Part shown: in pieces, positions 1 to 64,000 of the stretch
How positions within the stretch are numbered: the stretch's first letter is position 1
Layout: each line of letters begins with the position of its first letter
Assembly (NCBI GenBank): GCA_029838195.1
Contig: JALGVJ010000001.1
Span: forward strand, 160,001 to 224,000
Direction of reading: 5' to 3'
DNA from: Promethearchaeota archaeon
Lineage (GTDB): Archaea > Asgardarchaeota > Lokiarchaeia > Sigyniarchaeales > SOKP01
Length of the DNA stretch: 64,000 nucleotides
The notes under the pieces: model-generated
Told to the model about the DNA's origin: nothing
The model's input: only the letters and a program-made list of their open reading frames with translations
The model's database searches: none
Translations under genes and position numbers: made by a program

Positions 1-123
1 AATGATATAGGCTAAATATCCATATTTTTCATTTCGCTGGAAAACATCAAAAAATAGAAAGATTCCCCATATGAGGAAAAATATCGTCAAAAGAATTATT
101 GCATTCAGTTCAAATTCAGCCAT
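1..123 (-). CDS. Membrane protein, 5' part only (runs off window start)
   Basis: Hand translation from ATG at 123: MAEFELNAIILLTIFFLIWGIFLFFDVFQRNEKYGYLAYII; open to position 1; hydrophobic helix. Confidence 0.7.
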   Translation of the reverse strand, partial: MAEFELNAIILLTIFFLIWGIFLFFDVFQRNEKYGYLAYII

Positions 124-252
124 TTAAATATCCACTCATTTTATTTTTATTTCATATTTATGTTAAATTTATTTATTATAATAATTTTAAAATTTTTAAA
201 TTCAAGGGTTTAAAAATGCCTTGAATTAATTTTTCGTGAAAATTTAAGTAAA

Positions 253-1629
253 TTATTTTTCAACCAATAGTTGTTCAATTGTTTTAATCATTTTTAAAGC
301 TTGTTCTTCATCGTCTGATTCAGCAGAAAGTAAGATGGCGTCCCGATTTAGCGCAACTTTGACAATACAAGTAGCCTCGTTTTCGATTATTTGTAATTCG
401 TTAATGATATCTTGATACTTCAAACCCACTTCATTAACTTTTTCAATTAATTTATTATGGATGTTTTCAATAGAATCCAAGTTGATATTGATTGATTTAT
501 TCACTTTTTTCCCTTTTGGAAATCCCTGGATGAGAGAACTAATTAAATCATTTTCTTTGCTCATGATATCTAATATTTTCAAGAGGATGAAATTCCCATC
601 ACTAAACGGTGCTAATTGGGGGAAATAAAATTTTAAAGTAATGGCGGCTCCGAAACAAGCACGCTCTTCTCTTACTTGCCGAGAAATCTCTCCCGGCGAA
701 TTATTAATTTGTTTGACGATAAATCCTTCCTCTTCAATAAAATCTTTAACAATTGGCGAAACGGACGTAGAGAGGATGATCTTGCTGGATTTGGATTTCT
801 GTATTTTCTCATCATGCCTAACAAATAACATGACCAGATCATCAAACCCGATTTCTAATCCATTTTCATCCAATACCAAAATGCGAGAGCCATCTACATC
901 GAAACATACTCCCATTTGACTATTTGATGCTTTCACGATATTTGCCGTGTTACGTAGTGTTTTTATGCTAGGAATGGCGTGGAGTGAGCGTTTTTTATAG
1001 TGCGTGTTTAAGGCAATAATTTCTACTCCTAAGTCATTAAATAAAATAGGCGTTGTTCTTCCTGTAGGGCCATAAGAACAATCCACAACGATCTTGAAAT
1101 TCGAATTCTTAATCCTTTCCTTATTTACAAATTGAGTTAATGATTTAATGTAGATATCTTCCGTTTGAGGAATGTTTGTAATATCCGATATATCTGTAGG
1201 CGCCATTCGCCGCACGCTTTTAGGATAATTGTTATATGCTTCAATGATTTTATTTATTTCTGATTGTGAAAATTCAAATCCTCCCGCATCTACAAATCGA
1301 ATACCCACATCAGAACTATAAAGATGTCCACCGGAGAAATAAATCCCTCCACTTGCACCAAAACGTCTAATCGTGAATTGTAGTAAAGGAAACGTGCACA
1401 CGGATAAATCTAACAATTTAACTCCAGTAGATAATACACCAGCTGAATAAGCAATTTTTAACATGCGACAATCATTATGATAATCCCGTCCCATAACAAG
1501 AGATTCATTCGAATTAAAAAAACTTCCATGAATTGAACCCAAGGAACTTGCGATTTCGGGAGTAAATAAGAAATTTGCTTTACCAATGATTCTTCCGTCT
1601 CTCAAGAGTTTAGATAAATCCTCGACCAT
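253..1629 (-). CDS. Alpha-D-phosphohexomutase (PMM/PGM)-fold protein with degenerate active site
   Basis: GRD, VVDCSYG and FDVDGSR motifs; phosphoserine loop reads SGGHLY rather than TASHNP; likely start ATG 1629 (ORF track uses TTG 1638). Confidence 0.8.
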   Translation of the reverse strand: MVEDLSKLLRDGRIIGKANFLFTPEIASSLGSIHGSFFNSNESLVMGRDYHNDCRMLKIAYSAGVLSTGVKLLDLSVCTFPLLQFTIRRFGASGGIYFSGGHLYSSDVGIRFVDAGGFEFSQSEINKIIEAYNNYPKSVRRMAPTDISDITNIPQTEDIYIKSLTQFVNKERIKNSNFKIVVDCSYGPTGRTTPILFNDLGVEIIALNTHYKKRSLHAIPSIKTLRNTANIVKASNSQMGVCFDVDGSRILVLDENGLEIGFDDLVMLFVRHDEKIQKSKSSKIILSTSVSPIVKDFIEEEGFIVKQINNSPGEISRQVREERACFGAAITLKFYFPQLAPFSDGNFILLKILDIMSKENDLISSLIQGFPKGKKVNKSININLDSIENIHNKLIEKVNEVGLKYQDIINELQIIENEATCIVKVALNRDAILLSAESDDEEQALKMIKTIEQLLVEK

Positions 1630-1959
1630 TAAAATCAATTATTATTTGGAATTTTCTTTTTCTAAATATAATTCAATAAAAATAATTAAATTATGGTTGA
1701 TATAATTAATCATTTTTTCTATTTCTTTTTTCTAAATAATAATAAAAAAGGGTAAAATTACATTTACACGATTACATTATTTATACGATTATCCTAAACT
1801 AAAAATATTTTAACGTTCTATTTTAGTGAAATATGAGGTAATTATTGAGAGGTCAAGATAATATTTCAAAATACGGGAATTCCACGTTAAATCCGTGATA
1901 AAATTAATGAATCATGAAGGATGTTAATATTCTAACTAATAGAAAAAAAGTCGCATTAC

Positions 1960-4900
1960 ATGAAAATTAAGAGAAACATTCGGCTAAAATACGAATTAAA
2001 TGGCAATATCTTTTCTCAACGTGGAGATATTGATTTTGGTGGAGATATTCAAAGAGTTAGAAAGTTTGTGGAGAAGATTAATCAAAAAAAAGAATTAATC
2101 AAAATTCCTGAACCTGCACTTCGTACCGGGTTGATTAATGGAGTCGATATAATTTTTGAGGTTTATAATTATTTATTAAAGATATATAAAAAAGAAATCA
2201 ATCAGGAAAATTTAAATGAAGAATTACACGAATATTTAAGAGAAGAGATGGGCGATGAGGATTTAGAGAAGATACTGATTTCATATTTAGAAGAATTTCC
2301 TCCTCCCGCAATTTTCAATAATGAATTAACCCCCAAGGAGTATTTAGAAAAGGAAATAGGAAACCGTAAAAATGAGGTTCTTCTTTTGGAGGATCTCATC
2401 ATTCTCTGGATTGGAAACGAAAATCCTTCTTTTACTCAATATCTAGAATTTTTTGATGATGAGATTTTAGAAAAGACTACAAATTATTCCATTTTTTTAG
2501 AGAAAACAATTACTTTTTTTGAAAATAAGCCTCCTTTCGGTCCAAAAAATGAATCCATAATAGAAATGTTACAGGAGCCTTCAAGAGAACATCCGAACTC
2601 GATAAAAGATCAATTAGAGTATATTTTAAAAAATTGGAGTCATTTAATTGGGGATCTTTATTATAAAATTCTCTTGGCCTTGGATTTAATCAACGAGGAG
2701 GAAAGATTAAGAGGGTTAGGGGCAGGAGAATCCAAGGTTTATGTATATGATCTGTCCGAGGAGGAGCATTATACTCCTGATAAAGATTGGATGCCCAAAG
2801 TCGTAATGATTGCAAAAAATGTATATGTTTGGTTGGATCAACTTTCTAAAAAATATGGACGTAACATTACAAAACTCCATGAAATTCCTGATGAAGAATT
2901 AGATATCTTAAGTAATCGAGGATTCACGGCTTTATGGCTCATTGGCGTTTGGGATAGAAGTCAAGCTTCTAAGACCATAAAACGATGGTGCGGAAATCCC
3001 GAAGCAGAAGCCAGTGCGTATTCCATTTATGATTACGTGATATCACCTGATTTAGGTGGTCCGGATTCTTTTTATAATTTAAAGGAAAGAGCATGGAGGC
3101 GAGGAATTAGATTAGCATGTGATATGGTCCCCAATCACATGGGAATCGTTTCAAAATGGACAATTGAACATCCTGATTGGTTTATTTCATTACCTTATCC
3201 CCCCTTTCCTTCGTATAGTTATACAGGAGCTAATTTATCCGGGCACCCGAATATAGGAATCTATTTGGAAGATAAATATTATACCCGAACAGATGCCGCC
3301 GTAACCTTCAAACATGTTGAATTTAATACGGGTATCACGCGCTATATTTATCATGGAAATGATGGAACGCACCTTCCATGGAATGATACGGCTCAATTAA
3401 ATTATCTTCTTCCTGAGGTTAGAGAAGCTGTCATTCAAAAAATAATAGAAATTTCGCGAATTTTTCCCATTATTCGATTTGACGCCGCAATGACTTTAAC
3501 CAAAAAACATTATCAACGACTTTGGTTTCCCGAACCAGGTACTGGTGGCGCAATTCCTTCCAGAGCAGAACATGGTCTCACGAAGGAAGAATTTGATAAA
3601 GCCATGCCAAATGAATTTTGGAGAGAAGTTGTCGATCGCATTAATATAGAAAATCCGGACACTCTTCTTTTAGCAGAAGCTTTTTGGTTATTGGAAGGAT
3701 ATTTTGTTAGAACTCTTGGCATGCATCGTGTATATAATTCAGCTTTCATGAACATGTTACGAGATGAAGATAATGCTAAATATAGGCAAGTATTAAAAAA
3801 TACCTTGGAGTTTGATCCTCAAATTTTAAAACGTTTTGTCAATTTCATGAATAATCCCGATGAAGAGACCGCAATAAAGCAATTTGGAACGGGAGATAAG
3901 TATTTTGGCACGTGTACTTTACTGGTTACCATGCCGGGATTACCCTTGTTTGGACATGGACAAATTGAAGGTTTTAAAGAAAAGTATGGAATGGAGTATA
4001 GACGAGCGTATTGGAACGAAGAAATTGATTGGGATCTTGTCAAGCATCATGAAGATACCATTTTTCCATTAATGAAAAAACGATATTTATTCGCAGACGT
4101 AGAACATTTTGTTTTATATGATTTTTGGGAAGGAGATCATGTGAACGAGGATGTATTTGCTTATTCAAATCGATACGGAAATGAAAAAGCTCTCGTAATT
4201 TATCACAATAAATTCGCTGAAACAAGAGGGTATATAAAAAATTCTGTTGCATTTAAAGGAACAAAAGAGAGTGAAACACTCACGCAAACCACGCTTGCAG
4301 AAGCATTAGATCTTCCAAAAGATAATTATTGCATTTTTAAAGATTTTAAAACTGGACTTGAATACATTAGAAAGAACGCAGATTTACATGAAAAAGGATT
4401 ATATATAGAACTTTTCGCTTATAAAGTATATGTTTTTATGGAATTTCAGGTGGTTCGTGATAATGAATTTTTTCATTATGCTAAATTACATGAATTTTTA
4501 GGCGGAAGAGGAGTTCCAAACATCCAAGAGGCTTTACAACAAATCATTTATCAACCATTACACAATGCTTTATCGGAGTTGTTAAATAAGAACATGTATG
4601 AAAAAATATTAAACATGAGGATGATTGATTCTAATGCTTTAGAAGAAATTGCCGCAAAATTACATTCCTTCTTCCAATTGGTTAAAAAATATACGAATCG
4701 CCACGTTATTGATGATTCAATAATAGTGGAAGAAATATTGACAAAAATTAAAATCATTAAGTCCATGGAACTTCTCATTTCTGAAATTTCGATTCCTCAA
4801 GATTTAAAAAGATTCCTAATTGATTTACCTCCTCAAGATGAGTTCGAAAATGCTATCTTGCTCACTTGGAATTTCATTCATCTTATTGGTAAACTTAATT

Positions 4901-5373
4901 CTAAAGAAAACCACGAACGAGAAAGCATTTATTGGATTGAAGAATGGCGGTTAACAGAAGTAATGAGAAATATTTTGGAAAAATTTAAGTTTCAAAACAC
5001 GAATGAAATTGAAAATGCAATTGCTCTTATTAAAATAATGATACTCTATCAAAAATGGTTTTTTAATATAGATATTAATGATAAAAAATCAGAGCACCTT
5101 TTAATTCAAATTTTTGGCGACAATTTAATCAAATCCTTTTTAAAAGTAAATCAATTTCAAGGAAAATTATGGTTTAATGCAGAGGCCTTCGATTCTCTTA
5201 TTAAATGGCTTTCTCTATTAGCAATAATCAACTCATTTGTGAAAAAAGATTCTTATTCTCACGAACGTCTTAAGGATTTTTTGATTACCATGAGATCTTG
5301 GAAATCTGCTGCTTTAAAATCTGAGTATCAAGTAAAAAATGTAATAGATATCATTAAATCTAAAAATCTTTAA
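1960..5373 (+). CDS. Large GH13 alpha-amylase-family glycoside hydrolase/transferase
   Basis: DMVPNH, IRFDAA (nucleophile), LLAEAFW (acid/base), NNPDE, PGLPLFGHGQ; long N- and C-terminal extensions. Confidence 0.9.
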   Translation: MKIKRNIRLKYELNGNIFSQRGDIDFGGDIQRVRKFVEKINQKKELIKIPEPALRTGLINGVDIIFEVYNYLLKIYKKEINQENLNEELHEYLREEMGDEDLEKILISYLEEFPPPAIFNNELTPKEYLEKEIGNRKNEVLLLEDLIILWIGNENPSFTQYLEFFDDEILEKTTNYSIFLEKTITFFENKPPFGPKNESIIEMLQEPSREHPNSIKDQLEYILKNWSHLIGDLYYKILLALDLINEEERLRGLGAGESKVYVYDLSEEEHYTPDKDWMPKVVMIAKNVYVWLDQLSKKYGRNITKLHEIPDEELDILSNRGFTALWLIGVWDRSQASKTIKRWCGNPEAEASAYSIYDYVISPDLGGPDSFYNLKERAWRRGIRLACDMVPNHMGIVSKWTIEHPDWFISLPYPPFPSYSYTGANLSGHPNIGIYLEDKYYTRTDAAVTFKHVEFNTGITRYIYHGNDGTHLPWNDTAQLNYLLPEVREAVIQKIIEISRIFPIIRFDAAMTLTKKHYQRLWFPEPGTGGAIPSRAEHGLTKEEFDKAMPNEFWREVVDRINIENPDTLLLAEAFWLLEGYFVRTLGMHRVYNSAFMNMLRDEDNAKYRQVLKNTLEFDPQILKRFVNFMNNPDEETAIKQFGTGDKYFGTCTLLVTMPGLPLFGHGQIEGFKEKYGMEYRRAYWNEEIDWDLVKHHEDTIFPLMKKRYLFADVEHFVLYDFWEGDHVNEDVFAYSNRYGNEKALVIYHNKFAETRGYIKNSVAFKGTKESETLTQTTLAEALDLPKDNYCIFKDFKTGLEYIRKNADLHEKGLYIELFAYKVYVFMEFQVVRDNEFFHYAKLHEFLGGRGVPNIQEALQQIIYQPLHNALSELLNKNMYEKILNMRMIDSNALEEIAAKLHSFFQLVKKYTNRHVIDDSIIVEEILTKIKIIKSMELLISEISIPQDLKRFLIDLPPQDEFENAILLTWNFIHLIGKLNSKENHERESIYWIEEWRLTEVMRNILEKFKFQNTNEIENAIALIKIMILYQKWFFNIDINDKKSEHLLIQIFGDNLIKSFLKVNQFQGKLWFNAEAFDSLIKWLSLLAIINSFVKKDSYSHERLKDFLITMRSWKSAALKSEYQVKNVIDIIKSKNL

Positions 5374-5587
5374 TTTTTTCCCCTGATAAATAAATAATTT
5401 AAAGTAATGAAAAAATCAGGAACCCTTTTCTGAATTTAATAAAAAATTTATTAGTATTTTAAAAGATAATATCGAATTTTTAATCCATGGAATTAAAATA
5501 ATAGCAATTTAAGTCAAAATCTTTTAAATAGGGTCTAATATAACTTAATGAGAAGCATGAAATAATAGATCTATCTATTCTTCATCA

Positions 5588-6739
5588 TTAAATGGTCATA
5601 CCTAAATCAAGTGATTTATCTCTTATTTGAATATTATCAGAAATCTTACAATTTGGGCCTACAACGGCTCTTTCTAACAGGACATTGTCTCCGATTTCAC
5701 AATTATTACATATTACGGTTTCCTTGATTATACATCCTTCTCCAATCTTCACGTTATCCCAAATCACGCTTTTCTCTACAATGGTATCTTGGCCAATACT
5801 AACATGATTCCCTATACTACATAATTCTTTTATTTTTACTCTATTTGCTAATTCCACGTATTCTCCAAAACAAGTCGTTCGTTCTATGATGACATCTTGC
5901 CCCGAATTTATAATTCCTGTAACAAAGATTCCATCGTACTCCGTCCCTTTAGGCGTAATGGGCCAAGCATATTTTCTCAAAAGGTCCCAATTCGCCCATA
6001 AATAAGTTTGAGCATTCCCACAATCTAACCAATAATAATCCTTAACAAATCCGAATAAATTATAATTATTTTCTAGTAAATATGGAAACACTTCTCCCCC
6101 AAAATCCATTAAACGTGTCTCATGTAAAATATCTCCCATCTTTTTATTAAAAGCATAAATCCCTGTATTTATAACATTAGTATGGAGAAATAAATCCGTT
6201 CTTTGTGCCATCGTACTTAAATATAACTCCATAGGTGCGGGTTTCTCCAAAAATAAATATATTCTACGATCACCATCTAAAAGCACGACACCATACTGAG
6301 ATATATGGGTATCCACCGTTTTCATCGATATCGTAGCTATACCGCCTTTCTTGAGGTGAAACTGCATGAATTCCTTCATGGGTAGATTCGTGACAATATC
6401 AGCCATCGAAACTATAATATTTTCAGAATCAAAGTGATCAGTGAGAAGCCTATAAGCATCAGCCGTTCCCTTGCTATCATTGATAATGCATTCTAATTCA
6501 ACATCCCCTAACCGTTCTTGAGTCCACGTTTTCTTAATATATTCTTCTAATTTTTTCCCCATGAAGGCTAACGCTACAATAATGTGTTTTATCCCAGCAT
6601 AGGTTAAATGAGCAATGGAAAAATCTATCATTGGGACATTTGCGACCTTGATTAGAGGTTTTGGAATTTCAGATGTTATTGGCATGAGCCTAGTTCCTTT
6701 TCCTCCAGCTAAGATCATGGCACTCCAATCTCTGGACAC
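5588..6739 (-). CDS. NDP-sugar pyrophosphorylase (mannose-1-P guanylyltransferase/GCD1-like) with C-terminal left-handed beta-helix
   Basis: LAGGKGTRLMPIT..PKPL, FLEKP, NTGIY, YWLDCGN; hexapeptide repeats; GTG start preceded by GGAGG. Confidence 0.9.
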   Translation of the reverse strand: MSRDWSAMILAGGKGTRLMPITSEIPKPLIKVANVPMIDFSIAHLTYAGIKHIIVALAFMGKKLEEYIKKTWTQERLGDVELECIINDSKGTADAYRLLTDHFDSENIIVSMADIVTNLPMKEFMQFHLKKGGIATISMKTVDTHISQYGVVLLDGDRRIYLFLEKPAPMELYLSTMAQRTDLFLHTNVINTGIYAFNKKMGDILHETRLMDFGGEVFPYLLENNYNLFGFVKDYYWLDCGNAQTYLWANWDLLRKYAWPITPKGTEYDGIFVTGIINSGQDVIIERTTCFGEYVELANRVKIKELCSIGNHVSIGQDTIVEKSVIWDNVKIGEGCIIKETVICNNCEIGDNVLLERAVVGPNCKISDNIQIRDKSLDLGMTI

Positions 6740-7075
6740 TTAGAAAACACCCTCCAAGATTAAAAACTATTAACTATTGTCTTGTAAAAAGATGTTATTT
6801 AAAGGATTAAAGGTTTGTGACCCTAAAATATTTTTTTTTAAAAATTACAACATAAAATGGATTAGTAAAAAATTTTCCTTTTGTTTACTAATATAAATTT
6901 GGCTTTATAATTTTAACGCTCGTTTAATGAATTTTAAGAATTCATTAAATGCTCTATTCTTTTAAATGATATATCCATTATCTATGATTCTCACGTTATT
7001 TAAATTAAGATTAAGGCCCTTTTATTAATGATAATTGCGTTCAAGCAATAACATGTCTTAAATTGCATGTAAAAT

Positions 7076-8365
7076 TTAAGAAAGGGCATGTTTTTTTTCT
7101 AAATCTTTTAAGGTTTCTCTAATTTTCCTTGCAGTTTGATGAGGAAGCATGCGGGCAACTCTCATGTCATCTGCTAATTCAGCACCTCCGATGATTTCAT
7201 GAGGGATTAAATCACCAAAAAGATGAAAATTAGCATCATAACCGAAAGGACAATTATTAAATAAGATATTCCGGTTAGGGTCAATATTTAGAGAGTCTAA
7301 TGCGATAGAGATTTTTTTTAATCCCTCTGCTAAATCTTTAAACTGATTAATATTTAATTGAGAAAATCTTCTCACGTGTTCTTTTGGATGAAATCGTATG
7401 TGATAATTTCTTACGGGGCTTCCTGTTGTATACCATATCCAATAGGGCGTTTTCATTATAATGCGATCACTATTTCCGTGAGTAGTTGTACAAAGTTGGC
7501 AATGATCTCCCATTTCTTTAAAAGCTTCCAAATATCCTTCCAAGCGGCTTCCATGACCGTCCATGTTTAAATCTATATAAATTTGTCCGTGGATTCTGGG
7601 TTGGCTCCCTCCTGCTTTTGTCCCGATATTAAAGAAAGGAGAAACAGGAATATCATAAAAATCTCGCTCAATTGCTTCTTGCACGCAATGGAGTATGGTT
7701 GCTTTCATGGATAAAAATATACCGGTCAATACATCCACGGGAATTAAATGAAAACAGCGAGAGGGATAAAAATGCCTTGAAATGGTAAGTAAATTAATAC
7801 CCCGGGCTAATTTGAGATGGGGTGGTAATTGTTTTTTGATTCGAATCTCTAAATCTTCATCAATGATTCTACACATGGCGGGATATCTATTTATTAAGGT
7901 GAGAGCTTTAACAGATTCATCAATTCTTACTGCCTTACGAGGCATTGCAGTGAAGGCATTATCTATTATCTTTTCATCTTCTGCAATCACCACGGTATAT
8001 CCATCTCCTAGAGGATTTCCTCTCTCATCTTTAATGATCTTTCCTTCTGTAATGGTCATGAAAATGTCTTTAATGCTTATTATGGTATCTTCCGAGCAAC
8101 GGATTTTTTCAATTTTCTTCTCAATATTTTCAATATTTTTAGGGCGTTTAGCACGAACGGGACTTAGATAAGCATAATGACCATAAAACCTTTTTTTTTC
8201 TTTTCTAAGCCCGAACTCTTTAGAATGGATGGTGACCGTGCTTAATGGGTCCCATCTTTTTATGGGAATATCATAGATATCTTTAAAATTATATTTTTTG
8301 ATTATGCCCCATTCCATAAATTTTATTTTTTTAGGATCAAGTCGTTCCATGATTTTTTCCCTCAA
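7076..8365 (-). CDS. GalT-branch HIT nucleotidyltransferase/NDP-sugar phosphorylase
   Basis: RWDPL, RAKRP, NRYPA, FFNIGTKAGGSQPRIHGQ (GalT HxHxQ-like), CQLC, GGAEL. Confidence 0.75.
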   Translation of the reverse strand: MREKIMERLDPKKIKFMEWGIIKKYNFKDIYDIPIKRWDPLSTVTIHSKEFGLRKEKKRFYGHYAYLSPVRAKRPKNIENIEKKIEKIRCSEDTIISIKDIFMTITEGKIIKDERGNPLGDGYTVVIAEDEKIIDNAFTAMPRKAVRIDESVKALTLINRYPAMCRIIDEDLEIRIKKQLPPHLKLARGINLLTISRHFYPSRCFHLIPVDVLTGIFLSMKATILHCVQEAIERDFYDIPVSPFFNIGTKAGGSQPRIHGQIYIDLNMDGHGSRLEGYLEAFKEMGDHCQLCTTTHGNSDRIIMKTPYWIWYTTGSPVRNYHIRFHPKEHVRRFSQLNINQFKDLAEGLKKISIALDSLNIDPNRNILFNNCPFGYDANFHLFGDLIPHEIIGGAELADDMRVARMLPHQTARKIRETLKDLEKKHALS

Positions 8366-8421
8366 TTTTATTTATTATTCCTATTTCAAGAGATTTCTTG
8401 ACAAAACTTATAATCAATAAA

Positions 8422-9309
8422 TTAGACGTGTTCATTTAACTTAATTTCTTTCTTTTTAATGCCAAGAATTCCGGGAATTTGTTCAATTTCATCTCGAATT
8501 TGATCATATTGTTCATCATTTAAGTGCACGTAAACTTCATAGAGACATTTATCGAGTTCCCTACATGCGCCTGCTGTATAAATGAGCTTGATGGAATTTT
8601 CGTGTTCTGAAAAAATTTTGGAAATTTGATGAATAATATTTATGTTCGTTTGTTCTCCGAATAGTATCATAATTTTTTGAACGGTGGTTTCATTAATAGG
8701 AATGACCTCTATTTTTATGGAATCACCTGTCATCCGATATCCGATAAAATAATTTTGCTTTTTCCGACTTGCTTCTCGTATTCTTGACAAAAAATTAAAA
8801 GATAAGGGAATAGATTTTCTCTCTTGTAAATTTTTGAAATTTATTAGCATTCCCTCCGTTTCAATATTTTTTAGAGCCAAACTTTTATAAAATTTTTGAA
8901 ATTCAGCGGTTAGGAGATTGTATGCATAGATTACCTTTTCTTTTTCACTAGGGGGTGGAAATGTTAAATAAAATGCTTTATACAAGTCTGGATATTCCCT
9001 TAAAGTGACAACTAAATCATTTAATATTTTTTCATAATACCCGTAATCGGGCTCTTCTTCTGATAAAATGATTGAGATTAAAATTAATTCTGTTCGGCCT
9101 CTTGCCCATTTTGAATCCAGTTTAAAGATCAAGTTTGCTGTTTTTATATTTTTTGAAAAATTATGAGTGAAAAACCCTTCTTCTTCTGTATAAATTAAAC
9201 TCTTTATTTGGTCCATGATCTCCTCACCCAGGTCGTCGCTTAAATTTTCTGGAATGGTGAAATAGATCTCTGCCCCGAGAATTCTATTGAAATAAATGAC
9301 AATTAGCAT
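8422..9309 (-). CDS. uDENN/longin-like domain protein with C-terminal ACT-like domain
   Basis: N-terminal YFNRILGAEIYFTIP...GFFTHNF...ARGRTELILISIIL pattern of Asgard DENN-like proteins; C-terminal beta-alpha-beta ACT-like pattern. Confidence 0.6.
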   Translation of the reverse strand: MLIVIYFNRILGAEIYFTIPENLSDDLGEEIMDQIKSLIYTEEEGFFTHNFSKNIKTANLIFKLDSKWARGRTELILISIILSEEEPDYGYYEKILNDLVVTLREYPDLYKAFYLTFPPPSEKEKVIYAYNLLTAEFQKFYKSLALKNIETEGMLINFKNLQERKSIPLSFNFLSRIREASRKKQNYFIGYRMTGDSIKIEVIPINETTVQKIMILFGEQTNINIIHQISKIFSEHENSIKLIYTAGACRELDKCLYEVYVHLNDEQYDQIRDEIEQIPGILGIKKKEIKLNEHV

Positions 9310-9429
9310 GAGAATAATTGATTATTTTTTTCTTTCAAAATCTAAAATTAATCATGCATAAAATTATTCATGGTCCTTTTTCATGTTTTTCTTTTTATTT
9401 TAAAAAGATTTGGATCATGTCATGTATTA

Positions 9430-9896
9430 AAAAATGTATTTCATGAGAATTCCGTTAAATTTAAACCTTCTAAAAGCCATTTTATGGCAATTTTCAAGCC
9501 TATCAAGTTTCTGGGAAATATACAAAACGTTCCATGTCTTTTTTGAAGTTAAAATGTCGAATTTTTCTTCCTTCACCATGGAAATAATTTTTTCACCACA
9601 TCCACTTAATCCCAATGAGAATAAGAGAGAAATACTTCATGAATAGGATACAGACCCATGGCTTTTAATTTAGTCATGATCTTTCTTGCTGATAAGGGGG
9701 ACGTCGTAGTATCAATCATTAAGCGTTCATCCTAATTTTCTATGATATAAATGCTCGCATTACCTTTCACTCCAAACATTTCCGCATCAATGAGATGCCA
9801 TTTCTCATTAAATTTCCCTTCGTATCTCACGAAATGGCTTTTCACGTCTATTAAGAATTTCTTTTTTTCATTGTCATTTTGAAAGAAATTAACCAG
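9430..9896 (-). pseudogene. Decayed metallo-beta-lactamase-fold hydrolase fragment
   Basis: Hand translation ...GKFNEKWHLIDAEMFGVKGNASIYIIEN*DERLMIDT...KLKAMGLYPIHEVF, frameshift, SYSHWD* (remnant HxHxDH); TAG at 9734-9732, TAA at 9608-9606. Confidence 0.65.
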
Positions 9897-10280
9897 ATAA
9901 ATGATTAAATAAATGTTTATTTAAATTTTTAATAAAACTTTTCCATGATAAGCTTGAAAATGAACGATTTTTATAATTTTATTTAAATTATTCGAATGAT
10001 GCTAAAAAATATTCAGCATACTATAATTGATTTTTAGAAAAATTTAATTTATATTTTAAAATAAGAAAGATATTTTTCTTCATTAGATTTTTGTAATAAT
10101 GGATTAATTTAAAAATTAAAACCTTAATAAGAAATACTTAAATAGGAAACAAGCTTATTGGGAATACCTTTAAAAAGGGAAGAAATATTAACCCGATAAA
10201 AAAAAAGATTTATATATAATCTTATAATAATTATCTATATAGAAAAATTACACCGGAAAATAGGTTGTAAGGCGATTTTA

Positions 10281-10574
10281 ATGAAAATAGTCACTGTAAA
10301 TATCCCAGAATCATTTATCGATGTCATTGAGAAGTTAGTAGGTGAAAATGGTATATATCCTTCAAGATCTGAATTAATTCGTTGTGCAGTACGCGACTTT
10401 CTTTTAAAAGAGTTACAATCTGCAAAGGATTTAACTCTTCTTAATGAACCGGAATTTGAAGAATCCGTGAAAGATGATAAATATGTAAAAATTCCTATTG
10501 AACGAATTGGAGAAAATGATGAACCCATCAGGGAATTTAAAACTTATAAGATTATAAAACGATTAGAATATTAG
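10281..10574 (+). CDS. Ribbon-helix-helix (CopG/NikR-type) transcriptional regulator
   Basis: MKIVTVNIP...LV..GIYPSRSELIRCAVRDFL RHH signature. Confidence 0.85.
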   Translation: MKIVTVNIPESFIDVIEKLVGENGIYPSRSELIRCAVRDFLLKELQSAKDLTLLNEPEFEESVKDDKYVKIPIERIGENDEPIREFKTYKIIKRLEY

Positions 10575-10806
10575 TTTTGGGATGAAGTTAGGAGGGCATT
10601 AATTTATTTCTATTTTTCTTTTTTTTATTTTTTTAATCAACTTCTCTTTTTTTTTTGTTTATTTGGACATTTTAAAATCTCTCTCACGCTACAAGAGAAT
10701 ATTTTTTATTTCCGATCAGCTTTAGGAAATTCTTATTTCAACTGGTTGCAAGTATTCTCTTTAAAATAATAGTTGGATAAAAATAAACGCTTGTAAAAAT
10801 AAAGTT

Positions 10807-11685
10807 TTAATCAATTAAATTAATATTATGTTCTCTCACTACTTTTTTAAATTCGTGCGCTTGATACGCTGATGCAAAACATTCTTTTGCATCCTCAATT
10901 GCCCCATAGAAAATAAAATTCGAAAACCACGAGGCTATGAACATGATGCTAGCTTTTCGAAACTTGGTATGGAATTTAACGTTCAATCGAGGAGAAGAGT
11001 ATTTGAATAGAAAAAGAGTAGGAGCTGTTCCCACGGGTAAATACAAGGAAGTAGAAACTAATCGTTGAAATTCTAAAATGTGAGCTAATGATTCCAAATT
11101 TACAACGCCTCCATCTATCCAAATTCTTTCTACTCCTAATTTTTGAACGCCTTGAATTAAAGATTGACCGGTGGATTCATCCTTTTTCGTAATGTAATTA
11201 AATCTTTGTGTGGAAGTCATGTTTTCCGAACCAACAATCAATATGACGATGGAATTTATCTTATTTTCACGAATGACCTCTAATTCTTTTGGATTTTTTA
11301 GATTAGAAATGGTGTTATAAATGTAATCCATGGGTTTTATTCCCCTTTCTTTTAAATATTGAATACCTGCCATGCGTGCTTCAAAAGTTCCTCCCAAAAC
11401 AAAAGGAGTCTCAAAATTATCGAGATAAAATGAAAGATATCGTTCTATGGACTCAGGAGTATCTCCTGAGATTTCAATTAAACCCGGCAAGTGGTATTTT
11501 TCTGATAATTCAAAGTGTTGTTTTATCCGTTTTTTTGCTTTTTCATCGTTAAATTGGGAAGGATTCATTCTATCTACGATCGTTTCTCCTTGATAAAAAA
11601 TGGTTCCAATAAGAACAGGGGGCAATTCAAAATTTCCCCGACCTAATTTCACGTTATTATAAATAAAAGGATCTTTTTCAGACAT
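10807..11685 (-). CDS. MtrH-family pterin-dependent methyltransferase
   Basis: G..ELPPVLIGTIFYQG, FNDEKAKKRI, IYNTIS, LPVGTAP, FIFYGAIE resemble MtrH; no other mtr genes nearby. Confidence 0.75.
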   Translation of the reverse strand: MSEKDPFIYNNVKLGRGNFELPPVLIGTIFYQGETIVDRMNPSQFNDEKAKKRIKQHFELSEKYHLPGLIEISGDTPESIERYLSFYLDNFETPFVLGGTFEARMAGIQYLKERGIKPMDYIYNTISNLKNPKELEVIRENKINSIVILIVGSENMTSTQRFNYITKKDESTGQSLIQGVQKLGVERIWIDGGVVNLESLAHILEFQRLVSTSLYLPVGTAPTLFLFKYSSPRLNVKFHTKFRKASIMFIASWFSNFIFYGAIEDAKECFASAYQAHEFKKVVREHNINLID

Positions 11686-11913
11686 GGGCTATCATTATTG
11701 ATTATTCTTATTTAATCTCTCGTAATATTAATTATCATTTACGACAGTTTTTATTTTTTAAAAAAATAATGCAATGTCTTTATTAAATCTTATATAATGA
11801 TTTTATTTATAGTTTGGACTTGAAAAGAAAAACACTTTATCCTAAGAGTTGTAGAATTGGATAAATTTAATTCCTACTTCAGCTTCCAAGGGTTTTAATT
11901 TAAAATTATAATA

Positions 11914-13110
11914 TTATTGAAGATTTAACTTAGCGGAACAAATCTTACACAAGGAGTTCTCCAATTTTTCAAAACATTCTTCATGATATAAAGTTTCACA
12001 TTCAGGATTATTACACATGATTACGTGTTGGTCGGGCTCAAAAATAAAATTACAAACAGGACAAGATTTATATAATGCCCCTTCTCCCAATTCACTCACG
12101 ACATGCCTGGTTGCAGCAAATTCTTTAGGTGTAATTCCTGAATTCAAGCTTGTTTTAGAAGTCGCTAATATTTTTAGACGTTTTACTTGACTTACCTCCG
12201 AAGGAATTTTCAACAAGTAGAAGCAATGAGGGCATCTCACCACGGCAGCTTTATTAAAAACTTTATCTTTTTGAGAATCCGCCCATTCGGAAAGACAGTG
12301 AATGTGAAAAGGAGCTTGACAATTCGGACAATATCGTCCGGTAAGAAAGAAACTTCCCCCCGTGATGGGATCTAGTTCTTTAAAACAGATAGAACATTTT
12401 TTATAATCAGCTTCTCCCCGAATCTGTTTTATTCTTTCTTCTTGATCTTTTGTCATATCTTGTAAGTTTAATAAGGGTGCGGCGATTTTCCTGGCAAAAG
12501 CAGGGTTTTCTAAAGGAGTTTGAGTTTTTTTACCAAAAGATTTTATATTAGAATATGCTACCTTACGCACTGCTTCTTGGAGGCTCTCAATAGTATTGAT
12601 ATAAAAGTACGTCCCTCCTGTTATGTCCGTCAAGCGTTTTAACACGTTAATATTAGAGGTTTCCCCTAGTCGAAACACGTCAATTTCAATCCCCAATCCC
12701 GCTGCTATTTTAGCCATTTTTACAAGATCTTTCTCATCCCCTAAATTATTGCCATCCGAAACGATAAGTATCTTCGGATTCTTCGCTCCGACTTTCCTTA
12801 ATTCCGTAATTTCCATTTTTATTGCTAAAGCCAAAGCCTCTCCCAGGGAAGTAGTTCCATTATATTCCAGCGAATCTAAACTTTCCTCTAAAACGGAGAA
12901 TATATTGGAAAATTCAATGATTTTTTCAGCTGTATCAGAAAATTGAATAATAGCAAATGAACTTGAATTGTCGACCTCTAACCGTTCTTTAATTAAAGAC
13001 TTTAAAGCGTGTTTAACAGATTCCAAACGCGTCGGTTCATAATCCGTACGACGCATGGAGCGAGAAGTATCAATTAAAATGGCTATATTCTCGGGAATTC
13101 TTGACGACAT
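11914..13110 (-). CDS. vWA domain (Rpn10/Ssl1-like) protein with two C4HC3 RING/PHD-type zinc fingers
   Basis: MIDAS DTSRS, DYEPTRL, SDG; CSIC..CPNC-x4-H-x2-C..CPHC and CPVC..CNNPEC-x4-H-x2-C..CKIC. Confidence 0.8.
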   Translation of the reverse strand: MSSRIPENIAILIDTSRSMRRTDYEPTRLESVKHALKSLIKERLEVDNSSSFAIIQFSDTAEKIIEFSNIFSVLEESLDSLEYNGTTSLGEALALAIKMEITELRKVGAKNPKILIVSDGNNLGDEKDLVKMAKIAAGLGIEIDVFRLGETSNINVLKRLTDITGGTYFYINTIESLQEAVRKVAYSNIKSFGKKTQTPLENPAFARKIAAPLLNLQDMTKDQEERIKQIRGEADYKKCSICFKELDPITGGSFFLTGRYCPNCQAPFHIHCLSEWADSQKDKVFNKAAVVRCPHCFYLLKIPSEVSQVKRLKILATSKTSLNSGITPKEFAATRHVVSELGEGALYKSCPVCNFIFEPDQHVIMCNNPECETLYHEECFEKLENSLCKICSAKLNLQ

Positions 13111-13398
13111 TTTAATATAATTATATCATTTTGCTTATTTATTTTTTTAGAAATAAAAAACCATTTCTTGAGCTTCCAAAATTCTATGGAATAAAAATTA
13201 TAATGAAATATTTTTAATTTACCAATTTTTTTCTTGCCTTACTTTTTTTAAACTTCGAGCTCCAGCCTTAAAAATGTCGTTTTCTAATCTCTATTTTTTT
13301 TTTATAAAGTTAAAAACAAAAAATTAAAAAAACATATTTTTGTTAATGATAATAATACAATACAAAAATTATAATTCAAAAAATCTCTAATTAAAATC

Positions 13399-14601
13399 AT
13401 GGCCCTTCAAGAAAATCTCTCAAAAATAAGGGACTTTTTCAAATCTAATGTTTCCATAAATGATATTGAGGCTCTCCTTCAATTTCCTCCAGATACTTTA
13501 GTGGGAATTGACCAGATAAGTGCTGAAAAACTTGCTCAACAAGAAATAAATACTATTGAGGATTTAGCAAAAATAAATGAAAATAATCCTCCAGAGATTA
13601 GGGGAATACCTCCAATAATTTTAGTAAAATGGATCAAGATTGCAAAATTACTTCAAAAAAATGTAAGCGAGCAAGTAAAATTACAGAAAAAATTGTTAAT
13701 GATCGGATTAGATAATTCCGGGAAATCGTCTATTTTAGCTGTGGCTCAAGATAAATTTTCCATAGTAAAAGATTTATTGCCTACCAAAGGTGTAAAACGA
13801 GAAAGATTAGACTTTTTTGGCTATCCCATCATATCTTGGGATTTAGGCGGCCAAATTCAATATAGAGAGAATTATTATTTTAATAAACCTGAACTCTTCT
13901 TTACAGAAGTAGACCTCATTTTATATGTGGTAGATATTCAAGATGAAAATAGATTTGAAGAATCTGTTAATTATTTTGAGGAAGTAAATAAAATATTAAA
14001 AGAATTGGGAGAAACCCCTCCAATGGTGATCGTCCTTCATAAAAGCGACCAAGACTTAAGAAAGACCCTCCGCTGGCAAAAAAATGTAGCTACAGTGAAA
14101 AAAGAATTTGATCCTATAATTGAAAAATATGAAATTGACGCAGATTATATTGATACGACGATTTTTCAAAAAGAAACAATTCTCCAGATGTTTAGTATCG
14201 CTCTCAAGAAAATATCTGAAACTTCAGAAATTATTGAACATATTTTATTAGATTTCTCATTAAGCGTACAAGGCAGGGGCGCATGTTTAATCTCTTTGGA
14301 TGGCCTCATTTTTGGTAGTTATACTAAAGATAAAGTGGATGAAAAACTATTACATAATACTGCTTTATTGTTACAAACCCTTACCAATTTTCATAAAACG
14401 ATAGGATTAAAACAAGAACATGTTCTCTCTCTCGAATTTCATAGAAATGGGTTTACAATTCGGGGAGAGAAATTATTTGAATATTCTGAATTAGAAATCC
14501 CCGTATTTCTATGGACACTTTCGGAACAACCAGAATTAGTTATTGAAAAAATCAAGTATTTTAGAGACCAATTACTTCCTTTAATAAATTTATTTCTTTA
14601 A
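13399..14601 (+). CDS. Arf/Rag-like small GTPase with N-terminal HhH/SAM-like domain and C-terminal roadblock-like domain
   Basis: GLDNSGKSS, PT, WDLGGQ, HKSD; N-terminal LVGIDQISAEKL..EINTIEDLA; C-terminal GACLISLDGLIFGS. Confidence 0.8.
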   Translation: MALQENLSKIRDFFKSNVSINDIEALLQFPPDTLVGIDQISAEKLAQQEINTIEDLAKINENNPPEIRGIPPIILVKWIKIAKLLQKNVSEQVKLQKKLLMIGLDNSGKSSILAVAQDKFSIVKDLLPTKGVKRERLDFFGYPIISWDLGGQIQYRENYYFNKPELFFTEVDLILYVVDIQDENRFEESVNYFEEVNKILKELGETPPMVIVLHKSDQDLRKTLRWQKNVATVKKEFDPIIEKYEIDADYIDTTIFQKETILQMFSIALKKISETSEIIEHILLDFSLSVQGRGACLISLDGLIFGSYTKDKVDEKLLHNTALLLQTLTNFHKTIGLKQEHVLSLEFHRNGFTIRGEKLFEYSELEIPVFLWTLSEQPELVIEKIKYFRDQLLPLINLFL

Positions 14602-14687
14602 TTTTTCCTTTCCTTACTAGTTTACAAGAGATTCTTGGATTTCCCTTATATCTTTTTTTTATTGAATTTTTTTGCATTTAAAATCTT

Positions 14688-14900
14688 CTAATCTAAAGCA
14701 TCATGAGCTGCTATTAAATGATCATTACACAGTTTCATTTGTTTAATTGCTTCATTTAATTGTTCAACAATGAATTTTAATCCATGAGATTTAGCGATAT
14801 CGCGCCATTTAATAAATGATTCCACGTGTGAATCATTATGCTCCGCCCAATGCTTTAATAACTTTTTTAACTTAAGGAGTTCTTTTTCTTTACCATTCAT
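14688..14900 (-). CDS. Small His-rich helical protein (HWxxHNxxH motif), possibly metal-binding
   Basis: KLKKLLKHWAEHNDSHVESF; GGAGG upstream. Confidence 0.7.
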   Translation of the reverse strand: MNGKEKELLKLKKLLKHWAEHNDSHVESFIKWRDIAKSHGLKFIVEQLNEAIKQMKLCNDHLIAAHDALD

Positions 14901-15523
14901 GTTAAAACACCTCCATTAAAGAATAGAATTATAAAAAAATCATGATTAGTACTTAGGAAATAATTATTTCTAATAAAAAAATTTAACAAAAAAAAAAAGA
15001 ACTAATGAAAAACCCATGAAAAGACATTTTGAATAAGAGATTTTCCTAAAAAATCTCGCTCTGGATTCCTCACGATTTCCATGGAAAAAATGAAAAATCT
15101 AAAATCATGACATGAAAAAAAGGAAATAATTTTTTATGTAGGAAAACAAAGTTTCTAGTGAGGCGGAAATTGCCAATAAGATCTTGACCCCTTTAACATT
15201 TATTCCCTCTAAATCTCTTTACCTGAGAAATTTTTATTTAATCCTTCGCTTTCATGGAGGAAAATTACGAGGTAAAACTTTATTAATATATACTAAAAAT
15301 TCACTCTTTTTATTCTAATTATAAAATATACTTTCATGAAAAGTTCGATTATTAATTAACCTTGAAAGTTTATTAACGTTTCTAAATAATTTTAAATACA
15401 TCTATATCCATGCCCGTTATCCATTATAAAAACATTTATATATAATTATTGATCAAATATTAAACATCAGATTTTATCCAAAATTTTAATGAAATTTATA
15501 CAAAAATTAAGGAGGAAAAATTT

Positions 15524-16915
15524 ATGAATGATTCAAATAATAATCAAGAAATTGCATCGACTAAGAAAATGTTGTCTTATTCTCTAGGATTTGTCATTAC
15601 CAATAGCATTGGATACGGCGTTTCTCAAGTGTTGTTTTATTTCTATGAAGTTGAGGTAAGACTCCCCGTTGTTCTGGTCGGTTTCTCGTTTGTTATTTTC
15701 GCTATATGGAACGCTATCAATGATCCGCTTGTTGGATATCTAACTGATAGGCCCTTTAAATTCACGAAAAAATGGGGCATGCGATTTCCTTGGATATTAA
15801 TCGGTGGCGTTCCTACTCTTATTTTCTGGATGCTCCTATTCATTCCCCCAGATATTGATCCCTTGAACCCTTGGCCAGTTTTTCTATTTTTCGTGATAAT
15901 GGCATGTGCCATGGATGGATTTTTTTCTCTTTATGCTACTCACTTAGGAGCGGGTTATACCATTCATTTTCGCACGGATGAAGAAAGGAGAAAAGCCGGA
16001 GCATTTAATAATGCAATTCCTCAGACAGTTGGTTTATTTTTAGGATTCATCTTTCCATTAATATATGTTTATGGTCAAAAGAGCACTGCTTCTCTTGCAG
16101 TTTTTTATTTAGTATTAGCATATGCTGTTTGTTTAATTTTCCTAATTCCAGGTATAAAAGAATCAGACATTATTAAGGAGCGTTTTCTTCAAGGATATAA
16201 GACGGAAAAGCATCTCTCTTTCTTCCAAACAATGAAAATTGCCTTAAAAAGGAAAAATTATCTGGTTACCATTATCATTTTCTTATTCACGAGCACGGCT
16301 TGGAACCTCTATCTTTCCTCAGGAATCTATTTTGTCAAGGATATATTAAGAAAACCTTTAAGCGTAAATGTTTTCATTAGTATAGGATCCTTTCTAGGAT
16401 TTGTTGGTTTCATCCCCATGTGGGTAAAGATTGCCGGAAAAATTGGACACGTGAAAACCATGAAAATCGGTTTAATAATCGCAGGAATTTCATGTTTGCC
16501 ATCACTATGGATTACAACCGTGTGGGAGGCTGTATTTTACAGCTTCGTAGGGGGAATAGCGTTTGGGGCTCATTCCATAATGATTGGCCCAATAACCGCC
16601 GCTGTATATGATGAAATCACGGTAGAAACAGAAAGGCATCAAGAAGCGAAACTTGAAGGAGTTCGAACCTTTTTCTTGCGATTTGCGTTCATTCTTCAAG
16701 CACTCATCATTACAGTCATTCACATTCTCACACAATATAATCCCGATCCTCTTGCGATTCAGACTCCCTTGGCAACTTGGGGAATTCGCATTCAAATGGC
16801 TTTGGTTCCTTGTTTGTTTTATATAGCAGCAGCTCTCATGATGATATTTTTTTACAATCTCACGGAAGTAAGAGAACGCGAAATTAGAGCAAAAATGCTA
16901 CGATTAAAACTTTAA
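15524..16915 (+). CDS. MFS glycoside-pentoside-hexuronide (MelB-like) symporter
   Basis: WNAINDPLVGYLTDR..WGMRFPW; ~12 TM. Confidence 0.9.
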   Translation: MNDSNNNQEIASTKKMLSYSLGFVITNSIGYGVSQVLFYFYEVEVRLPVVLVGFSFVIFAIWNAINDPLVGYLTDRPFKFTKKWGMRFPWILIGGVPTLIFWMLLFIPPDIDPLNPWPVFLFFVIMACAMDGFFSLYATHLGAGYTIHFRTDEERRKAGAFNNAIPQTVGLFLGFIFPLIYVYGQKSTASLAVFYLVLAYAVCLIFLIPGIKESDIIKERFLQGYKTEKHLSFFQTMKIALKRKNYLVTIIIFLFTSTAWNLYLSSGIYFVKDILRKPLSVNVFISIGSFLGFVGFIPMWVKIAGKIGHVKTMKIGLIIAGISCLPSLWITTVWEAVFYSFVGGIAFGAHSIMIGPITAAVYDEITVETERHQEAKLEGVRTFFLRFAFILQALIITVIHILTQYNPDPLAIQTPLATWGIRIQMALVPCLFYIAAALMMIFFYNLTEVREREIRAKMLRLKL

Positions 16916-17035
16916 ACATGAAAACTTTGTAAACGGGTGGCGGAGATATTGATTTATTAATTAATTATAAATCATTTTATTTTTTAATATAAAAACACAA
17001 GCAATTATCATGTATTAAACAAGAGTAAAAAAATC

Positions 17036-17920
17036 ATGAAAGAATTTAAAGATAAAGTTGCAGTAATAACGGGCTCTGCAAGCGGTATCGGTCAAGGGAT
17101 TGCAAGACGTGCCGCAAAAGAAGGGATGAAAATTGTATTGGCAGATATAGAAGAAGAGGCACTAAAACAAACAGAAGAAGAACTAAAACAAGCCGGATCA
17201 CATGTCCTTTCTGTAATAGTAGATGTTTCAAAACTTCACGACATTGAAAATTTAGCAAAAAAAACGATTGATGAGTTCGGAGAAGTACATCTTTTATGCA
17301 ATAATGCCGGAGTAGGAGCTGGGTGTTTTTTATGGGAATGTGATATTCATGATTGGAATTGGGTAATGGGAGTAAATCTATGGGGGGTTATATACGGTAT
17401 TCGAACATTTGTTCCAATAATGCTCCAACAAGATAATGAATGCCACATCGTTAATACAGCATCCGTGGCAGGAATATTACCGGGAGAACCGGCGAATGGC
17501 ATTTATAGCATTACAAAACATGGTGTAGTAGCCCTCTCTGAGAGCCTTCGAGCAGCATTTGATTATCTTAAATGTAAAATCGGTATATCTGTACTTTGTC
17601 CGGGCATTGTAAAAACTCGGATTACAAATTGTGAGAGAAATCGCCCTCAAGAATTCCGTGGTATAAATTATATTTCTAGTCAAGAACGCCTTATTCAAAA
17701 ACATCCGGAAATTGAAAAATATGTCGATAATTACATTAAAGCATTTGAAAAAGGTACATCCCCAGATCAAGCTGGTGATATCGTCTTTGAAAGCATCAAG
17801 AGAAAAATTTTTTATATATTTACGGAAACAGGTTTTTCATGGAAAAAACTAATGGAAGCTCGATTTAATAGTATTATAAAGGATTTTGAACAAATAGATA
17901 CCCTTTTAAAAAAGATGTAA
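17036..17920 (+). CDS. Short-chain dehydrogenase/reductase
   Basis: TGSASGIG, NNAG, YSITK. Confidence 0.95.
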   Translation: MKEFKDKVAVITGSASGIGQGIARRAAKEGMKIVLADIEEEALKQTEEELKQAGSHVLSVIVDVSKLHDIENLAKKTIDEFGEVHLLCNNAGVGAGCFLWECDIHDWNWVMGVNLWGVIYGIRTFVPIMLQQDNECHIVNTASVAGILPGEPANGIYSITKHGVVALSESLRAAFDYLKCKIGISVLCPGIVKTRITNCERNRPQEFRGINYISSQERLIQKHPEIEKYVDNYIKAFEKGTSPDQAGDIVFESIKRKIFYIFTETGFSWKKLMEARFNSIIKDFEQIDTLLKKM

Positions 17921-17994
17921 AATATATTATCATGGATATTTTAATATCAGAATAAAAAATAAGAATAAAAAAATTTAAAATTTAATTTTTTTCC

Positions 17995-20346
17995 TTATTG
18001 ATGACATAATCGCTCGAGTAGGGTAGGATCCACGATTTCCTTTGGTTTCCAACCTTTCTGCTTTAAATATTCTATGATCTCGTCTTTCATATTGATGGGG
18101 ATGTCTGCCTCCACCCGAATGAATTTTTCAAGGTCATTCGGAAATTTCACTCCTTTGTATTTCCTTTCTAAATCAATCCAATGGCTTAATTTGATCATTC
18201 GTCCCTTGCTATTATCGGCAGGACGTAAGCACATTTTTGCCACTAAACAAATGGCTTGTTCTATGGTTTCTGCCGTAGTTAATAAATGCTCGGGACAGGG
18301 ACCAACTACATGACCACCAGTACCATCTCGCGCATTATATACTTTCCAAGCTTCCTCATCATCAGATCTTCCAAGATACATCCTTCTATATTCTGCTGAA
18401 TGAGGTCCACACACAGCAGGAATGCCCATGCCATTACAACTACTTGCAATACTTGCCGCTTTCTGACTCATTGCACCCCAAGCTACTCCGCAAGCACCAA
18501 CGCGATTCAGAATGTAATCCGCAATTTCTTCATAATTTCCTCGAAGCGGTCTTCGTGCGAAGATATTTGCAACCTTTATAGCGGCTCCATTAATGTGAGG
18601 ATTTGAGACGCAAGAACCGACATTTACTAACCCTCCTTTGTCGAAATCTCCGGGGAATCTATCATATAATGTTTTGCCTTCTTCATCTTTGACCAAACCA
18701 ATGTCCATTGCTCCGCATCCCGAAACCACGACAATATAATTACGCTTGCAAAATTCTTCTGCCATCATGTATAATTCTTGAATTTCCTTACCATAATTTG
18801 CACATCCTATGATAGCAACGATCCCCGGAATCTCGCCTAATACGATTGGAGCTCCAACATTTCTTATTTCTGTATCTTGTATTGGACCCCTTCCTACTCG
18901 TAAATTAAATTTTTCATTTCTAATCTTTTCTCTTCCGGCATACATTATCAAAGTAAGCGGTGAAACCTCTTTCATGCAATCTGCTTCACATCGTCCACAA
19001 TCTAAACAAGCATCAAAACATTCATTTGCCAATACAGAAAAATTTCCCTCTTTTGCTAATTTCACGCCTTCCACGAGAGGTAAATCATTCGGACAATTTC
19101 GTTGACAATTCCCGCAACCAGTACACCTTAAGGCCATTTCAATGCAGCCCTCTTCATCCGGTACTGCGCTTTTAGCTTTCCTGATAGGCTTTACCTTGAT
19201 TGCCGTTTTCACAGCAACCTTTCCCGCTTTAATGGGATCTAAAATTAGTACCCCTTTCGCCTTTCCACTTACCAAATCTTCCACGATCTCATCAACGGGG
19301 TCATTAGTCCTATCAGGTAACCCATTCATGTTTTTTTCATTTGTAGCGATGAATGGGGCATTAACTAATTTTGCTTGTTCAAAACATCTCAAATTGACGC
19401 ATTGCTCATCAACCATGACTACATCCGCTAACCCGGAACGGATGAAGTGCATTTGACGAGCTAAAGACCCTACAATTTTCGCTCCACTATAATATCTGGT
19501 TAAATCAAGGGCTGTACAGCAGATTGCTCCTACATCTACTTTATTTTCTAGCCCTTCAGATCTTAAATAATCTACCAATTCAATACCGGGGGCTACATTA
19601 TGTCCGATCATTAAAATAGTAGCCTTGTTCTCTGTATCTAATGTCCCCATTCCTAACTCTACTATGGGTACATCTGCCTCTCCCATCGGAAATCCATAGG
19701 CTGCAATTTGAACAGCATCCGCAATTTCCATGCCCACAGCATCTGCTAAACCAGCTAAAAAACTTTTTGCTTCAAAATCTAAATAACTTGCTTCTTGACC
19801 CGTATGTCCGCTCGCAAGTAAATGAGTGATGGTATAGTGAACCCATTCCATTGCAGTCTCCAGATCTTCTAAAGTTTCTGGTTTCATTCCTACAATTAAT
19901 CTCGTACAAGGCATCTCTACAGCAATATTATTCCCATAATTAATTGGAACATTTCCATACTTCTCTTTTAACCAATGAAGAAGATGGTCTCCATGAGCTG
20001 AATGACAACTAGCTCCAATACAACATGCTATTTCTACCATCCTTGCTTGTTGCGTTTCCATGTTAATTCCACAAGCACCCGTCCGCCCCTTGGAAAGATT
20101 GCATTTTCCGAACGTACATAGACAACACATGTCACAGATTGGCATGTAAAATGGTTTGTAGCGTTCCATGAGCTTAAAAAACCAAGAACGTAGAGTTGGA
20201 ATATGTGGACAAGGAGTAGGCCCCATGGGTTCCCATTCCGTCTCATCACCTAAATGGATTTTACCGGTGGTGAATTCAAAGCCCTTAATAATTCCGAGAG
20301 GTCCTTTATATTCGTCGATTTTTAATTTTGCGCCTTTTTTAGACAT
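17995..20346 (-). CDS. cdhA: Acetyl-CoA decarbonylase/synthase complex alpha subunit (CO dehydrogenase)
   Basis: CDMCCLCTFGKC, GHN, CCT, DEQC, two CxxCxxCxxxC ferredoxin motifs, GCANY, SGCG, GSCVSN, WGAMSQKA. Confidence 0.95.
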   Translation of the reverse strand: MSKKGAKLKIDEYKGPLGIIKGFEFTTGKIHLGDETEWEPMGPTPCPHIPTLRSWFFKLMERYKPFYMPICDMCCLCTFGKCNLSKGRTGACGINMETQQARMVEIACCIGASCHSAHGDHLLHWLKEKYGNVPINYGNNIAVEMPCTRLIVGMKPETLEDLETAMEWVHYTITHLLASGHTGQEASYLDFEAKSFLAGLADAVGMEIADAVQIAAYGFPMGEADVPIVELGMGTLDTENKATILMIGHNVAPGIELVDYLRSEGLENKVDVGAICCTALDLTRYYSGAKIVGSLARQMHFIRSGLADVVMVDEQCVNLRCFEQAKLVNAPFIATNEKNMNGLPDRTNDPVDEIVEDLVSGKAKGVLILDPIKAGKVAVKTAIKVKPIRKAKSAVPDEEGCIEMALRCTGCGNCQRNCPNDLPLVEGVKLAKEGNFSVLANECFDACLDCGRCEADCMKEVSPLTLIMYAGREKIRNEKFNLRVGRGPIQDTEIRNVGAPIVLGEIPGIVAIIGCANYGKEIQELYMMAEEFCKRNYIVVVSGCGAMDIGLVKDEEGKTLYDRFPGDFDKGGLVNVGSCVSNPHINGAAIKVANIFARRPLRGNYEEIADYILNRVGACGVAWGAMSQKAASIASSCNGMGIPAVCGPHSAEYRRMYLGRSDDEEAWKVYNARDGTGGHVVGPCPEHLLTTAETIEQAICLVAKMCLRPADNSKGRMIKLSHWIDLERKYKGVKFPNDLEKFIRVEADIPINMKDEIIEYLKQKGWKPKEIVDPTLLERLCHQ

Positions 20347-20862
20347 GATATTTCAAACCAATTTATTAATTTTTTTGAATAATATGTTGATTAATAATTG
20401 TTAATATACTCAATTTTTATTAAACTATTTCAATTGAATCTATGATAGACAAGCAATAGGGAATTTAAAAGTTAATTCTTATATTCTAAAATGGAAGTGG
20501 GAAAATCGTTTAAACAAGAAATGTGTGAAATTTCAAACTCATTGAAAAGAAGAATTTCTTAATGGATCTCGATTCTTCTTAATGTTTATTTAAAGAGATT
20601 AGCTGGAAATGTATTTATGTAAAATTCATTGTTCAAAAAAATTGAATGAAAAAATTTTTCCCAAATAAACGAGATATTTTATGAGAGAAGAGAGGGTCAA
20701 ATTACTTTATACATTATTTAGTTAAAAAGGTAAAATATTCCTATTTTATGACCCTTTTTTATATCCTTGTATCTATGAATTGGATTTTGAATTTGTTATT
20801 GAGTCAATATAGAAAAATCTTATAAAAAAAAAGACCTATTCTGAGCATTTGATTGTTACTAT

Positions 20863-21456
20863 TTAGAGGGTTGATAAGAACTCTGTTACTGCTTCTGTTT
20901 CATCAGGATCAATATCTTCTTCTCCAAATCGCTGGTTTGTAAGGGTAAACTTAAAGGTACATTTTTCACCTCCTAATAACATGCACTCAATTTCTTCACT
21001 TTCAGCTTCAATTCCTAAGCTCGCCATTACACCATTTAATAAACCCTCATAGAGATAACATAAATTCTTCGCCATGACGTTTGTTTTTTCTTCTTCTACG
21101 AGGGAATTATAGACGCTAATTAAAATATGATCTTCCTTGAAGATCCCTCGTAAATATCCAAATCCTAATAATCCAAAACCTTCTAAAATTCCCAAAATGA
21201 CTTGTTTTTTAGTGGAAAGGTCCACGTCACTCCAATCTTTTTGATAAAAGAATTTTTCCATAAAATTTTTGCCAATATTTTTCCCTGTCCAGATGATAAT
21301 ATCCATGGCATTCGTTCCTGCGAACTCTAAAAATTCAATTAAATCAATGGGTCGTAGCATTAATAATCGTAAATCCTTGTGAGGGTCTCCTAAAAATAAT
21401 TGTCCTTTATCTTCATCAATTTTTATTTGTAGCTCTTTTTTCAGCTTTTTAAACAT
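20863..21456 (-). CDS. V4R domain protein
   Basis: G...G helix, LGFG, CYLYEGLLNG, EIECMLLGGEKCTF. Confidence 0.85.
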   Translation of the reverse strand: MFKKLKKELQIKIDEDKGQLFLGDPHKDLRLLMLRPIDLIEFLEFAGTNAMDIIIWTGKNIGKNFMEKFFYQKDWSDVDLSTKKQVILGILEGFGLLGFGYLRGIFKEDHILISVYNSLVEEEKTNVMAKNLCYLYEGLLNGVMASLGIEAESEEIECMLLGGEKCTFKFTLTNQRFGEEDIDPDETEAVTEFLSTL

Positions 21457-21624
21457 GGTTTGGGCCTATAAAAGGAATTTAATTTATTATAAATTATTAT
21501 AAGGACTCATTCTATATAAAGAAAGATTAAGTATTTATTTTTAATTTTTTATCGCGCTAAAATTATCATGAGGTTAAAAATTAGTCCCTTTTCATTCTTA
21601 TTAGCTATAATACAACTGAAATTA

Positions 21625-22647
21625 TTACGATTCATGTTGGTTTTTTCGAGCAAATTCGCGAACATAGCGAATGAACGTGTCAATGTTAAAATTTGTCTTG
21701 ACTGAGGTGAAAAGAAATTTCCATTCTCTATTTTCGATAGCATCAAATTCAAATGTTTCAAACAATCGTGTTTTCAATTGAGAAAGATGATGCTCATCTG
21801 GAGCGTCCTTGGACATGTTGTTAATTAAATCTACTTTATTAGCTAAAATAATTAAAGGGACTCCATATAATTCATATCGATTTAAAATTTTCCAGAACGC
21901 TTGTTTTGATTCCTCAAATCTATTAGGATTCGCAGCATCAATCATGAAGGTGATAATGTTCGAATCTTGTATTCCCAATAACCATTTTTTTCGAAAATTT
22001 TGTTGTCCAGGCATGTCCCATAGAGCCAATAGTCGATTATCATCTTGAACATATTCAATATTAAATTTTCTAGTGGGCGTAAAAAAATTATCATCATATT
22101 CCCCTGTCTTGATCCTTCTTACAAGAGATGTCTTTCCAGCAGCATCAATGCCGAATAAAAATAGTTTAATTGTATTTGTTTTAGTCATCAGCTCTATTTT
22201 TGGATATTTTTCAACGACCTCATCTCCATATCTCCTCAGATCAATAAATAAAGTGATTAAAAAGTTTTCGATATTTATTTCTTCTTCAAAAGGGCTAAAA
22301 CTTTCAGAATTTAAGTACTCATTTAATAATTCCAAAAAATATTCTCTATAATCAAAGGGATTATCATGCTGTTCAAAAATTAAACCAACATGAATTTTTT
22401 GATTAATGCTCATGGAAAAAATGTTGAGTCCCTTGAGGACTTGAGCTTTTGGTTCAGAAATAGTATATTTTAAATGATTATTGTTTTTTATTATTTGGAC
22501 ATTTGTTTCTAATCCTTGCCCGAGAAAAAAATTCTTAATAAGTTGTTTATCGTTGAGGAAAGGAAAGTTTTCTGGATAACTATAAATGTTTAGCTCATCT
22601 AGCTCATTGATGTCATTTCCTATAAAACAAAATATATACTGTATCAA
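21625..22647 (-). CDS. Arf-like small GTPase with N-terminal uDENN/longin-like domain
   Basis: GIDAAGKTS, PT, WDMPGQ..FRKKW, NKVD, TSVKT; N-terminal IYSYPENF...HVGLIFE. Confidence 0.8.
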   Translation of the reverse strand: MIQYIFCFIGNDINELDELNIYSYPENFPFLNDKQLIKNFFLGQGLETNVQIIKNNNHLKYTISEPKAQVLKGLNIFSMSINQKIHVGLIFEQHDNPFDYREYFLELLNEYLNSESFSPFEEEINIENFLITLFIDLRRYGDEVVEKYPKIELMTKTNTIKLFLFGIDAAGKTSLVRRIKTGEYDDNFFTPTRKFNIEYVQDDNRLLALWDMPGQQNFRKKWLLGIQDSNIITFMIDAANPNRFEESKQAFWKILNRYELYGVPLIILANKVDLINNMSKDAPDEHHLSQLKTRLFETFEFDAIENREWKFLFTSVKTNFNIDTFIRYVREFARKNQHES

Positions 22648-22743
22648 GTTTTTCGCAAAGCGTTTTATCCCTTATTAATGGAAAATAACTTGTACCTAAA
22701 AAAAGTTTTGAATGATACATGGAAAATTCGTGAAAAAAGAATT

Positions 22744-24030
22744 TTATGAACCAGATTTTCTTGGAGTATTACATATAGGACATTTATTCCATTCTGGGCG
22801 TAAAGCATAGCCACATTGTGGGCAAGGCTCTAAGCTTTCCTCTGGCTCCCATTCTGGAATGTTTAATTCGCTCATTTGTCTTTTTTTTGCCAATTCCTCT
22901 AAGGATTTTTCATCCCAAACCTCCATTCCTTCAGGAATGCCAGATCTTCGGCTTTTAGCTAATTCCTCCAATTCTTCTTCCGTCCATACCTCTAAACTTG
23001 ATGGAACAGGTCCCTCTGCCCTTTCGGCGTTTTTCACGAGCTCTTCTTCCTTCCACACGTCTAATTCGGGTTCTCCATGCCTGGATTCACCTTGTAAGCG
23101 CGAAGTAGCTTCACAACAAAGGGCAGAAAATTTTAATAACGCTTCAAAGCACCTTTCAAATTTGGTATTTTCAGTAGATTCATTAATTACAGCAATAAAT
23201 GTAGTTTTTCTAGAAGGTTGGGGAATAGCGAGTGCGTTTATCACGATATTCGATTTAGCTCGGCCCGATTCAAGATCCGTGGTAAGATTATTCATGACCT
23301 CCATTAAATCATCGTCTTCATGAAGATAATCGCAATATGGATCGCCATGACGCTGAAAATTTTCTTGATAATTAATTAAAAAATTTTTTATATCTTTCGA
23401 TTCAATTTTTTTTAAAAGTTGATCCAATGCATTAATTAACGTTGAGGTAGAAGTTTCCCCATTGAAAAAATTCGCTCCTTCTTTCCATGTGATACTTTCC
23501 ATTACCGGTGAAAATAAAGGTTCTACATTCTTGATTTTACCATGGATAATGGCCCGAGGTAGCAAACATTTAATTTCTCCGGTATAAATAATGAGGGTAT
23601 CATATAATTTAGGATTTTTCCCATCTATTTCTATTTGGGGAATATTATTAAAATGAACATTGATAAAAGGCATTTCTTTAACGGCTATGATTGCCCCACA
23701 AGTTTTATTAATTTTTTCTCTTAGCATTTTAAAATAAGATTTAACAAAATCTTTTAATTTACTTTTTTGATCTTTATATTCTTCTTTTTCTAACTCTTTA
23801 TCTACTTGTTCCCATAGAGATTTTATTAGATTCTCATTTCTTTTAATATTTCCACCGTACTTGATCACGTCTCCCACGGTATTCAGCTTTAAAATCTCAG
23901 TTGCTTGCTCGATTAAATTTTCTTGATATGGGTTTAATTTTTCAAAATCTAAAAATTCTTGAATATCTATCTCTAAGAAATCTATTATTTTTTGATAAAA
24001 ATCGAGTTCAGACAAATATAACCACCGCAA
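22744..24030 (-). CDS. Hypothetical protein with acidic Trp repeats and C-terminal zinc ribbon
   Basis: VWKEEEL / VWTEEELEELAK / VWDEKSLEELAK; CPQCG..WNKCPIC; start uncertain. Confidence 0.7.
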   Translation of the reverse strand: MRWLYLSELDFYQKIIDFLEIDIQEFLDFEKLNPYQENLIEQATEILKLNTVGDVIKYGGNIKRNENLIKSLWEQVDKELEKEEYKDQKSKLKDFVKSYFKMLREKINKTCGAIIAVKEMPFINVHFNNIPQIEIDGKNPKLYDTLIIYTGEIKCLLPRAIIHGKIKNVEPLFSPVMESITWKEGANFFNGETSTSTLINALDQLLKKIESKDIKNFLINYQENFQRHGDPYCDYLHEDDDLMEVMNNLTTDLESGRAKSNIVINALAIPQPSRKTTFIAVINESTENTKFERCFEALLKFSALCCEATSRLQGESRHGEPELDVWKEEELVKNAERAEGPVPSSLEVWTEEELEELAKSRRSGIPEGMEVWDEKSLEELAKKRQMSELNIPEWEPEESLEPCPQCGYALRPEWNKCPICNTPRKSGS

Positions 24031-24272
24031 GCCATGAGCTTGAAGTTTTTTATCATTATAATATGATTAATGATAAGGCTATAAAAATTTAATGTTGTAT
24101 CGCTGAATTTAAAAACGATCCCAAAAATTAAATCCTTCTGACTTTTATTATCATTCTTACCGAAAACCTAGAATTAATATTAATAAAATATAATATAATT
24201 TGTGATACGGTTTTTTTAAATAACATGAAAACATTTATAGATGGTTTTTATTAAATATAAAAGGAGAGGTCC

Positions 24273-25418
24273 ATGATTCATCATAATACTGAAAAAGATG
24301 AAAAAGAAATAGAAGCCATAAAATTAATTGATAAAGCAGAAGAATTAGTGGCTAAAGGAAAAGGCGAAGAAGCCATTAACATGTATGAAAAAGCCGCTCA
24401 AATATATCTCAATTTAGGAAGTTATATCAAGTTAGACCAGTTATTCATCAGAATCATCGATATCATTTCCCAATTCAAGAATAAAATTCAAGCGATTTAT
24501 CGATTAAAATCCATGATTAGAAAAACGGAAAAATTGAATTTAAAAGAAATTTCTGCCCGATTGCTAATACAACTTGGGAATATCTCCTTTAACATGAAAG
24601 ATTGGGAAAGTGCGGGTGAAAGCTGGAGAAAAGCTTCAGAATATCTCCAAGAAGAAGATCTAGAAGAATACCGCGACCTGTCTTCCTTATTGCTTCTAAA
24701 GGCGGGACAAGTCCTTGAACGCTCATCTATTAAAAGAGATCTAGGAAAACGCCTTATATTAAAAGGTGTCATGAGAAAAACTAAATTTGATGAACATTAT
24801 GAAATGAAGGAAAATAGAGCCTTAACACTCTTGGAAATGAAAGAATTTGAAGCAGCCGGAAAAAAATTCTTGGAGATTGCTAAAAATTTTGAAAAATCGC
24901 TCAGGAATATTGATGATCTCATTGATGAGGAATATAAAGACACTATTTTGACTACAAAAGCAAGGTTCATCCATTTCATAGCAGAATATCAAACTGTTGC
25001 CGCTCTTTGTTTGAGAGCTGCCAAGGATAGCAAATATAACGACCAAATTAAAAGCCTTGGAAAAAGCTCAATTGAATTGTTTAAGAAATCCATTAGCTTA
25101 TTAAAAGAATATCTTCTAAATGTAAAAAATGAACATGATTTTGATAAGGAACTCATTCTCAGGATAACCTTCGACACCATGCTAATTGAAATCATTCAAG
25201 AAATGTTAGGAAATCAGATAATAAAACCCTTAGAATATCTTCTTGAAAAATCTGAAGACCATGAAATTTTAATTCGAAAACTGAAAGAATCTCCATATTA
25301 TAAGATATCTGAGCGAATAGAAAACGTAGGAATCCAAGATACTTTAGATAAATTGCTTGAAACTAATCTTGGACACTTCGAGAAGATAAAAAATACCTTA
25401 ATTTCATATTTCATGTAA
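24273..25418 (+). CDS. TPR/alpha-SNAP-like helical repeat protein
   Basis: EEAINMYEKAAQIY, KDWESAGESWRKASEYL, EFEAAGKKFLEIA. Confidence 0.65.
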   Translation: MIHHNTEKDEKEIEAIKLIDKAEELVAKGKGEEAINMYEKAAQIYLNLGSYIKLDQLFIRIIDIISQFKNKIQAIYRLKSMIRKTEKLNLKEISARLLIQLGNISFNMKDWESAGESWRKASEYLQEEDLEEYRDLSSLLLLKAGQVLERSSIKRDLGKRLILKGVMRKTKFDEHYEMKENRALTLLEMKEFEAAGKKFLEIAKNFEKSLRNIDDLIDEEYKDTILTTKARFIHFIAEYQTVAALCLRAAKDSKYNDQIKSLGKSSIELFKKSISLLKEYLLNVKNEHDFDKELILRITFDTMLIEIIQEMLGNQIIKPLEYLLEKSEDHEILIRKLKESPYYKISERIENVGIQDTLDKLLETNLGHFEKIKNTLISYFM

Positions 25419-25539
25419 CCTTACTATGATTATATTTCTTTTAAACAGCATTTAGAAACAAGGTTTTCTTTAAAACGTCTTTTTAACTAAAAATTTATAC
25501 CCAACCAAAAATTTAAAATAATTTTCTCAAACTGTTAAT

Positions 25540-25899
25540 TTAAAACTTGAAAATCAGGCGTTTAAATTTAAGAACACTAATCTTTCTCACGCCATGATTT
25601 CCACTGCTATAATCACACGTTATAAGTCCTGCTCTTTCAAGCATTTTAATCTGTGCCGAGATATTCGCTTCTGTCATGTTTAGCGCCGAAGCGATGTTTG
25701 ACACGTCCGATGGTTGATGTTGAATCATGGATAATATTTGTCGCCTGGTTTTACTGGATAAAGCCTTGATAGTTAATTCAATTTCCTCGTCTGAGGTAAC
25801 AATTTGGGATTCATTTTCGTTCTCTAATTTTAACATTAGTGTTGACTTAGGTAAACTTTCACTTTCTAATTCTAAAATATTGCTATCTGAAATTTGCAT
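25540..25899 (-). CDS. ArsR-family HTH regulator
   Basis: KALSSKTRRQIL...VSNIASALNMTEANISAQIKMLERAGLI...GVRK. Confidence 0.9.
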   Translation of the reverse strand: MQISDSNILELESESLPKSTLMLKLENENESQIVTSDEEIELTIKALSSKTRRQILSMIQHQPSDVSNIASALNMTEANISAQIKMLERAGLITCDYSSGNHGVRKISVLKFKRLIFKF

Positions 25900-26546
25900 T
25901 ATTATTTTATTAGTGGTTTATTAATTTTAAATCGATTTTGACAAGGAAAATAAATAAATTCAAGCTTTAAAATGTTGCTTAAAAATTTTACATGATGATA
26001 TTGTAAGTAAAATATTGAAATGATTACAATGGATACAATACTTACAAATGATATCAAAAAATTACCTTTTAAACAAACAATTATTAATTAAGTTCAGATC
26101 TTAAATATTAAAATAGATCTTTATTTAATTAATTTAAATTATAGGAAACGCAATTTAGCTATGAAGATTGATGAGAGCTTGTGGAAAGTACAATTTATCT
26201 CTTTCCGAATTGGTCTATATTCTTGAAATTCGATTTTCTACAGCTAATTTCACATTTAATGAAAGTTCAAGTATTTTTTGAAATTTCGTTAGTATTTCGA
26301 ATGTTTTCTTGTCATGACTATAAATTAATTTTTTTGGGAAAATTGCTTTAAAGACATTTACCCAATTTATCCTAAAAGCAATAAATTTTACCAATTGGCC
26401 AAAAACATTCACAATTTTATAGAAATAAAAAATTTTTTAAGATTTTCTCTATTTTTTCGAATACTTTTAAATACAATGCTTACTTTTCCTACAAGATAAA
26501 CAAAAAATTACATTTTCTATAATTATAAAACACAAAAATTTTTCTC

Positions 26547-27188
26547 ATGTCAACAAGAAAGAAAAAAGGCTCCGCAATAATCCGAAAGGAAAGAGGAAAA
26601 AATGATACTGTTCTGACCATACGTATAGATAAAGAATTAAACGATATAATTCAACAACTTGGAGTAAAAAAGAGATTATCCAAATCAATTGTACTTAGAA
26701 ATTATTTAGAACTAGTACGCTATTTCCATGTCGATCATGACTCATTACGCTCATTAAACGAGAATGAGCTAATTATCACGAAAAGAAATTTTTTGTTCAA
26801 TCTTTTGGAAGAATTAGATGAGTTAAAACAAATTGAATATGGTTCACGCTTGGCCCGGTATATTAATGATATAGCCAGAATTCAGGGAAAAGATGATGAT
26901 ATCGGCTACAAGTTAGATTTATGCGAAAAACATGGTTTTTTTCCTAAATTTATTGATAAAAGAAATTATATTCTTATTTCAAAAAAATTTGGCCCAAAGA
27001 AATTCGTGGAAGCATTTTCTTGGATCTTACTAACTAAGGGTGAAGAAGGAGATTTTGATACTGCATTCATAGAGAGTGAAATATCGAAAAGTAGCAAAAT
27101 AAAGCGAAGTTATTTCGAAAAGATTAATCCGATTGAAAGAGATGCTTCCTATTATGCTTTTGAATTTGCTAAATATACTGAGAAATAA
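26547..27188 (+). CDS. RHH DNA-binding protein with uncharacterised C-terminal domain
   Basis: VLTIRIDKELNDIIQQL....LSKSIVLRNYL. Confidence 0.65.
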   Translation: MSTRKKKGSAIIRKERGKNDTVLTIRIDKELNDIIQQLGVKKRLSKSIVLRNYLELVRYFHVDHDSLRSLNENELIITKRNFLFNLLEELDELKQIEYGSRLARYINDIARIQGKDDDIGYKLDLCEKHGFFPKFIDKRNYILISKKFGPKKFVEAFSWILLTKGEEGDFDTAFIESEISKSSKIKRSYFEKINPIERDASYYAFEFAKYTEK

Positions 27189-27231
27189 AAAAATATGAGA
27201 TCCATGAAAAAATTTCATCAAGGAAGAAATT

Positions 27232-28959
27232 TCAGTTTTTATCCAAGATTTCCTTCAATCCAAGAATTGGAACGATTGACTTGTTTGGGCGATAAAGAAT
27301 TTCATAATTTATTTCATGGAGTACTCTCTCAATTGAAAAGTAATTTAGAAGGACAAGAGAGCAAGAATAGGTGTTTAAAATTTCTTTCATCACTTTTCCT
27401 TCCCAATAATTTAAAACGTATAAAAGAGAATCAAGGAATTTACTTGAAGGCTTAGCAGCTTTTCTGAAGAACATTCTGTATAGAATCTCTTCTGGAACTT
27501 CATATTTTCCCTTAGAAATCACTTGTTTTTCAATATAAAGTAAGAGAGTATTAAATTTTATATAGGAAAGTGCTCTAAAAATTGAGGCTAAATCTTTTTC
27601 TATCGGGAATTTTTCCTTTTTTTCTTCAATGGTTAGTTGAGGATCTCCTTCAAAATCGATGAAATAGAATTCATGAGCACCCTTTTTCTTTTTATAAAGG
27701 ATTTGTTCCATGTGAAGATCTTGATGAATTTTTTGTACATATACGGTTTTAGAATCGTAATCATGCTGAAAACGTTCAATTAAATCTTGAGTATCAATAA
27801 GTAATGAAATAATTTTTGGTAGATTATAGTAGGAACTTTTAGATTTTTTTTCCATGGTTTCGTGTAAATGAGCTATTATGGTATTTAGCTTTCTTGAATA
27901 AACGTCAAAAAAAGAATTACTCGCAACATGATATTCTTGTTCGTCATTAATATTAGGATCTTTCAGAGCTTCATGTAATTGCCTGATGTATGTGCCTATT
28001 TCTTTGGATACTTGAATTGTTTCCATGCAATATTGGTTTATTAATGCTGAGCAATCATCATCATTTTTCAAATAAGAATATTCTTCATTTACATTCTTAA
28101 AAACGTCATAAATTAAGGAATTTAATTCATTCCAATAGATTTCACCAATATTTCCATCGTTTTCTACCTTTTCAAGAATTCCTATCGAATCCTTATTTTG
28201 CACTCTTAATTTTCCATATATTTTCGGAGCATACGGAAATTTATTTCTTACCAAGAGAAAAAGAGTTGAAGTTTCCACGTTTTCGGTATATTCTTTATAA
28301 GATTTCAAGATAAATGATGAAAGATTATTTTCTTTTTTCTTTTTATTAATTACATCCAATTGGAATACCAAATTCGTGGTGTTTCCTTTACCTAATTGCG
28401 ATAATGATAAAGAATATCTATTCGGATATAGGCTAGCTTCAATGAGGTCTTGTACTTTCCTCATGTTCACGGGATCTTCGAATTGTTCCAAGTAAAGACT
28501 TAACTCTAAATCGTAATCAGGAAATCGCTCTGAAATATCTTTATCAAATAATATCTTTTTCCAAAAATATAAACAGAATTCGGCTTCTACTAAATTTAAC
28601 GTGATGATTTCTCGTTTGTTTTCAATAGTAATGATAATTTTTTTGCTAAACGTGTTGCTGGTAAGTTTAATAATGTTTTCCGTGGATTGCTCCTCAGGAT
28701 CCAAAATCTCTTGTACATTTTTCTCATAAGAAATGAGAGGAAGAAAATACGATTTTGAATATCCTGGTCCATAGATCTCTATATTAGAAATAATAAGAAT
28801 CTCTTCTAAAAATTGAAAATATTGAATTTTTACTTCAAAATTGAGAGTAGAGAGAAGGGATTTGTCTCCAAACCATCTTTTAGAAAGGAGCCATCCTTTA
28901 AATTCATTAGAATTAAAAACTTCCTGCATTAAATTTTGATCAATATAAGAGCTATACAT
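27232..28959 (-). CDS. Maltokinase (Mak/Pep2-like, APH kinase fold)
   Basis: WLLSKRWFGDK N-cap, TTN, IHQDLHMEQIL, FIDFEGDP, KDLASIFRALSY, HEINYE. Confidence 0.85.
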   Translation of the reverse strand: MYSSYIDQNLMQEVFNSNEFKGWLLSKRWFGDKSLLSTLNFEVKIQYFQFLEEILIISNIEIYGPGYSKSYFLPLISYEKNVQEILDPEEQSTENIIKLTSNTFSKKIIITIENKREIITLNLVEAEFCLYFWKKILFDKDISERFPDYDLELSLYLEQFEDPVNMRKVQDLIEASLYPNRYSLSLSQLGKGNTTNLVFQLDVINKKKKENNLSSFILKSYKEYTENVETSTLFLLVRNKFPYAPKIYGKLRVQNKDSIGILEKVENDGNIGEIYWNELNSLIYDVFKNVNEEYSYLKNDDDCSALINQYCMETIQVSKEIGTYIRQLHEALKDPNINDEQEYHVASNSFFDVYSRKLNTIIAHLHETMEKKSKSSYYNLPKIISLLIDTQDLIERFQHDYDSKTVYVQKIHQDLHMEQILYKKKKGAHEFYFIDFEGDPQLTIEEKKEKFPIEKDLASIFRALSYIKFNTLLLYIEKQVISKGKYEVPEEILYRMFFRKAAKPSSKFLDSLLYVLNYWEGKVMKEILNTYSCSLVLLNYFSIERVLHEINYEILYRPNKSIVPILGLKEILDKN

Positions 28960-29421
28960 CGCTGATTACATTTTTCTAGTTTTTATAAATAAATAGTAAT
29001 CTCATTCTTTAATAAACTTCATCAAAAATTAAATTTATAGCCTAAGTAGAAAGTCAGTAAATCATTAAATCTAATAATACCTCAATAAAGAATCGGATCA
29101 AAATCCTTAACAAACATTTTTAATTTAATGGAGAAATTGATATATTAATCGTTCGATTATCGCCCATGTTATAAATATTTAAAATTAGTAGGAAAGCTAA
29201 GAATGCATTTAACGATTGAATGCCGTTCTTTTTCGATTTCTATTTTTATTAAAAAAAAGGAAATTAATGATTAAATCGAATGAATTATTTAAATCCTCAA
29301 TCCTTTTTCTATCTAAAAATTGCGGTCGGTACACGATTTTTTATCCCAAAATTTTTTCATGGAGGAATCTCTTTATTATTTTACCTAACAAAAAACCAAT
29401 TCACCTTAAGAGAATAGAAAA

Positions 29422-31605
29422 ATGAATGATGAAAAATCGCTCTATTTTGGAATAACTTTTCATTTTCATCAACCCGTTGACAATTATAATAGCGTAATCG
29501 AAGATTGTTATCAAAAAGCGTATTTACCTCTCATCAATTCCATGTTGGACCATCCCCAATTAAAATTTACTTTGCATTTTTCTGGAAATATATTGCAGTG
29601 GTTTTTAGATAATAAACCAGAAATCATTGAAAAAATTCGGTTAATGGCAAGGAGAAATCAAATTGAAATAATCGGCGGAGGTTTTTATGAACCAATATAC
29701 GCAATAATTCCCGATAGAGATAATATCGTGCAGATCAAAAAATTATCGGAATTAATTGAAAGGGTTTTTCATTTAGAAGTAAATGGAGCATGGTTGTCAG
29801 AACGAGTCTGGGAACCTCATTATCCCACTTTTTTGAGGAAAGTTGGATTAAAATATGTTATTGTTGATGATAACCATCTTCGTTCTTGTGGCATGCTCGA
29901 GGAGGATACACTCTATACCTATAATACGGAAGATCAAGGGCAAACCATTCGCATTTTTCCTATTAATGAAAAAATTCGATATTTAACTCCTTGGAAACCA
30001 ACACCTTATACTATAAAATATTTGAAAGATTTAGCTAATAAAAATGGAGACCGCCTGGTCCTCATGATCTCTGATGCTGAAAAAATGGGCGTTTGGGGTA
30101 CCACCCATGAAATTTGTTATATTCAAGGAAAGGGGCATCAAGAAGGAGATAAAGGAAAACCCTTCATTCCGACACTATTTTCTAATCTCATCAAGAATTC
30201 TTGGATAAAATCCATAACGTTAACAGAATATATGAAAATCCAGCCCCCTAAAAGCTTAATCTATTTGCCTACTGCAAGTTATGATAAAATGGAAGAATGG
30301 GCTCTTCCCACGCCTATGCGAAAAAAATTTGAAAAAATGAAAAAAAAATTAGAAAATGATGAAAATAATAAAGAATGCTTGCAATTTTTAAAAGGAGGTT
30401 TCTGGCGTTATTTCTTGGTAAAATATCCCGAATCTAATAACATGCATAAAAAAATGCTTCACGTGAGAGAAAAAATCCTTCAAGTAGAACAGGCATTAAA
30501 TAAGATTAACGATAAATTAAAAGTAAAAAATATTAAAATGAAAGTATCTCAGGCTTGGGAAGAAATCTACAAGGCTCAATGTAATGATGCTTATTGGCAC
30601 GGTCTTTTCGGAGGTATATACTTGCAATTTTTGCGATTTGCGATTTATGCTCATTTAATTAATGCAGATAAAATCATCGATGAAATTACTCAACAACTTT
30701 ATTCGGGTCAAAAAAATTATATCTCAATTCTTCCGGCAGATTTCACTAAAGACGGCAAGATGGAACTCCTTATCGAGTCTAATGTAATTAATGCGTATTT
30801 TAATTTGGATGATGGAGGAACGATTTTTGAATTAGATTATAAACCTAAATCTTATAATCTTCTCAATACTTTGACTCGATGGATTGAAGCATACCATGAC
30901 GAGGAGAAAATTCAAACAAAAGAGATCTTCATTGATGATTATCGACAGAGTATGTTACGCATCCGATTCTTTGAAAATACTACTACGATTTATGATTTAG
31001 AATCGAATAAATACAAAGAATTAGGCGATTTTATTGATGGAGCATTTCAAGTATTAAAGAGTCAAAAAGAAAATAAAACGGCCATTATTGAATTAGAAAA
31101 GAAAGGAACGATAAATCTTCTTACCCATGGGATTAAAATTCCTTGCATTCTTACAAAAAAAATTTTAATTGAAGAAAATCAAATACTCATTTCCATTCAT
31201 GGAACTCTCGAAAACCTTTTTGAAAAAGATCAGGAATTTATAAAAGCCCTTAAACTTATTAATATTGGGATAGATCTCCCCTTTTTCTTTAATGGAGATC
31301 CTTCAAAATTTAATTGGGAATGTTCGAATCTTAAAGTCTTACCAAATCAAGATGAATTCAAGGAGCTATTAAAAACATGTGAATTCCATGGCTCAGATTT
31401 TACAGCTAAAGATGAGAGCTATGATTTAAAATTCTCCATCATGGTAGCTTCTAATACTGAAAATGTAAAAATTGGGAAATATCCTATAATTACCCGTACT
31501 TATACGGAAGAAGGATATAAAGATCTCTATCAAGGTGTAAGCGTTATCCCAATATTCAACATTAACGGGGATTTTGAAATCAACCTCAAATTAACCATCA
31601 TATAA
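29422..31605 (+). CDS. GH57 alpha-amylase/4-alpha-glucanotransferase
   Basis: HFHQP, GGGFYEPI, WLSERVWEP, SDAEKMG, SYDKMEEW, KYPESN.MHKKM, QCNDAYWHGLFGGIY. Confidence 0.95.
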   Translation: MNDEKSLYFGITFHFHQPVDNYNSVIEDCYQKAYLPLINSMLDHPQLKFTLHFSGNILQWFLDNKPEIIEKIRLMARRNQIEIIGGGFYEPIYAIIPDRDNIVQIKKLSELIERVFHLEVNGAWLSERVWEPHYPTFLRKVGLKYVIVDDNHLRSCGMLEEDTLYTYNTEDQGQTIRIFPINEKIRYLTPWKPTPYTIKYLKDLANKNGDRLVLMISDAEKMGVWGTTHEICYIQGKGHQEGDKGKPFIPTLFSNLIKNSWIKSITLTEYMKIQPPKSLIYLPTASYDKMEEWALPTPMRKKFEKMKKKLENDENNKECLQFLKGGFWRYFLVKYPESNNMHKKMLHVREKILQVEQALNKINDKLKVKNIKMKVSQAWEEIYKAQCNDAYWHGLFGGIYLQFLRFAIYAHLINADKIIDEITQQLYSGQKNYISILPADFTKDGKMELLIESNVINAYFNLDDGGTIFELDYKPKSYNLLNTLTRWIEAYHDEEKIQTKEIFIDDYRQSMLRIRFFENTTTIYDLESNKYKELGDFIDGAFQVLKSQKENKTAIIELEKKGTINLLTHGIKIPCILTKKILIEENQILISIHGTLENLFEKDQEFIKALKLINIGIDLPFFFNGDPSKFNWECSNLKVLPNQDEFKELLKTCEFHGSDFTAKDESYDLKFSIMVASNTENVKIGKYPIITRTYTEEGYKDLYQGVSVIPIFNINGDFEINLKLTII

Positions 31606-32047
31606 AAACTTTCGGTTATTTTCGATAACGATCTCATAAAAATTTCTGCTTAATATTGTCGGAAAACATAACTTTTTTAAATATTTAAAACAAATCATTA
31701 TTTAGATTTTTAAATTATTCTTTAAAAGGGATTAAAAATTAGAAATTTAACCCATTTAAAACAAGAAAAACCTTGGTCGTTTTGGAGCCGTTCCATTAAA
31801 GAGGATATCGCTAAAAACCAACATGTGAAAGATTGCAGAAAAAAACTATTGGAATCAAATAGGTTAAAATTTCTTTAAAAAATGTTTTCTCGTTTTATTA
31901 TTTTTTTCTTTCTTATAAAGTTAAATTTTCTTTACAAGATTTAGCACGATCATGAGATAAATAAAAATAAAATCCGGTAAATGAAGTTTCATTATTCAAT
32001 AATATTTTGAAGTAAATTAATAACCATCTTGTTAAAATTTTGATTAA

Positions 32048-33448
32048 TTATTCATTCCAAATTGATTTTATACTCCAAGCATCTATTTTTTTAAATTTCA
32101 TGGCTCCGTTTTTAACTGCTATCATTAATTTGCTTTTTCTCCTAATTTTGAAAAAATACCGGGTGGTCAAACAATAAACATGATTAAAAAAAACTTCTAT
32201 TACGGAATTATCGATAAATACGTGTAGCATATTCTCTTCTTTCTTGATATCATGAGGATCAATTGAACATTCATCCTCTCCACATTGAATTTTGTTAGAA
32301 GCCAAATCCATGGTTAAAAAAACCTCCCGATTAGAAGTAATCAGTTCTGATAATTTTAATTGAAAACTTTCTTTACGAGGATTCTTAAATTGGATAATAA
32401 GTTCAACGCATTTATCTTCTATTCTTTCTATAATAGTAAGGGAATTGGAATCGATCGTGATGTTCTCAAGGTGTACGTGTCGTTCTCTCAATTTTTCAAG
32501 TTCCTTAACGGGTCTTATGAGGAGTCGATTATCACTACTTTCTCTCAATTCTCGAGGTAACGTTAAACATCCATTCCATCCCTTGATTTCTCCGCCTCCA
32601 AAAATCCACCCCCACATCAATATTCTTCCGCTTGGCTCTTTCATCGTTGCAGGAGCATACATCCACTTACCATGATCTAAAAGGTGCCATTTTCCGTGCT
32701 TGAAATCTTGATTTTTCCATGTTCCAATAGTATAAATAACCTTTTTCTTTGGAGATACGGAAACAATTAATACTCGCTTCTCCTTGCCTCCTAAGGAGAA
32801 AAAATTCGGGCATTCCCAATTTTTTCCTGTTTCTCGAGAACCATCTCCAAGACAAAGTATTTTAATGAATTTCCAATGTATTAAGTCGGAAGAACTATAT
32901 AATAAAACTACGGGCTTTTTTAATCTTTTTTTCTCTCTCACGTGCCCCGATAAAACCATGTACCATTGGTTTCCTTCTTTCCATGCATGAGGATCACGCC
33001 AATCCCAAATTTGTAGATTTCCGTGAATCTTTAACGTCATTGTAGGATTTTTTTCATGTTTGATCCACGACACCATATCATCCGTGCTAAATGCTAACCA
33101 TTGCTCGGCTCCCGTTAATTGGTCTCTCTGGTGTCCTATACTTGTATAAATGATAGTGGGGATATTGTCATTTAGCACGCACGTTCCGGAAAAACAATGT
33201 TCTTCCCCTTTCTTATGCGATGGTTTTAGAGCAATTGGTAAATGTTGCCAAAATACTAAATCTTTACTTTTAGCATGTCCCCAATGGATATTCCCCCATA
33301 TATCTCCTTCTGGATTATGCTGATAAAAAAGATGATATTCCTCTTTATAATAAATTGGACCATTTGGATCGTTGATCCAATTTGCTGGAGGAAGAAAATG
33401 ATATTTTGGACGGTGGGGATCTCTTGATAAAAGCTTGCTAACTTCCAT
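32048..33448 (-). CDS. GH32 beta-fructofuranosidase/sucrose-6-P hydrolase
   Basis: WINDPNG, HWGHA, FSG, RDP, WECP, DNSVIEVF. Confidence 0.95.
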   Translation of the reverse strand: MEVSKLLSRDPHRPKYHFLPPANWINDPNGPIYYKEEYHLFYQHNPEGDIWGNIHWGHAKSKDLVFWQHLPIALKPSHKKGEEHCFSGTCVLNDNIPTIIYTSIGHQRDQLTGAEQWLAFSTDDMVSWIKHEKNPTMTLKIHGNLQIWDWRDPHAWKEGNQWYMVLSGHVREKKRLKKPVVLLYSSSDLIHWKFIKILCLGDGSRETGKNWECPNFFSLGGKEKRVLIVSVSPKKKVIYTIGTWKNQDFKHGKWHLLDHGKWMYAPATMKEPSGRILMWGWIFGGGEIKGWNGCLTLPRELRESSDNRLLIRPVKELEKLRERHVHLENITIDSNSLTIIERIEDKCVELIIQFKNPRKESFQLKLSELITSNREVFLTMDLASNKIQCGEDECSIDPHDIKKEENMLHVFIDNSVIEVFFNHVYCLTTRYFFKIRRKSKLMIAVKNGAMKFKKIDAWSIKSIWNE

Positions 33449-33494
33449 TTCTGATTTACCCGCACCTTATTTAACTTTAAAATGTTACCCCTCT

Positions 33495-34169
33495 CTACGA
33501 ATTAAATCCATATTTACCGAGTAAAGGGACAAATCTAACGCCTGTTATGCTTTTTGTTTCAAACTTATTACCTTTCTTTTTAATCACGTATAGATTTTGC
33601 CCAAAAGATTTAGAACCTGCCGGAATGCAAAGAATTCCTCCATCACGTAATTGTTCTTTCAGGGGTTTTGGAATCTTTGAAGGAGAAGCTGCTGTCACGA
33701 GAATTTTATCATATGGTGCTTTTTCTGGATATCCCAATGTACCATCTCCGTGAATGACCGTGATTCTATCCTCATACCCAGCTAATTGAATATTTTTTAT
33801 AGCGGTTTCTGCTAAACTTTTAATACGTTCAACCGAAAAAATATGTCCCCTCTGTTCCGAATTTTCGGGTGCAATGATCTCAGCACATAAGGCCGCATGA
33901 TACCCCGAACCCGTTCCCACTTCTAATAAAATATCTCCGGGCTTTAATTCCAAGTATTCGCACATCATGGCATTCATGTGTGGTGCGCTAATAGTTTGTC
34001 CAGCTCCTATGCTTAATGGAGTATCCATGTATGCGGAAGAACGCGCATCTTCTGGAACAAACAGCTCTCGTGGTATCTTTCGCATGGCATTAATGACAGC
34101 AGGAGTTTTCAAGATTCCCCTTTTGATTAGATTATCCACTAAACGGTTTCTCTTTTCTTCAAAATTCAT
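33495..34169 (-). CDS. pcm: Protein-L-isoaspartate O-methyltransferase
   Basis: PRELF, GQTISAPHM, LEVGTGSGYHAA, GDGTLG..APYDKI.VTAA, VRFVPL. Confidence 0.97.
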   Translation of the reverse strand: MNFEEKRNRLVDNLIKRGILKTPAVINAMRKIPRELFVPEDARSSAYMDTPLSIGAGQTISAPHMNAMMCEYLELKPGDILLEVGTGSGYHAALCAEIIAPENSEQRGHIFSVERIKSLAETAIKNIQLAGYEDRITVIHGDGTLGYPEKAPYDKILVTAASPSKIPKPLKEQLRDGGILCIPAGSKSFGQNLYVIKKKGNKFETKSITGVRFVPLLGKYGFNS

Positions 34170-34513
34170 GATTAATGGTCGTAAACAAACTATATCGATA
34201 AAACGTATAAAAACATTTTTTCGTGTGTTTATAATTATAAAAACTTTATCGTTATTTAAAAATCGAGCCTTGAGAATTCTTTAAATTCCTTTTAAATAAA
34301 ATCATTAAAAGATATTAAAAGTATAAAGATTAGATATTATTTCTATTGTTTTTAAGAAGCAATTTAAAAAAATCAAAAAAAATATATTTTCAAGAAGCTT
34401 TTTCATGTTCTTTTCTTAATAAAAGAGTATATTAGGAAAAAATTGAAAGAAAAAAGAATAAAGAAAATTCCGTCGAAAAAAGAGCGTCTAAACGAATTCC
34501 AGAAAAAATACTT

Positions 34514-36001
34514 TTATTTAGTAGCTTTCAACTCTTTTAATATTATTCCAAGAGTAATAATGAAAACGGCCATGGTCGATATAATCCAAATCAATTTATA
34601 GGATTCCAAGCGTATGGAGATGATGGGCGTTTCTAATTCGTAAAATTCATGGGGGGCATTTGTCTTAACCCACGTCACTCCTAAGCACCATAATTCGCAG
34701 AATCTCTCTACTGAATCAATCGTGTATACCATGACGGGAAAATCTTGTTGATAAAAAATTCGATATTCCTCATTCGTGTAGGCGTCTCCTGTATTGATGT
34801 ATTCATATCCCGTTAATACATCCATGGCATCTTTATACATGAGCATGTTCATTATTTTTTCGTTTTTAGTTGGAATCATTATCTTACTTAGATTAATTCC
34901 TGAACGAAGGGTAGTGTCCAAAATGATTTCAAAATACTCGTCGTGATAAGGATGGTCGTTGGAGGGAGATTTCATATCAAAATCGAGATAAATATCGTGA
35001 TTTTTCGTAAATTTCAAAACTTCTGCCAAAGTGGGTATTTTTACACCCCTATATGATTCGGCTTGTTCGGGAGATATGATACCAGCGGCAATGACACCGA
35101 AAGGATCTTTATCCACGAACCAAGAACCTGCATCTAATTGCTTGAGTTCCGAAATGGTGAAATTCTCAGCAGGTTCACTAACTCTATCGGGAAAAACATC
35201 CCGAATATTTGTTGTTCTCGTAAGAGTATCATCGTGCATCAAAAAGGGAACGCCATCCTTGCTGATTTGAATATCCACTTCCCAACCCACGATACCGAAT
35301 TGAAGGGCTACTTCCGCCGCGATAAGAGTGTTTTCTGGGCCTAAAGAAGCCCCTCCTCGATGTGCAATTAAATCTGGTTTTGGAGGCAAATCGCCTTCGT
35401 GGACATTTGCCGGGATATAAAAAAAGGGTGTGGCAAAGGCAAATCCATATCCGATTAAAATACACGTGATTATAATAATGCTCTTTCCTTTGGCACGAAT
35501 GATTTTATTCGAGAGATTGGCTTTTAAATGAGGTATATTTTTAAGAAGAGGGTACACCAATAAAATAAGAATTATCTGTATGGTTAGAAAAATAAAAATG
35601 CTATAAAATTCAAAATATTGAGGAATTAATCGAGAATAGCTTCCTAACTCATCAAGGAGAAAAGAGATGAGAATATTAAAAATTAACATCAAGACGAAAG
35701 GAATGAGCTTATACATCCTTGAAAGGATGAGTTCATTTCCCTTTAGTAATTTCTTGAAACTAAAGATTAAAAATATTAAGGAATAGAGCAACGGTATCGT
35801 GAAGAGAAAATATAAAAATAAGATTAGATTAAAATTAAAACCCCACCAATCAGAGACCGTTGTGTTGATTTCTCCCCAATAAGGTCTTAAAATCCATAAA
35901 AATAACAAAAATACGCCAAAATTAATCACACAAGCAAGATAAATGATAATCCATTTTTTTCCTTTTTTATTTTTTAATTTTTCAATCAGCACGATAAACA
36001 C
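34514..36001 (-). CDS. Six-TM glycerophosphodiester phosphodiesterase, GDE2/GDE3 (GDPD5/GDPD2)-like
   Basis: 5 N-terminal TM + GDPD (AHRG, PENT, EVD, GVPFLMHD..L.RTTN) + 1 C-terminal TM; true start possibly GTG 35992 after GAGGTG. Confidence 0.85.
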   Translation of the reverse strand: MFIVLIEKLKNKKGKKWIIIYLACVINFGVFLLFLWILRPYWGEINTTVSDWWGFNFNLILFLYFLFTIPLLYSLIFLIFSFKKLLKGNELILSRMYKLIPFVLMLIFNILISFLLDELGSYSRLIPQYFEFYSIFIFLTIQIILILLVYPLLKNIPHLKANLSNKIIRAKGKSIIIITCILIGYGFAFATPFFYIPANVHEGDLPPKPDLIAHRGGASLGPENTLIAAEVALQFGIVGWEVDIQISKDGVPFLMHDDTLTRTTNIRDVFPDRVSEPAENFTISELKQLDAGSWFVDKDPFGVIAAGIISPEQAESYRGVKIPTLAEVLKFTKNHDIYLDFDMKSPSNDHPYHDEYFEIILDTTLRSGINLSKIMIPTKNEKIMNMLMYKDAMDVLTGYEYINTGDAYTNEEYRIFYQQDFPVMVYTIDSVERFCELWCLGVTWVKTNAPHEFYELETPIISIRLESYKLIWIISTMAVFIITLGIILKELKATK

Positions 36002-36026
36002 CTCTATTTTAATTCATGCGTGTTTT

Positions 36027-38072
36027 TTAATTAAATTTTGTAATGACGGCACAATGATCCGAAGCTATAGAACAATAAACGTGACTCGATTTTGCGTTCA
36101 TGTCAGGGGAACATAGAATATAATCGATTCTTTTTCTCGGGATAAAATTCTCATCAAAATGCCCGGTATAGCCCGCATTGCGTGCAGTATCTATAAAATT
36201 CATGGGTGAAGCTTTAATTAATTGATATTCCTCTGAGGTGGGTTCAAAGTTAAAATCTCCTAACCAGATCAGTTTGTTTTTATCTTTTTCTTGCTCGATC
36301 ACGGAAAGGATATAAGGAACTTGCACCAATCGATCTTGATGGTTCGTAGAGAGATGCGTAATGAATAATGTCCAGATTTCATTGCCGATTATGATTTTTG
36401 CTTTTATCATGGATCTAGGCTCTGTAGATTCTTTAGCTTGGGGGAGATGAATGATCTCAGCGGAACTGATGGGATATTTACTCAATAATGCATTACCATA
36501 ATGCTTGTAAAATGTATAACCATAAAAATAATACATGTCAAGATGATGAGCGAAATAGGAGGTTAAATCAACAAAAGATGTTTTCAAGGCTCCTAAATCT
36601 ACTTCATTCAATCCAAGAATGTCCGGATCGTTTTGTTTGATTTCTTCAGCAATTCTTTCCGGATCAAACACATCATCCACTCCAATTGCATTGTGGATGT
36701 TCCATGTCATTACAATTGGGTGCTCTCTTGGTGTGGATTCCGGAATCCTTTGAATGAGAAGACTCCCAAAAGAACCAATTAAGATAATAAAAATTATCAC
36801 GTATAAAACTTTAATGGGCATTTTCCAGTTCCAATTCAATAATTTTCGATTTAAATTTACCCGTAAATTCTTTCCCTCCATTAGGAAAATGAGGAAAGTC
36901 CCAATTAGCGAAAGGATGAATATATTATTTATCAAGAGAGATAGATATTCATACCACAAGAATTGGACTTGTAAAATGATGAAAAAGAAATTCGTAAAGA
37001 AAAAAATGACCAATCCATGATATAACTTTCTTCTATTCTGAAAAGAATAAAAAATAAAACAGTAGAAAAAGTAAATCACGAGCGAAAAAATATTAACAAT
37101 CTCCAAAATCGTTAAATAAAAGGTCGATACTCCAGGAATTGGCTCATTTTCTAAAATAAAAATCGCTAATAGATTTAAAATAAAAGATGCCCCTATAAAT
37201 GTGAATATTAGCTTTTTTAGAAACGATTGGGACTTAGTATTCATTATTTCATGAATAACATAGCTCCCTATAAATATCACGGCCGTAATGAGGAGAATAT
37301 AATATGTAAATCCATAAGAAATCCAATTTAATTTACCATTCGGAAGCAGATTGTTATAACTACGATCCAACACGTCATATGCCGAAATAGCCATGGGATT
37401 AAAAACCCAAGTTAAAATGAGCAGAAATAAAATTCCGAAAATAATGAAATGAACTAGGGAGATTTCTTGCCCTTTCCTTTCTTCCTTCTCAATGCTCTCC
37501 ATCCCTCGCTCTAGATCTTCTAATTTCTTAGGCGAAAACATGCTCCAATTCATGTACAATAAAAAACCTGAGAAAATAATAATTGGCATGATTTTTATGG
37601 AATCGAACGTCAAACTTAAAGATGCGTTTGCCATTAAAAAAACTAATTGAATACTCGCACCCACGCATCCTCCAAAAAGTAATGTTGAAAAGCCTCCCCC
37701 ATTCGCTCCCAATTCCATCAAATACATTAATTCAATGATGACTAATACAGAACTAAAAAATAAGATAAAATTGAAAATCATGAGTAAGGAAGAAATCATG
37801 AGAAATTGGACCACAATTCGAGAAATTACTACAAGATATATCAAAACATGGATTTTTAATCGAAAATTAAAAAAATTTTTGTAAAAAATCACCAGTTCCA
37901 AGATGATGCTAATAACTATAATAATAATCGTGGGTAAAATCGTGCCGATTCTACTTAAATTCATGAAAACATGTGCATTCGTATTTACCATGATATTGCT
38001 AAACGATTCCATGATGAAATAGAAAAGAATCGCTTGAAATAATAAAATCCGCACTTTTTTTTCCACGATCAT
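36027..38072 (-). CDS. Polytopic membrane protein with C-terminal EEP (exonuclease/endonuclease/phosphatase) domain, CWH43/PGAP2IP-like architecture
   Basis: ~12-13 TM then TWNIH, GLNEVD, YGNALLSKYPI, ITHLS, LGDFN, IDYI, SDH. Confidence 0.8.
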   Translation of the reverse strand: MIVEKKVRILLFQAILFYFIMESFSNIMVNTNAHVFMNLSRIGTILPTIIIIVISIILELVIFYKNFFNFRLKIHVLIYLVVISRIVVQFLMISSLLMIFNFILFFSSVLVIIELMYLMELGANGGGFSTLLFGGCVGASIQLVFLMANASLSLTFDSIKIMPIIIFSGFLLYMNWSMFSPKKLEDLERGMESIEKEERKGQEISLVHFIIFGILFLLILTWVFNPMAISAYDVLDRSYNNLLPNGKLNWISYGFTYYILLITAVIFIGSYVIHEIMNTKSQSFLKKLIFTFIGASFILNLLAIFILENEPIPGVSTFYLTILEIVNIFSLVIYFFYCFIFYSFQNRRKLYHGLVIFFFTNFFFIILQVQFLWYEYLSLLINNIFILSLIGTFLIFLMEGKNLRVNLNRKLLNWNWKMPIKVLYVIIFIILIGSFGSLLIQRIPESTPREHPIVMTWNIHNAIGVDDVFDPERIAEEIKQNDPDILGLNEVDLGALKTSFVDLTSYFAHHLDMYYFYGYTFYKHYGNALLSKYPISSAEIIHLPQAKESTEPRSMIKAKIIIGNEIWTLFITHLSTNHQDRLVQVPYILSVIEQEKDKNKLIWLGDFNFEPTSEEYQLIKASPMNFIDTARNAGYTGHFDENFIPRKRIDYILCSPDMNAKSSHVYCSIASDHCAVITKFN

Positions 38073-38194
38073 TTTTCGTCATTCCATCGCATTATTTTCA
38101 ATAATTATTAATTCGTTAAAGAACTATATAATCCTTTCGTCTCTTCTCTTGATATTGTTAATCTCAAAATACCCAAAGCATTTTCTAATCCTTC

Positions 38195-38212
38195 CTTTTT
38201 CACGTGAAAAAG
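38195..38212. promoter_or_regulatory. Perfect 18-bp palindrome CTTTTTCACGTGAAAAAG, candidate operator
   Basis: Lies in the divergent intergenic region between the EEP gene and first Isf gene. Confidence 0.4.
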
Positions 38213-38273
38213 ATATATGGAATGAATGATTTATAAAAAAAATAAAATAAATTTAAACCCCGTGAGGTGAACC

Positions 38274-38846
38274 ATGATAAAAGTCGTTTTATTTAACGGA
38301 AGCCCAAGAGCTAAAGGAAATACCTTTCAAGCTCTGGAAATCGTACGCAAGGAATTAGAAGCAGAAGGTATTGAATGTGAATACATTTGGCTTGGAAAAG
38401 AACCATTATTGCCCTGTAAGGCTTGTTTTAGATGTGCAGGAAAAAAGAAATGTAGCCAAGAAGATGACAAGTTGAATGAATACGTGAATAAAATAATAGG
38501 AGCGGATGGAATAATTATCGGAAGCCCTACTTATTTTGCCAATGTGTCGTCTACCGTGAAGGCATTTATTGACCGCGCAGGTATGGTTTCCAAAATGAAT
38601 GGAGATCTTTATAAATACAAAGTAGGTGCTGCTGTTGTCGCCGTACGTCGCCAAGGGGCTACCCATGTTTTCTCTAGCATTAATTTTTTCTTCCTAATTG
38701 CCCAAATGGTCGTGGTAGGATCTTCCTATTGGAATTTGGGAATAGGACTTGCGCCGGGAGATATTCAAAAAGATAAGGAAGGTATTGAGACTTTTAAGAA
38801 TCTGGGAGTGAACATGGCATACGTGTTGAAAAAATTGAAGAGTTAA
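38274..38846 (+). CDS. Iron-sulfur flavoprotein (Isf, NADPH-dependent FMN reductase family), copy 1
   Basis: GSPR..GNT, CKACFRCAGKKKC, GSPTYF, KAFIDR, RRQG. Confidence 0.93.
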   Translation: MIKVVLFNGSPRAKGNTFQALEIVRKELEAEGIECEYIWLGKEPLLPCKACFRCAGKKKCSQEDDKLNEYVNKIIGADGIIIGSPTYFANVSSTVKAFIDRAGMVSKMNGDLYKYKVGAAVVAVRRQGATHVFSSINFFFLIAQMVVVGSSYWNLGIGLAPGDIQKDKEGIETFKNLGVNMAYVLKKLKS

Positions 38847-38878
38847 ATCAAACATCCGCTCTTTCCATTTCTATCTAT

Positions 38879-38898
38879 TTTTTTCCACGTGGAAAAAA
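38879..38898. promoter_or_regulatory. Perfect 20-bp palindrome TTTTTTCCACGTGGAAAAAA (operator or terminator)
   Basis: Between the two Isf paralogs; same CACGTG core and T/A flanks as 38195-38212. Confidence 0.4.
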
Positions 38899-39023
38899 CC
38901 AAACATTCATTATCTTTTCTTTCCTATCATGTTTATCGGGAAATAGAACTTTATCTTTTCTTGAATTTAATTCTATAATTTATTAGAAAAGTTCTATAAA
39001 AATGAAAAGAAAATATTAATATA

Positions 39024-39599
39024 ATGGCTCTAAAAGTAATCCTTTTTAATGGAAGCTCGAGAAAAGAGGGAAATACCTATTATTGTTTAAAAATCGTGAG
39101 TGACGAATTAGAAGCAGAAGGAATCGAAACGGAGCTTATTTGGTTAGGAGAACAGCCAATTCTTCCTTGTAAGGCGTGTTATAATTGTAAAGGTAAAAAA
39201 AAATGTATTCAAGATGATGACAAGTTAAATGAATACATTAAGAAGATTTTACAAGCTGATGGGGTAATTATTGGAAGTCCGACTTATTTCGCTGATGTTT
39301 CATCTACCGTAAAAGCTTTCATCGACCGAGCAGGATTAGTCTCGAGAATGAATGGAGATCTTTATAAACATAAGGTTGGGGCAGCTGTAATTGCCGTCAG
39401 AAGAGCGGGGGCATTGCATGCTTTTTCTTCTATTAATTTTTTCTTTTTAGTGGCGCAAATGATCGTCGTGGGCTCGTCATACTGGAATTTAGGTATTGGA
39501 AGGAAACCAGGCGAAGTATTGAATGATCAAGAGGGCGTGGACACCTTTAGGACTCTTGGAAAGAATTTTAGTCGAGTTCTCAAGAAATTAAATTCATAA
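39024..39599 (+). CDS. Iron-sulfur flavoprotein (Isf), copy 2
   Basis: CKACYNCKGKKKC, GSPTYF; close tandem paralog of 38274-38846. Confidence 0.93.
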   Translation: MALKVILFNGSSRKEGNTYYCLKIVSDELEAEGIETELIWLGEQPILPCKACYNCKGKKKCIQDDDKLNEYIKKILQADGVIIGSPTYFADVSSTVKAFIDRAGLVSRMNGDLYKHKVGAAVIAVRRAGALHAFSSINFFFLVAQMIVVGSSYWNLGIGRKPGEVLNDQEGVDTFRTLGKNFSRVLKKLNS

Positions 39600-39674
39600 A
39601 CGATTTTTTTTTCTCTTTTGAATTATTTTTAAAAATAAATAACTAAAGTAAAACAATTATAAAGGAACAAGAAA

Positions 39675-40076
39675 TTGTTCGGTCGACCACGCTCTCTCGT
39701 GCTTTTATTGAAAATAGGAGGGATTGTTGAGATAATAATAGGTGGGTTGTTTCTTTTCTTATATTATTATCTCATTTGGGTTGAATATTCTCTCTTAAAC
39801 ATGATTGTTGTCATCGCTGGTGCGTTTTTATTAGGATACGGCATATTATTAATATATTCCGTGAAAAATATCCAAAAATTAAAGGTTATTCCGATACTTA
39901 ATGTATTTTTAAGAATTCTCGTTATAATTTCGCTCATCGTTCAATTATTTGTTTCTAGTGAGTTTCAAGCTTTTTTTAGTGGAAGCAATATAATTTTTTT
40001 ATTAATTCCCATTCTTTATGATCTTATTTGGTCGTTCTTAGTACTTTATTTCATGAGGAGGGTGGGGTTGCTTTAA
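39675..40076 (+). CDS. Small 4-TM membrane protein
   Basis: Four hydrophobic segments; TTG start. Confidence 0.65.
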   Translation: MFGRPRSLVLLLKIGGIVEIIIGGLFLFLYYYLIWVEYSLLNMIVVIAGAFLLGYGILLIYSVKNIQKLKVIPILNVFLRILVIISLIVQLFVSSEFQAFFSGSNIIFLLIPILYDLIWSFLVLYFMRRVGLL

Positions 40077-40107
40077 TGCTCTCATGGGGAGGCAACCACT
40101 AGAAAAG

Positions 40108-41355
40108 CTAACTTTTTGACTTAGAATAGAGGATGTCTAATTCTTTTTTAATTTGTTGAGCGATGGCTTTTGCTAAAAGAGGTGGAACTGCATTCCCAAT
40201 TTGTTTTAAGATAGAACTTTTTGTTCCCTTGAAAATAAAAGCATCATCAAAGGATTGGAGGGCTGCTAATTCGCGAGGCGTACATGTACGATCGAATTTA
40301 TAATGAACAAATACACCTCCATGGTTTTCTTTTACGGTTTTAGCCGGTTTAGTCGGGTCAAGCCTGCGCCAAGCATCACTATAATTTTTATAAACAGTTT
40401 CTCCAATAGGCGTTTCATGTAATTTTTGAATAAATTTCTTCGAATGTTTCGTGAATACATGGCTTAATTTTACATTTTCTGGCCACGTTTCATACTTTTT
40501 TAGAACATCTCCTGCAGTTTTCCAAGAATTTGGCGGAATTGAAGATTTCTTGGAAAAAGGAGCTGAATCGCAATCCTCCAAGCCCCTGGGCGGAGAACTT
40601 TCATGATGGGTTGGAGCTGGAAAGTGTATCAGCGTATTTTTATGTCGGGTCCCCAAGAATATTATTCTTTCTCTGGTTTGCGGCACGCCATAATCCGCAG
40701 CATTCAATACTTTCCATTCGACTTTATACTTGATTTCTTTTATTTTTGACAAAATGATATTTAAAAGGGGCATGAGACGTTTATCAATTTCTTGCTTGAG
40801 CTCCTTTACTTGCTTCCTTAAAGAGAAATATTCTTGTTCTTCTGCCGGATCCAATCTTCTTTGGGCTCGATATCTCTTCAAATCTTTAAATCGTTGAAGT
40901 TGTTGACAGTGGATTTTAAATTGTTGTAATTTTGGCCGTGACAGCTTCGGATCCACGTGTTTCATGTGGAGTAAACCTTTAACATTTTCCATGACGAAAA
41001 AATCAGGCTGCAAATGAGCAATAATGTCAAGAAAATCGACGTATAATCGTCCACGAGGATCATCGGGATTTCTATTACCCGAAATCGAATAAGCTTGACA
41101 AGGGGGTCCACCAATTATTACGTGAATCTTTTTATTTTTAACCCGATCGTATAATTCTTGCTTGATTTCAGGTAAGGTGATGTCTCCTTCAATTAATTGA
41201 GTAGTAACATGATTATATTTATAGGTTTCGATAGCAGGCTTCCAAAATTCATTGGCAGCAACAATATCAAAACCTGCCGCTAAAAATCCTTGACTAAACC
41301 CTCCACATCCCGCAAATAAATCGATTACATTATATTTGGTTTCAGAATGGATTAT
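40108..41355 (-). CDS. dcm: DNA (cytosine-5)-methyltransferase, full length; no ATG/GTG/TTG upstream of motif I
   Basis: Frame of ORF 40108-41013 stays open to 41358 and adds VIDLFAGCGGF (motif I), GDI and GGPPCQAYS (motif IV); ENV, QTRER, RELAALQSF, QIGNAVPP follow; candidate start ATA 41355 or ATC 41352. Confidence 0.88.
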   Translation of the reverse strand: MIHSETKYNVIDLFAGCGGFSQGFLAAGFDIVAANEFWKPAIETYKYNHVTTQLIEGDITLPEIKQELYDRVKNKKIHVIIGGPPCQAYSISGNRNPDDPRGRLYVDFLDIIAHLQPDFFVMENVKGLLHMKHVDPKLSRPKLQQFKIHCQQLQRFKDLKRYRAQRRLDPAEEQEYFSLRKQVKELKQEIDKRLMPLLNIILSKIKEIKYKVEWKVLNAADYGVPQTRERIIFLGTRHKNTLIHFPAPTHHESSPPRGLEDCDSAPFSKKSSIPPNSWKTAGDVLKKYETWPENVKLSHVFTKHSKKFIQKLHETPIGETVYKNYSDAWRRLDPTKPAKTVKENHGGVFVHYKFDRTCTPRELAALQSFDDAFIFKGTKSSILKQIGNAVPPLLAKAIAQQIKKELDILYSKSKS

Positions 41356-41392
41356 TCTTCACCCAATTTTTCTCATGAAATTATTATTGGCA

Positions 41393-42052
41393 TTATTTTA
41401 GCACTAAAGTATTTGCATGGTTACAAATTTCGATTAATGGGCATTCCTCACAATGCGGATTTTTAGGAGTACACATGAGTGCTGCAAAATCTAAAAGTGC
41501 TAAATTAAACTCCTTATAGTGTTCTTTAGGTATTAAATGTTCCATGAATTCATTAAGTTTTTTATCCCGAGAAGGTGCTTTTTTTACGGGAAATGAAAAC
41601 ACTCTTTTTATCACGCGTCCCACGTTTGCATCGATAATGGGCACCGGTTCATGAAATGCAAAACAACGGAGGGCATTCGCTATGTATTCTCCAACGCCAG
41701 GCAACTTCATTAGTTCTTTTTTCGTCTTCGGGATCGTTCCTCCTTGTTCTAAAATAAACTTGACCGTTTTTAATAAGTCTCTCGCACGCCTATTGAATAA
41801 TCCTAAGGGCTGTAGGATGTTGGCTAATTGTTCTTGGCTCAATCGATGGAGGCTTTCCAGATCCGGATATTTCTTGATGAATTCAGGAAAGATTTTTTCC
41901 ACTTGATTGGCATTCGTTTTTTGTAACATCAATTCGGCAATTAAAAATTGAAAAGGCGTGAGCTGGTTCTCCCTCCAATAGAAACTACGCTTGTTTTCCT
42001 CGAACCATTGCAGGAGTAAATTAATGAAAAGCTCCTTCTTTTTCTGCTCCAT
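41393..42052 (-). CDS. HhH-GPD [4Fe-4S] DNA glycosylase, MIG-type T:G mismatch glycosylase
   Basis: R.F.WR, AELMLQKT, LGL...RA, LPGVGEY, IDANV, FNLALLDF, C-x6-C-x2-C-x5-C; no MutY C-terminal domain; adjacent to dcm. Confidence 0.8.
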   Translation of the reverse strand: MEQKKKELFINLLLQWFEENKRSFYWRENQLTPFQFLIAELMLQKTNANQVEKIFPEFIKKYPDLESLHRLSQEQLANILQPLGLFNRRARDLLKTVKFILEQGGTIPKTKKELMKLPGVGEYIANALRCFAFHEPVPIIDANVGRVIKRVFSFPVKKAPSRDKKLNEFMEHLIPKEHYKEFNLALLDFAALMCTPKNPHCEECPLIEICNHANTLVLK

Positions 42053-42080
42053 TAAGAATTTTCCCTCTCATGTTAAATAT

Positions 42081-42992
42081 TCATGAATTTACCACTAAAA
42101 TTTCATTAATTTCGCCTCTTTTCGTCCCATCACTATTTATAGCACGCTTTGCTTTTAAAATAATGATTTTATAGTCCTCATATAGCTTTAAAATGAAATC
42201 AGTATAGGAATTGCTTAACATGAGCTTGCAACCCCTCTCATCTAACCTCTCAAAAACTTTCTTAAGCTTGAGCTGATCTTCTATACCAAAATCATGCCTT
42301 GTATAACTCGTAAAATTAGCCGATTCCGAAATGGGAGCATAGGGAGGATCAAAATATACGAAATCATCCTTCTTTGCCAATTCTAAACATGTTTCAAAAC
42401 TCCCGTGAATAAGCTCGACATTCCTTAAAGCCTCATAAACCGCCCATAAATTCTTCTCATCGCAATAATTTGGATTTTTATATCGTCCAAAAGGAACGTT
42501 AAATTCTCCCTTACGATTCACCCGATATAATCCATTATAACAGGTTCTATTAAGAAAAATCGTTCTTGACGCCCGTTCCACCGGGGATAACGCCTTGAAG
42601 GCCTCCGGATTCCGATCCAAATTTCGAATCATGTAGTAATAATCCCGCTCGTTTTTATGCTTTTTCAAGGAACGGATTAATTCCTTCACGTTCTCTTGAA
42701 TTACTTGATATACATTAATTAACTCTTCATTAATATCAATTAAGATCGCCTTTATGGGCATGAGATAAAAAAATATTGCACCCCCGCCCAAAAACGGTTC
42801 TATATACCTGTTAAACTTTCTTGGAAAATATGGTGCCATCTGAGAAATGATTTGCCTCTTACCGCCCGCCCATTTCAAAAAAGGTCTCGGCACATCTACT
42901 ATTCTCTTTTCCCTTTCATTCTTTCTCCGAATCATGTTCTTTACATGATCAATATCCGCTTCCATAAACCGCAATAATGAATTATCAAACAT
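42081..42992 (-). CDS. dam: Dam-family (D12) DNA adenine methyltransferase
   Basis: FLKWAGGK, EPFLGGG, YNGLYRVNRKGEFNVPFG, DPPY, LSNS. Confidence 0.92.
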   Translation of the reverse strand: MFDNSLLRFMEADIDHVKNMIRRKNEREKRIVDVPRPFLKWAGGKRQIISQMAPYFPRKFNRYIEPFLGGGAIFFYLMPIKAILIDINEELINVYQVIQENVKELIRSLKKHKNERDYYYMIRNLDRNPEAFKALSPVERASRTIFLNRTCYNGLYRVNRKGEFNVPFGRYKNPNYCDEKNLWAVYEALRNVELIHGSFETCLELAKKDDFVYFDPPYAPISESANFTSYTRHDFGIEDQLKLKKVFERLDERGCKLMLSNSYTDFILKLYEDYKIIILKAKRAINSDGTKRGEINEILVVNS

Positions 42993-43378
42993 CTTGCTGA
43001 ACTCACGCTTTCAAAATTCTATTTCAAAACGTGAATACGTTTTTTAAAGCATATTTTTTTTTAACTCAATAAAAGATCGTTCTTACCTTAATAATTCTAT
43101 GAATTTAATCCTTAAAATTCTTTTATTAAACTCAAAATAAGAGATAGCTATAAAATAAACTTTAAAAAAGCTCAAAAAAAAAATGCGAGTTAATTCATGA
43201 TTTTTTATGATCCATGAATCATCATTGGCTTTATTTCATCAAGAATTGCTAAATCGGCCCTTTTTTCCTCTTTCTAAGTTTTAATTCATTAATATTTTCT
43301 TTTTCCTAAAAGTTCATGAGAAATAATTTTACTCTTTTCAATGACGTGTTAAAAAAAGGAAAAAAAAAAAAATCGTAA

Positions 43379-44740
43379 TTACAAAATTTCTTCTTTTGAT
43401 AACTCCCTTAATCTCTCCTTGAATATTCTTTCTGTTTCCTCCATCTCCGGAATAACATTCTTCAGCACGGATATCCAGAAAAGAGGAATTAATATCCAGA
43501 AAAAAATTGAAATCATCATTCCATATACCAGCCCAAATGCATCTGCTACTAAAGAGCCAATCAGAGGACCAATAGCCCGCCCAATTATGTCAAAAAAATT
43601 AGAGGTCGCAAGCACTGTACCTCTATGTTCCGGTAAATTGATGTCAACCACGGTGGCGTACCAAGAGCCATTCACAGCTCCATTCACGAAGAGTCCTATC
43701 ATAAAAAATAAGATCATGATCACTGCACCTGGTATTAGAAAGAGATCTCCAAAACTAGCATTGTCTTGAAGCTCAAAAGGAATAATTAGAGCAATAAAAA
43801 CAAACGGAATGGGCACGAGATTTCCCATCAGAGCTAATAAGACCCGGGCTCTTTTTTTCCCTTTTTTAAATAAATTATCGCCTATAAATCCAAAAATGAC
43901 CGTGCCGATTAATGAGCTAAGAATCACGAAAAACAAGATAATTAGAGAGATTCCTTCGGGAACGTTGTGGTATTCTGACATGTAATAAAAGAGAAGGAAT
44001 GTGATGATGCCTGTAGGAATGGTATCCACGAAATTGACTACGAGCCAAAAATTGCATTTTTTCTTGAATATCATTTTTAAATCGGAGATTCTAATGCGAT
44101 AGGTGTAATCAATCACTTCTTTATCCAATAGATAAGAAAAATCTTTACCGATGCGTGAGGGTTCTTTAAAAAAAAGCAAGATTAAAACAGCATTGAATAA
44201 ACCGGCTAAACCAATAATGAAATAGGACAATCTCCAGTCGATGGGTCCCATTATAGTGGCAATTAATAAGCCGATGATCATTCCAAGAAGAGAAGCTATT
44301 GAAAAAAAGGAGTATCCTTTCGAGCGGTCTTGTTGTTTCACGAGATCTCCGATGAGAGAAAAGATGGAGGGAATAATGGCTCCATAACCCACGCCCACTC
44401 CGCTAGCTAAGAAAAAAAATAAAATGTATCCTACAAAATCGGGGGAAATGAGCATGATAAACATGGAAAAGATGGAATAGAGTAAAGTTCCAGAGACCAA
44501 GATCCACTTGCGAACAACTTTATCAGCGAGATAGCCGAAAATTGCAAGGGAGATGGCAGCAACAAGGGTGAAGGTGAATGTTAGCAAGCCCAGTTGAGCA
44601 GTTTGTCCTTGGAAACCAAAATAATAAGACATTCGTTCTAGATTGGGAGAAATCAAGCTTTGCGTGGAACTAATTAAAGAAACAATGACAACGAAGAGCG
44701 ATAAGGAGAGAAGGGAGGAATCTTTTGTTGTGGATGTCAT
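43379..44740 (-). CDS. MFS transporter
   Basis: FGYLADKVVRK motif A, ~12 TM, KEP.R, LPEHRG. Confidence 0.9.
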   Translation of the reverse strand: MTSTTKDSSLLSLSLFVVIVSLISSTQSLISPNLERMSYYFGFQGQTAQLGLLTFTFTLVAAISLAIFGYLADKVVRKWILVSGTLLYSIFSMFIMLISPDFVGYILFFFLASGVGVGYGAIIPSIFSLIGDLVKQQDRSKGYSFFSIASLLGMIIGLLIATIMGPIDWRLSYFIIGLAGLFNAVLILLFFKEPSRIGKDFSYLLDKEVIDYTYRIRISDLKMIFKKKCNFWLVVNFVDTIPTGIITFLLFYYMSEYHNVPEGISLIILFFVILSSLIGTVIFGFIGDNLFKKGKKRARVLLALMGNLVPIPFVFIALIIPFELQDNASFGDLFLIPGAVIMILFFMIGLFVNGAVNGSWYATVVDINLPEHRGTVLATSNFFDIIGRAIGPLIGSLVADAFGLVYGMMISIFFWILIPLFWISVLKNVIPEMEETERIFKERLRELSKEEIL

Positions 44741-44878
44741 GGAATCACGTTTTTTAAAAATAATTTGCGAGTTTTATTATTAAGAGATGGGGTAAGAAAA
44801 ATTTTATTTATTAATTTTTATATAGAGTTTAGATTAAATATTTTTTATACTAAAAATTAACCATCGAGTATGTGAAAA

Positions 44879-46102
44879 ATGAGTAAAGATATAAAAAATT
44901 TGATCGATAAGGTCGAGGAAGAAACTAATACGAGGATTGAATTGGAGAAAAAAATCGAAGCATTAAATGAGGAGATCGTGCGGTTAAAAAGCATCATAGA
45001 GGAGCAGAATGCGTTGATCGAGCAGCAAGATAAAATGAGCTCGAATATTCCTCCCGATGTAGCAGTACTAAAGGATATGGTTATGAAAAAGAGACAAGAA
45101 TTAGAAGAAAAAGATAAAGAAATTGAAGAGCTTCAAAATGAGCTCCTTACTTTAAAGGAAAAAGGAGCCTCTACAGCGGTATCGGTGAATTCTAAATCGT
45201 TTTCTGAGGAATTAGAAAATGCCAAGCAATTAATTCTTCAATTAACGGAGGAGAATAAGATGTACAAGCTAAATGAAGAGCAATCACAGAAAATTATCAA
45301 GAATTTAATGGATAAAAATGAAGAATACAAGAAAGAGATAGAACTCTTGAAAGCTAAATCTGAAATTCCTGCTCCTGTTCCTACTCCCACTTCCGAGTCG
45401 GAAGAAGTAAAACGATTGAAAGCAGAAAATGCGGATTATAAAAATCAAATTAGTTCTCTCAAGGAACGAATTGAATTACTTGAAACTTCAATCACAAGTT
45501 CCACGGGCGGAGTAGAAGAAGAGTTGAGGCACCAGATTGATAACTTGCGGGAAGAAAATTCAAAATTGAAAAAAGAAATTTTCCTCTTAAAGAAACGATT
45601 AGAAAAGGTGAAAGCTCTTTCAGAAAAACCGGAAGTGATCTCACGCGAACCCATTAAAAAAGAATATGAAGAATTCATTGTAGAATCAGCGCAAGAAAGG
45701 GTCGAAGAAGTGGAAGAGATTACCGTAAAACCCTCAGAAATCTTAGCTAAACAAAGAGCAATGGGGAAAGTTAGTGAGGAAATAGAGCCAATTAAGGAAG
45801 AATCCATGGAATTAATGGCTCGTTCTGAAGAAATGAAAGAAATTTCAACTCCTGCTTCCCCTACAGAGATCGGTCCTGAAATTGAATCAAAATCCATTCC
45901 TTCCTTAGAAACTTCCAAAGAAATATTAGTAGTTTCAGAAATAGAGGGCCATCGCAAATGTCCTAAATGCGGAAATACTAATCGAAATAAGATCCATGAA
46001 GAATTAGACAAATCTAATATCATAATGGCTTATCCTAGAATGTACGGAAAGAAATATCGTTGCGGAGACTGTGGTTGCGAATGGAAGATCCGACAAGAAT
46101 AA
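44879..46102 (+). CDS. Long coiled-coil protein with C-terminal zinc ribbon
   Basis: Heptad-rich E/K N-terminus, Pro/Glu linker, CPKCG-x29-CGDCG. Confidence 0.8.
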   Translation: MSKDIKNLIDKVEEETNTRIELEKKIEALNEEIVRLKSIIEEQNALIEQQDKMSSNIPPDVAVLKDMVMKKRQELEEKDKEIEELQNELLTLKEKGASTAVSVNSKSFSEELENAKQLILQLTEENKMYKLNEEQSQKIIKNLMDKNEEYKKEIELLKAKSEIPAPVPTPTSESEEVKRLKAENADYKNQISSLKERIELLETSITSSTGGVEEELRHQIDNLREENSKLKKEIFLLKKRLEKVKALSEKPEVISREPIKKEYEEFIVESAQERVEEVEEITVKPSEILAKQRAMGKVSEEIEPIKEESMELMARSEEMKEISTPASPTEIGPEIESKSIPSLETSKEILVVSEIEGHRKCPKCGNTNRNKIHEELDKSNIIMAYPRMYGKKYRCGDCGCEWKIRQE

Positions 46103-46301
46103 CCTTTTAGAAAAAAAATGAAAAAACATTTCCATTTTTTGAACCCAATTCGCTATTTTAATTTAATCCTTGAATAGTAAATTTTTACTAATTTTCTTTC
46201 TTGGATTTCTCCCAAGAATTCAATTTATTTTAAATTGTCAAAATAACCTTGAGTTAAAAAATATATTAAAAAAAAGCAAATGTTTAGGCATTAATTTTGC
46301 T

Positions 46302-46799
46302 CTATTCTCGAAGTGAGCGAGTACTTTTTATTTTTTTATTATTGTTTATTAGCTCTTCTAACCTGTTTACGTGGTTTAGCATGGTTTGGTAAAATTCATC
46401 CAAGAGATCTCGTAGACGGTTTTTGATGATGGGAAGGTCCATAATATCATATACATATAAATATCCTCGCTTACCACCAGCATGTTGCATTTTTTTGATA
46501 GTGTTAAATTTTTTAAGTGAAATTCGTGTTCTCTTTATTAAATCCAAGGATAATAATGTTTTCAGCGTTTTTTGAATGGTGCTTCGATCTTTTCCTAGTT
46601 GCCGTTCTAATTCAAGAGTACTGACATGATCGTGTCTTAATATATAACAAAAAATTTCAGTCTCTAATGGATTTAACCCTAATATGCATTTAAAAAGTTC
46701 GTGTTCTTGTGAACATTTTATTGAGGAAGAAGACTTGTCATCATTATTTCCTGCTTTTAAGCCGTTTAACCTTGCCAATTGCTTGTTAATGATTTCCAT
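46302..46799 (-). CDS. Winged-HTH transcriptional regulator (TrmB/MarR-like)
   Basis: KCILGLNPLETEIF...LGKDRSTIQKTLKTL...GYLYVY. Confidence 0.85.
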   Translation of the reverse strand: MEIINKQLARLNGLKAGNNDDKSSSSIKCSQEHELFKCILGLNPLETEIFCYILRHDHVSTLELERQLGKDRSTIQKTLKTLLSLDLIKRTRISLKKFNTIKKMQHAGGKRGYLYVYDIMDLPIIKNRLRDLLDEFYQTMLNHVNRLEELINNNKKIKSTRSLRE

Positions 46800-46851
46800 A
46801 ATTCTAAAACCATTTAATTTTAGAGCCTTGTATACAAATTAATGGCTTGGT

Positions 46852-47262
46852 TCAAGAATCACCGGATTTGAGTTTCATTAGAATATTTTTCATCATGTCA
46901 TAATTCATGGCTCCCACAGCTTTATGGATGACATTTCCATTCTTTATAAAGAGCGTCGTGGGAATTCCCGTAATGCCGTAATAAGCGGCTAATCGTTGCT
47001 GCTCGTCCACGTTTATTTTCGTGAATATAAACTCCTCTTGATATTCTTGATGGAGTTTTTCAAAAACGGGCGCAAATATGCGACATGGAGCACACCACGT
47101 TGCCCAAAAATCGATAATGATGATTTTATCCTTGTATTTATTCAGTAGTTCTCTAAATTGCTCTTCTGCTTGGATGTTAATGATCTCTTTAGGCATAGCT
47201 TGCTGCACCATTAATTTTTTCATTTTTTCTATTCTTATTCGTTCTAATTCATCGTCTGACAT
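46852..47262 (-). CDS. trxA: Thioredoxin
   Basis: DFWATWCAPC, KINVDE, GIPT. Confidence 0.95.
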   Translation of the reverse strand: MSDDELERIRIEKMKKLMVQQAMPKEIINIQAEEQFRELLNKYKDKIIIIDFWATWCAPCRIFAPVFEKLHQEYQEEFIFTKINVDEQQRLAAYYGITGIPTTLFIKNGNVIHKAVGAMNYDMMKNILMKLKSGDS

Positions 47263-47452
47263 TTTTAAAAGGAATGATTTTTTTTTTCACAACTTAAGAA
47301 TTAAAGAAAAAGATCCTTAAAAAGGTTTTTTCCCATGAAATATAAAATTATTAAAAAAGACAAAAATAAAATTTAATTGCGAAAAAAAGACTTAAAAGAT
47401 TAAGTCACTATGTAAAGGGTATATCAACAATAAATCATTCTCAATACCTACT

Positions 47453-48205
47453 ATGAAAATTCATTCCTTATTCATCTTGGATGCCGGAGGCTGTTGCTTT
47501 TATAGCAGGAATTTTACGAATGATTTTAATTTAAATGTTAATTTAATCACGCCGTTTTTTTCCGCCATCATTACCTTTGCAGAAAATGTCATTGCAAGAA
47601 AAATGGAAATTCTGGAAATGGGAGACTTGCGATTTGTATTTAAAAAAAGAAACAAGTTCATTTTTGCAATATTGGCGGATTCTACCGTTAGTATTCTTTT
47701 CATCCACTCGCGATTAGACCGGGTCATGAATGTTTTTTTTGATTTATATTATAAGCCGGAGTACCTTGATTCTTGTAGAGAAATCGAAGATCCGGAACTC
47801 GACAAGATGATTGATTCAATAATCAAGGGAGAAGAAGAAATTCTCAAAAATAAAGAATTTTATCAAAAAGTAATTGATTTATTTAAGGAGCAAATTTCCA
47901 AGAATGAGATAATTGGGGCGTGTTTATTAACCACAAAGGGAAATATCATCTACTCCTCCCTACCAAATCAAATATTGCTTGATTCCCTACATGAATTGGA
48001 AATTCGATTCATGACGGGAGTGGAATCTCTGCCAGAGTTATTCTATCAATTAGAAAATGGACAAAAAGTGTTTTCAAAAATCATTCATGTTGATAAGGAA
48101 GATATCGATTTTTTAATCGTACTTTTATTTGAAACATCCGTCCCTCTCGGAATGGCAGAATTGAACCTCATGAAGGTGGGAAAAATGATAAAAAATCTCG
48201 TCTAA
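47453..48205 (+). CDS. Longin + roadblock two-domain protein
   Basis: IHSLFILDAGGCCFYSRNF...LITPFFSAIITFAE (longin); IIGACLLTTKGNIIYSSLP...PLGMA (roadblock). Confidence 0.75.
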   Translation: MKIHSLFILDAGGCCFYSRNFTNDFNLNVNLITPFFSAIITFAENVIARKMEILEMGDLRFVFKKRNKFIFAILADSTVSILFIHSRLDRVMNVFFDLYYKPEYLDSCREIEDPELDKMIDSIIKGEEEILKNKEFYQKVIDLFKEQISKNEIIGACLLTTKGNIIYSSLPNQILLDSLHELEIRFMTGVESLPELFYQLENGQKVFSKIIHVDKEDIDFLIVLLFETSVPLGMAELNLMKVGKMIKNLV

Positions 48206-48335
48206 TTCTTTTTTTCCAATTAGCTAAATTTTTATAAAATCATGAACCCATGCGAAATATTTTTAACATACGACTCAAATTTAAGCTTAAGAAATTACTA
48301 TTACAAAAGGAGTTAAAAAACTTACCCTTTCTCAC

Positions 48336-49610
48336 GTGTTCATCATGTATGATGTCGCTATTATAGGTGCGGGTGTAGCGGGGTCGTCATTTGCATTAAA
48401 AATCGTGAACCATGCGAAAACGGTATTAATTGAAGAGCAAGATTTTGATAAAAACATCCCCATTAGAACGAATATATTTGCGGAGCATAATCGACCCTAT
48501 CTTAAAGAAGTGGATTGGAATGATAAAAACATTTTTCCCATTCCTCACTTGCGCTCCAACTACATGGCAGATACCGCTAATGGCGTGATTGATTCTACTA
48601 AATTTGGAATCCCATTAGGAAATATTTGCTATACGGATCGCCTCATCGAATTTTTAATTACTCAATTTAAGGATAAAGGAGGAGAAACCAAATTTGGCGT
48701 GAAAGTGAAAAGAGTAAATCGAAAAGGAGATCATATTGAACTCACATGTGATAACGGAGAAGTCATTTCAACTAAATTTTTAGCAATTGCTACTGGCTCG
48801 CATGATTTCAATTTACAAAAATCTCTTGGTTTTGGTGTTCCCGATCAATACATGGGAATTTGCGTTCACTTACACGGGGAGGAGGCTCAATTGAATGAAA
48901 ACTTGAAGTGGCAGTACGTGTTTCATTTAAATCCTAAAATTAGCACGAATGGTCCATTTTTTATCAATAAAGGCGTCGAAAGAGCATTCGTGGGCTTTCT
49001 TGGAAAAATGCACGATTCTCCTTCGGATTTAAAGGATAAATTAGAGAGAATCTTGCAAAACTATAAGCGAATCCAACCATGCATTAAAAATCTAAAAAAA
49101 GGCTCAGATGTAACTATTGGAAAAATCTCTAAGCATCCCATTAAAGAATTTTCGGGCGATAGAATGTTGATTCTTGGAGAAGCCGCAGGACTGGTAACAT
49201 CTTTTTTTTATGAGGGGATCTTGTGTGGTTTAGTGAGTGCTCAGGTTGGAGCAGATACCATAATTCCCTTGTTAGAAAAAGAAAGCTCTTTTTCAAAGCA
49301 TGAATTGAGAGTTTACGATTCGGAAATCCATCGAATTTTGCTAAAGAATTATTTCAGAAATGGAAATGCGTGTGAATATCTATTTTATACCGATGCCTCC
49401 TACGTGAGGTCCTTGTGGAATCACTATTGTGAGTTAATTGCTACCGATATCACTTCTCAACGCTACATTTATGAAGCGTATATTAATCAAGACCTCGCTA
49501 ATCATGATATCAATAAAGATCGATACGTGGGAGAAAAGCTCTTTGCTAAATTACCTGCCTTGTCCAAAATCACCCTTTCTCCTCGTTTCTTAAGAGCCAT
49601 GATGATTTAA
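48336..49610 (+). CDS. FAD-dependent oxidoreductase, geranylgeranyl-reductase-like
   Basis: DVAIIGAGVAG, ATG, LILGEAAG.V..FFYEGI; likely start ATG 48345. Confidence 0.8.
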   Translation: MFIMYDVAIIGAGVAGSSFALKIVNHAKTVLIEEQDFDKNIPIRTNIFAEHNRPYLKEVDWNDKNIFPIPHLRSNYMADTANGVIDSTKFGIPLGNICYTDRLIEFLITQFKDKGGETKFGVKVKRVNRKGDHIELTCDNGEVISTKFLAIATGSHDFNLQKSLGFGVPDQYMGICVHLHGEEAQLNENLKWQYVFHLNPKISTNGPFFINKGVERAFVGFLGKMHDSPSDLKDKLERILQNYKRIQPCIKNLKKGSDVTIGKISKHPIKEFSGDRMLILGEAAGLVTSFFYEGILCGLVSAQVGADTIIPLLEKESSFSKHELRVYDSEIHRILLKNYFRNGNACEYLFYTDASYVRSLWNHYCELIATDITSQRYIYEAYINQDLANHDINKDRYVGEKLFAKLPALSKITLSPRFLRAMMI

Positions 49611-49843
49611 ACGAAAATAAATGAGCCTTTCTGTCCATAGAAAAAAGGAAATCTTCTGGGGAGGTATTTTTCAAAAACTTTTTTTTATGAGGAGTGTCTA
49701 CCATCATTTCCGCCTTAATTTCATGGGACGTTCGTGTTAGTAGAACAAAAAAAGTGTATTTTAAGGAAATATTTATAAGATTTCTTAGATCTTAAATTCA
49801 TATTTAACGTGACGATGGGTCATTCTTATATTAGGAGGATATC

Positions 49844-50341
49844 ATGTTCTCACAAAAAGCAATTTTATGTAAGTTGGGGGGATACGTGAATGCTAATCCC
49901 GAGATCGTTAGTTCCTTTCCACCATTAGAAGAATCGGAAAAAGATTATCAGGAATTATTACAAAAATGTTTTCCAATAGGGTCAAAACCAGGGACCTTTG
50001 CCATTAATAAATATAAAAAGGATAATTTACTTTCTTTCATTTTTAAAATCAAGAAAGAAGATGGAAGGGATGATTTATTATCTTTTTCTATCCTGATTGA
50101 CAAAAAACTCGAGGCGGAATATTATAAACCCATAGTCGAAGAAATTATTACCTCATTAAATAATGCCGGTATTTTAAACGAAGATACTCTAATTAAATAT
50201 CACCAAGAAATATATGAATCCATCAATCAAGAAAAAGATTTAAAAATAGAATCCCTCTCCATCCCCTTATCAAAACTTTTTAAAACTATCAACGCGAAAA
50301 TTAAAAAAGAAAAACCACAGCTCAAGGGGAGTTTTTTTTAA
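49844..50341 (+). CDS. Stand-alone uDENN/longin-like protein
   Basis: PEIVSSFPP...ELLQKCFPIG resembles uDENN P-x-I-x3-FP...CFP-x-G; GRDDLLSFSILI. Confidence 0.6.
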   Translation: MFSQKAILCKLGGYVNANPEIVSSFPPLEESEKDYQELLQKCFPIGSKPGTFAINKYKKDNLLSFIFKIKKEDGRDDLLSFSILIDKKLEAEYYKPIVEEIITSLNNAGILNEDTLIKYHQEIYESINQEKDLKIESLSIPLSKLFKTINAKIKKEKPQLKGSFF

Positions 50342-50995
50342 ATGGAAACTGAAGCATTATATATTGCGTTCAAAACGATAGCTAATATTTCTTCGATAAT
50401 TGTTGTACCTATCATGACGAGCATTATTGGACGAAGGTTATGGAACGAATATAAGAATTTTAAAAAAATTAATGTTATAAGGTTGTTAACCTTTTGTATT
50501 TTTCTCTCGTTCTCATGGACCAATCTCTGGGAATTTTTATATGAAACCAGTCCTCTCGCACCGCTATTACCTAGTTATGTTAATTCTCCTAATGCTGTTC
50601 AAGATATCACGTTATATTCCATAGGAATAGGATTCATGGTTACTTTTGCTCTAACATTAACCATTTATGCAAACAAGTTGGAAGCATTTTATCTCGCTCC
50701 GCTTTCCTTTTATCTAGGGATCTTGATATATTATATAGCAACCGGCAATGTGAATTTTCATGCATATTATGTTTACGGTTGTGCAATAGTTGGTTTAATC
50801 TTTTTTTATGTAACGGGATTTCGCCTAAAAGATGATGGGCCTTTAGGTTTAGGAATTCTTTTTACCATTACCTATATTTCTTTAATTTTTTCTGATACAT
50901 TAATCGGAGAGATTTTCTTTTTAGCCTCATTAATATTTGGAGCGTTTTTTAGTTTAGGTTATTTTAATGTTTTTAAAAGCGTGGAGGAAAATTAA
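50342..50995 (+). CDS. 7-TM membrane protein, paralog A
   Basis: Seven hydrophobic segments by eye; ATG directly follows upstream TAA. Confidence 0.75.
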   Translation: METEALYIAFKTIANISSIIVVPIMTSIIGRRLWNEYKNFKKINVIRLLTFCIFLSFSWTNLWEFLYETSPLAPLLPSYVNSPNAVQDITLYSIGIGFMVTFALTLTIYANKLEAFYLAPLSFYLGILIYYIATGNVNFHAYYVYGCAIVGLIFFYVTGFRLKDDGPLGLGILFTITYISLIFSDTLIGEIFFLASLIFGAFFSLGYFNVFKSVEEN

Positions 50996-50996
50996 A

Positions 50997-51656
50997 ATGA
51001 TTCTCATTATAATAATGGCAATATTCAATGTCATGTTTATAGGAATTATTTCAATAATTATTTTCAATGAAATCAAAAAATGGAAAAGCATTCACAATCA
51101 AATTCTCTTATTTATAATTTGTTATTTAATTATTGTTATCGTTCACGCAGTCTGGCAAACATTTTATGAAATTTTCAATTTTCAAGAAATCTTTAAATTA
51201 ATTGACAATTTAACTGTTTTTAATTTCTTTTATTTGCTTTTACTCTTGTTCGCCACAGAAATTGTCTTATATATAAACGGTTGGAAAATGTTATATTCAA
51301 TTCCTCTTATCGCGTGCTTTTTTATCGCTTATGGCATGATCATGAATGAAAGTGTGATTGTAATAGATTATTATTTAGGAATAGTGGTGAGTAATGCGAT
51401 AATTTTGGTTTTAATCTACGAGGGCTATAAAAATGAAAGTGGAACAGTATTTAGCACCGGTATTTTCATGTTCCTTTTTGGACTGGGATTTTATCCCAAT
51501 TTTCTCTTTCCCGGTATATTAATTAAATTTTTAGGAAGCATGGTATTATTATTCGGATCTTTTGGCCTTTTTGAGCGAATGATTTTTATTGACGAAGAAA
51601 GAGAGCAAAAGATAAAGAACACGTGGATTGCGAAAATTGTAGACTTAAAGGAATAA
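50997..51656 (+). CDS. 7-TM membrane protein, paralog B
   Basis: Seven hydrophobic segments; ATG 50997 one base after upstream stop, with GGAGG at 50983-50987. Confidence 0.75.
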   Translation: MILIIIMAIFNVMFIGIISIIIFNEIKKWKSIHNQILLFIICYLIIVIVHAVWQTFYEIFNFQEIFKLIDNLTVFNFFYLLLLLFATEIVLYINGWKMLYSIPLIACFFIAYGMIMNESVIVIDYYLGIVVSNAIILVLIYEGYKNESGTVFSTGIFMFLFGLGFYPNFLFPGILIKFLGSMVLLFGSFGLFERMIFIDEEREQKIKNTWIAKIVDLKE

Positions 51657-51869
51657 AAATTTCAATATTTAAATCGTTTGTTAAGTTAAGTTAAGCATAT
51701 CAATTCTATTTTTTATTATGATTCAGTTTTAAATTCTAATAAAAGGTTTTTCTAATTATATAGCTTTTTTCTCGAAAACAAAATGGTATTAATCTTTACA
51801 CGTGAGGATAGAACAAAAATTCCTCAACTTGTTAATATATTTATCTCTTTAGTCTTTATATTTTTTAAC

Positions 51870-51894
51870 AAGATCTAATCTTCGATTAGATCTT
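51870..51894. promoter_or_regulatory. Inverted repeat AAGATCTAATC-ttc-GATTAGATCTT upstream of Arf-like gene
   Basis: Perfect 11-bp arms, each containing GATC; ends 27 bp before ATG 51922. Confidence 0.4.
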
Positions 51895-51921
51895 TTTTAA
51901 ACACTCTCCTATAGGATTATT

Positions 51922-52818
51922 ATGGGGATAAAGGATATTGTAAAGCGCATTTTTGCCAAGAATAAAAAAGTAGTTATATGTGGACTCGATAATGCTGGAA
52001 AATCAACCTTAGTTTCGTTTTTACAAAATGGAACCTTTATAGAGCATGCGCCTACTCTAGGAAAAGAGCAGACGACCCTAGAAGTTCAAGGTGTTCGCAT
52101 GGATCTTATAGATTTAGGAGGCCAAAAAGATTTTCGCTCACTTTGGCTTGGAGAGATGAAAGATGCTGAATGTGTTTTGTTCATGATTGATGCCCATGAT
52201 GTAGAACGTTTTAAGGAGGCAAAGACGGAATTGTGGAAATTATCATCGATATTTGAAACAAAACCTTTGATAATACTGGCAAATAAATATGACCTTGAAC
52301 CTGTCGCAACGGTAAAGGAGATCATCAATGCCTTAGAACTGGATAAGATATCTTCTTTTCAAATCCTGCCTATTTCTTGTAAAACAGGATATGGAATTGT
52401 TAATGCATTTTCAAAAATTTATTATAAATTAACGGGAAAGCAGTTATCCAAAAAAGTTAGTCCAATGGCTTTGACCGTTTTCGATAAAGGCGGGGTTCCT
52501 TTAACCTCCACCTCTAAAGATGATATTTTAAAAGGCGGGTTATTTGCTGCTCTTACCACGTTTGTAAAAGAGTCTTTTAATTCCGAATTAAATCAGCTTA
52601 AGATTGGAGAGCACGTGATTCTTGTGAAGCGTTCCAAGCATTTAATGGGCTCAATCATTTTGAAAGAGGGAGATCATATTGATATTAAGGAAGCGGAAGT
52701 AGGTTTAAATGAATTATTAAGCCATCTAGAACACATGTGTCCGGAGCTTGAGGAGCAAAAATTAGACACGAGTAAGATTGAATATTTAGTGAAACAATAT
52801 TCGACGAATTTATTATAA
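51922..52818 (+). CDS. Arf-like small GTPase with N-terminal MG amphipathic helix and C-terminal longin domain
   Basis: MGIKDIVKRIFAK, GLDNAGKST, PTLG, DLGGQ..FRSLW, NKYD, SCKTG; C-terminal VFDKGGVPL...GGLFAALTTFVKE. Confidence 0.88.
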   Translation: MGIKDIVKRIFAKNKKVVICGLDNAGKSTLVSFLQNGTFIEHAPTLGKEQTTLEVQGVRMDLIDLGGQKDFRSLWLGEMKDAECVLFMIDAHDVERFKEAKTELWKLSSIFETKPLIILANKYDLEPVATVKEIINALELDKISSFQILPISCKTGYGIVNAFSKIYYKLTGKQLSKKVSPMALTVFDKGGVPLTSTSKDDILKGGLFAALTTFVKESFNSELNQLKIGEHVILVKRSKHLMGSIILKEGDHIDIKEAEVGLNELLSHLEHMCPELEEQKLDTSKIEYLVKQYSTNLL

Positions 52819-52869
52819 AAATTTTTTTTAACTTTATTTTTTCTCTTATTTACATCTTATCTCTTGTTT

Positions 52870-55266
52870 TTATTCGTGTTCCTTAAGTTTAAAATAAAGT
52901 TGACGATTTATTTTTAAGAATTCAAGTAAATTGATGGCACTTGCTCTTTCATAAAATTTACGTGCCTCATCGATATTTCCTTGGAGTTCATGGATCAGTC
53001 CAAGGGAAGTTAAAGCGTTCAAGTGGTGGGATTTTAAATTAATTACTTTTTCTAAATTTTCAATGGCTTTATTGAAGAGATCTTTAAATAGATAAGCCTG
53101 CGCAAGGTAATAATAGGCATCAGGGAAGGTATCATCAATTTTTATTAATTCGAGTGCTTGATTAATTACTTTCTCGAGGTCATCTTTCTTTAATAATTCT
53201 TGAATTGAGATGACTAAGTAATTTTTTAGTTCATCTTTAATTTTTAAAATCAAATTCTCTTTTAATTTTTCATTCTTGCTTATATTACTAAAAAACAAGG
53301 CCTTATTTAAGATGGCAAAAATCTCATCCCAATTTTTAGTATCATGTAATTTTTGAGATAGAAGAAAAATAGAATGTATTAATTCCTCAAGGAGATTATC
53401 TTTCTCTGCTTTATTCTCCATTTCCTCGATAATTTCATGAGATTTTTCGAGCAATTTTGATAAATTATCAATTTGATTAGCAGCAAGCATTATATTAAAA
53501 AGGTTCAAGAGATTTTTAAAAATATTCTTCAATACTTGTTCCTTATTCTCCTTGAGTTCAAAAGTTTGACTAATAGACAGGGCACGATCAATATTTTCGA
53601 GTGCTTTTTCATGAATTCCTTTCTTGAAATCTTGATTAAAATGTTCTAAAAGCATGTTTATTTTAGAGCCATGAATATCATCAATCAGATTTTTGATTTC
53701 TAGTAATTCTTGCGCTTTTAATTCAGGATCAGTGATATTTTCAGCAGAAGCTAATCTTTTCTTTAATTCTTCATGTTGTTCTGAGAATTCCTTTTCTATT
53801 AATAAATCCTCGCCTTTTGCTATAGTTTCTTTTAATTCCACGCGTTTCATTAATTTATTGATATTATCTATTTCCTCATCCATTTCTTTTGATAGATACA
53901 TTTTATTAGTAATACTGAGCGCATCTTTTAGAATTTTTTTTGCTTCGTTAAAAGATCCCTCGTTTGCTTTATTTCTTGCATTATCCATCAATTCATGTAT
54001 CTGAATGGAATAAATTTCATTAATGAATCGTTTAAGCTCTTGAATGGGTTGATTTTCATCTTCGGCACATGCTAAGTTCTTAGCGATGCTTAAAGCAGAA
54101 TATATCATTCCAATGGCTTCTTCGTATTTCCTTTCTTTTACGAGATGTTTGGCGGTTTCTTTTCGAGCATGAATTCCTTTCGTGCAAGTTTTTTCTAACA
54201 ATTCACTAATCTTGGCTACTTCTTGTTCCTTTTGTTTTGAATTTATCAGTGAATCTGCTATAGTTAAGGCTTTTTTAAGGAGGCTCATGGCATCAGTAAT
54301 TAGTTTTGTAGATTGTTCAAAATTTTCTTCCTGAATTAAAGCTATTGCTTGTTCAAATAAAGAATTTACTTCCTCTTTTAGGTAAGGATCTAAAATTGAG
54401 CTTAATTGCTCAACATGCTGGATTTTTTGGTCGGTTTCTTCCATGGTTTCAATGATTTCCCTTGCTTGCGTGAAAAAAGGGAGAGCATTTTCAAGATTCC
54501 CTTGTTTTAATAAGGATTCTCCTTCCTTAATTAGCGGTTCTACTTTAATTCCATGAATTTCATTTATTTTTTCTTTTAAATTTAAAGTTAAAGGTTCTAA
54601 AATTTCAGAATAAGGAGATTTTTTTAAAAAATTAAGCTTGTCGTGAAGCATGTTTAAAGATTTTTCTAATTCTTTTTGACCAATTAACGCATTTATCTCT
54701 ATTAAGCATTGGTCTACAAGGGAATGATATACTTGTTCCGTTATTTTTTGAATTTGCTCTTCCATCTTACTCTTGGTACTTGAAGAGGGTGCTTCGATTA
54801 CTTGTTTTTGCGCTTTTTTTAATTCACGCATGGCCTCTTCAATGTTATCTTGCTCCATGTATGCCGCAATGGATTCAATAGTATTATTAAACTCATTGAT
54901 CATGAGTATATTTTTAACATGAGCGGTGAGATTTCCTCTAATTTCAAGATTATCAATTTTTTCTGACACGCTCAAGGCTTCTTCTAAAAGTTTTTTAGCG
55001 TCTGCTGATTTTCTCTCCTCCATTAGTTCCTTAGCCTTTAAAATAATGGAATTTATCTTATCCGAATGAATGTTAGTTATTGCATTCTCTATTTTCTCTA
55101 ATTGCTCGTTAACCAGTTCTTCATCTTTAAAACCCGAAGAGATTAATTCCTTTGCTTCTTCGAATTTCAGAATTGCTGAATCAAAATCTTCTCGTGTCTT
55201 GAATTCATTAGCTTCTTTCATTAGTCCTTCGATTTTCTTTAAGAGAGAAGATCTTTTTTTAATCAT
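52870..55266 (-). CDS. Large alpha-solenoid protein with C-terminal TPRs
   Basis: Recurrent ~55-60 aa helical units; canonical TPRs AYYYLAQAY...AIENLEKVI, ALTSLGLIHE. Confidence 0.85.
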   Translation of the reverse strand: MIKKRSSLLKKIEGLMKEANEFKTREDFDSAILKFEEAKELISSGFKDEELVNEQLEKIENAITNIHSDKINSIILKAKELMEERKSADAKKLLEEALSVSEKIDNLEIRGNLTAHVKNILMINEFNNTIESIAAYMEQDNIEEAMRELKKAQKQVIEAPSSSTKSKMEEQIQKITEQVYHSLVDQCLIEINALIGQKELEKSLNMLHDKLNFLKKSPYSEILEPLTLNLKEKINEIHGIKVEPLIKEGESLLKQGNLENALPFFTQAREIIETMEETDQKIQHVEQLSSILDPYLKEEVNSLFEQAIALIQEENFEQSTKLITDAMSLLKKALTIADSLINSKQKEQEVAKISELLEKTCTKGIHARKETAKHLVKERKYEEAIGMIYSALSIAKNLACAEDENQPIQELKRFINEIYSIQIHELMDNARNKANEGSFNEAKKILKDALSITNKMYLSKEMDEEIDNINKLMKRVELKETIAKGEDLLIEKEFSEQHEELKKRLASAENITDPELKAQELLEIKNLIDDIHGSKINMLLEHFNQDFKKGIHEKALENIDRALSISQTFELKENKEQVLKNIFKNLLNLFNIMLAANQIDNLSKLLEKSHEIIEEMENKAEKDNLLEELIHSIFLLSQKLHDTKNWDEIFAILNKALFFSNISKNEKLKENLILKIKDELKNYLVISIQELLKKDDLEKVINQALELIKIDDTFPDAYYYLAQAYLFKDLFNKAIENLEKVINLKSHHLNALTSLGLIHELQGNIDEARKFYERASAINLLEFLKINRQLYFKLKEHE

Positions 55267-55565
55267 GAGCCCGTTCTAACCTCAGACAAGTTTATACTAA
55301 TTAAATAATAATTCCCTTTAAAAAATATTGCGACCCATGTTTTGATTAATAAAGATGAGCTCTTTTTAATTTTATTTACTTTACTGTAAAAATAACAAGC
55401 TTTATTATTAAATAGATTTTCGAGAAATCATGTTAACGCAATGCTAATTAAGGTAAAAAAGTGAATTTTTAAGATTCTTCCGTGAATAATAGATTTTAAA
55501 ACGAGTGAATGATTAAATAGAATATTTATAGAAGTGAGATATAAAATTTTAAATAGGAAATAAAC

Positions 55566-57179
55566 ATGGCAAGTAAAAAATTATTTCATGGCGGAACCAT
55601 TCTTACCATGAATGATGATTTACCAAGAGTTGAAGCCGTGGGAACAATCGATGAAAAAATTGTTGCAGTCGGAACACTTGAACAAGTCAAGAAAATATTG
55701 GGGGAAGATCATGAATTAATTAATTTAAACGGGGGGAGCCTCCTTCCCGGATTTATCGATTGCCACGTTCATCCTGTTGGCTCTCTCTTTTATTATATTT
55801 ATCCCGAGCTTTCCGAAGTAAAAAGTATTGAAGAAGTAAAGGAAATCCTCAAAAAACATGCTAAAGATAAAAATAATGAGGATTTAATTTTAGGCTTAAA
55901 TTTCAATGAACAAAATTTTGATGAATCTAAATTACCTACTCGTTGGGATCTTGATGATGCTATTCCTGAAAAGCCGTGTGCAATTTTAAGAACAGACGGG
56001 CATCTAATTGTAGCTAATTCAAAAGCTTTAGAATGGGCGGGAATTACAACAGAGACAATCCCTCCGGAAGGGGGAGAAATTCAAAAAGATGATACCGGTA
56101 ATTTAACAGGAATTTTAACGGAAAATGCAACTAATCTCATCATGAACAAATTAACACCTCCAGATGCCGATACAATTAATGAAGCTACGTTAAAATTTTC
56201 CCAAGATCTGGCAAAAAAAGGAATTACTTCGATTCACGGAGTGATTGAATTGGATACGAAAGGCGGTGTAGAAAATTTAGGTGGCGTATCGATTCCCATC
56301 ATGAAATTAATAAAATCCCAATTCTTACAAAATTGCTACTTCCTTGTATATACCCAAACTCCGAAAAAACTTAAGAGAATAAAAAAGCCACCCTTGCATG
56401 AGGACATGGAAGATGGAAAATATAAAATTGGAGGATTAAAATCTTGGTTTGATGGTACATTCGGCTCATCTTCAGCTTTAATGTTCGAAAATTTCGCAGA
56501 TCAGCCGGAGAAAAATGGATTCTTGGTCATCAATGAAAATGTTTTATATGAGCGCATGAAAGCTGCCCACGAGCTTGGATATCAAATTGCAATTCACGCC
56601 ATTGGAGATAAGGCTAATCGCATGATCGTGAACATGTATGAGAAAATTTTGAATGAGTCCCCCCGACCAGATCATCGTCATAGAATAGAACATGCATCCA
56701 TGCTTACTGAGGATGTGATTAACGACATGAAAAAATTAGGTCTAATCGCCAGTTGCCAACCCTCCTTCCTTAATTCTGAATATACATGGTTGGAAAAACG
56801 GCTTGGTAAACAGAGGTGTAAACATGTTTATCCTTATAAATCTCTAATCTCAGCAGGAGTGCTCGTAGCTGCGGGCTCTGATTGTCCCGTTGAAGACCCT
56901 AACCCAATTTTAGGACTACATGCATTAGTAACACGCAATGGATTTATTCCAGAAGAGTGCATTCCTATCGAGGAAGCCCTAAAGTTTTATACGGTTAACG
57001 CGGCCATGGCGAGTTTTCAAGAGCACGTGCGAGGTTCAATTGAAATTGGTAAAATGGCAGATCTCGTCATTCTTGATAAAAATCCATTAAAAGTTCCTCC
57101 AAATGAAATAAAGAACTTGCGTGTTCTTTCCACATTCATTAGAGGCAAGAGAGTATATAAAGCCGATGCGGATTCATGA
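55566..57179 (+). CDS. Amidohydrolase family 3 (YtcJ-like), copy 1
   Basis: PGFIDCHVH, HAIGD, RHRIEH, GSDCP, GSIE.GK.ADLV. Confidence 0.93.
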   Translation: MASKKLFHGGTILTMNDDLPRVEAVGTIDEKIVAVGTLEQVKKILGEDHELINLNGGSLLPGFIDCHVHPVGSLFYYIYPELSEVKSIEEVKEILKKHAKDKNNEDLILGLNFNEQNFDESKLPTRWDLDDAIPEKPCAILRTDGHLIVANSKALEWAGITTETIPPEGGEIQKDDTGNLTGILTENATNLIMNKLTPPDADTINEATLKFSQDLAKKGITSIHGVIELDTKGGVENLGGVSIPIMKLIKSQFLQNCYFLVYTQTPKKLKRIKKPPLHEDMEDGKYKIGGLKSWFDGTFGSSSALMFENFADQPEKNGFLVINENVLYERMKAAHELGYQIAIHAIGDKANRMIVNMYEKILNESPRPDHRHRIEHASMLTEDVINDMKKLGLIASCQPSFLNSEYTWLEKRLGKQRCKHVYPYKSLISAGVLVAAGSDCPVEDPNPILGLHALVTRNGFIPEECIPIEEALKFYTVNAAMASFQEHVRGSIEIGKMADLVILDKNPLKVPPNEIKNLRVLSTFIRGKRVYKADADS

Positions 57180-57274
57180 ATTTAATATTGCATTACTTCA
57201 AATTTAATAAGTAAATATGTTATGTATTTTCATTCTAAATATATTTTAAAATTAAAATACCAAGAGCATGATAA

Positions 57275-58897
57275 ATGTCTGAAAAGAAAATTTTTCACGG
57301 AGGCCCCATTCTCACCATGAATGATTCCATTCCAATGGTTGAATGCGTGGGGATTGAGGGAGAAAAGATTGTTGCCGTAGGAAAACTTTCGGATGTAAAA
57401 GCTAAAATGGGAGCAAGTGCTAAAATCATTGATTTAAAAGGTAATATAATGGTACCAGGATTTCATGATTGTCATTGCCATCCTATAGGATACATTTTTT
57501 TCCAAATTGTTCTTAATTTACGGGGACTTACGAGTTATGAGAAGTTTTTAACACGTTTGATAGAAGCATGCAAAACAAGAAAGCCGGGTGAATGGATATT
57601 TGGAGTTGCATATGATGAGTTAAAATTTGAAAATCCAGAGGATAGAAAATTACCTAATCGATGGGATCTTGATAAGGCATGCCCAAATAATCCTGTTTTC
57701 ATTTTGCGTTTTGATGGGCATGTTGGAATAGCTAATAGCTTAGCTCTACAAGAAGCAGGGATTGATGAGTCATCAGAACCGCCAGAAGGAAGTGAATATC
57801 GGAAAAACGAAAAAGGAGAATTAACCGGAGTGGTCACGGAACAAGCGGCGAGAATGTTTTTAGGTAAATATGCCATTCCAAGCATGAAACAAGTAAAAGA
57901 AGCGGCCCTTAAAGCTTTTAATGATTTAGCTGCAAGAGGAATTACATCACTTCATGGCATTCTTAGTTTAAGTAGAGGGGGTGAATTTGAAGATATTGGA
58001 GCCATTGAAATTCCGATAATGAAAGCTGTTCAAGATCAAATCCTCCAAAACATGTATGCCATGATTTATTCTAAATCACCAAAAAAGATTAAAAAAATTA
58101 AAAAACCACCGTTGCATGGAGGAGAAAAAGAGAGTCAATTTAAAATAGGCGCTGTAAAATTATTTATTGATGGTTCCTTGGGAGCAAGTACGGCATGGAT
58201 GTTAGAACCGTATACTGACAATCCAACTTCTAATGGATTATGTGTACATGATGATATAGAGGAGCTTTATAAAGAAATGAAAGAAGCACATGAATTAGGA
58301 TATCAATTAGCAATTCATGCAATTGGAGATAAAGGAAATAGAGTCGTGGTTGATTTATATAAAAGATTGCTCCAAGAATCGCCCAAAAAGGACCATCGCC
58401 ATCGAATTGAGCACGTTTCCGTTATAACTCCAGACACAATTAAAGATATGAAAGAACTGGGTTTGATCGCTTCAATTCAGCCTCCTTTTATCACTACGGA
58501 TGCACCGTTAATAAAATACCGTCTTGGTGAAAAAAGAGCCAAATTCACTTATCCTTTTAAATCTCTTGTAGATGCGGGTATTCTTATTGCTTCCGGGTCT
58601 GATATGCCCGTAGAAATACCCGATCCGATATTTGGACTCTATGCGCTTTGCACGAGGGGAGGCTTCGTGCCAGAACAATGCATCTCCATTCATGATGCTT
58701 TAAAATCATATACGATTAATGCTGCTTTTGCTGCATTTGAAGAAGATATAAAAGGAAGCATTGAAGAGGGAAAGTTAGCAGATTTGGTTATTTTAGATAA
58801 AAATCCTATCGAAGTAGCTCGAAAAAATCCAGAAGATTTAAAAGATATTAAGATAGTAGAGACGATTATTCGAGGAAAAAGTGTTTATAAAAGGTGA
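57275..58897 (+). CDS. Amidohydrolase family 3 (YtcJ-like), copy 2
   Basis: PGFHDCHCH, HAIGD, RHRIEH, GSDMP; tandem paralog. Confidence 0.93.
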   Translation: MSEKKIFHGGPILTMNDSIPMVECVGIEGEKIVAVGKLSDVKAKMGASAKIIDLKGNIMVPGFHDCHCHPIGYIFFQIVLNLRGLTSYEKFLTRLIEACKTRKPGEWIFGVAYDELKFENPEDRKLPNRWDLDKACPNNPVFILRFDGHVGIANSLALQEAGIDESSEPPEGSEYRKNEKGELTGVVTEQAARMFLGKYAIPSMKQVKEAALKAFNDLAARGITSLHGILSLSRGGEFEDIGAIEIPIMKAVQDQILQNMYAMIYSKSPKKIKKIKKPPLHGGEKESQFKIGAVKLFIDGSLGASTAWMLEPYTDNPTSNGLCVHDDIEELYKEMKEAHELGYQLAIHAIGDKGNRVVVDLYKRLLQESPKKDHRHRIEHVSVITPDTIKDMKELGLIASIQPPFITTDAPLIKYRLGEKRAKFTYPFKSLVDAGILIASGSDMPVEIPDPIFGLYALCTRGGFVPEQCISIHDALKSYTINAAFAAFEEDIKGSIEEGKLADLVILDKNPIEVARKNPEDLKDIKIVETIIRGKSVYKR

Positions 58898-58968
58898 TTA
58901 GCGTTCTCGTACCCGTGGATGTGTTTAAATAGTAGAGACGATTATTCGAGGAAAAAGTGTTTATAAAA
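58853..58968 (+). repeat. Exact 40-bp direct repeat (58853-58892 and 58929-58968) with 36-bp spacer
   Basis: ATAGTAGAGACGATTATTCGAGGAAAAAGTGTTTATAAAA occurs twice; first copy is the 3' end of the amidohydrolase gene. Confidence 0.95.
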
Positions 58969-59017
58969 AGTAAATCAATTTTTTTATTAAACCTATATTT
59001 CTTCATTTCTTTAAAAA

Positions 59018-59827
59018 ATGAGCAAGCAAAAAGGTCGCTATAAAATAATTCAAGAGAAAGAGTATTTATACATCATTCAAGAAAGCATTAGCGATATCCA
59101 TCCCGTTTATAAAAATAGTCCTTTGAACTTATATTTATTAATTGGCACGTATAAGGCCCTTCTCATTGATACGGGCTGTAGAATCGAACCTTTAAAGCCA
59201 ATAATAGAAGAAATAATTAACGAAAAGGCTCTTATCGTCGTTAATTCTCATTTTCATTGGGATCATGTTTTGGGAAATGGGGATTTTAATGAAGTATATA
59301 TTCACGAAAAAGAAGCAAGTTATATTTCAAGGCCTTATAATATCTCTTTTTTAAAAACATCTCCCCTCGAAACGATTAAAGCATATGAACAGCATGATTT
59401 CATGATTCCTCCTGCAAGGACGATAAAAACATTAACGGACGGAGATAGAATTGAATTAGGCGGCTTAGAGGTTATTATCTTACATGCGCCTGGACATTCT
59501 CCTGGCTCTATTTGTTTTCTTTCTGATAAAAACGAGCTTTTCACGGGAGATGTTGCGTATTATGGAGAACAATTTTTACCTTCTCCGGCAAATTTTCCTA
59601 TCGTATTGAGAAGCTTGGAAAAGTTAATTACCGTTTGTAAGGAAAAGAAATCCATTAAATTATATCCTTCTCATGGAATCACGCCCTGTGATATCACTCT
59701 TTTAATTAAACTTCATGCGGGTATAAAAAACATTAAAAATATCTGGAATTCAAGGAAATTACATTATTTTTTTTCTGCTCATGAGGTTAAAGATGATACC
59801 TTTACCTATTATGTTTCACTTTTTTAA
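59018..59827 (+). CDS. Metallo-beta-lactamase-fold hydrolase
   Basis: LIDTG, SHFHWDH, PGHSPGS, FTGD, PSHG. Confidence 0.93.
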   Translation: MSKQKGRYKIIQEKEYLYIIQESISDIHPVYKNSPLNLYLLIGTYKALLIDTGCRIEPLKPIIEEIINEKALIVVNSHFHWDHVLGNGDFNEVYIHEKEASYISRPYNISFLKTSPLETIKAYEQHDFMIPPARTIKTLTDGDRIELGGLEVIILHAPGHSPGSICFLSDKNELFTGDVAYYGEQFLPSPANFPIVLRSLEKLITVCKEKKSIKLYPSHGITPCDITLLIKLHAGIKNIKNIWNSRKLHYFFSAHEVKDDTFTYYVSLF

Positions 59828-59830
59828 ATG

Positions 59831-60970
59831 TTAATCCGTAAAATAGAGATGTTCATCAAATCCCGTGGCTCTGATGAGGTCTTGTCCTAATTTTTGAAGG
59901 GCTTTTTTAGAAGGATTTAACAAAATTTTATTCGAAATATTCACTACTTTTTCTAATTTAGAATCGGAAAAATCTTTAATGATATTGTCATAACGGGAAA
60001 ATTCAATTCCTGCCGTATAAACTCCCGTACTTCCGGGCCTTGCAGAAGAAGAAACTTGCCAATGTTCCACTTTTAATTCGATTTTAGAGAGCAAGAAGCT
60101 ATTGGTAAACCAATCTAATAATAGCGTTAATCTTCGTGAATTTCTTTTGTTATCTCCGAGCATTTTCAGAGCCCTATTCAACCGATCGGGATGCATTTGT
60201 TGAAACACTTTTTCTTGATTTTCACTCATTCGGTCTTTAACAATTCTTTTAATTTTTTCGAGGATCTCTTCTACTTGCTTCCGTCTTTGTTCTCCAATCT
60301 CTTGTTGGATAGATTCAACATGATGGCTTATTATCTCATTCTTCTTTTTTTCATCTATCATTTCTTTTTCTTCAGCTCCCCCCTCTCGTTGCTGGAGTTC
60401 TGGTGGGAGGCTTATTATTTCTTTTGGGGGCAAACAAAATATTGAATCAATTTTCTCCGGATTCTTCTTGATATCATCGATTTTATTTTTAATTTCCTCC
60501 TCCGAATATCCCATTTCCTTTAGATAAAATTCTGCGGAAGCTAATTGATTTTCTAAAGCTTCGTACGAGCTATAAGTTTGCCCTCCAAATTCTTTTTGTA
60601 ATTGTTCATCTCCTAAAAGACTGATCTTATTTTCGGTAAGCTCTTCTTCTGATAATTGCTCTAATTTGCTTAAAACGTATCTGGTCTGATTTTCCGTAAA
60701 ATAACTCAGAGTTCCCGTTGGACCTGTTAATTGCGATAATTTTTCTAATTTTGGAATTATACTTTTAAGGCTTTCAGCCCCACCTTCGGATACTTTTTTT
60801 AAAAAATGTTTCAATATTTCTTTATTAAAGCCCGCAGCAATTTTCAAGGTTGATTCCTCAAGTGCATCCAATAATGGCCTTATTTTGTCTTCATGGAATT
60901 CCGGAATATCATTTAAACCATATATAGAGATGTTTTCCAAGATAAATGCAATATAATCTCTTTTTTCCAT
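59831..60970 (-). CDS. Hypothetical charged helical protein
   Basis: 379-aa ORF with GGAG upstream; no motif recognised. Confidence 0.7.
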   Translation of the reverse strand: MEKRDYIAFILENISIYGLNDIPEFHEDKIRPLLDALEESTLKIAAGFNKEILKHFLKKVSEGGAESLKSIIPKLEKLSQLTGPTGTLSYFTENQTRYVLSKLEQLSEEELTENKISLLGDEQLQKEFGGQTYSSYEALENQLASAEFYLKEMGYSEEEIKNKIDDIKKNPEKIDSIFCLPPKEIISLPPELQQREGGAEEKEMIDEKKKNEIISHHVESIQQEIGEQRRKQVEEILEKIKRIVKDRMSENQEKVFQQMHPDRLNRALKMLGDNKRNSRRLTLLLDWFTNSFLLSKIELKVEHWQVSSSARPGSTGVYTAGIEFSRYDNIIKDFSDSKLEKVVNISNKILLNPSKKALQKLGQDLIRATGFDEHLYFTD

Positions 60971-61067
60971 TTTAATCTCCTAATAAGCGAATCAATTAAA
61001 CTTGAAAGTATTAAGATATTAAGACATTTTTTTAATAACAAATGAAAGATTTAACTTTTATTTTTTT

Positions 61068-61550
61068 TCACATGATTTTTTTTACAATACGTCTCGCAAA
61101 TTCCATTTGTTCTCTTGTTTCTAAACTACAAGGCCTTTTTTTTTTAATCCATTTCACGGGATCCATGTTTTTTGGAATATAATTATTCTTTGCAGCCCAT
61201 GCCACGATCATTTGTCCTGTTCGTCCACAACCCGCAACACAATGAGTCACGATAGCTTCTTTCCTTTTTCCATGATAGTCAGTAATCTTTAGAAATCGTT
61301 CAATTTGCTCCTCTGTAGGAATCCCATAATCCGGAATCCTTATATGATAATAGGAATAATTGGAAGGAATATTTCTTTTATTATCGAATTCCGAGCAATT
61401 AATTATTACCTTTATATTTTCTCTCTCGTAAATTTTTAACACCATGTTATCCGGCCACCAACTCGCCGCCATTTTATTTTTAACGATCCAATCGAAAGGA
61501 TTTGCTTTTTCTGGCATCCCGCCGATTGGCCAATACCAAGGTCGATCCAT
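61068..61550 (-). CDS. Dual-specificity/Tyr protein phosphatase (Cdc14/DUSP23-like)
   Basis: IPDYGIP, HCVAGCGRTG (CX5R), RPCSLETREQ. Confidence 0.92.
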   Translation of the reverse strand: MDRPWYWPIGGMPEKANPFDWIVKNKMAASWWPDNMVLKIYERENIKVIINCSEFDNKRNIPSNYSYYHIRIPDYGIPTEEQIERFLKITDYHGKRKEAIVTHCVAGCGRTGQMIVAWAAKNNYIPKNMDPVKWIKKKRPCSLETREQMEFARRIVKKIM

Positions 61551-61876
61551 TTTTAATCCTTAATCCTTCCTTTATTAAATTCCAAACTCTCATGCATTTC
61601 AACGATCAATAATATCTAACTTTTATTATTTTTCTACGAAGAATAATTAAATCAATGACAAAAGCAGGGAATAGGAAATCCCCTTAGATTTTTTATCCTT
61701 GATAAGTAATTTTAACATCGTGCCCTCTTTATCAGCATTTCATTAAATATAAATTGCCTTTCCTTGCAAAATTCACAATTCTTTATTTATCTAAAATCTT
61801 TTATAACTTGAGTATTACTTCAACCATATAATTTAAATTCCCGAATATTTATTTACTCATTTTCTTGGGAGCATTC

Positions 61877-62347
61877 ATGAAAAAAAGAGAAGATTTATCC
61901 GTATATGACACCCGACATTATCCCGTTCGCCCGCAAGTTGGCGTCGGTATTTTGCTAATCCGAAATGAAAGTTTATTATTAATAAAAAGAAAGTTCAACC
62001 CTGATAAAGGATATTGGTCCATTCCTGGTGGCCACGTGGAACTTGGAGAGAAAGTAAAAGACGCGGCCGAAAGAGAGGGATTCGAAGAAACTGGACTGAA
62101 AGTAAGAGTAACTAAATTAGCTGGAATTATTGATAAAATCATGCGGGATAAAGAGGGAAACATTGAATACCATTATGTATTAATTAATTATTTTGTAGAA
62201 CAAGTAGAAGGTGAGCTCGATCAACCCCCTGTTGCCATGGATGACGCATTAGAAGCTAGGTTTGTTCCCTTTAACGAATTAAAGAAGTATAAATTAACAG
62301 AATCCTTGATCGAATTGTTAAAACAACTGAAAATTGGATTTGAATAA
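61877..62347 (+). CDS. Nudix hydrolase (ADP-ribose pyrophosphatase-like)
   Basis: YPVRPQVGVG, WSIPGGHVELGE...AAEREGFEETGL. Confidence 0.93.
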   Translation: MKKREDLSVYDTRHYPVRPQVGVGILLIRNESLLLIKRKFNPDKGYWSIPGGHVELGEKVKDAAEREGFEETGLKVRVTKLAGIIDKIMRDKEGNIEYHYVLINYFVEQVEGELDQPPVAMDDALEARFVPFNELKKYKLTESLIELLKQLKIGFE

Positions 62348-62405
62348 AAAAAGAATGAAAAGCTTAATTTTAAAAAAAAGCGGTATCAACCAAATTCAAG
62401 GTAAT

Positions 62406-63317
62406 TTACGATTTAAAAAATATACCCCGAACAAACTCCGCAATTTTCTCTATTCCTTCTTGCCCTTCTGGAGCGAAGGCTGCAAAAGCTGGAAATACAT
62501 GAATCATGTCTTCCCATACATCTAAAATAACCTTTACTCCGGCTTTTTTTGCCTTCTCTGCAAAGCGAACGGAATCATCTAATAAAATTTCTCTCGTACC
62601 TACTTGTAGGTATAGAGGAGGTAATCCCTCTAAATTTCCATAAAGAGGGGATGCTAAAGGATTGGTATAATCCTCATCTCCTAAATAAAGCCTCGCATCA
62701 AACATTAATTCATCAGGTGAAATGAAAGGGTCTATTTTCAAGTTCGTTCGAATAGAATCTCCGGTATTTCCTAAATCTGTCCAAGGAGAGAAACAAAATG
62801 CCGCCGCCGGCAAATCAAGATGTTGTTCTTTTAAATTTAATAAAAGAGCCAACGTGAGCCCTCCTCCTGCCGAATCTCCACCAATGATGATCTCATTTGC
62901 CTTGAATTTTTTTATCTCAATTAGCCATTGATAGGCGGATGTTGCATCTTCTAAACCCTCTGGAAAAGGATGTTCGGGTGCTAAACGATAATCGATGGTT
63001 AAAACCTTGGTTTTTGTAAATCTTGCTAACCTTGCCGCAAGTTCTCGATGACTATTAAGAGATCCGCTAATATATCCTCCACCATGAAGATACAAAGTGA
63101 TTTTATTCTCAACGCTTTCTGGAGCCACGATCCATTCCGCCTCCATCTCATTTATTTTGACAAGTTCTACTTTTATATCTTTTGGTATTTTTGCCAATTT
63201 TGATAATTCTTCTAACCCATCTCTTGCTTGTTTTACTCGTTGTTGAATTGCTTGTTGCTTTCGTTCTTTTAAAATTTTAATGACAAATTGCATTCCTTTG
63301 CTTACTATTATAAACAA
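62406..63317 (-). CDS. Alpha/beta hydrolase, HSL (family IV) esterase
   Basis: HGGG, DYRLAPEHPFP, GDSAGG, E..LDD, H; start uncertain (possibly ATA 63311/63308). Confidence 0.95.
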   Translation of the reverse strand: MFIIVSKGMQFVIKILKERKQQAIQQRVKQARDGLEELSKLAKIPKDIKVELVKINEMEAEWIVAPESVENKITLYLHGGGYISGSLNSHRELAARLARFTKTKVLTIDYRLAPEHPFPEGLEDATSAYQWLIEIKKFKANEIIIGGDSAGGGLTLALLLNLKEQHLDLPAAAFCFSPWTDLGNTGDSIRTNLKIDPFISPDELMFDARLYLGDEDYTNPLASPLYGNLEGLPPLYLQVGTREILLDDSVRFAEKAKKAGVKVILDVWEDMIHVFPAFAAFAPEGQEGIEKIAEFVRGIFFKS

Positions 63318-63474
63318 CCTCCAACATGCTACATGCTTTTTTCCATATAAGAATTACGGTTCTTTTATTTAAGGTATTTTAAAATTCCAAATAAAATTTT
63401 TTAATTTATTAACATAAATTTCTTAATTTTTTCTACATTGAGTTTATTGACAGAATTTATTGGGTATTAGAATC

Positions 63475-64000
63475 ATGGAAATTTTATCAAAAGTATCTTG
63501 GAGTGGTCCGGCGTTAAAATTAATTTCTTATGTTCATGAATTAAACCCTTCAAGTTCCGTCTTCATGATCATTCGTCATTCAGCAAGAGAAGAATCGGAA
63601 GATATTCAAAAGATATTAAATGCTCCTTTAACAAAGCAAGGAAAAAAAGCGGCTTTTGAATTCGGACAATCCTTACCATCTCATTTCACGTATCATTTCC
63701 ATCATAGCATCATTGAGCGTTGCAAAGAAACAGCTTTATGTATCGAAAAAGGAGTTCGGTATAATGGAGGCAACACGAGATATCAAGGCAATTTAGAAAC
63801 CTTGACTCATATCAAGGGAAATTCGGAGAAAATTATTGAATTTATTGGAAGAGATCAAGAAAATTTCATGCGTTATTGGATGCAAAATCAGTACCCCCCC
63901 GAATTAATTGAGCCACCTTTAAATTTAGCTAAAAGGACTGCTTCAGAACTCATGAAAATTTTTCAAAATAACCATTCGCCATCTACAATTCATGTATTTG
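63475..64000 (+). CDS. Histidine phosphatase family protein, 5' part (runs off window end)
   Basis: Hand translation MEILSK...FMIIRHSARE...PLTKQGKKAAFEFG...HS.IERCKETA. Confidence 0.8.
   Translation, partial: MEILSKVSWSGPALKLISYVHELNPSSSVFMIIRHSAREESEDIQKILNAPLTKQGKKAAFEFGQSLPSHFTYHFHHSIIERCKETALCIEKGVRYNGGNTRYQGNLETLTHIKGNSEKIIEFIGRDQENFMRYWMQNQYPPELIEPPLNLAKRTASELMKIFQNNHSPSTIHVF

Follow-up and report, generated by a model that had tools for sequence, protein, structure and literature searches.

Adjacent genes for PGAP2IP-like and six-TM GDE-like membrane phosphodiesterases in a Promethearchaeota genome: whole-length homology with adjacency confined to one genus

Introduction

Why should genes for two membrane phosphodiesterases, each resembling a different eukaryotic enzyme of GPI-anchor metabolism, lie next to each other in an archaeal genome? 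In eukaryotes, Cwh43 acts on GPI anchors (PMC6686924), and so do GDE2 and GDE3 (PMC7033719, PMC5576486). The locus considered here lies in a window of 64,000 nucleotides (the whole stretch of DNA analysed) from a Promethearchaeota genome of 4.5 Mb that is 96.6% complete, and an earlier note had read the gene pair as one pathway and a possible precursor of GPI metabolism. If the pair were such a system, it would open a way to study the prokaryotic roots of GPI-anchor processing; as the evidence stands, its value is narrower. The reading that we favor, with a probability of roughly 60%, is that two independent surface phosphodiesterases of a Lokiarchaeial cell have been juxtaposed by a rearrangement at the genus level and are probably transcribed together, with no conserved two-component system behind them.

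The gene pair and its surroundings

The reading frames in the window confirm that the two genes are co-oriented on the minus strand and separated by 25 bp, with the gene for P0002 adjoining that for P0001 on its downstream side (Table 1). A second GTG of P0002, at position 35992 with GAGGTG ahead of it, would widen the gap to 34 bp, and the local sequence makes this the more plausible start than the annotated GTG. No terminator-like site was found when the minus-strand spacer was scanned. The terminator-free spacing of 25-34 bp, retained between two species with 62-65% identity, suggests that the genes are truly co-expressed within the genus, and they are probably co-transcribed.

The other genes near the pair, which encode FMN reductases, PCMT, GH32, GH57 and DNA methyltransferases, are unconnected with lipid anchors. 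The closest homologues are named Promethearchaeota, in agreement with the Asgard-type genome that the earlier note had surmised.

Table 1. Coordinates of the two genes, their spacer and the encoded domains within the window
Feature	Position	Strand	Details	Basis
P0001 gene, PGAP2IP-like polytopic EEP phosphodiesterase	36027..38072	-	681 aa, ATG start	
P0001 TM region: two six-helix bundles and linker helix TM13	36750..38072	-	residues 1-441	hydropathy, AF2
P0001 EEP catalytic domain, predicted extracytoplasmic	36030..36716	-	residues 453-681	Pfam, conserved residues, Foldseek
Intergenic spacer P0001-P0002	36002..36026	-	25 bp (34 bp if alternative GTG used)	sequence read
P0002 gene, six-TM GDPD of GDE2/3/6 type	34514..36001	-	495 aa, GTG start	
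P0002 TM1-TM5	35414..36001	-	residues 1-196	hydropathy; AF2 helices 15-194
P0002 GDPD TIM-barrel, predicted extracytoplasmic	34622..35389	-	residues about 205-460	Pfam, invariant residues, Foldseek
P0002 TM6	34526..34603	-	residues 467-492	hydropathy; AF2 helix 465-494

A whole-length relative of PGAP2IP

The first enzyme, P0001, carries 13 TM helices ahead of an EEP domain, according to hydropathy and the helices of its AF2 model (pLDDT 79.8, pTM 0.82), which span residues 4-178, 206-401 and 417-441 of the membrane region. Pfam identifies PF03372 (83 bits) together with PF23226, the C-terminal nuclease-like domain of PGAP2IP (61.3 bits, cut-off 27 bits), at residues 455-673. Across 35 homologues, EEP residues N458, E490, N608, D650, D672 and H673 show no variation, with D606 at least 90% conserved. 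A Foldseek search of the PDB with the EEP domain returned EEP enzymes only (4ruw, TDP2 and neutral sphingomyelinase); the PDB holds no structure of the whole architecture, either for P0001 or for P0002. PF23226 also matches a soluble EEP of 273 residues in the same genome, with 64 bits, and is therefore no marker of the multi-TM architecture.

Does the likeness to PGAP2IP reach beyond the catalytic domain? The comparisons of predicted structures suggest that it does. When the P0001 model is compared with the chordate PGAP2IP cluster, 620 of its 681 residues superpose with TM-scores of 0.76/0.74, the membrane region included, and the match to a Chloroflexota cluster is likewise whole-length, with a TM-score of 0.80. 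The language-model neighbours of P0001 agree with this relation to PGAP2IP and to Chloroflexota. The CWH43-like homology claimed for the EEP protein is thus borne out by a whole-length match of predicted structures (TM-score 0.76).

The resemblance to PGAP2IP, which is human CWH43, includes overall size (about 699 residues, compared with 681 for P0001) and the retained catalytic EEP residues, and, by predicted structure, the layout of two six-helix membrane domains followed by an EEP domain of the PF23226 subtype appears to be shared both with PGAP2IP and with the C-terminal part of fungal Cwh43. There are differences, however. The Pfam models of the PGAP2IP membrane domains, PF23022 and PF23021, find no sequence match in P0001 or in 11 of its relatives, even at E <= 10, and a paralogue on another contig, which represents a second multi-TM family of Asgard archaea, matches them at chance level only (E 0.099). 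A 689-residue ORF adjoining that paralogue was also considered, and proved to have no relation to it. A profile search for eukaryotic PGAP2IP/Cwh43 with a diverse alignment of 12 sequences returned Loki orthologues alone. Moreover, the Frag1/PGAP2-like N-terminal domain of yeast Cwh43 is missing: PF10277 is absent from P0001 in a full Pfam scan at E <= 0.1, and the AF2 model begins directly with the first six-helix bundle. Finally, unlike PGAP2IP and Cwh43, P0001 belongs to a host with no detectable GPI core machinery (see below).

An EEP group from Asgard archaea and Chloroflexota has already been placed near Cwh43/PGAP2IP, within the GlcNAc-PDase EEP subfamily (Fossa et al. 2023, PMC10704324), where this "Asgard/Chloroflexus group" is uncharacterised and is given no architecture, structure or function. 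The characterised members of the EEP subgroup to which P0001 belongs are sugar-phosphodiester hydrolases, and those of the Clostridia group, which are small and secreted, act specifically on GlcNAc-6-phosphocholine and GlcNAc-6-phosphoethanolamine (PMC10704324). P0001 fits the Asgard/Chloroflexus cluster as a large multi-domain EEP, in contrast to these small, secreted relatives. The present comparisons provide structural evidence that the group has the full PGAP2IP architecture, and its members would be a tractable prokaryotic model for the PGAP2IP/Cwh43 enzyme.

A six-TM GDPD of the GDE type

The second enzyme, P0002, consists of five TM helices, a GDPD domain and one further TM helix, so that the catalytic domain stands between TM5 and TM6 (hydropathy and an AF2 model with pLDDT 93.3); most of its top homologues have the same count of six helices. 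The PF03009 match covers residues 214-387 (89 bits), and GDPD residues H214, R215, E241, D243 and H256 are invariant across the homologues. Pfam, hydropathy, AF2 and residue conservation thus support the earlier claim that both proteins are polytopic membrane phosphoesterases with intact catalytic motifs.

The charge patterns on which that note had relied are also present. The N-terminus of P0002 has 4 K/R in 14 residues; in the EEP protein, the loop at residues 401-413, ahead of the last TM helix, contains 4 K/R but lacks acidic residues. Such a distribution, read by the positive-inside rule, would put both catalytic domains outside the cell.

In phmmer and BLAST searches, P0002 aligns end to end with animal GDPD2 and GDPD5 at 27-32% identity (E 1e-40 to about 1e-51), the alignment running from the N-terminal helices through the catalytic domain to TM6; the match to Polypterus GDPD2 has an E value of 4e-52 (29% identity). 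Short bacterial GDPDs rank behind the animal proteins, with E values of 1e-36 or weaker, and match the catalytic N-part only. In the tree, P0002 falls inside the six-TM clade with support of 100/100, apart from the short soluble GDPDs, which form the outgroup. The full-length alignment and the position in the tree support the GDE2/GDE3-like homology suggested earlier, and the comparisons of the two proteins agree that neither P0001 nor P0002 is an ordinary soluble bacterial protein of the GlpQ or EEP kind.

P0002 shares with GDE2/GDPD5, GDE3/GDPD2 and GDE6/GDPD4 both the order of five TM helices, GDPD and one TM and the conserved H-R, E-D and H catalytic residues, but lacks the cytoplasmic N- and C-terminal extensions of the animal enzymes (about 30-100 residues); its substrate must also differ, in an organism with no known GPI anchors. 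The best matches among solved structures are GlpQ/UgpQ and the lysophosphatidylglycerol phospholipase D of S. aureus, and Foldseek with the GDPD domain returns GlpQ, lysoPG-PLD and other GDPD structures, whose catalytic fold and metal-binding residues agree with those of P0002. The soluble bacterial enzymes lack a membrane domain, however, and align with the catalytic domain of P0002 only, over its first half by sequence and over about 270-300 columns by structure.

Is the pairing conserved?

Among 135 genomes of the taxonomic family, an orthologue of the EEP gene occurs in 24, the GDPD gene in 30 and both in 10. About 5 genomes with both would be expected if the two were independent, but as relatives are not independent of one another, this excess is a hint only. 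The genes are adjacent in just 2 of the 10 genomes (G000 and G162), which belong to the same genus (g1). In another genome, G164, an adjacency across contig ends was considered and rejected: the final 170 bp ahead of the GDPD gene contain the end of a different ORF, and there is no overlap between the contig ends.

Wider surveys give the same picture. In other genomes, 79 EEP loci were examined with flanks of up to 10 kb, and none contains a six-TM GDPD; of the 62 genomes with a six-TM GDE among 400 sampled from Asgard archaea, none except the two of genus g1 has it beside an EEP gene. The GDPD gene that comes next in similarity (59% identity) has a DEAD helicase gene on one side and a lactamase-B-like gene on the other, the latter followed by a giant prenyltransferase-repeat gene. 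Both architectures are also present in bacteria, for example Chloroflexota, and the six-TM GDPD is absent from five bacterial genomes that carry the EEP architecture. The two families do share an unusual distribution over Asgard archaea, Chloroflexota and eukaryotes, and a common substrate class could be its cause. The pairing, then, is not conserved, and the adjacency that had suggested a single pathway is limited to one genus; the side-by-side placement of the two genes is most likely recent.

GPI machinery and inositol lipids

How do these findings bear on a role in GPI-like metabolism? One could imagine a pathway acting on an inositol lipid or glycolipid anchor, in which lipid remodelling would fall to the PGAP2IP-like enzyme and shedding of the anchored molecule to the GDE-like one, as a forerunner of eukaryotic GPI metabolism. 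Both proteins are indeed whole-length homologues of GPI-anchor enzymes, in two species their genes lie close together in the same orientation, and a published analysis found the GPI pathway to be Asgard-associated (PMC12872458). In addition, the genome has two copies of inositol-1-phosphate synthase, which makes inositol lipids plausible substrates.

A search for the core genes, as the earlier note had proposed, speaks against such a pathway. Pfam finds no match in the genome for PIG-A (N-terminal domain), PIG-K (Peptidase_C13), GAA1, PIG-M (Mannosyl_trans) or PIG-U, a weak negative considering that the Gaa1, PIG-M and PIG-U models are silent in control genomes too. GWT1 stays below the cut-off (27.9 bits against 29.6), and the PIG-L matches belong to the generic LmbE family. 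Moreover, the pair occurs in one genus only, most genomes carry one gene without the other, and the same architectures occur in bacteria lacking GPI. We consider a GPI-like pathway quite improbable. Given that the adjacency is restricted to a single genus and that core GPI-anchor genes were not found, the pair is not a conserved lipid-anchor system.

A narrower version of this idea would confine the system to the genus: the Asgard whole-length ancestors or relatives of the two GPI-anchor enzymes would have been united there in a transcription unit serving one lipid-linked surface molecule, for which an inositol-phosphate-linked glycolipid and a lipid-anchored protein are conceivable. This is a long shot, but if it were true, remodelling and shedding of GPI anchors would have a prokaryotic counterpart at this locus, and the six-TM GDEs of eukaryotes would be tied to the Asgard radiation.

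Two probable surface phosphodiesterases

On the reading that we prefer, namely two independent enzymes brought side by side by a genus-level rearrangement, each protein can be understood by itself. The thirteenth helix of P0001 would position its Mg-dependent EEP domain outside the membrane, an arrangement shared with PGAP2IP and with the C-terminal half of Cwh43. The GDPD barrel of P0002, between TM5 and TM6, would likewise be on that side, as it is in GDE2/3/6. Each enzyme would then cleave a phosphodiester bond of a substrate that is embedded in the membrane or bound to the surface, the membrane domains keeping the active site where lipid and water meet. Candidate substrates are the polar head groups that archaeal phospholipids carry (for example those of inositol- or glycerol-phosphate lipids), lyso-lipids and phosphodiester-linked decorations of surface glycans.

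Perhaps the two enzymes simply scavenge nutrients, the GDPD splitting external glycerophosphodiesters into glycerol phosphate and an alcohol and the EEP protein attacking other external phosphoesters or nucleic acids, as a supply of phosphate or carbon in the sediment. Among solved structures, the catalytic domains come closest to scavenging enzymes of the GlpQ type and to generic EEP hydrolases, and genes downstream in the window encode the sugar-degrading GH32 and GH57. Scavenging GDPDs and EEPs are usually soluble or single-anchored, however, and the same genome has the 273-residue EEP in soluble form, unlike the multi-TM P0001. The 6 and 13 TM helices, which are conserved across phyla and into eukaryotes, point to a membrane-embedded substrate, and no transporter or pho-type genes adjoin the pair in the window. 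We regard this alternative as unlikely.

The six-TM GDE family in Asgard archaea

The six-TM GDE family is best known from animals, and its Asgard members, a fresher point than the gene pair, are described in none of the papers searched. Besides the Asgard genomes counted above, a few Chloroflexota carry it, as do one ichthyosporean and one amoebozoan. The eukaryotic GDE2/3/6 clade appears to arise within this Asgard-dominated radiation. In the best tree it groups with a bacterial/metagenomic clade (100/96) and not with the Loki clade of P0002, but the alternative placement is not rejected (AU p = 0.23; IQ-TREE, LG+F+G4), so that the bacterial/metagenomic clade may be the nearest prokaryotic kin of the eukaryotic enzymes, in a comparison that is not decisive. 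Some members of the family bear the automatic JGI name "glycerophosphoinositol inositolphosphodiesterase", an annotation by similarity only.

Architecture and genomic setting

The two genes lie in a Promethearchaeota (Lokiarchaeial) genome of 4.5 Mb and 96.6% completeness. Open reading frames, Pfam matches, helices and residue conservation all confirm the earlier description of two co-oriented genes for polytopic phosphodiesterases with intact catalytic motifs. In P0001, the EEP-domain protein, residues 455-673 match PF03372 (83 bits) and PF23226, the PGAP2IP C-terminal nuclease-like domain (61 bits); hydropathy and an AlphaFold2 model (pLDDT 79.8, pTM 0.82) place 13 helices ahead of this domain, as two six-helix bundles and a linker helix. 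In P0002, which matches the GDPD model PF03009 at 89 bits, the same approaches (pLDDT 93.3) give five TM helices, the GDPD barrel and one final TM helix. Catalytic residues are invariant or nearly so across 35 homologues of P0001 and 47 of P0002. The claimed K/R-rich cytoplasmic loops are present in both proteins; under the positive-inside rule, each catalytic domain would face outward.

The called spacer between the genes is 25 bp. The called GTG start of the P0002 gene (window 35992-36001) directly adjoins GAGG, and a second GTG, 9 nt downstream at 35992, appears the likelier start because GAGGTG precedes it at Shine-Dalgarno distance; initiation there gives a 492-aa product and a gap of 34 bp. 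No terminator-like site lies between the genes on the minus strand, and they are probably co-expressed in the source genus. Their window neighbours (FMN reductases, PCMT, GH32, GH57 and a methyltransferase/glycosylase trio) are syntenic with G162, a sister species in the genus, and have no relation to lipid anchors. Synteny of the trio is kept in that species (L005:1-2164), which has one FMN reductase upstream of the EEP gene versus two in the window.

Features of the window and of other contigs of the source genome (G000)
Feature	Location	Strand	Length	Remarks
P0001 gene	window 36027-38072	-	681 aa	ORF call
P0002 gene	window 34514-36001	-	495 aa	ORF call
Two tandem FMN-reductase paralogues	window 38274-39599		190 and 191 aa	divergent, upstream of EEP gene
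D12 adenine methyltransferase, HhH-GPD glycosylase, C5 cytosine methyltransferase	window 40108-42992			consecutive
Second multi-TM EEP protein	C92, L006:150-2213	-	687 aa	
EEP protein without multi-TM domain	C9, L007:1185-2006	+	273 aa	N-terminal extension; PF23226 64 bits
GWT1 (PIG-W inositol acyltransferase) match	C78:16025-16687	-	355-aa ORF	sub-threshold: 27.9 bits, cut-off 29.6

Conservation of the pair and likely function

Do the two genes form a unit, as the earlier note proposed? Among the 135 genomes of the surrounding family, an EEP orthologue (E <= 1e-100) occurs in 24, the GDPD in 30 and both in 10, and the two lie side by side in G000 and G162 alone, members of one genus that share 59-65% protein identity. 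An apparent adjacency across contig ends in another genome, G164, where both genes touch the ends, was rejected: the DNA upstream of its GDPD gene encodes a different ORF. No six-TM GDPD was found within flanks of up to 10 kb around the EEP loci retrieved from other genomes (among them eleven Loki orthologues and several Chloroflexota), nor in five bacterial genomes whose EEP proteins have this architecture. EEP orthologues on long contigs have unrelated neighbours, and GDPD orthologues elsewhere adjoin a DEAD helicase, near a giant prenyltransferase-repeat gene. Because adjacency is limited to one genus and the loci are unlinked elsewhere, the juxtaposition is recent, and the idea of a linked two-gene system is not supported. 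A pairing that is not conserved is also one of the outcomes that the earlier note itself listed as refuting its proposal.

We favor, at roughly 60%, two independent ecto-phosphodiesterases, probably co-expressed within the genus, whose conserved membrane domains would keep each active site at the surface of the membrane and whose targets would probably be lipid head groups or phosphodiester-linked surface glycoconjugates. Nutrient scavenging is an unlikely alternative.

A true pathway of lipid-anchor remodelling and shedding is more doubtful still. It would draw on the kinship of both proteins with eukaryotic enzymes (below), and the source genome has two inositol-1-phosphate synthase genes. 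Of the GPI genes named in the earlier note, a six-frame Pfam search of this genome, with control genomes alongside, recovered only PIG-L, as eight members of the generic PIG-L/LmbE family, which E. coli and B. subtilis controls also carry. The PIG-A N-terminal domain, Peptidase_C13 (PIG-K) and Gaa1, together with PIG-M and PIG-U, gave no match, a weak negative since three models matched no control genome. The GWT1 model likewise matched no control. Much of the GPI pathway has been reported to have Asgard affinity (PMC12872458), which makes the general Asgard-GPI idea less new; the P0001 and P0002 enzymes are not named there.

Relation of P0001 to PGAP2IP and Cwh43

The proposed homology of the EEP protein to CWH43/PGAP2IP is supported by its predicted structure. 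In a shape search of ESM-Atlas cluster representatives, the P0001 model matched over its whole length both a Chloroflexota cluster (TM-score 0.80/0.83, 629 residues) and a chordate 'PGAP2-interacting protein' cluster carrying PF23022, PF23021 and PF23226 (0.76/0.74, 620 residues). Language-model neighbours agree, and P0001 is, as modelled, PGAP2IP-like at the level of whole architecture. PF23022 and PF23021, the models of the PGAP2IP membrane domains, find no sequence match in P0001 or eleven relatives. PF23226 cannot discriminate the architecture, because the soluble 273-aa EEP protein scores as high as multi-TM proteins.

This architecture is not Asgard-specific: EEP proteins of 644-672 aa with 9-13 TM helices also occur in Chloroflexota, Anaerolineae, Dehalococcoidia, one actinomycete and Humimicrobiia. 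The relation is already published and the EEP side known in outline; Fossa et al. 2023 (PMC10704324) describe an EEP subfamily in which Cwh43p and PGAP2IP stand beside an 'Asgard/Chloroflexus group', uncharacterised and different in size and domain organisation, and characterised members of the subfamily hydrolyse GlcNAc-6-phosphocholine and GlcNAc-6-phosphoethanolamine.

The second multi-TM EEP protein, on C92, is 29% identical to P0001, confined to the last TM helix and the EEP domain, and matches the first PGAP2IP membrane-domain model at chance level (E 0.099). Several Asgard classes have full-length EEP proteins (~670-710 aa) with comparably low identity to P0001 (25-28%), and the C92 protein may be the older of the two Asgard EEP forms.

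Relation of P0002 to six-TM GDEs

The six-TM GDEs of Asgard archaea, with their tree, are a more original by-product of the analysis than the EEP side. An exhaustive phmmer search over 1.8 billion representatives gave 145 matches below 1e-30, with full-length alignments (TM helices, domain and last TM) reaching animal proteins named GDPD5-like or GDPD2 at source (E 1e-40 to 1e-51, 27-32% identity); residues 9-473, for example, align with Polypterus GDPD2 16-492 (29%, E 4e-52). Short bacterial GDPDs rank below these, aligned over the catalytic N-part only. In a maximum-likelihood tree (LG+C20+F+G4, 60 rows), six-TM proteins split from short GDPDs with 100/100 support. These results uphold the suggested GDE2/GDE3 homology, and P0002 is, judged by its sequence, GDE2/3/6-like.

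Asgard lineages form the basal grade of the six-TM clade, with P0002 in a Loki clade, and eukaryotes (animals, an ichthyosporean and an amoebozoan) group at 100/96 with a bacterial/metagenomic clade that includes two Chloroflexota genomes. The alternative uniting Asgard and eukaryotes without that clade is not rejected (log-likelihood difference 6.8, AU p = 0.23, LG+F+G4). Among eukaryotes the family extends beyond animals: homologues occur in Chromosphaera perkinsii (Ichthyosporea; P0229) and Mastigamoeba balamuthi (Amoebozoa; P0260), both on long branches. Distribution is patchy: 62 of 400 sampled Asgard genomes (21 of 85 genera) and 3 of 401 sampled Chloroflexota. Our literature search turned up no publication on GDPD5 relatives from archaea; the JGI pipeline already names some members after GDE3's activity. 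The gene is tandemly duplicated in two other Loki genomes (G268:C42:26528-29705 and G255:C45:177-3019).

Follow-up and report, generated by a model that had tools for sequence, protein, structure and literature searches.

A complete gene in a 64,000-nucleotide stretch of DNA from a Promethearchaeota archaeon of Loki type (GCA_029838195.1 JALGVJ010000001.1:160001-224000, the whole of which is referred to here as the window) very probably codes for an archaeal protein of the six-transmembrane (six-TM) GDE family, which would work as an outward-facing, metal-dependent phosphodiesterase at the membrane. By sequence comparison its membrane domain, its catalytic domain and its last helix (TM6) can each be shown to be homologous to animal proteins. 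Specifically, GDE2 (GDPD5), GDE3 (GDPD2) and GDE6 (GDPD4) have the same layout of five TM helices, a GDPD domain and one further TM helix (5+1), together with a homologous helix bundle.

Research on six-TM GDEs has dealt almost exclusively with animal enzymes of the cell surface, which free GPI-anchored proteins in neuronal differentiation, and we know of no solved structure of any of them. We found no paper in which GDPD5 or glycerophosphodiesterases are linked with Asgard archaea, and public annotation places the Asgard proteins in the generic GDPD family, with the JGI records of some members using the GDPD2 enzyme name. The Asgard protein is new as an archaeal member; the six-TM family itself was already known.

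The gene and its host genome

The coding sequence of the six-TM GDPD lies at 34514..36001 on the minus strand and runs from a GTG start at 36001 to a TAA stop, giving a product of 495 aa that has full-length homologues; this is exactly the ORF delimited in the initial annotation. A second GTG at 35992 (minus strand), with GAGGTG 6 nt upstream and a product of 492 aa, may be the true start. Past the stop codon there is a T-rich tract (34440..34513, minus strand), a putative archaeal terminator recognised from sequence only, and ~340 nt of non-coding DNA separate this tract from the next gene. The G+C content of the window is ~32%. Five GDPD genes occur in the host genome (4.5 Mb; completeness 96.6%, contamination 7.9%): four encode soluble forms of 245-266 aa, while the fifth, the window gene, encodes the one membrane form.

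Architecture and predicted topology

Three segments make up the protein. The five-helix N-terminal membrane domain (residues 17-193; 35423..35953, minus strand) is delimited by hydropathy, AlphaFold2 helices, a TM-only profile comparison (hhalign) and K/R counts; the LPxKP linker and GDPD catalytic TIM-barrel (residues 203-456; 34634..35395, minus strand) by Pfam, PDB sequence matches, Foldseek and invariant alignment columns; and TM6 (residues 468-490, including Y468 and W472; 34532..34600, minus strand) by hydropathy, the AlphaFold2 model and column statistics. Kyte-Doolittle peaks fall at residues 17-35, 59-77, 99-117, 135-153, 175-193 and 470-488, and the AlphaFold2 model, for which the input alignment held 28 homologues, has long helices at 15-37, 59-86, 95-132, 134-162, 170-194 and 465-494 surrounding an alpha/beta barrel (pLDDT 91.7, pTM 0.89). 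Both bear out the proposed 5+1 layout, in which TM5 and TM6 flank the GDPD domain, and the named animal proteins are alike in this order. Pfam recognises PF03009 (GDPD) only, at residues 214-387 with E 5e-25, and finds no match to the PF10110 membrane domain at E 0.01. Judged from this E value and from hundreds of full-length homologues, the 5+1 architecture and the GDPD identity of the ORF are far beyond chance.

The full set of catalytic and metal-binding residues is in place, namely H214, R215, E241, D243, H256 and D342. In the column statistics the first five are invariant and D342 is 97% conserved, and the set does not change over 28 Asgard sequences and is common to eukaryotes, Chloroflexota and soluble GDPDs. 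PDB sequence matches of the catalytic domain are to GlpQ and other GDPDs, and with Foldseek the barrel matches soluble GDPDs (TMt 0.66-0.77); the fold search matched the barrel only, because there is no six-TM GDE in the PDB.

Lysine and arginine are unevenly spread over the segments outside the membrane, with six in the N-terminus, one in loop 1, five in loop 2, one in loop 3, six in loop 4 and three in the C-tail. This uneven spread agrees strongly with the positive-inside rule, which predicts a cytoplasmic location for the lysine-rich N-terminus, for loops 2 and 4 and for the C-tail, and an extracellular one for the barrel. This prediction matches the topology given for GDE2 (PMC7033719). 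Both tails of the Asgard protein are short (N-tail ~16 residues; C-tail 5-7 residues, lysine-rich). The animal six-TM GDEs, in contrast, have an N-tail of ~40-50 residues and a C-terminal cytoplasmic tail of ~80-110 residues that the Asgard protein is without. These long tails, which control trafficking in the animal proteins, belong to the animal clade and not to the core fold of six-TM GDEs.

Motifs shared with animal and soluble GDPDs

All of the motifs cited in the initial annotation are found in the protein: GDLPPKPDLIAHRG at residues 203-216, ISKDGVPFLMHDDTLTRTTN at 246-265 followed by FP at 270-271, AGSWFVDKDPF at 291-301, HPY at 350-352 and LWCLGV at 437-442. The same is true of the final motif in TM6, P459...Y468-K-L-I-W472, in which the P and the Y.LIW stand as described, but the spacing is P459-x8-Y468 and not the P-x7-Y that had been given. 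The GDPD5 motifs that had been given for comparison resemble genuine Xenopus and crinoid sequences.

Whether such motifs are specific to the six-TM family was judged from column statistics over 29 Asgard, 15 Chloroflexota and 13 eukaryotic members and the eight nearest soluble GDPDs. About half of them turned out to be generic to GDPDs, since HRG, PENT, E-x-D, DG..(L/M)HD, RTTN, FP, LDAGSWF and DP(F/Y) are equally conserved in the soluble outgroup. Several generic GDPD motifs are also carried by B. subtilis GlpQ. The claim of family specificity does hold for the L-P-x-K-P linker, H350-P-Y, W438 in LW(C/L)xG, P459, Y468 and W472, all of which the animal six-TM GDEs share with the Asgard protein, and D342 is likewise six-TM-specific, as the third acidic ligand is D in this family instead of E.

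A further likeness that had been drawn to the animal proteins, a G-x2-L-x-L-x4-K loop between TM2 and TM3, is present in the window protein (G88...K98) but is atypical of its Asgard family, in which only a minority have G at position 88 and 90% have P at position 93. K98 occurs in 76% of Asgard members and 69% of eukaryotes, and a (Y/N/H)-K pair alone is common to this loop across the groups. It is G88 and L93, both atypical among Asgard members, that give the window protein its animal-like look here.

Soluble and periplasmic GDPDs (GlpQ, UgpQ, the T. tengcongensis GDPD and the S. aureus lysoPG phospholipase D) have the same TIM-barrel and share HRG, PENT, ExD, HD, RTTN and AGSWF with the six-TM protein. 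However, they are without the helix bundle, TM6, LPxKP, HPY and W438, and where the six-TM protein has D342 as its third acidic metal ligand, most of them have E. The Bacillota GDPDs with PF10110 (GPDPase_memb) likewise combine a membrane domain with the GDPD domain in one protein, but the membrane domain is of a different family and no C-terminal TM helix follows the barrel. A structural match to a PF10110-type GDPD in the ESM Atlas (TM ~0.5) was obtained with a relative, P0241, as the query and not with the window protein.

Homology to GDPD5, GDPD2 and GDPD4

An exhaustive search of 1.84 billion representatives with the Asgard profile returned 492 proteins below 1e-30, among them many of 500-650 aa that align over profile positions ~10-500. 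Named matches include crinoid, snail and starfish GDPD5-like proteins, Xenopus GDPD5, bird GDPD2, tunicate proteins and fish, frog and bird GDPD5/GDPD4, with full-length alignments at E 5e-94 for the crinoid GDPD5-like protein, 3e-89 for bird GDPD2 and 1e-79 for Xenopus GDPD5. BLASTP aligns TM5 through TM6 at 31% identity with Xenopus GDPD5 (E 2e-44) and with the crinoid protein (1e-52); identity of the catalytic domain to the animal six-TM GDEs is ~31% over 310-337 residues.

The membrane region was also compared by itself, using hhalign with a profile of Asgard residues 10-198 and the corresponding eukaryotic profile. These match at 98.1% (E 1e-13, 176 columns), and at 97.3% (E 2e-11, 175 columns) when the alignments are built independently for each group, whereas reversed or column-shuffled controls reach at most 1.1%. 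An HMM of the Asgard membrane region picks out genuine N-termini only, with none of ~90 reversed or shuffled decoys found. In the reciprocal direction, Xenopus GDPD5 prefers the window gene over the four soluble paralogues of the same genome: it matches the former with E 3e-38 over Xenopus residues 38-518, while the three paralogues that scored did so at 5e-7 or worse over 60-76 residues (the best at 5e-7 over 76 residues). From the TM-only, full-length and reciprocal matches it follows that the similarity extends beyond the generic GDPD domain into the TM region, and the full-length kinship with animal GDPD5 and GDPD2 that the initial annotation had put forward holds, as it does for GDPD4.

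Distribution

The best 120 database matches are full-length at 35-65% identity, and all of those that have an organism name come from Promethearchaeota, Hodarchaeota or Helarchaeota; with named genome contigs the range widens to Heimdall-, Thor- and Hermodarchaeota, and Promethearchaeum MAGs carry the gene as well. Sequence comparison shows the window protein to belong to an Asgard-specific clade that takes in Loki-, Heimdall-, Thor-, Hel-, Hermod- and Hodarchaeota; it is not an orthologue of any single animal paralogue. Deferrimicrobium, Nanopelagicaceae and Bathyarchaeia also appeared as hosts and were rejected as mislabelled, since their contigs are the same as those of genomes classified within the Asgard phylum. 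Occurrence of the gene there is patchy: it is present in 21 of 85 genera and, within the family to which the window belongs, in 29 of 134 genomes, and many near-complete Asgard genomes are without it.

The same full-length architecture occurs in bacteria. An ESM Atlas match was to a mostly bacterial cluster, and when GTDB representative genomes were scanned with the alignment for the metagenomic clade, the six-TM layout turned up in ~44 Chloroflexota genomes (Anaerolineaceae, Brevefilum, Anaerolineales and MAGs titled Chloroflexia), mostly Anaerolineae. Contamination as the source of these copies was ruled out, as the matches span residues ~1-480 on contigs of up to 3.2 Mb. The Chloroflexota proteins share 32-37% identity with Asgard members, and many of them extend further at the C-terminus (550-680 aa); in the TM-only comparison they score 96.8-97.3% to Asgard and 93-96% to eukaryotes. 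The possibility that the six-TM form is widespread in bacteria and that the window protein groups there is therefore borne out only in that a bacterial form exists; it is rare, with a full-length match in three of 401 Chloroflexota genomes sampled evenly, and the window protein groups with Asgard.

Among the matches listed, eukaryotic members are confined to Metazoa, the ichthyosporean Chromosphaera perkinsii and the Archamoebae Pelomyxa schiedti and Mastigamoeba balamuthi, a range that does not by itself trace the gene back to LECA. Mastigamoeba has at least five gene models, and a search with one of these returned its own paralogues only. There is also a deep-branching metagenomic group (P0241, P0248, P0196 and P0252), for which the Atlas points to chordate GDPD2/5 clusters only and two metagenome scans gave no close relatives.

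Phylogeny and the eukaryotic signature question

Two outgroup-rooted trees were compared. In a quick search with 65 rows (LG+C20+F+G4, PMSF), Eukaryota and Chloroflexota group together (SH-aLRT 96) opposite Asgard, the monophyly of which is weak (38). A careful search with 37 rows, from which long protist branches were left out, makes all three groups monophyletic (Asgard 94/81, Chloroflexota 100/100, Eukaryota 100/100), joins the latter two with UFBoot 97 and SH-aLRT 95 and places the root between Asgard and the rest. Constraining Asgard with Eukaryota costs 11.2 lnL on the 65-row set (p-AU 0.016) and 6.7 lnL on the 37-row set (p-AU 0.0485), while Asgard with Chloroflexota costs 6.2 lnL on the 37-row set (p-AU 0.086) and is not rejected. 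An early midpoint-rooted FastTree had grouped Asgard with Chloroflexota; it was set aside for the outgroup-rooted mixture-model trees and illustrates how unstable the topology is. Attraction between Chloroflexota and eukaryotes is possible, because both have long stems (0.53 and 0.79, respectively). We regard the three-way topology as weakly resolved and compatible with more than one order of descent and direction of transfer; on our reading, the Asgard, Chloroflexota and eukaryotic clades go back to one common ancestor that already had the 5+1 layout.

The initial annotation had proposed a eukaryotic signature protein. Homologues in both Asgard archaea and eukaryotes agree with this, but the Chloroflexota copies, and the branching of eukaryotes with them, do not. 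With the same layout also present in Anaerolineae bacteria, the six-TM GDPD is a cross-domain family and not a clean signature protein. A vertical history nevertheless has several points in its favour; in it the six-TM GDE would be an Asgard invention, inherited by the earliest eukaryotes within a toolkit for processing lipid anchors and gained secondarily by Anaerolineae through horizontal transfer. The gene is spread broadly over Asgard archaea, and its tree roughly follows their lineages, whereas its bacterial spread is very narrow; the position of the root is compatible with an Asgard origin; and of the three pairs of groups, Asgard and eukaryotes have the strongest TM-only profile scores (73-87, as against 49-59 for Chloroflexota and eukaryotes). 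A 2026 analysis infers an Asgard origin for GPI-anchor synthesis, leaving phosphodiesterases unmentioned (PMC12872458). Against these points stand the support for Chloroflexota with eukaryotes and the p-AU values quoted above, the finding that eukaryotes nest in no sampled Asgard lineage, Heimdall- and Hodarchaeota included, and the presence of the gene in only 62 of 400 Asgard genomes, and on balance we consider such a history unlikely. Its fuller form, in which an enzyme born in Asgard archaea to shed or remodel lipid-anchored surface molecules was inherited by the eukaryotic stem, the Anaerolineae copies are secondary and the Chloroflexota-eukaryote grouping is a long-branch artefact, seems to us somewhat less likely still.

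Gene neighbourhood and proposed function

If the Asgard protein acts as GDE2 does, its N- and C-termini would lie in the cytoplasm and its catalytic domain on the outer face of the membrane, where it would carry out metal-dependent hydrolysis of phosphodiesters, as expected from knowledge of the family. Towards GPI anchors and lysolipids GDE2, whose catalytic domain is extracellular, behaves in a PLD-like and GDE3 in a PLC-like manner (PMC7033719). The predicted substrate is a membrane lipid or lipid-linked glycoconjugate, cleaved at its phosphodiester head group in PLC- or PLD-like fashion, or else external glycerophosphodiesters near the membrane. The helix bundle probably brings the active site to the bilayer and would be more than a simple tether, given the selective constraint on it across three domains of life. 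Searches of the host genome for PIG-M, the C13 peptidase family (Gpi8) and PIG-C, two of the three run without a positive control, detected none, and there are only generic PIG-L/LmbE-family deacetylases. With no core GPI machinery detected, the animal substrate is not simply transferable to the archaeon, and by analogy the archaeal enzyme is more likely to act on the head group of a phospholipid or on a lipid-linked glycoconjugate than on a canonical GPI-anchored protein.

Two other readings have to be weighed against this one. A serious rival, which we consider quite possible though less probable than the main reading, is that the protein is a surface-tethered scavenger, the equivalent of periplasmic GlpQ in a cell with no outer membrane, which would break soluble environmental glycerophosphodiesters down to glycerol-3-phosphate or alcohols for uptake, with the bundle mainly an anchor. 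The closeness of the catalytic domain to GlpQ-type enzymes among solved structures would suit this, as would the lack of detected GPI machinery, the GH32 glycosidase two genes downstream in the window and the neighbours that recur in other lineages: in Chloroflexota a PfkB sugar kinase gene follows the GDPD at 21 of 42 loci, and the kinase together with a C_GCAxxG_C_C protein at about half, while Heimdall loci have an MFS_2 (MFS sugar transporter) neighbour and some Loki loci a HAD phosphatase. Such neighbours suit nutrient scavenging no less than lipid processing, which counts against the main reading. Against scavenging, no neighbour is common to more than six of 35 Asgard loci. Moreover, one helix would be enough for anchoring, yet the 5+1 bundle is conserved across three domains, and all characterised relatives of the same layout act on membrane-anchored substrates (PMC7033719).

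The other reading pairs the enzyme with the protein encoded immediately upstream (36027..38072, minus strand), a co-oriented multi-TM protein of 681 aa with about a dozen hydrophobic segments and a C-terminal EEP domain (PF03372, 2.5e-23) that also matches the nuclease-like C-terminal domain of PGAP2IP (PF23226, 1.1e-16). The two might form a Cwh43/PGAP2IP-like system for remodelling and shedding lipid anchors, and the gap of 25 nt between the end of the upstream gene and the GDPD start, the shared orientation and the recurrence of the arrangement in a genome of the same genus are what one would look for in such a pair. But of the ~21 Asgard loci where the upstream sequence extends to 3.3 kb or more, that genome gives the single instance, and none of ~42 Chloroflexota loci has the adjacency; the pairing is therefore recent and lineage-specific, a conserved operon was rejected, and neither a GPI transamidase nor a mannosyltransferase was detected in the host genome. 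A two-enzyme system accordingly strikes us as improbable, and an outward-facing phosphodiesterase acting at the membrane remains the reading that we prefer.

Implications

In the debate about which membrane and lipid-processing functions came to eukaryotes from Asgard archaea, the gene is an ambiguous data point. As for the family itself, Asgard archaea and one lineage of bacteria possess the six-TM architecture in full, with its helix bundle, and the six-TM family is much older than animals. Its compact prokaryotic homologues, which are without the long tails, are suited to structural and enzymatic work.

Other six-TM GDPD hosts and lineages

Three loci in the genome contig records, L042, L057 and L054 (SMAG_U14084, SMAG_U14091 and SMAG_U14241), carry the NCBI titles Deferrimicrobium, Nanopelagicaceae and Bathyarchaeia, respectively. 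The GTDB-based search within the Asgard phylum returned the same contigs with identical coordinates, as genomes G124, G255 and G091, and therefore the non-Asgard titles look like mislabels and we do not count these three taxa as hosts of the six-TM GDPD. In some Loki-type genomes the gene occurs as a tandem pair (L057, 5527-8579; L069, 4029-7233; G268:C42:26528-29708).

In Anaerolineae the six-TM GDPD gene is often followed by co-oriented genes for a PfkB-family kinase and a C_GCAxxG_C_C protein (for example at loci L021, 7602-8561, and L028, 8329-9048), an arrangement found at about 21 of the 42 Chloroflexota loci and which hints at a catabolic operon. The metagenomic protein P0234 (272 aa) is soluble-GDPD-like and sits within the Chloroflexota six-TM clade of the outgroup-rooted 65-row tree. 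Either this protein comes from a truncated gene fragment, or its membrane helices were lost secondarily.

Four further metagenomic proteins with the 5+1 TM layout (P0241, P0248, P0196 and P0252) form a deep-branching group. In the Atlas, the clusters nearest to this group are those of chordate GDPD2/5, and the metagenome contig collection yielded no close relative. Among eukaryotes, the anaerobic amoeba Mastigamoeba balamuthi shows an expansion of the family, with five or more six-TM-GDE-like gene models in EukProt (P0131, P0182, P0243, P0431 and P0432); one such model, of 886 aa, has two GDPD stretches, and another, of 1122 aa, is annotated as a pumilio-family protein.

Start codon and gene neighbourhood in the window

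The listed GTG start of the window GDPD is at 36001 (- strand). A second in-frame GTG is found at 35992, with a GAGGTG 6 nt upstream of it (35990-36006, -), and the true start may be this codon, three codons downstream of that listed. Downstream, across an AT-rich spacer of about 340 nt, the stretch 32048-34169 (-) encodes a GH32 glycoside hydrolase, with matches to both the N-terminal and the C-terminal domain (E 3e-80), as well as a protein-L-isoaspartate O-methyltransferase.

Upstream, and separated from the GDPD by 25 nt, lies the gene for a multi-TM protein of 681 aa (36027-38072, -) with a C-terminal EEP domain, which also matches the nuclease-like domain of PGAP2IP (Cwh43 C-terminal). 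Among the Asgard and Chloroflexota loci surveyed, this adjacency was seen elsewhere only in a genome of the same genus (L061, identical to G162), and thus the pairing of the EEP protein with the six-TM GDPD is recent and lineage-specific.

Follow-up and report, generated by a model that had tools for sequence, protein, structure and literature searches.

Gene layout

The window, i.e. the whole stretch of 64,000 nucleotides of DNA that was analysed, carries a cluster of four same-strand ORFs between positions 49844 and 52818 (Table 1), the last of which (51922-52818, 298 aa) encodes both a GTPase domain and a C-terminal domain fused to it. The stop codon of P1 (TAA, 50339-50341) directly abuts the ATG of TMA, and a single base lies between the stop of TMA (TAA, 50993-50995) and the ATG of TMB. 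The length given for TMB takes the ATG at 50997 as its start; read from 50967, the ORF is longer and overlaps the TMA gene. The gene order, the abutment, the single-base gap and the 265 bp ahead of the GTPase gene were all as originally described.

Table 1 Features of the four-gene locus
Feature	Position	Strand	Basis
P1: soluble longin protein, NPRL2-like, predicted GAP subunit, 165 aa	49844..50341	+	AF2 model, Foldseek, VIA-align
TMA: seven-helix membrane protein, GPCR-like predicted fold, 217 aa	50342..50995	+	AF2 model, VIA-align
TMB: TMA paralogue, conserved cytoplasmic C-terminal tail, 219 aa	50997..51656	+	hhalign, hydropathy, alignment
AT-rich spacer, probable own promoter of the GTPase gene	51657..51921	+	Orthologous spacer length and GC
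Arf-family GTPase domain, aa 1-175	51922..52446	+	Pfam Arf, motifs
GTPase-fused C-terminal domain, ~123 aa, roadblock/longin superfamily	52447..52818	+	Weak profile matches

The spacer is AT-rich (22 % GC), and the orthologous spacers in the window's family are 124-278 bp long with 15-26 % GC. The other two families have the four genes close together, about 63 bp at most separating neighbours. The spacer of the window's family probably holds a promoter for the GTPase gene, which fits the earlier suggestion that this gene is transcribed separately.

P1 is an NPRL2-like longin

The AF2 model of P1 (pLDDT 91, pTM 0.85) has the order strand-strand-helix-strand-strand-strand-helix, followed by C-terminal helices. 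P1 matched chains of NPRL2, the GAP subunit of GATOR1, both with Foldseek (E 2.3e-6, TMq 0.67) and with VIA-align (Z 14.6, rmsd 4.2, 156 of 165 residues), i.e. the match to the NPRL2 N-lobe runs along the whole of P1. Yeast Npr2 reached Z 13.0-13.3 in VIA-align and the remaining longins among the matches listed at most 10.6. The fold matches also included DENND1A/B, Fuzzy-Inturned, Lst4 and AP sigma subunits (Z 7.5-9.7, DENND1B at 9.1) and FLCN (Z 8.5), and no SMCR8 or C9orf72 chains were among the structural matches listed by either program. P1 itself had no Pfam match at E up to 1 and no NCBIfam match. Judged by its predicted fold, P1 is a longin with NPRL2 as its closest structural match.

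The protein had been described as uDENN-like. The longin part of that description held and the uDENN label did not: P1 has no Pfam uDENN match, its 165 aa leave no room for a DENN or dDENN domain, and DENND1B scored well below NPRL2. A faint Pfam uDENN match was found in 2 of 32 P1 homologues (E 0.087).

Among the same 32 homologues P44 is invariant and R75 is conserved in 31. In the model R75 sits in the strand 4-5 loop, and the offsets of the aligned ranges, as distinct from a residue-level superposition, put it no more than about one residue from the catalytic arginines of human NPRL2 (Arg78) and yeast Npr2 (Arg84; PMC9646525). A 'GP motif' at the beginning of strand 2, or immediately ahead of it, marks GAP longins (PMC12290439), and an x-P pair before strand 2 of P1 occupies the place given for this motif. 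The window P1 has N-P-E directly before strand 2 instead of G-P, and G-L is found in many of the distant homologues. Counts over the 32 homologues are 16 G and 13 N at position 18, 19 P and 11 L at position 19, and 24 E at position 20. The tails of P1 end in conserved aromatic motifs, GSFF or, in distant homologues, DLW.

Because of the match to the NPRL2 N-lobe, together with an arginine in the loop that holds the NPRL2 arginine finger, the model makes a GAP role for P1 more likely than the GEF role which the uDENN label had implied. It would be unlikely, in our view, that P1 instead acts as a platform or exchange factor, in the manner of the DENN, Mon1-Ccz1 and TRAPP longins, with the 7TM pair merely as its membrane anchor. 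GEFs and platforms make up most of the longin regulators of small GTPases, and the DENND1A/B, Fuzzy-Inturned, Lst4 and AP sigma matches as well as the faint uDENN signal agree with such a role. However, NPRL2 and Npr2 score 3 to 5 Z units higher than any GEF longin and align along all of P1, the DENN and dDENN domains are missing, and the almost invariant arginine and the x-P turn are traits that have been described as GAP-longin-specific (PMC12290439).

The GTPase and its C-terminal domain

The original prediction of an Arf-like GTPase-longin fusion was borne out for the GTPase, while the tail could be placed only at the level of the roadblock/longin superfamily. The Pfam Arf profile (PF00025) matched residues 6-167 with 117.6 bits against a cut-off of 22.3 (E 5.3e-34), which was the top Arf match of the 42 in this genome. 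The translation contains the P-loop GLDNAGKST, the switch II motif DLGGQ with the catalytic Gln, and NKYD. At the N-terminus Gly2 is followed by a basic and hydrophobic amphipathic stretch; in Arf proteins the N-terminal amphipathic helix binds the membrane, and Gly2 is lipidated in eukaryotes. The closest solved structures were 8oun and 8oum ('GTP-binding protein'), then 8oul and 8ouk ('Arf GTPase'), and then eukaryotic Arf, Arl and Sar1 proteins. By these sequence profiles and motifs the protein is a true member of the Arf family. Assignment to Rag/Gtr was rejected, as the Gtr1_RagA profile gave 19.6 bits (cut-off 22, E 6.6e-4), far below the Arf profile. The switch I-II region had a sub-threshold Pfam match to G-alpha (28.5 bits against a cut-off of 48.8, E 1e-6).

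For the tail, the family profile matched LAMTOR3 weakly when compared with PDB (E 0.07), the Pfam matches were likewise weak (MAPKK1_Int in 4 and Fuz_longin_1 in 3 of 19 family members), and the Atlas lead was a 'Roadblock/LAMTOR2' cluster at 0.84. No profile similarity was found between the tail and P1. The tail domain also occurs as a stand-alone protein in relatives, and in one of them a tail-only protein replaces the Arf fusion. These matches point weakly to the roadblock/longin superfamily, leaning to a LAMTOR3-type roadblock.

The paired seven-helix proteins

TMA and TMB each have about seven hydropathy segments, and the AF2 model of TMA (pLDDT 95.5, pTM 0.89) has seven helices, in agreement with the prediction of two 7TM proteins. 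Their paralogy, which had also been proposed, is evident from hhalign comparison of the two families (97.3 % probability, E 1.8e-11, 136 columns from TM2 to TM6); single-sequence BLASTP between them is weak (E 0.03). The motifs originally listed as common to the pair proved broadly real. Y-x-N at the cytoplasmic end of TM3 (Y109 in TMA, Y92 in TMB), a proline (P120/P103), the basic G...K(D/N)xG loop between TM5 and TM6, and G-x-F after TM7 are all aligned. In the TMB family alignment Y92, P103, G149 and W210 are invariant, W210 being in the cytoplasmic C-terminal tail.

A structural comparison with known 7TM folds, which had been put forward as a check, gave a GPCR-like result: the best 50 of 48,161 representative chains in VIA-align were GPCR-fold chains throughout, class B2 receptors leading, and the picture was the same within the top 1000 of Foldseek. 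The top match was the 7TM domain of ADGRL3 (Z 16.2, rmsd 3.2, 185 of 217 residues), which is the sole TMA match above the caution level of about 13 that applies because helical bundles score high Z by arrangement alone; rank 50 had Z 10.1. Foldseek E-values were weak (4.5e-3 and above), and sequence identity to GPCRs in the structural alignments was 5-15 %. The 7TM proteins have no DRY or NPxxY-type motif. No Pfam 7tm family was listed for the window proteins or among the 25 families listed for 73 TMA-family members (E up to 1), and no Pfam match was consistent across these 73. Only 101 clusters among 1.84 billion representatives matched TMA. The model thus presents TMA as GPCR-like at the level of the fold only.

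Two other seven-helix families were considered and seem unlikely. The Pfam listings (E up to 1) of the 73 TMA-family members and of 18 distant cassette 7TM proteins did not contain HisKA_7TM (PF16927). Separately, the Atlas feature lead for one distant 7TM protein was 0.95 to a cluster of that name. Microbial rhodopsins were absent from the best 50 TMA structural matches, and helix 7 of TMA (residues 187-204) has no lysine for retinal; the basic position in helix 7 of TMB varies between K, R and Q.

The charge distribution suggests an N-out/C-in topology. Conservation in TMA peaks in the cytoplasmic TM5-TM6 loop (2.50 bits, compared to 1.0-1.4 bits in the outer loops), is also high at the cytoplasmic ends of TM3 and TM7, and continues into TM4 and TM6. 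The outer loops vary or are short, and no conserved residues of a pocket facing outward were found.

This pattern bears on the possibility that a ligand-sensing 7TM pair drives GDP release from the Arf protein as GPCRs do on G-alpha, P1 then being an RGS-like off-switch. The GPCR-like fold with class B2 receptors on top, the conservation of the regions with which GPCRs couple to G proteins (the TM5-TM6 loop and the ends of TM3 and TM7), the sub-threshold G-alpha match in switch I-II and the aromatic ends of the P1 tails are in its favour. We nevertheless regard receptor-type nucleotide exchange as quite unlikely: the 7TM proteins are unrelated in sequence to all GPCR classes and are minimal (217-219 aa), without visible conservation of an outward pocket, and the Arf GTPases lack the helical domain and the C-terminal helix gripped by GPCRs in G-alpha.

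It is also possible that the pair is an effector, e.g. a channel, transporter or lipid-handling protein, and that the GTPase controls its activity or its location. Membrane effectors of small GTPases are widespread, and the conservation reaching into TM4 and TM6 would suit such a function. In eukaryotes, regulators of Rag or Arf act together with the membrane transporters SLC38A9 and PQLC2. The same applies to the transporter half of LYCHOS (PMC11525196). Against it, neither VIA-align list had a transporter or channel fold in its best 50, and no transporter family was matched consistently in Pfam, which leaves an effector pair very unlikely.

Linkage, duplication and wider family

TMA was found in 15 of 41 relatives, every time adjoining P1, TMB and the Arf gene, and the full gene set was present at every locus which had a full-length Arf-tail orthologue and enough flanking sequence. 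The 32 complete non-redundant cassettes have two layouts, P1-TMA-TMB-Arf (26) and Arf-P1-TMA-TMB (6), and the linkage holds across three families of the class. Cassette blocks have been duplicated in tandem or divergently, and in genomes with two cassettes each of the four proteins of a cassette has its counterpart in one and the same cassette of the other genome. Across the class TMA occurs in 45 of 151 genomes and was not found in several that are 98-100 % complete; the cassette is accessory.

The proposal that the four genes are a functional unit was strengthened by their linkage through two gene orders, duplications and three families. Neighbourhood by descent or co-regulation only, with no direct interaction of the products, would find an argument in the window's family, where the flanking genes are also kept (TrmB, thioredoxin, a 250-aa longin-like protein, FAD oxidoreductase and amidohydrolase), so that the synteny there partly reflects plain relatedness. 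The four genes, however, remain linked at loci with other neighbours and with a rearranged internal order, whole blocks have been duplicated, and the genomes of other classes each contain related P1-Arf-7TM sets many times over. Linkage without interaction is consequently disfavoured and seems highly improbable.

In other Asgard classes the genes follow the order P1-Arf-7TM and abut or overlap in 9 of 16 contexts, and in 4 of 16 P1 is accompanied by one or two multi-helix proteins. This three-gene cassette (loci L061-L072) has the P1 family in common with the Lokiarchaeial form (E 1e-10 to 1e-22), its Arf GTPases form the sister clade, and a seven-helix protein is always adjacent. It differs in having one 7TM protein of 270-320 aa in place of two short paralogues (~215 aa). 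Further differences are that in the Lokiarchaeial form the GTPase carries the roadblock-like domain, the genes are ordered differently and, in one family, a long spacer precedes the GTPase gene. Similarity between the 7TM proteins of the two forms is only indirect (hhalign 78 % and 96 % via an intermediate group). In an Arf tree with other Arf-like paralogues sampled from this genome (42 matches in all), the cassette-linked Arfs of the four-gene and the three-gene form grouped in one clade separate from those paralogues (support 0.81), with sub-clades supported at 0.999 and 0.995. We found no published description of either the four-gene or the three-gene form.

Discussion

The explanation we favour, with a probability a little better than even, is that the four genes encode one membrane-associated small-GTPase switch in which P1 is the GAP and the 7TM pair localises or gates the switch. 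The Arf-family protein, with its Gly2, amphipathic N-terminus and DLGGQ glutamine, would be the switch, and its roadblock-like tail could serve as a docking or dimerisation platform in a Rag-like architecture; in Rag/Gtr proteins it is the C-terminal roadblock domain through which they dimerise. P1 would most likely turn the switch off, with Arg75 supplied from the strand 4-5 loop beside the [G/N]-P-E turn before strand 2. TMA and TMB probably form a heteromer in the membrane, and their conserved cytoplasmic face (the TM5-TM6 loop, the ends of TM3 and TM7 and the TMB tail) would be turned toward the soluble partners. We infer such contacts, through which the pair may localise the switch, or gate it on something sensed in or across the membrane. 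Known longin GAPs act as heterodimers of two longin proteins. The cassette has no second P1-like longin corresponding to the known GAP partners NPRL3, FNIP or C9orf72; the GTPase tail could provide the second longin subunit of the candidate GAP pocket, despite having no profile similarity to P1. Of the GPCR-like signalling module originally envisaged, the linkage, the 7TM paralogy, the GPCR-like fold and the Arf membership stand; the uDENN label does not, and a GEF role is less likely than a GAP role.

The nearest known parallel combines GATOR1 (NPRL2-NPRL3-DEPDC5) and RagA/B with LYCHOS/GPR155. In common are the NPRL2-shaped longin with an arginine in what is probably the matching loop, a GTPase with a C-terminal domain that is roadblock-type (here a candidate), and a 7TM protein of class-B2-like GPCR fold; the GPCR domain of LYCHOS (8u5n) was among the TMA matches (Z 11.6, rmsd 4.4, 195 aa). 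The TM5-TM6 loop (ICL3) of LYCHOS is its proposed GATOR1-binding element (PMC11525196), and the same loop is the most conserved segment of TMA. However, P1 corresponds only to the first ~170-residue part of NPRL2, the cassette has no counterpart of NPRL3 or DEPDC5, its GTPase is Arf by sequence, and no TOR pathway is implied. TMA and TMB, unlike LYCHOS/GPR155, have no transporter or DEP domain, and they have no sequence similarity to it.

C9orf72-SMCR8-WDR41 is a longin GAP for Arf which is recruited to lysosomes by the 7TM transporter PQLC2. A longin-domain GAP and an Arf-family substrate (both candidates here) and a seven-helix membrane protein (the recruiter there) are common to both, but PQLC2 has a PQ-loop fold, not that of a GPCR, and P1 is nearer to NPRL2 than to FLCN. 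The cassette GTPase is a member of the family to which the origin of G-alpha is usually traced. With GPCR-heterotrimeric G protein systems the cassette shares seven helices, their packing (ADGRL3) and a probable N-out/C-in orientation, and its paired paralogues recall the class C heterodimers GABA-B and TAS1R; it differs by having no GPCR-class sequence, G-alpha helical domain, beta-gamma subunits or extracellular domain.

Operons of a Ras-superfamily GTPase with roadblock/longin proteins are also found in the actinobacterial conservon (CvnA-D), which includes a membrane sensor, in MglA-MglB and in an Asgard LAMTOR1-like/Rab-like/DENN operon (bioRxiv 10.1101/2020.10.19.343400). Their GTPases are MglA- or Rab-like, the conservon sensor is histidine-kinase-like, and all of them lack an Arf-family GTPase as well as the NPRL2-like longin and the GPCR-fold 7TM proteins. 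The GTPase family of the cassette is that of ArfR (bioRxiv 10.1101/2024.02.28.582541) and AArf (PMC11914678). GTPase fusions with a roadblock or longin domain have been described in MK-D1, in which GTPase genes are generally not in operons with roadblock or longin genes (PMC10933270). Searching the texts on ArfR, AArf (PMC11914678) and MK-D1 (PMC10933270) turned up no operon, neighbour or transmembrane partner of such a GTPase.

Asgard archaea have many Arf-, Rag- and Rab-like GTPases and many longin and roadblock proteins. The regulators cannot be matched to their GTPases because the genes are rarely in operons (PMC10933270), and the GTPase partner of the GAP-like Asgard longins is an open question in the literature (PMC12290439). 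The cassette is a matched set, consisting of an Arf-family GTPase, an NPRL2-like longin with a candidate arginine finger and a GPCR-fold pair, and it names candidate native partners. With four small proteins it can be asked whether longin GAPs for Arf/Rag-type GTPases already existed before eukaryotes, whether archaeal Arf proteins switch at membranes via dedicated seven-helix partners, and whether an association of GPCR-fold proteins with small GTPases is older than the eukaryotes. A bolder idea, which we consider decidedly unlikely, is that the cassette is a surviving relative of the ancestor of eukaryotic receptor-GTPase signalling, in which a GPCR-fold heteromer that senses a ligand or lipid would be the direct exchange factor or gate of an Arf protein and would work together with an NPRL2-type GAP. 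If it were true, the pairing of GPCR with G-alpha, or that of LYCHOS with GATOR1 and Rag, would predate eukaryotes.

Conservation of the cassette

The four cassette genes, encoding the longin P1, the paralogous seven-helix membrane proteins TMA and TMB, and an Arf GTPase with a roadblock-like tail, lie on one strand in the spacing originally noted: the P1 stop codon abuts the TMA start, a single base separates TMA from TMB, and a spacer of 265 bp with 22 % GC precedes the GTPase gene. The hairpin in this spacer had no matching counterpart in the orthologous spacers of relatives, and as it is not conserved it was not counted as part of the system.

Features of the cassette, its surroundings and related loci (positions are those of the window unless a locus or contig is named; L, extracted loci; G000:C1, the contig of the window; other G, genomes of relatives)
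Feature	Position	Strand	Size or remark
P1	49844-50341	+	165 aa
TMA	50342-50995	+	217 aa
TMB	50997-51656	+	219 aa
GTPase	51922-52818	+	298 aa
Hairpin (perfect 11-bp stem, 3-nt loop) followed by T run	51870-51894		~27 nt before the GTPase start codon
Soluble protein, weak Fuz_longin_1 match (E 0.007)	47453-48205	+	250 aa; 1.6 kb upstream of the cassette
Helical protein with C-terminal TPR repeats	52870-55266	-	798 aa; convergent with the GTPase gene
Second-best Arf-family match of the genome	21724-22191 (G000:C1:181724-182191)	-	107 bits; in a 348-aa open frame
Adjacent protein pair beside a Rab-like GTPase	L077:4670-6928 and L077:4143-4673 (G000:C1 ~240.1-242.9 kb)	- and +	~16 kb past the window
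Disrupted TMA match, same-genus genome	L016 (G001:C9:59000-72000), ~6290-7450		two frames, internal stop codons
TMB with C-terminal extension	L024:1084-2067; L027:1782-2855; L029:5388-6350; L030:2270-3232		extension ~100 aa
Tail without GTPase domain, relative G013	L022:5016-5525	-	169 aa; gene after TMB

Homologues of TMA were found in 15 of 41 relatives, and tblastn searches of their neighbourhoods placed P1, TMA, TMB and the GTPase together wherever the contig permits. The close relatives carry the source label Promethearchaeota, as NCBI now calls the Lokiarchaeota lineage. When species-representative genomes were searched with the GTPase, 37 loci were obtained, and the full set was present at all those having a full-length GTPase orthologue and enough flank. 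The cluster noted originally is conserved in synteny: the four genes are kept in 32 complete, non-redundant cassettes, in two orders, P1-TMA-TMB-Arf (26) and Arf-P1-TMA-TMB (6), the latter with intergenic gaps no longer than about 63 bp. The cassette is accessory in the class, TMA having been found in 45 of 151 genomes and not in several that are 98-100 % complete.

The GTPase, with a mean identity among cassettes of 72 %, is far better conserved than P1 (53 %), TMA (44 %) and TMB (40 %). Where the cassette is repeated, the copies are tandem, divergent or separated by 13 kb on one contig, and in the two genomes with well-separated copies the four proteins of each cassette were nearest to those of the same cassette in the other genome. 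Two loci (L018 on G015:C373 and L019 on G008:C45) carry adjacent pairs of complete cassettes, in the first case tandem and in the second divergent; identity between the copies is only 20-48 % in P1, TMA and TMB, compared to ~70 % in the GTPase. At L016, where the TMA match is disrupted, the P1 open frame is cut to 128 aa and the GTPase is intact (81 % identity); this may reflect partial decay of the cassette or an assembly error.

The neighbours of the cassette are kept less widely. The upstream 250-aa protein is retained there in the family of the window, along with a TrmB-type regulator, a thioredoxin and an FAD oxidoreductase, and was not found beside the cassette in the other two families. 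The TPR protein keeps its position in one neighbouring genus only (loci L020 and L021).

The soluble components

P1 had been described as uDENN-like. Its model (pLDDT 91, pTM 0.85) has the order strand-strand-helix-strand-strand-strand-helix followed by more helices, which upholds the longin assignment, and its closest structures are the NPRL2 chains of GATOR1 (Foldseek E 2.3e-6, TMq 0.67) rather than uDENN domains. With VIA-align, residues 1-165 of the model were placed on 5-173 of the NPRL2 chain (Z 14.6, rmsd 4.2, 156 of 165 residues), and yeast Npr2 scored 13.0-13.3, compared to 10.6 for a Lokiarchaeal longin, 9.7 for DENND10, 9.1 for DENND1B, about 9 for AP sigma and 8.5 for FLCN. P1 had no matches in Pfam or NCBIfam, and its sequence profiles found nothing in the PDB, so the link to NPRL2 is a structural one only.

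Among 32 P1 homologues, P44 is kept in all, R75 in 31, and G46 and P26 in 30 each, and the turn preceding strand 2 reads [G/N]-[P/L]-E. In human NPRL2 the catalytic arginine is Arg78, and in yeast Npr2 it is Arg84 (PMC9646525). As the ranges aligned with P1 begin at residue 5 of the human and residue 9 of the yeast chain, R75 would correspond to about 79 and 83, respectively, by range offsets and not by residue superposition. A GP motif at the same pre-strand-2 turn together with an arginine finger is reported to mark GAP longins and one class of Asgard longins, and the question of which GTPase the latter target has been raised (PMC12290439). In outline, the modelled P1 fits this GAP-type Asgard class. 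The search for P1 fused into longer proteins found none, which is weak evidence.

The GTPase matches Pfam Arf (E 5.3e-34), with Gtr1_RagA under its cut-off, and its P-loop, DLGGQ and NKYD motifs are all intact; at its N-terminus Gly2 is followed by a basic amphipathic stretch. Of the solved relatives, 8oun and 8oum ("GTP-binding protein") rank best, with 8oul, 8ouk (both "Arf GTPase") and eukaryotic Arf, Arl and Sar1 next. The Arf half of the predicted Arf-longin fusion is thereby confirmed. For the tail (residues 176-298) there were weak matches to LAMTOR3 (profile E 0.07) and, in Pfam, to MAPKK1_Int in 4 and Fuz_longin_1 in 3 of 19 homologues; these weak signals point to the roadblock/longin superfamily, with neither type assigned. 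Profile comparison of the tail with P1 gave no similarity, and the longin-longin pairing suggested earlier is therefore without sequence support. The likeness to Rag GTPases is one of architecture, a GTPase with a roadblock-type tail, as has been described for MK-D1 proteins (PMC10933270). In one relative (G013) TMB is followed by a gene for the roadblock-like tail alone, and stand-alone 135-aa versions occur in other MAGs (L106, L107 and L109), away from any cassette.

The membrane proteins

Hydropathy gave about seven segments each in TMA and TMB, as predicted, and the AlphaFold2 model of TMA (73 homologues, pLDDT 95.5, pTM 0.89) has seven helices. Basic residues are concentrated at the C-terminus and in the loops that follow TM1, TM3 and TM5, a distribution suggestive of N-out/C-in topology. 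The predicted paralogy of the two proteins was substantiated by profile-profile comparison (97.3 %, E 1.8e-11), spanning TM2 to TM6.

The Foldseek comparison proposed for the 7TM models was run on TMA and led to GPCR-fold chains. In VIA-align against 48,161 representative solved chains the best 50 were all of this fold, headed by the 7TM domain of ADGRL3 (Z 16.2, rmsd 3.2, 185 aa); CD97 (13.1) and a de novo "GPCR-like fold" (12.7) were also matched, with class B1, C, T, F and A receptors at lower ranks down to Z 10.1. A repeat comparison within Foldseek's top 1000 gave the same picture, including the GPCR domain of LYCHOS/GPR155 (Z 11.6). The Foldseek E-values were weak (at least 4.5e-3, TM-score 0.41-0.56) and sequence identity to the GPCR chains was 5-15 %, and for these reasons we claim for the TMA model a GPCR-like fold, not GPCR membership. 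That the 7TM pair acts literally as a GPCR-like exchange factor for the GTPase is a possible but less likely reading. Readings of the membrane proteins as HisKA_7TM, microbial rhodopsin or transporter were without support in the structural or Pfam searches.

Neither TMA nor TMB had matches in Pfam or NCBIfam, and Pfam gave no consistent family match over 73 members of the TMA family. A word-indexed protein search with TMA returned only itself, the family surfacing in the genome and full HMMER searches; as the full HMMER pass through 1.84 billion representatives yielded only 101 clusters, the family is small and lineage-restricted. Atlas searches with the cassette proteins gave low-score leads only.

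Conservation in TMA peaks in the TM5-TM6 cytoplasmic loop (K-D-N-G-x-L-G, 2.50 bits), followed by TM6 (2.06), the C-terminal G-x-F...F-K (1.97), TM4 (1.96) and the TM3-TM4 loop including Y109 (1.86), the outer loops being lowest (1.0-1.4). TMB has, in addition, an invariant tryptophan within its basic C-terminal tail. Taken together, these positions place the conserved surface on the cytoplasmic side. In one family of the order the C-terminus of TMB is extended by a segment with a CPxC...C-x-H pattern, which resembles a zinc-ribbon-like addition on the cytoplasmic side.

Related systems in other Asgard classes and in the same genome

The P1 profile found homologues in 46 of 301 genomes of the phylum, including those of four families outside the class, with up to nine copies per genome; there the source labels, from which alone the families are named, read Heimdallarchaeota or Heimdallarchaeaceae. 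Nine of 16 contexts outside the class consisted, in this order, of P1, a tail-less Arf-like GTPase of ~175-205 aa and a protein of about seven helices (270-320 aa), the genes abutting or overlapping; in four others P1 was followed by one or two multi-helix proteins. These distant 7TM proteins are linked to TMB indirectly only, and Pfam gave them no support as HisKA_7TM. In the GTPase-domain tree the Lokiarchaeial cassette Arfs (support 0.999) and the three-gene Arfs (0.995) are sisters at 0.81. The cassette clade excludes those other Arf-like paralogues of this genome (42 matches in all) that were sampled; the second-best match, also in the window, lies outside it.

Each protein of the L077 pair, a 7TM-longin pair, is multi-helical in its N-terminal half and soluble in its C-terminal half. 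Sequence comparison detected no similarity between them and TMA, TMB or the distant 7TM proteins of the cassettes. They are a parallel and not a copy; the locus looks like a second, independent case in this genome of two 7TM proteins paired with a small GTPase.

A proposed membrane-associated Arf switch

We found no paper in which gene context ties Asgard Arf GTPases to 7TM proteins or to longins of NPRL2 type. A 2020 preprint by Liu et al. describes an ESCRT neighbourhood and a LAMTOR1-like/Rab-like/DENN operon, and reports NPRL2-like longins as abundant (bioRxiv 10.1101/2020.10.19.343400). An October 2026 preprint includes GPCR-like and 7TM proteins among Asgard-eukaryote structural clusters, which in the available part of its text are not linked to GTPases (10.64898/2026.10.28.762692).

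The best-supported reading of the four genes is that of a membrane-associated Arf switch. Among known systems, the one that comes nearest in logic is GATOR1, which acts on Rag GTPases and has in LYCHOS a partner of class-B2-like GPCR fold; the TM5-TM6 loop of LYCHOS has been proposed to bind GATOR1 (PMC11525196). In the archaeal switch P1 would be the off-switch (GAP) of the Arf GTPase, and the GTPase tail a platform for docking or dimerisation. The TMA-TMB pair would serve as the membrane partner, its conserved cytoplasmic face binding the soluble components, and may either localise or gate the switch.
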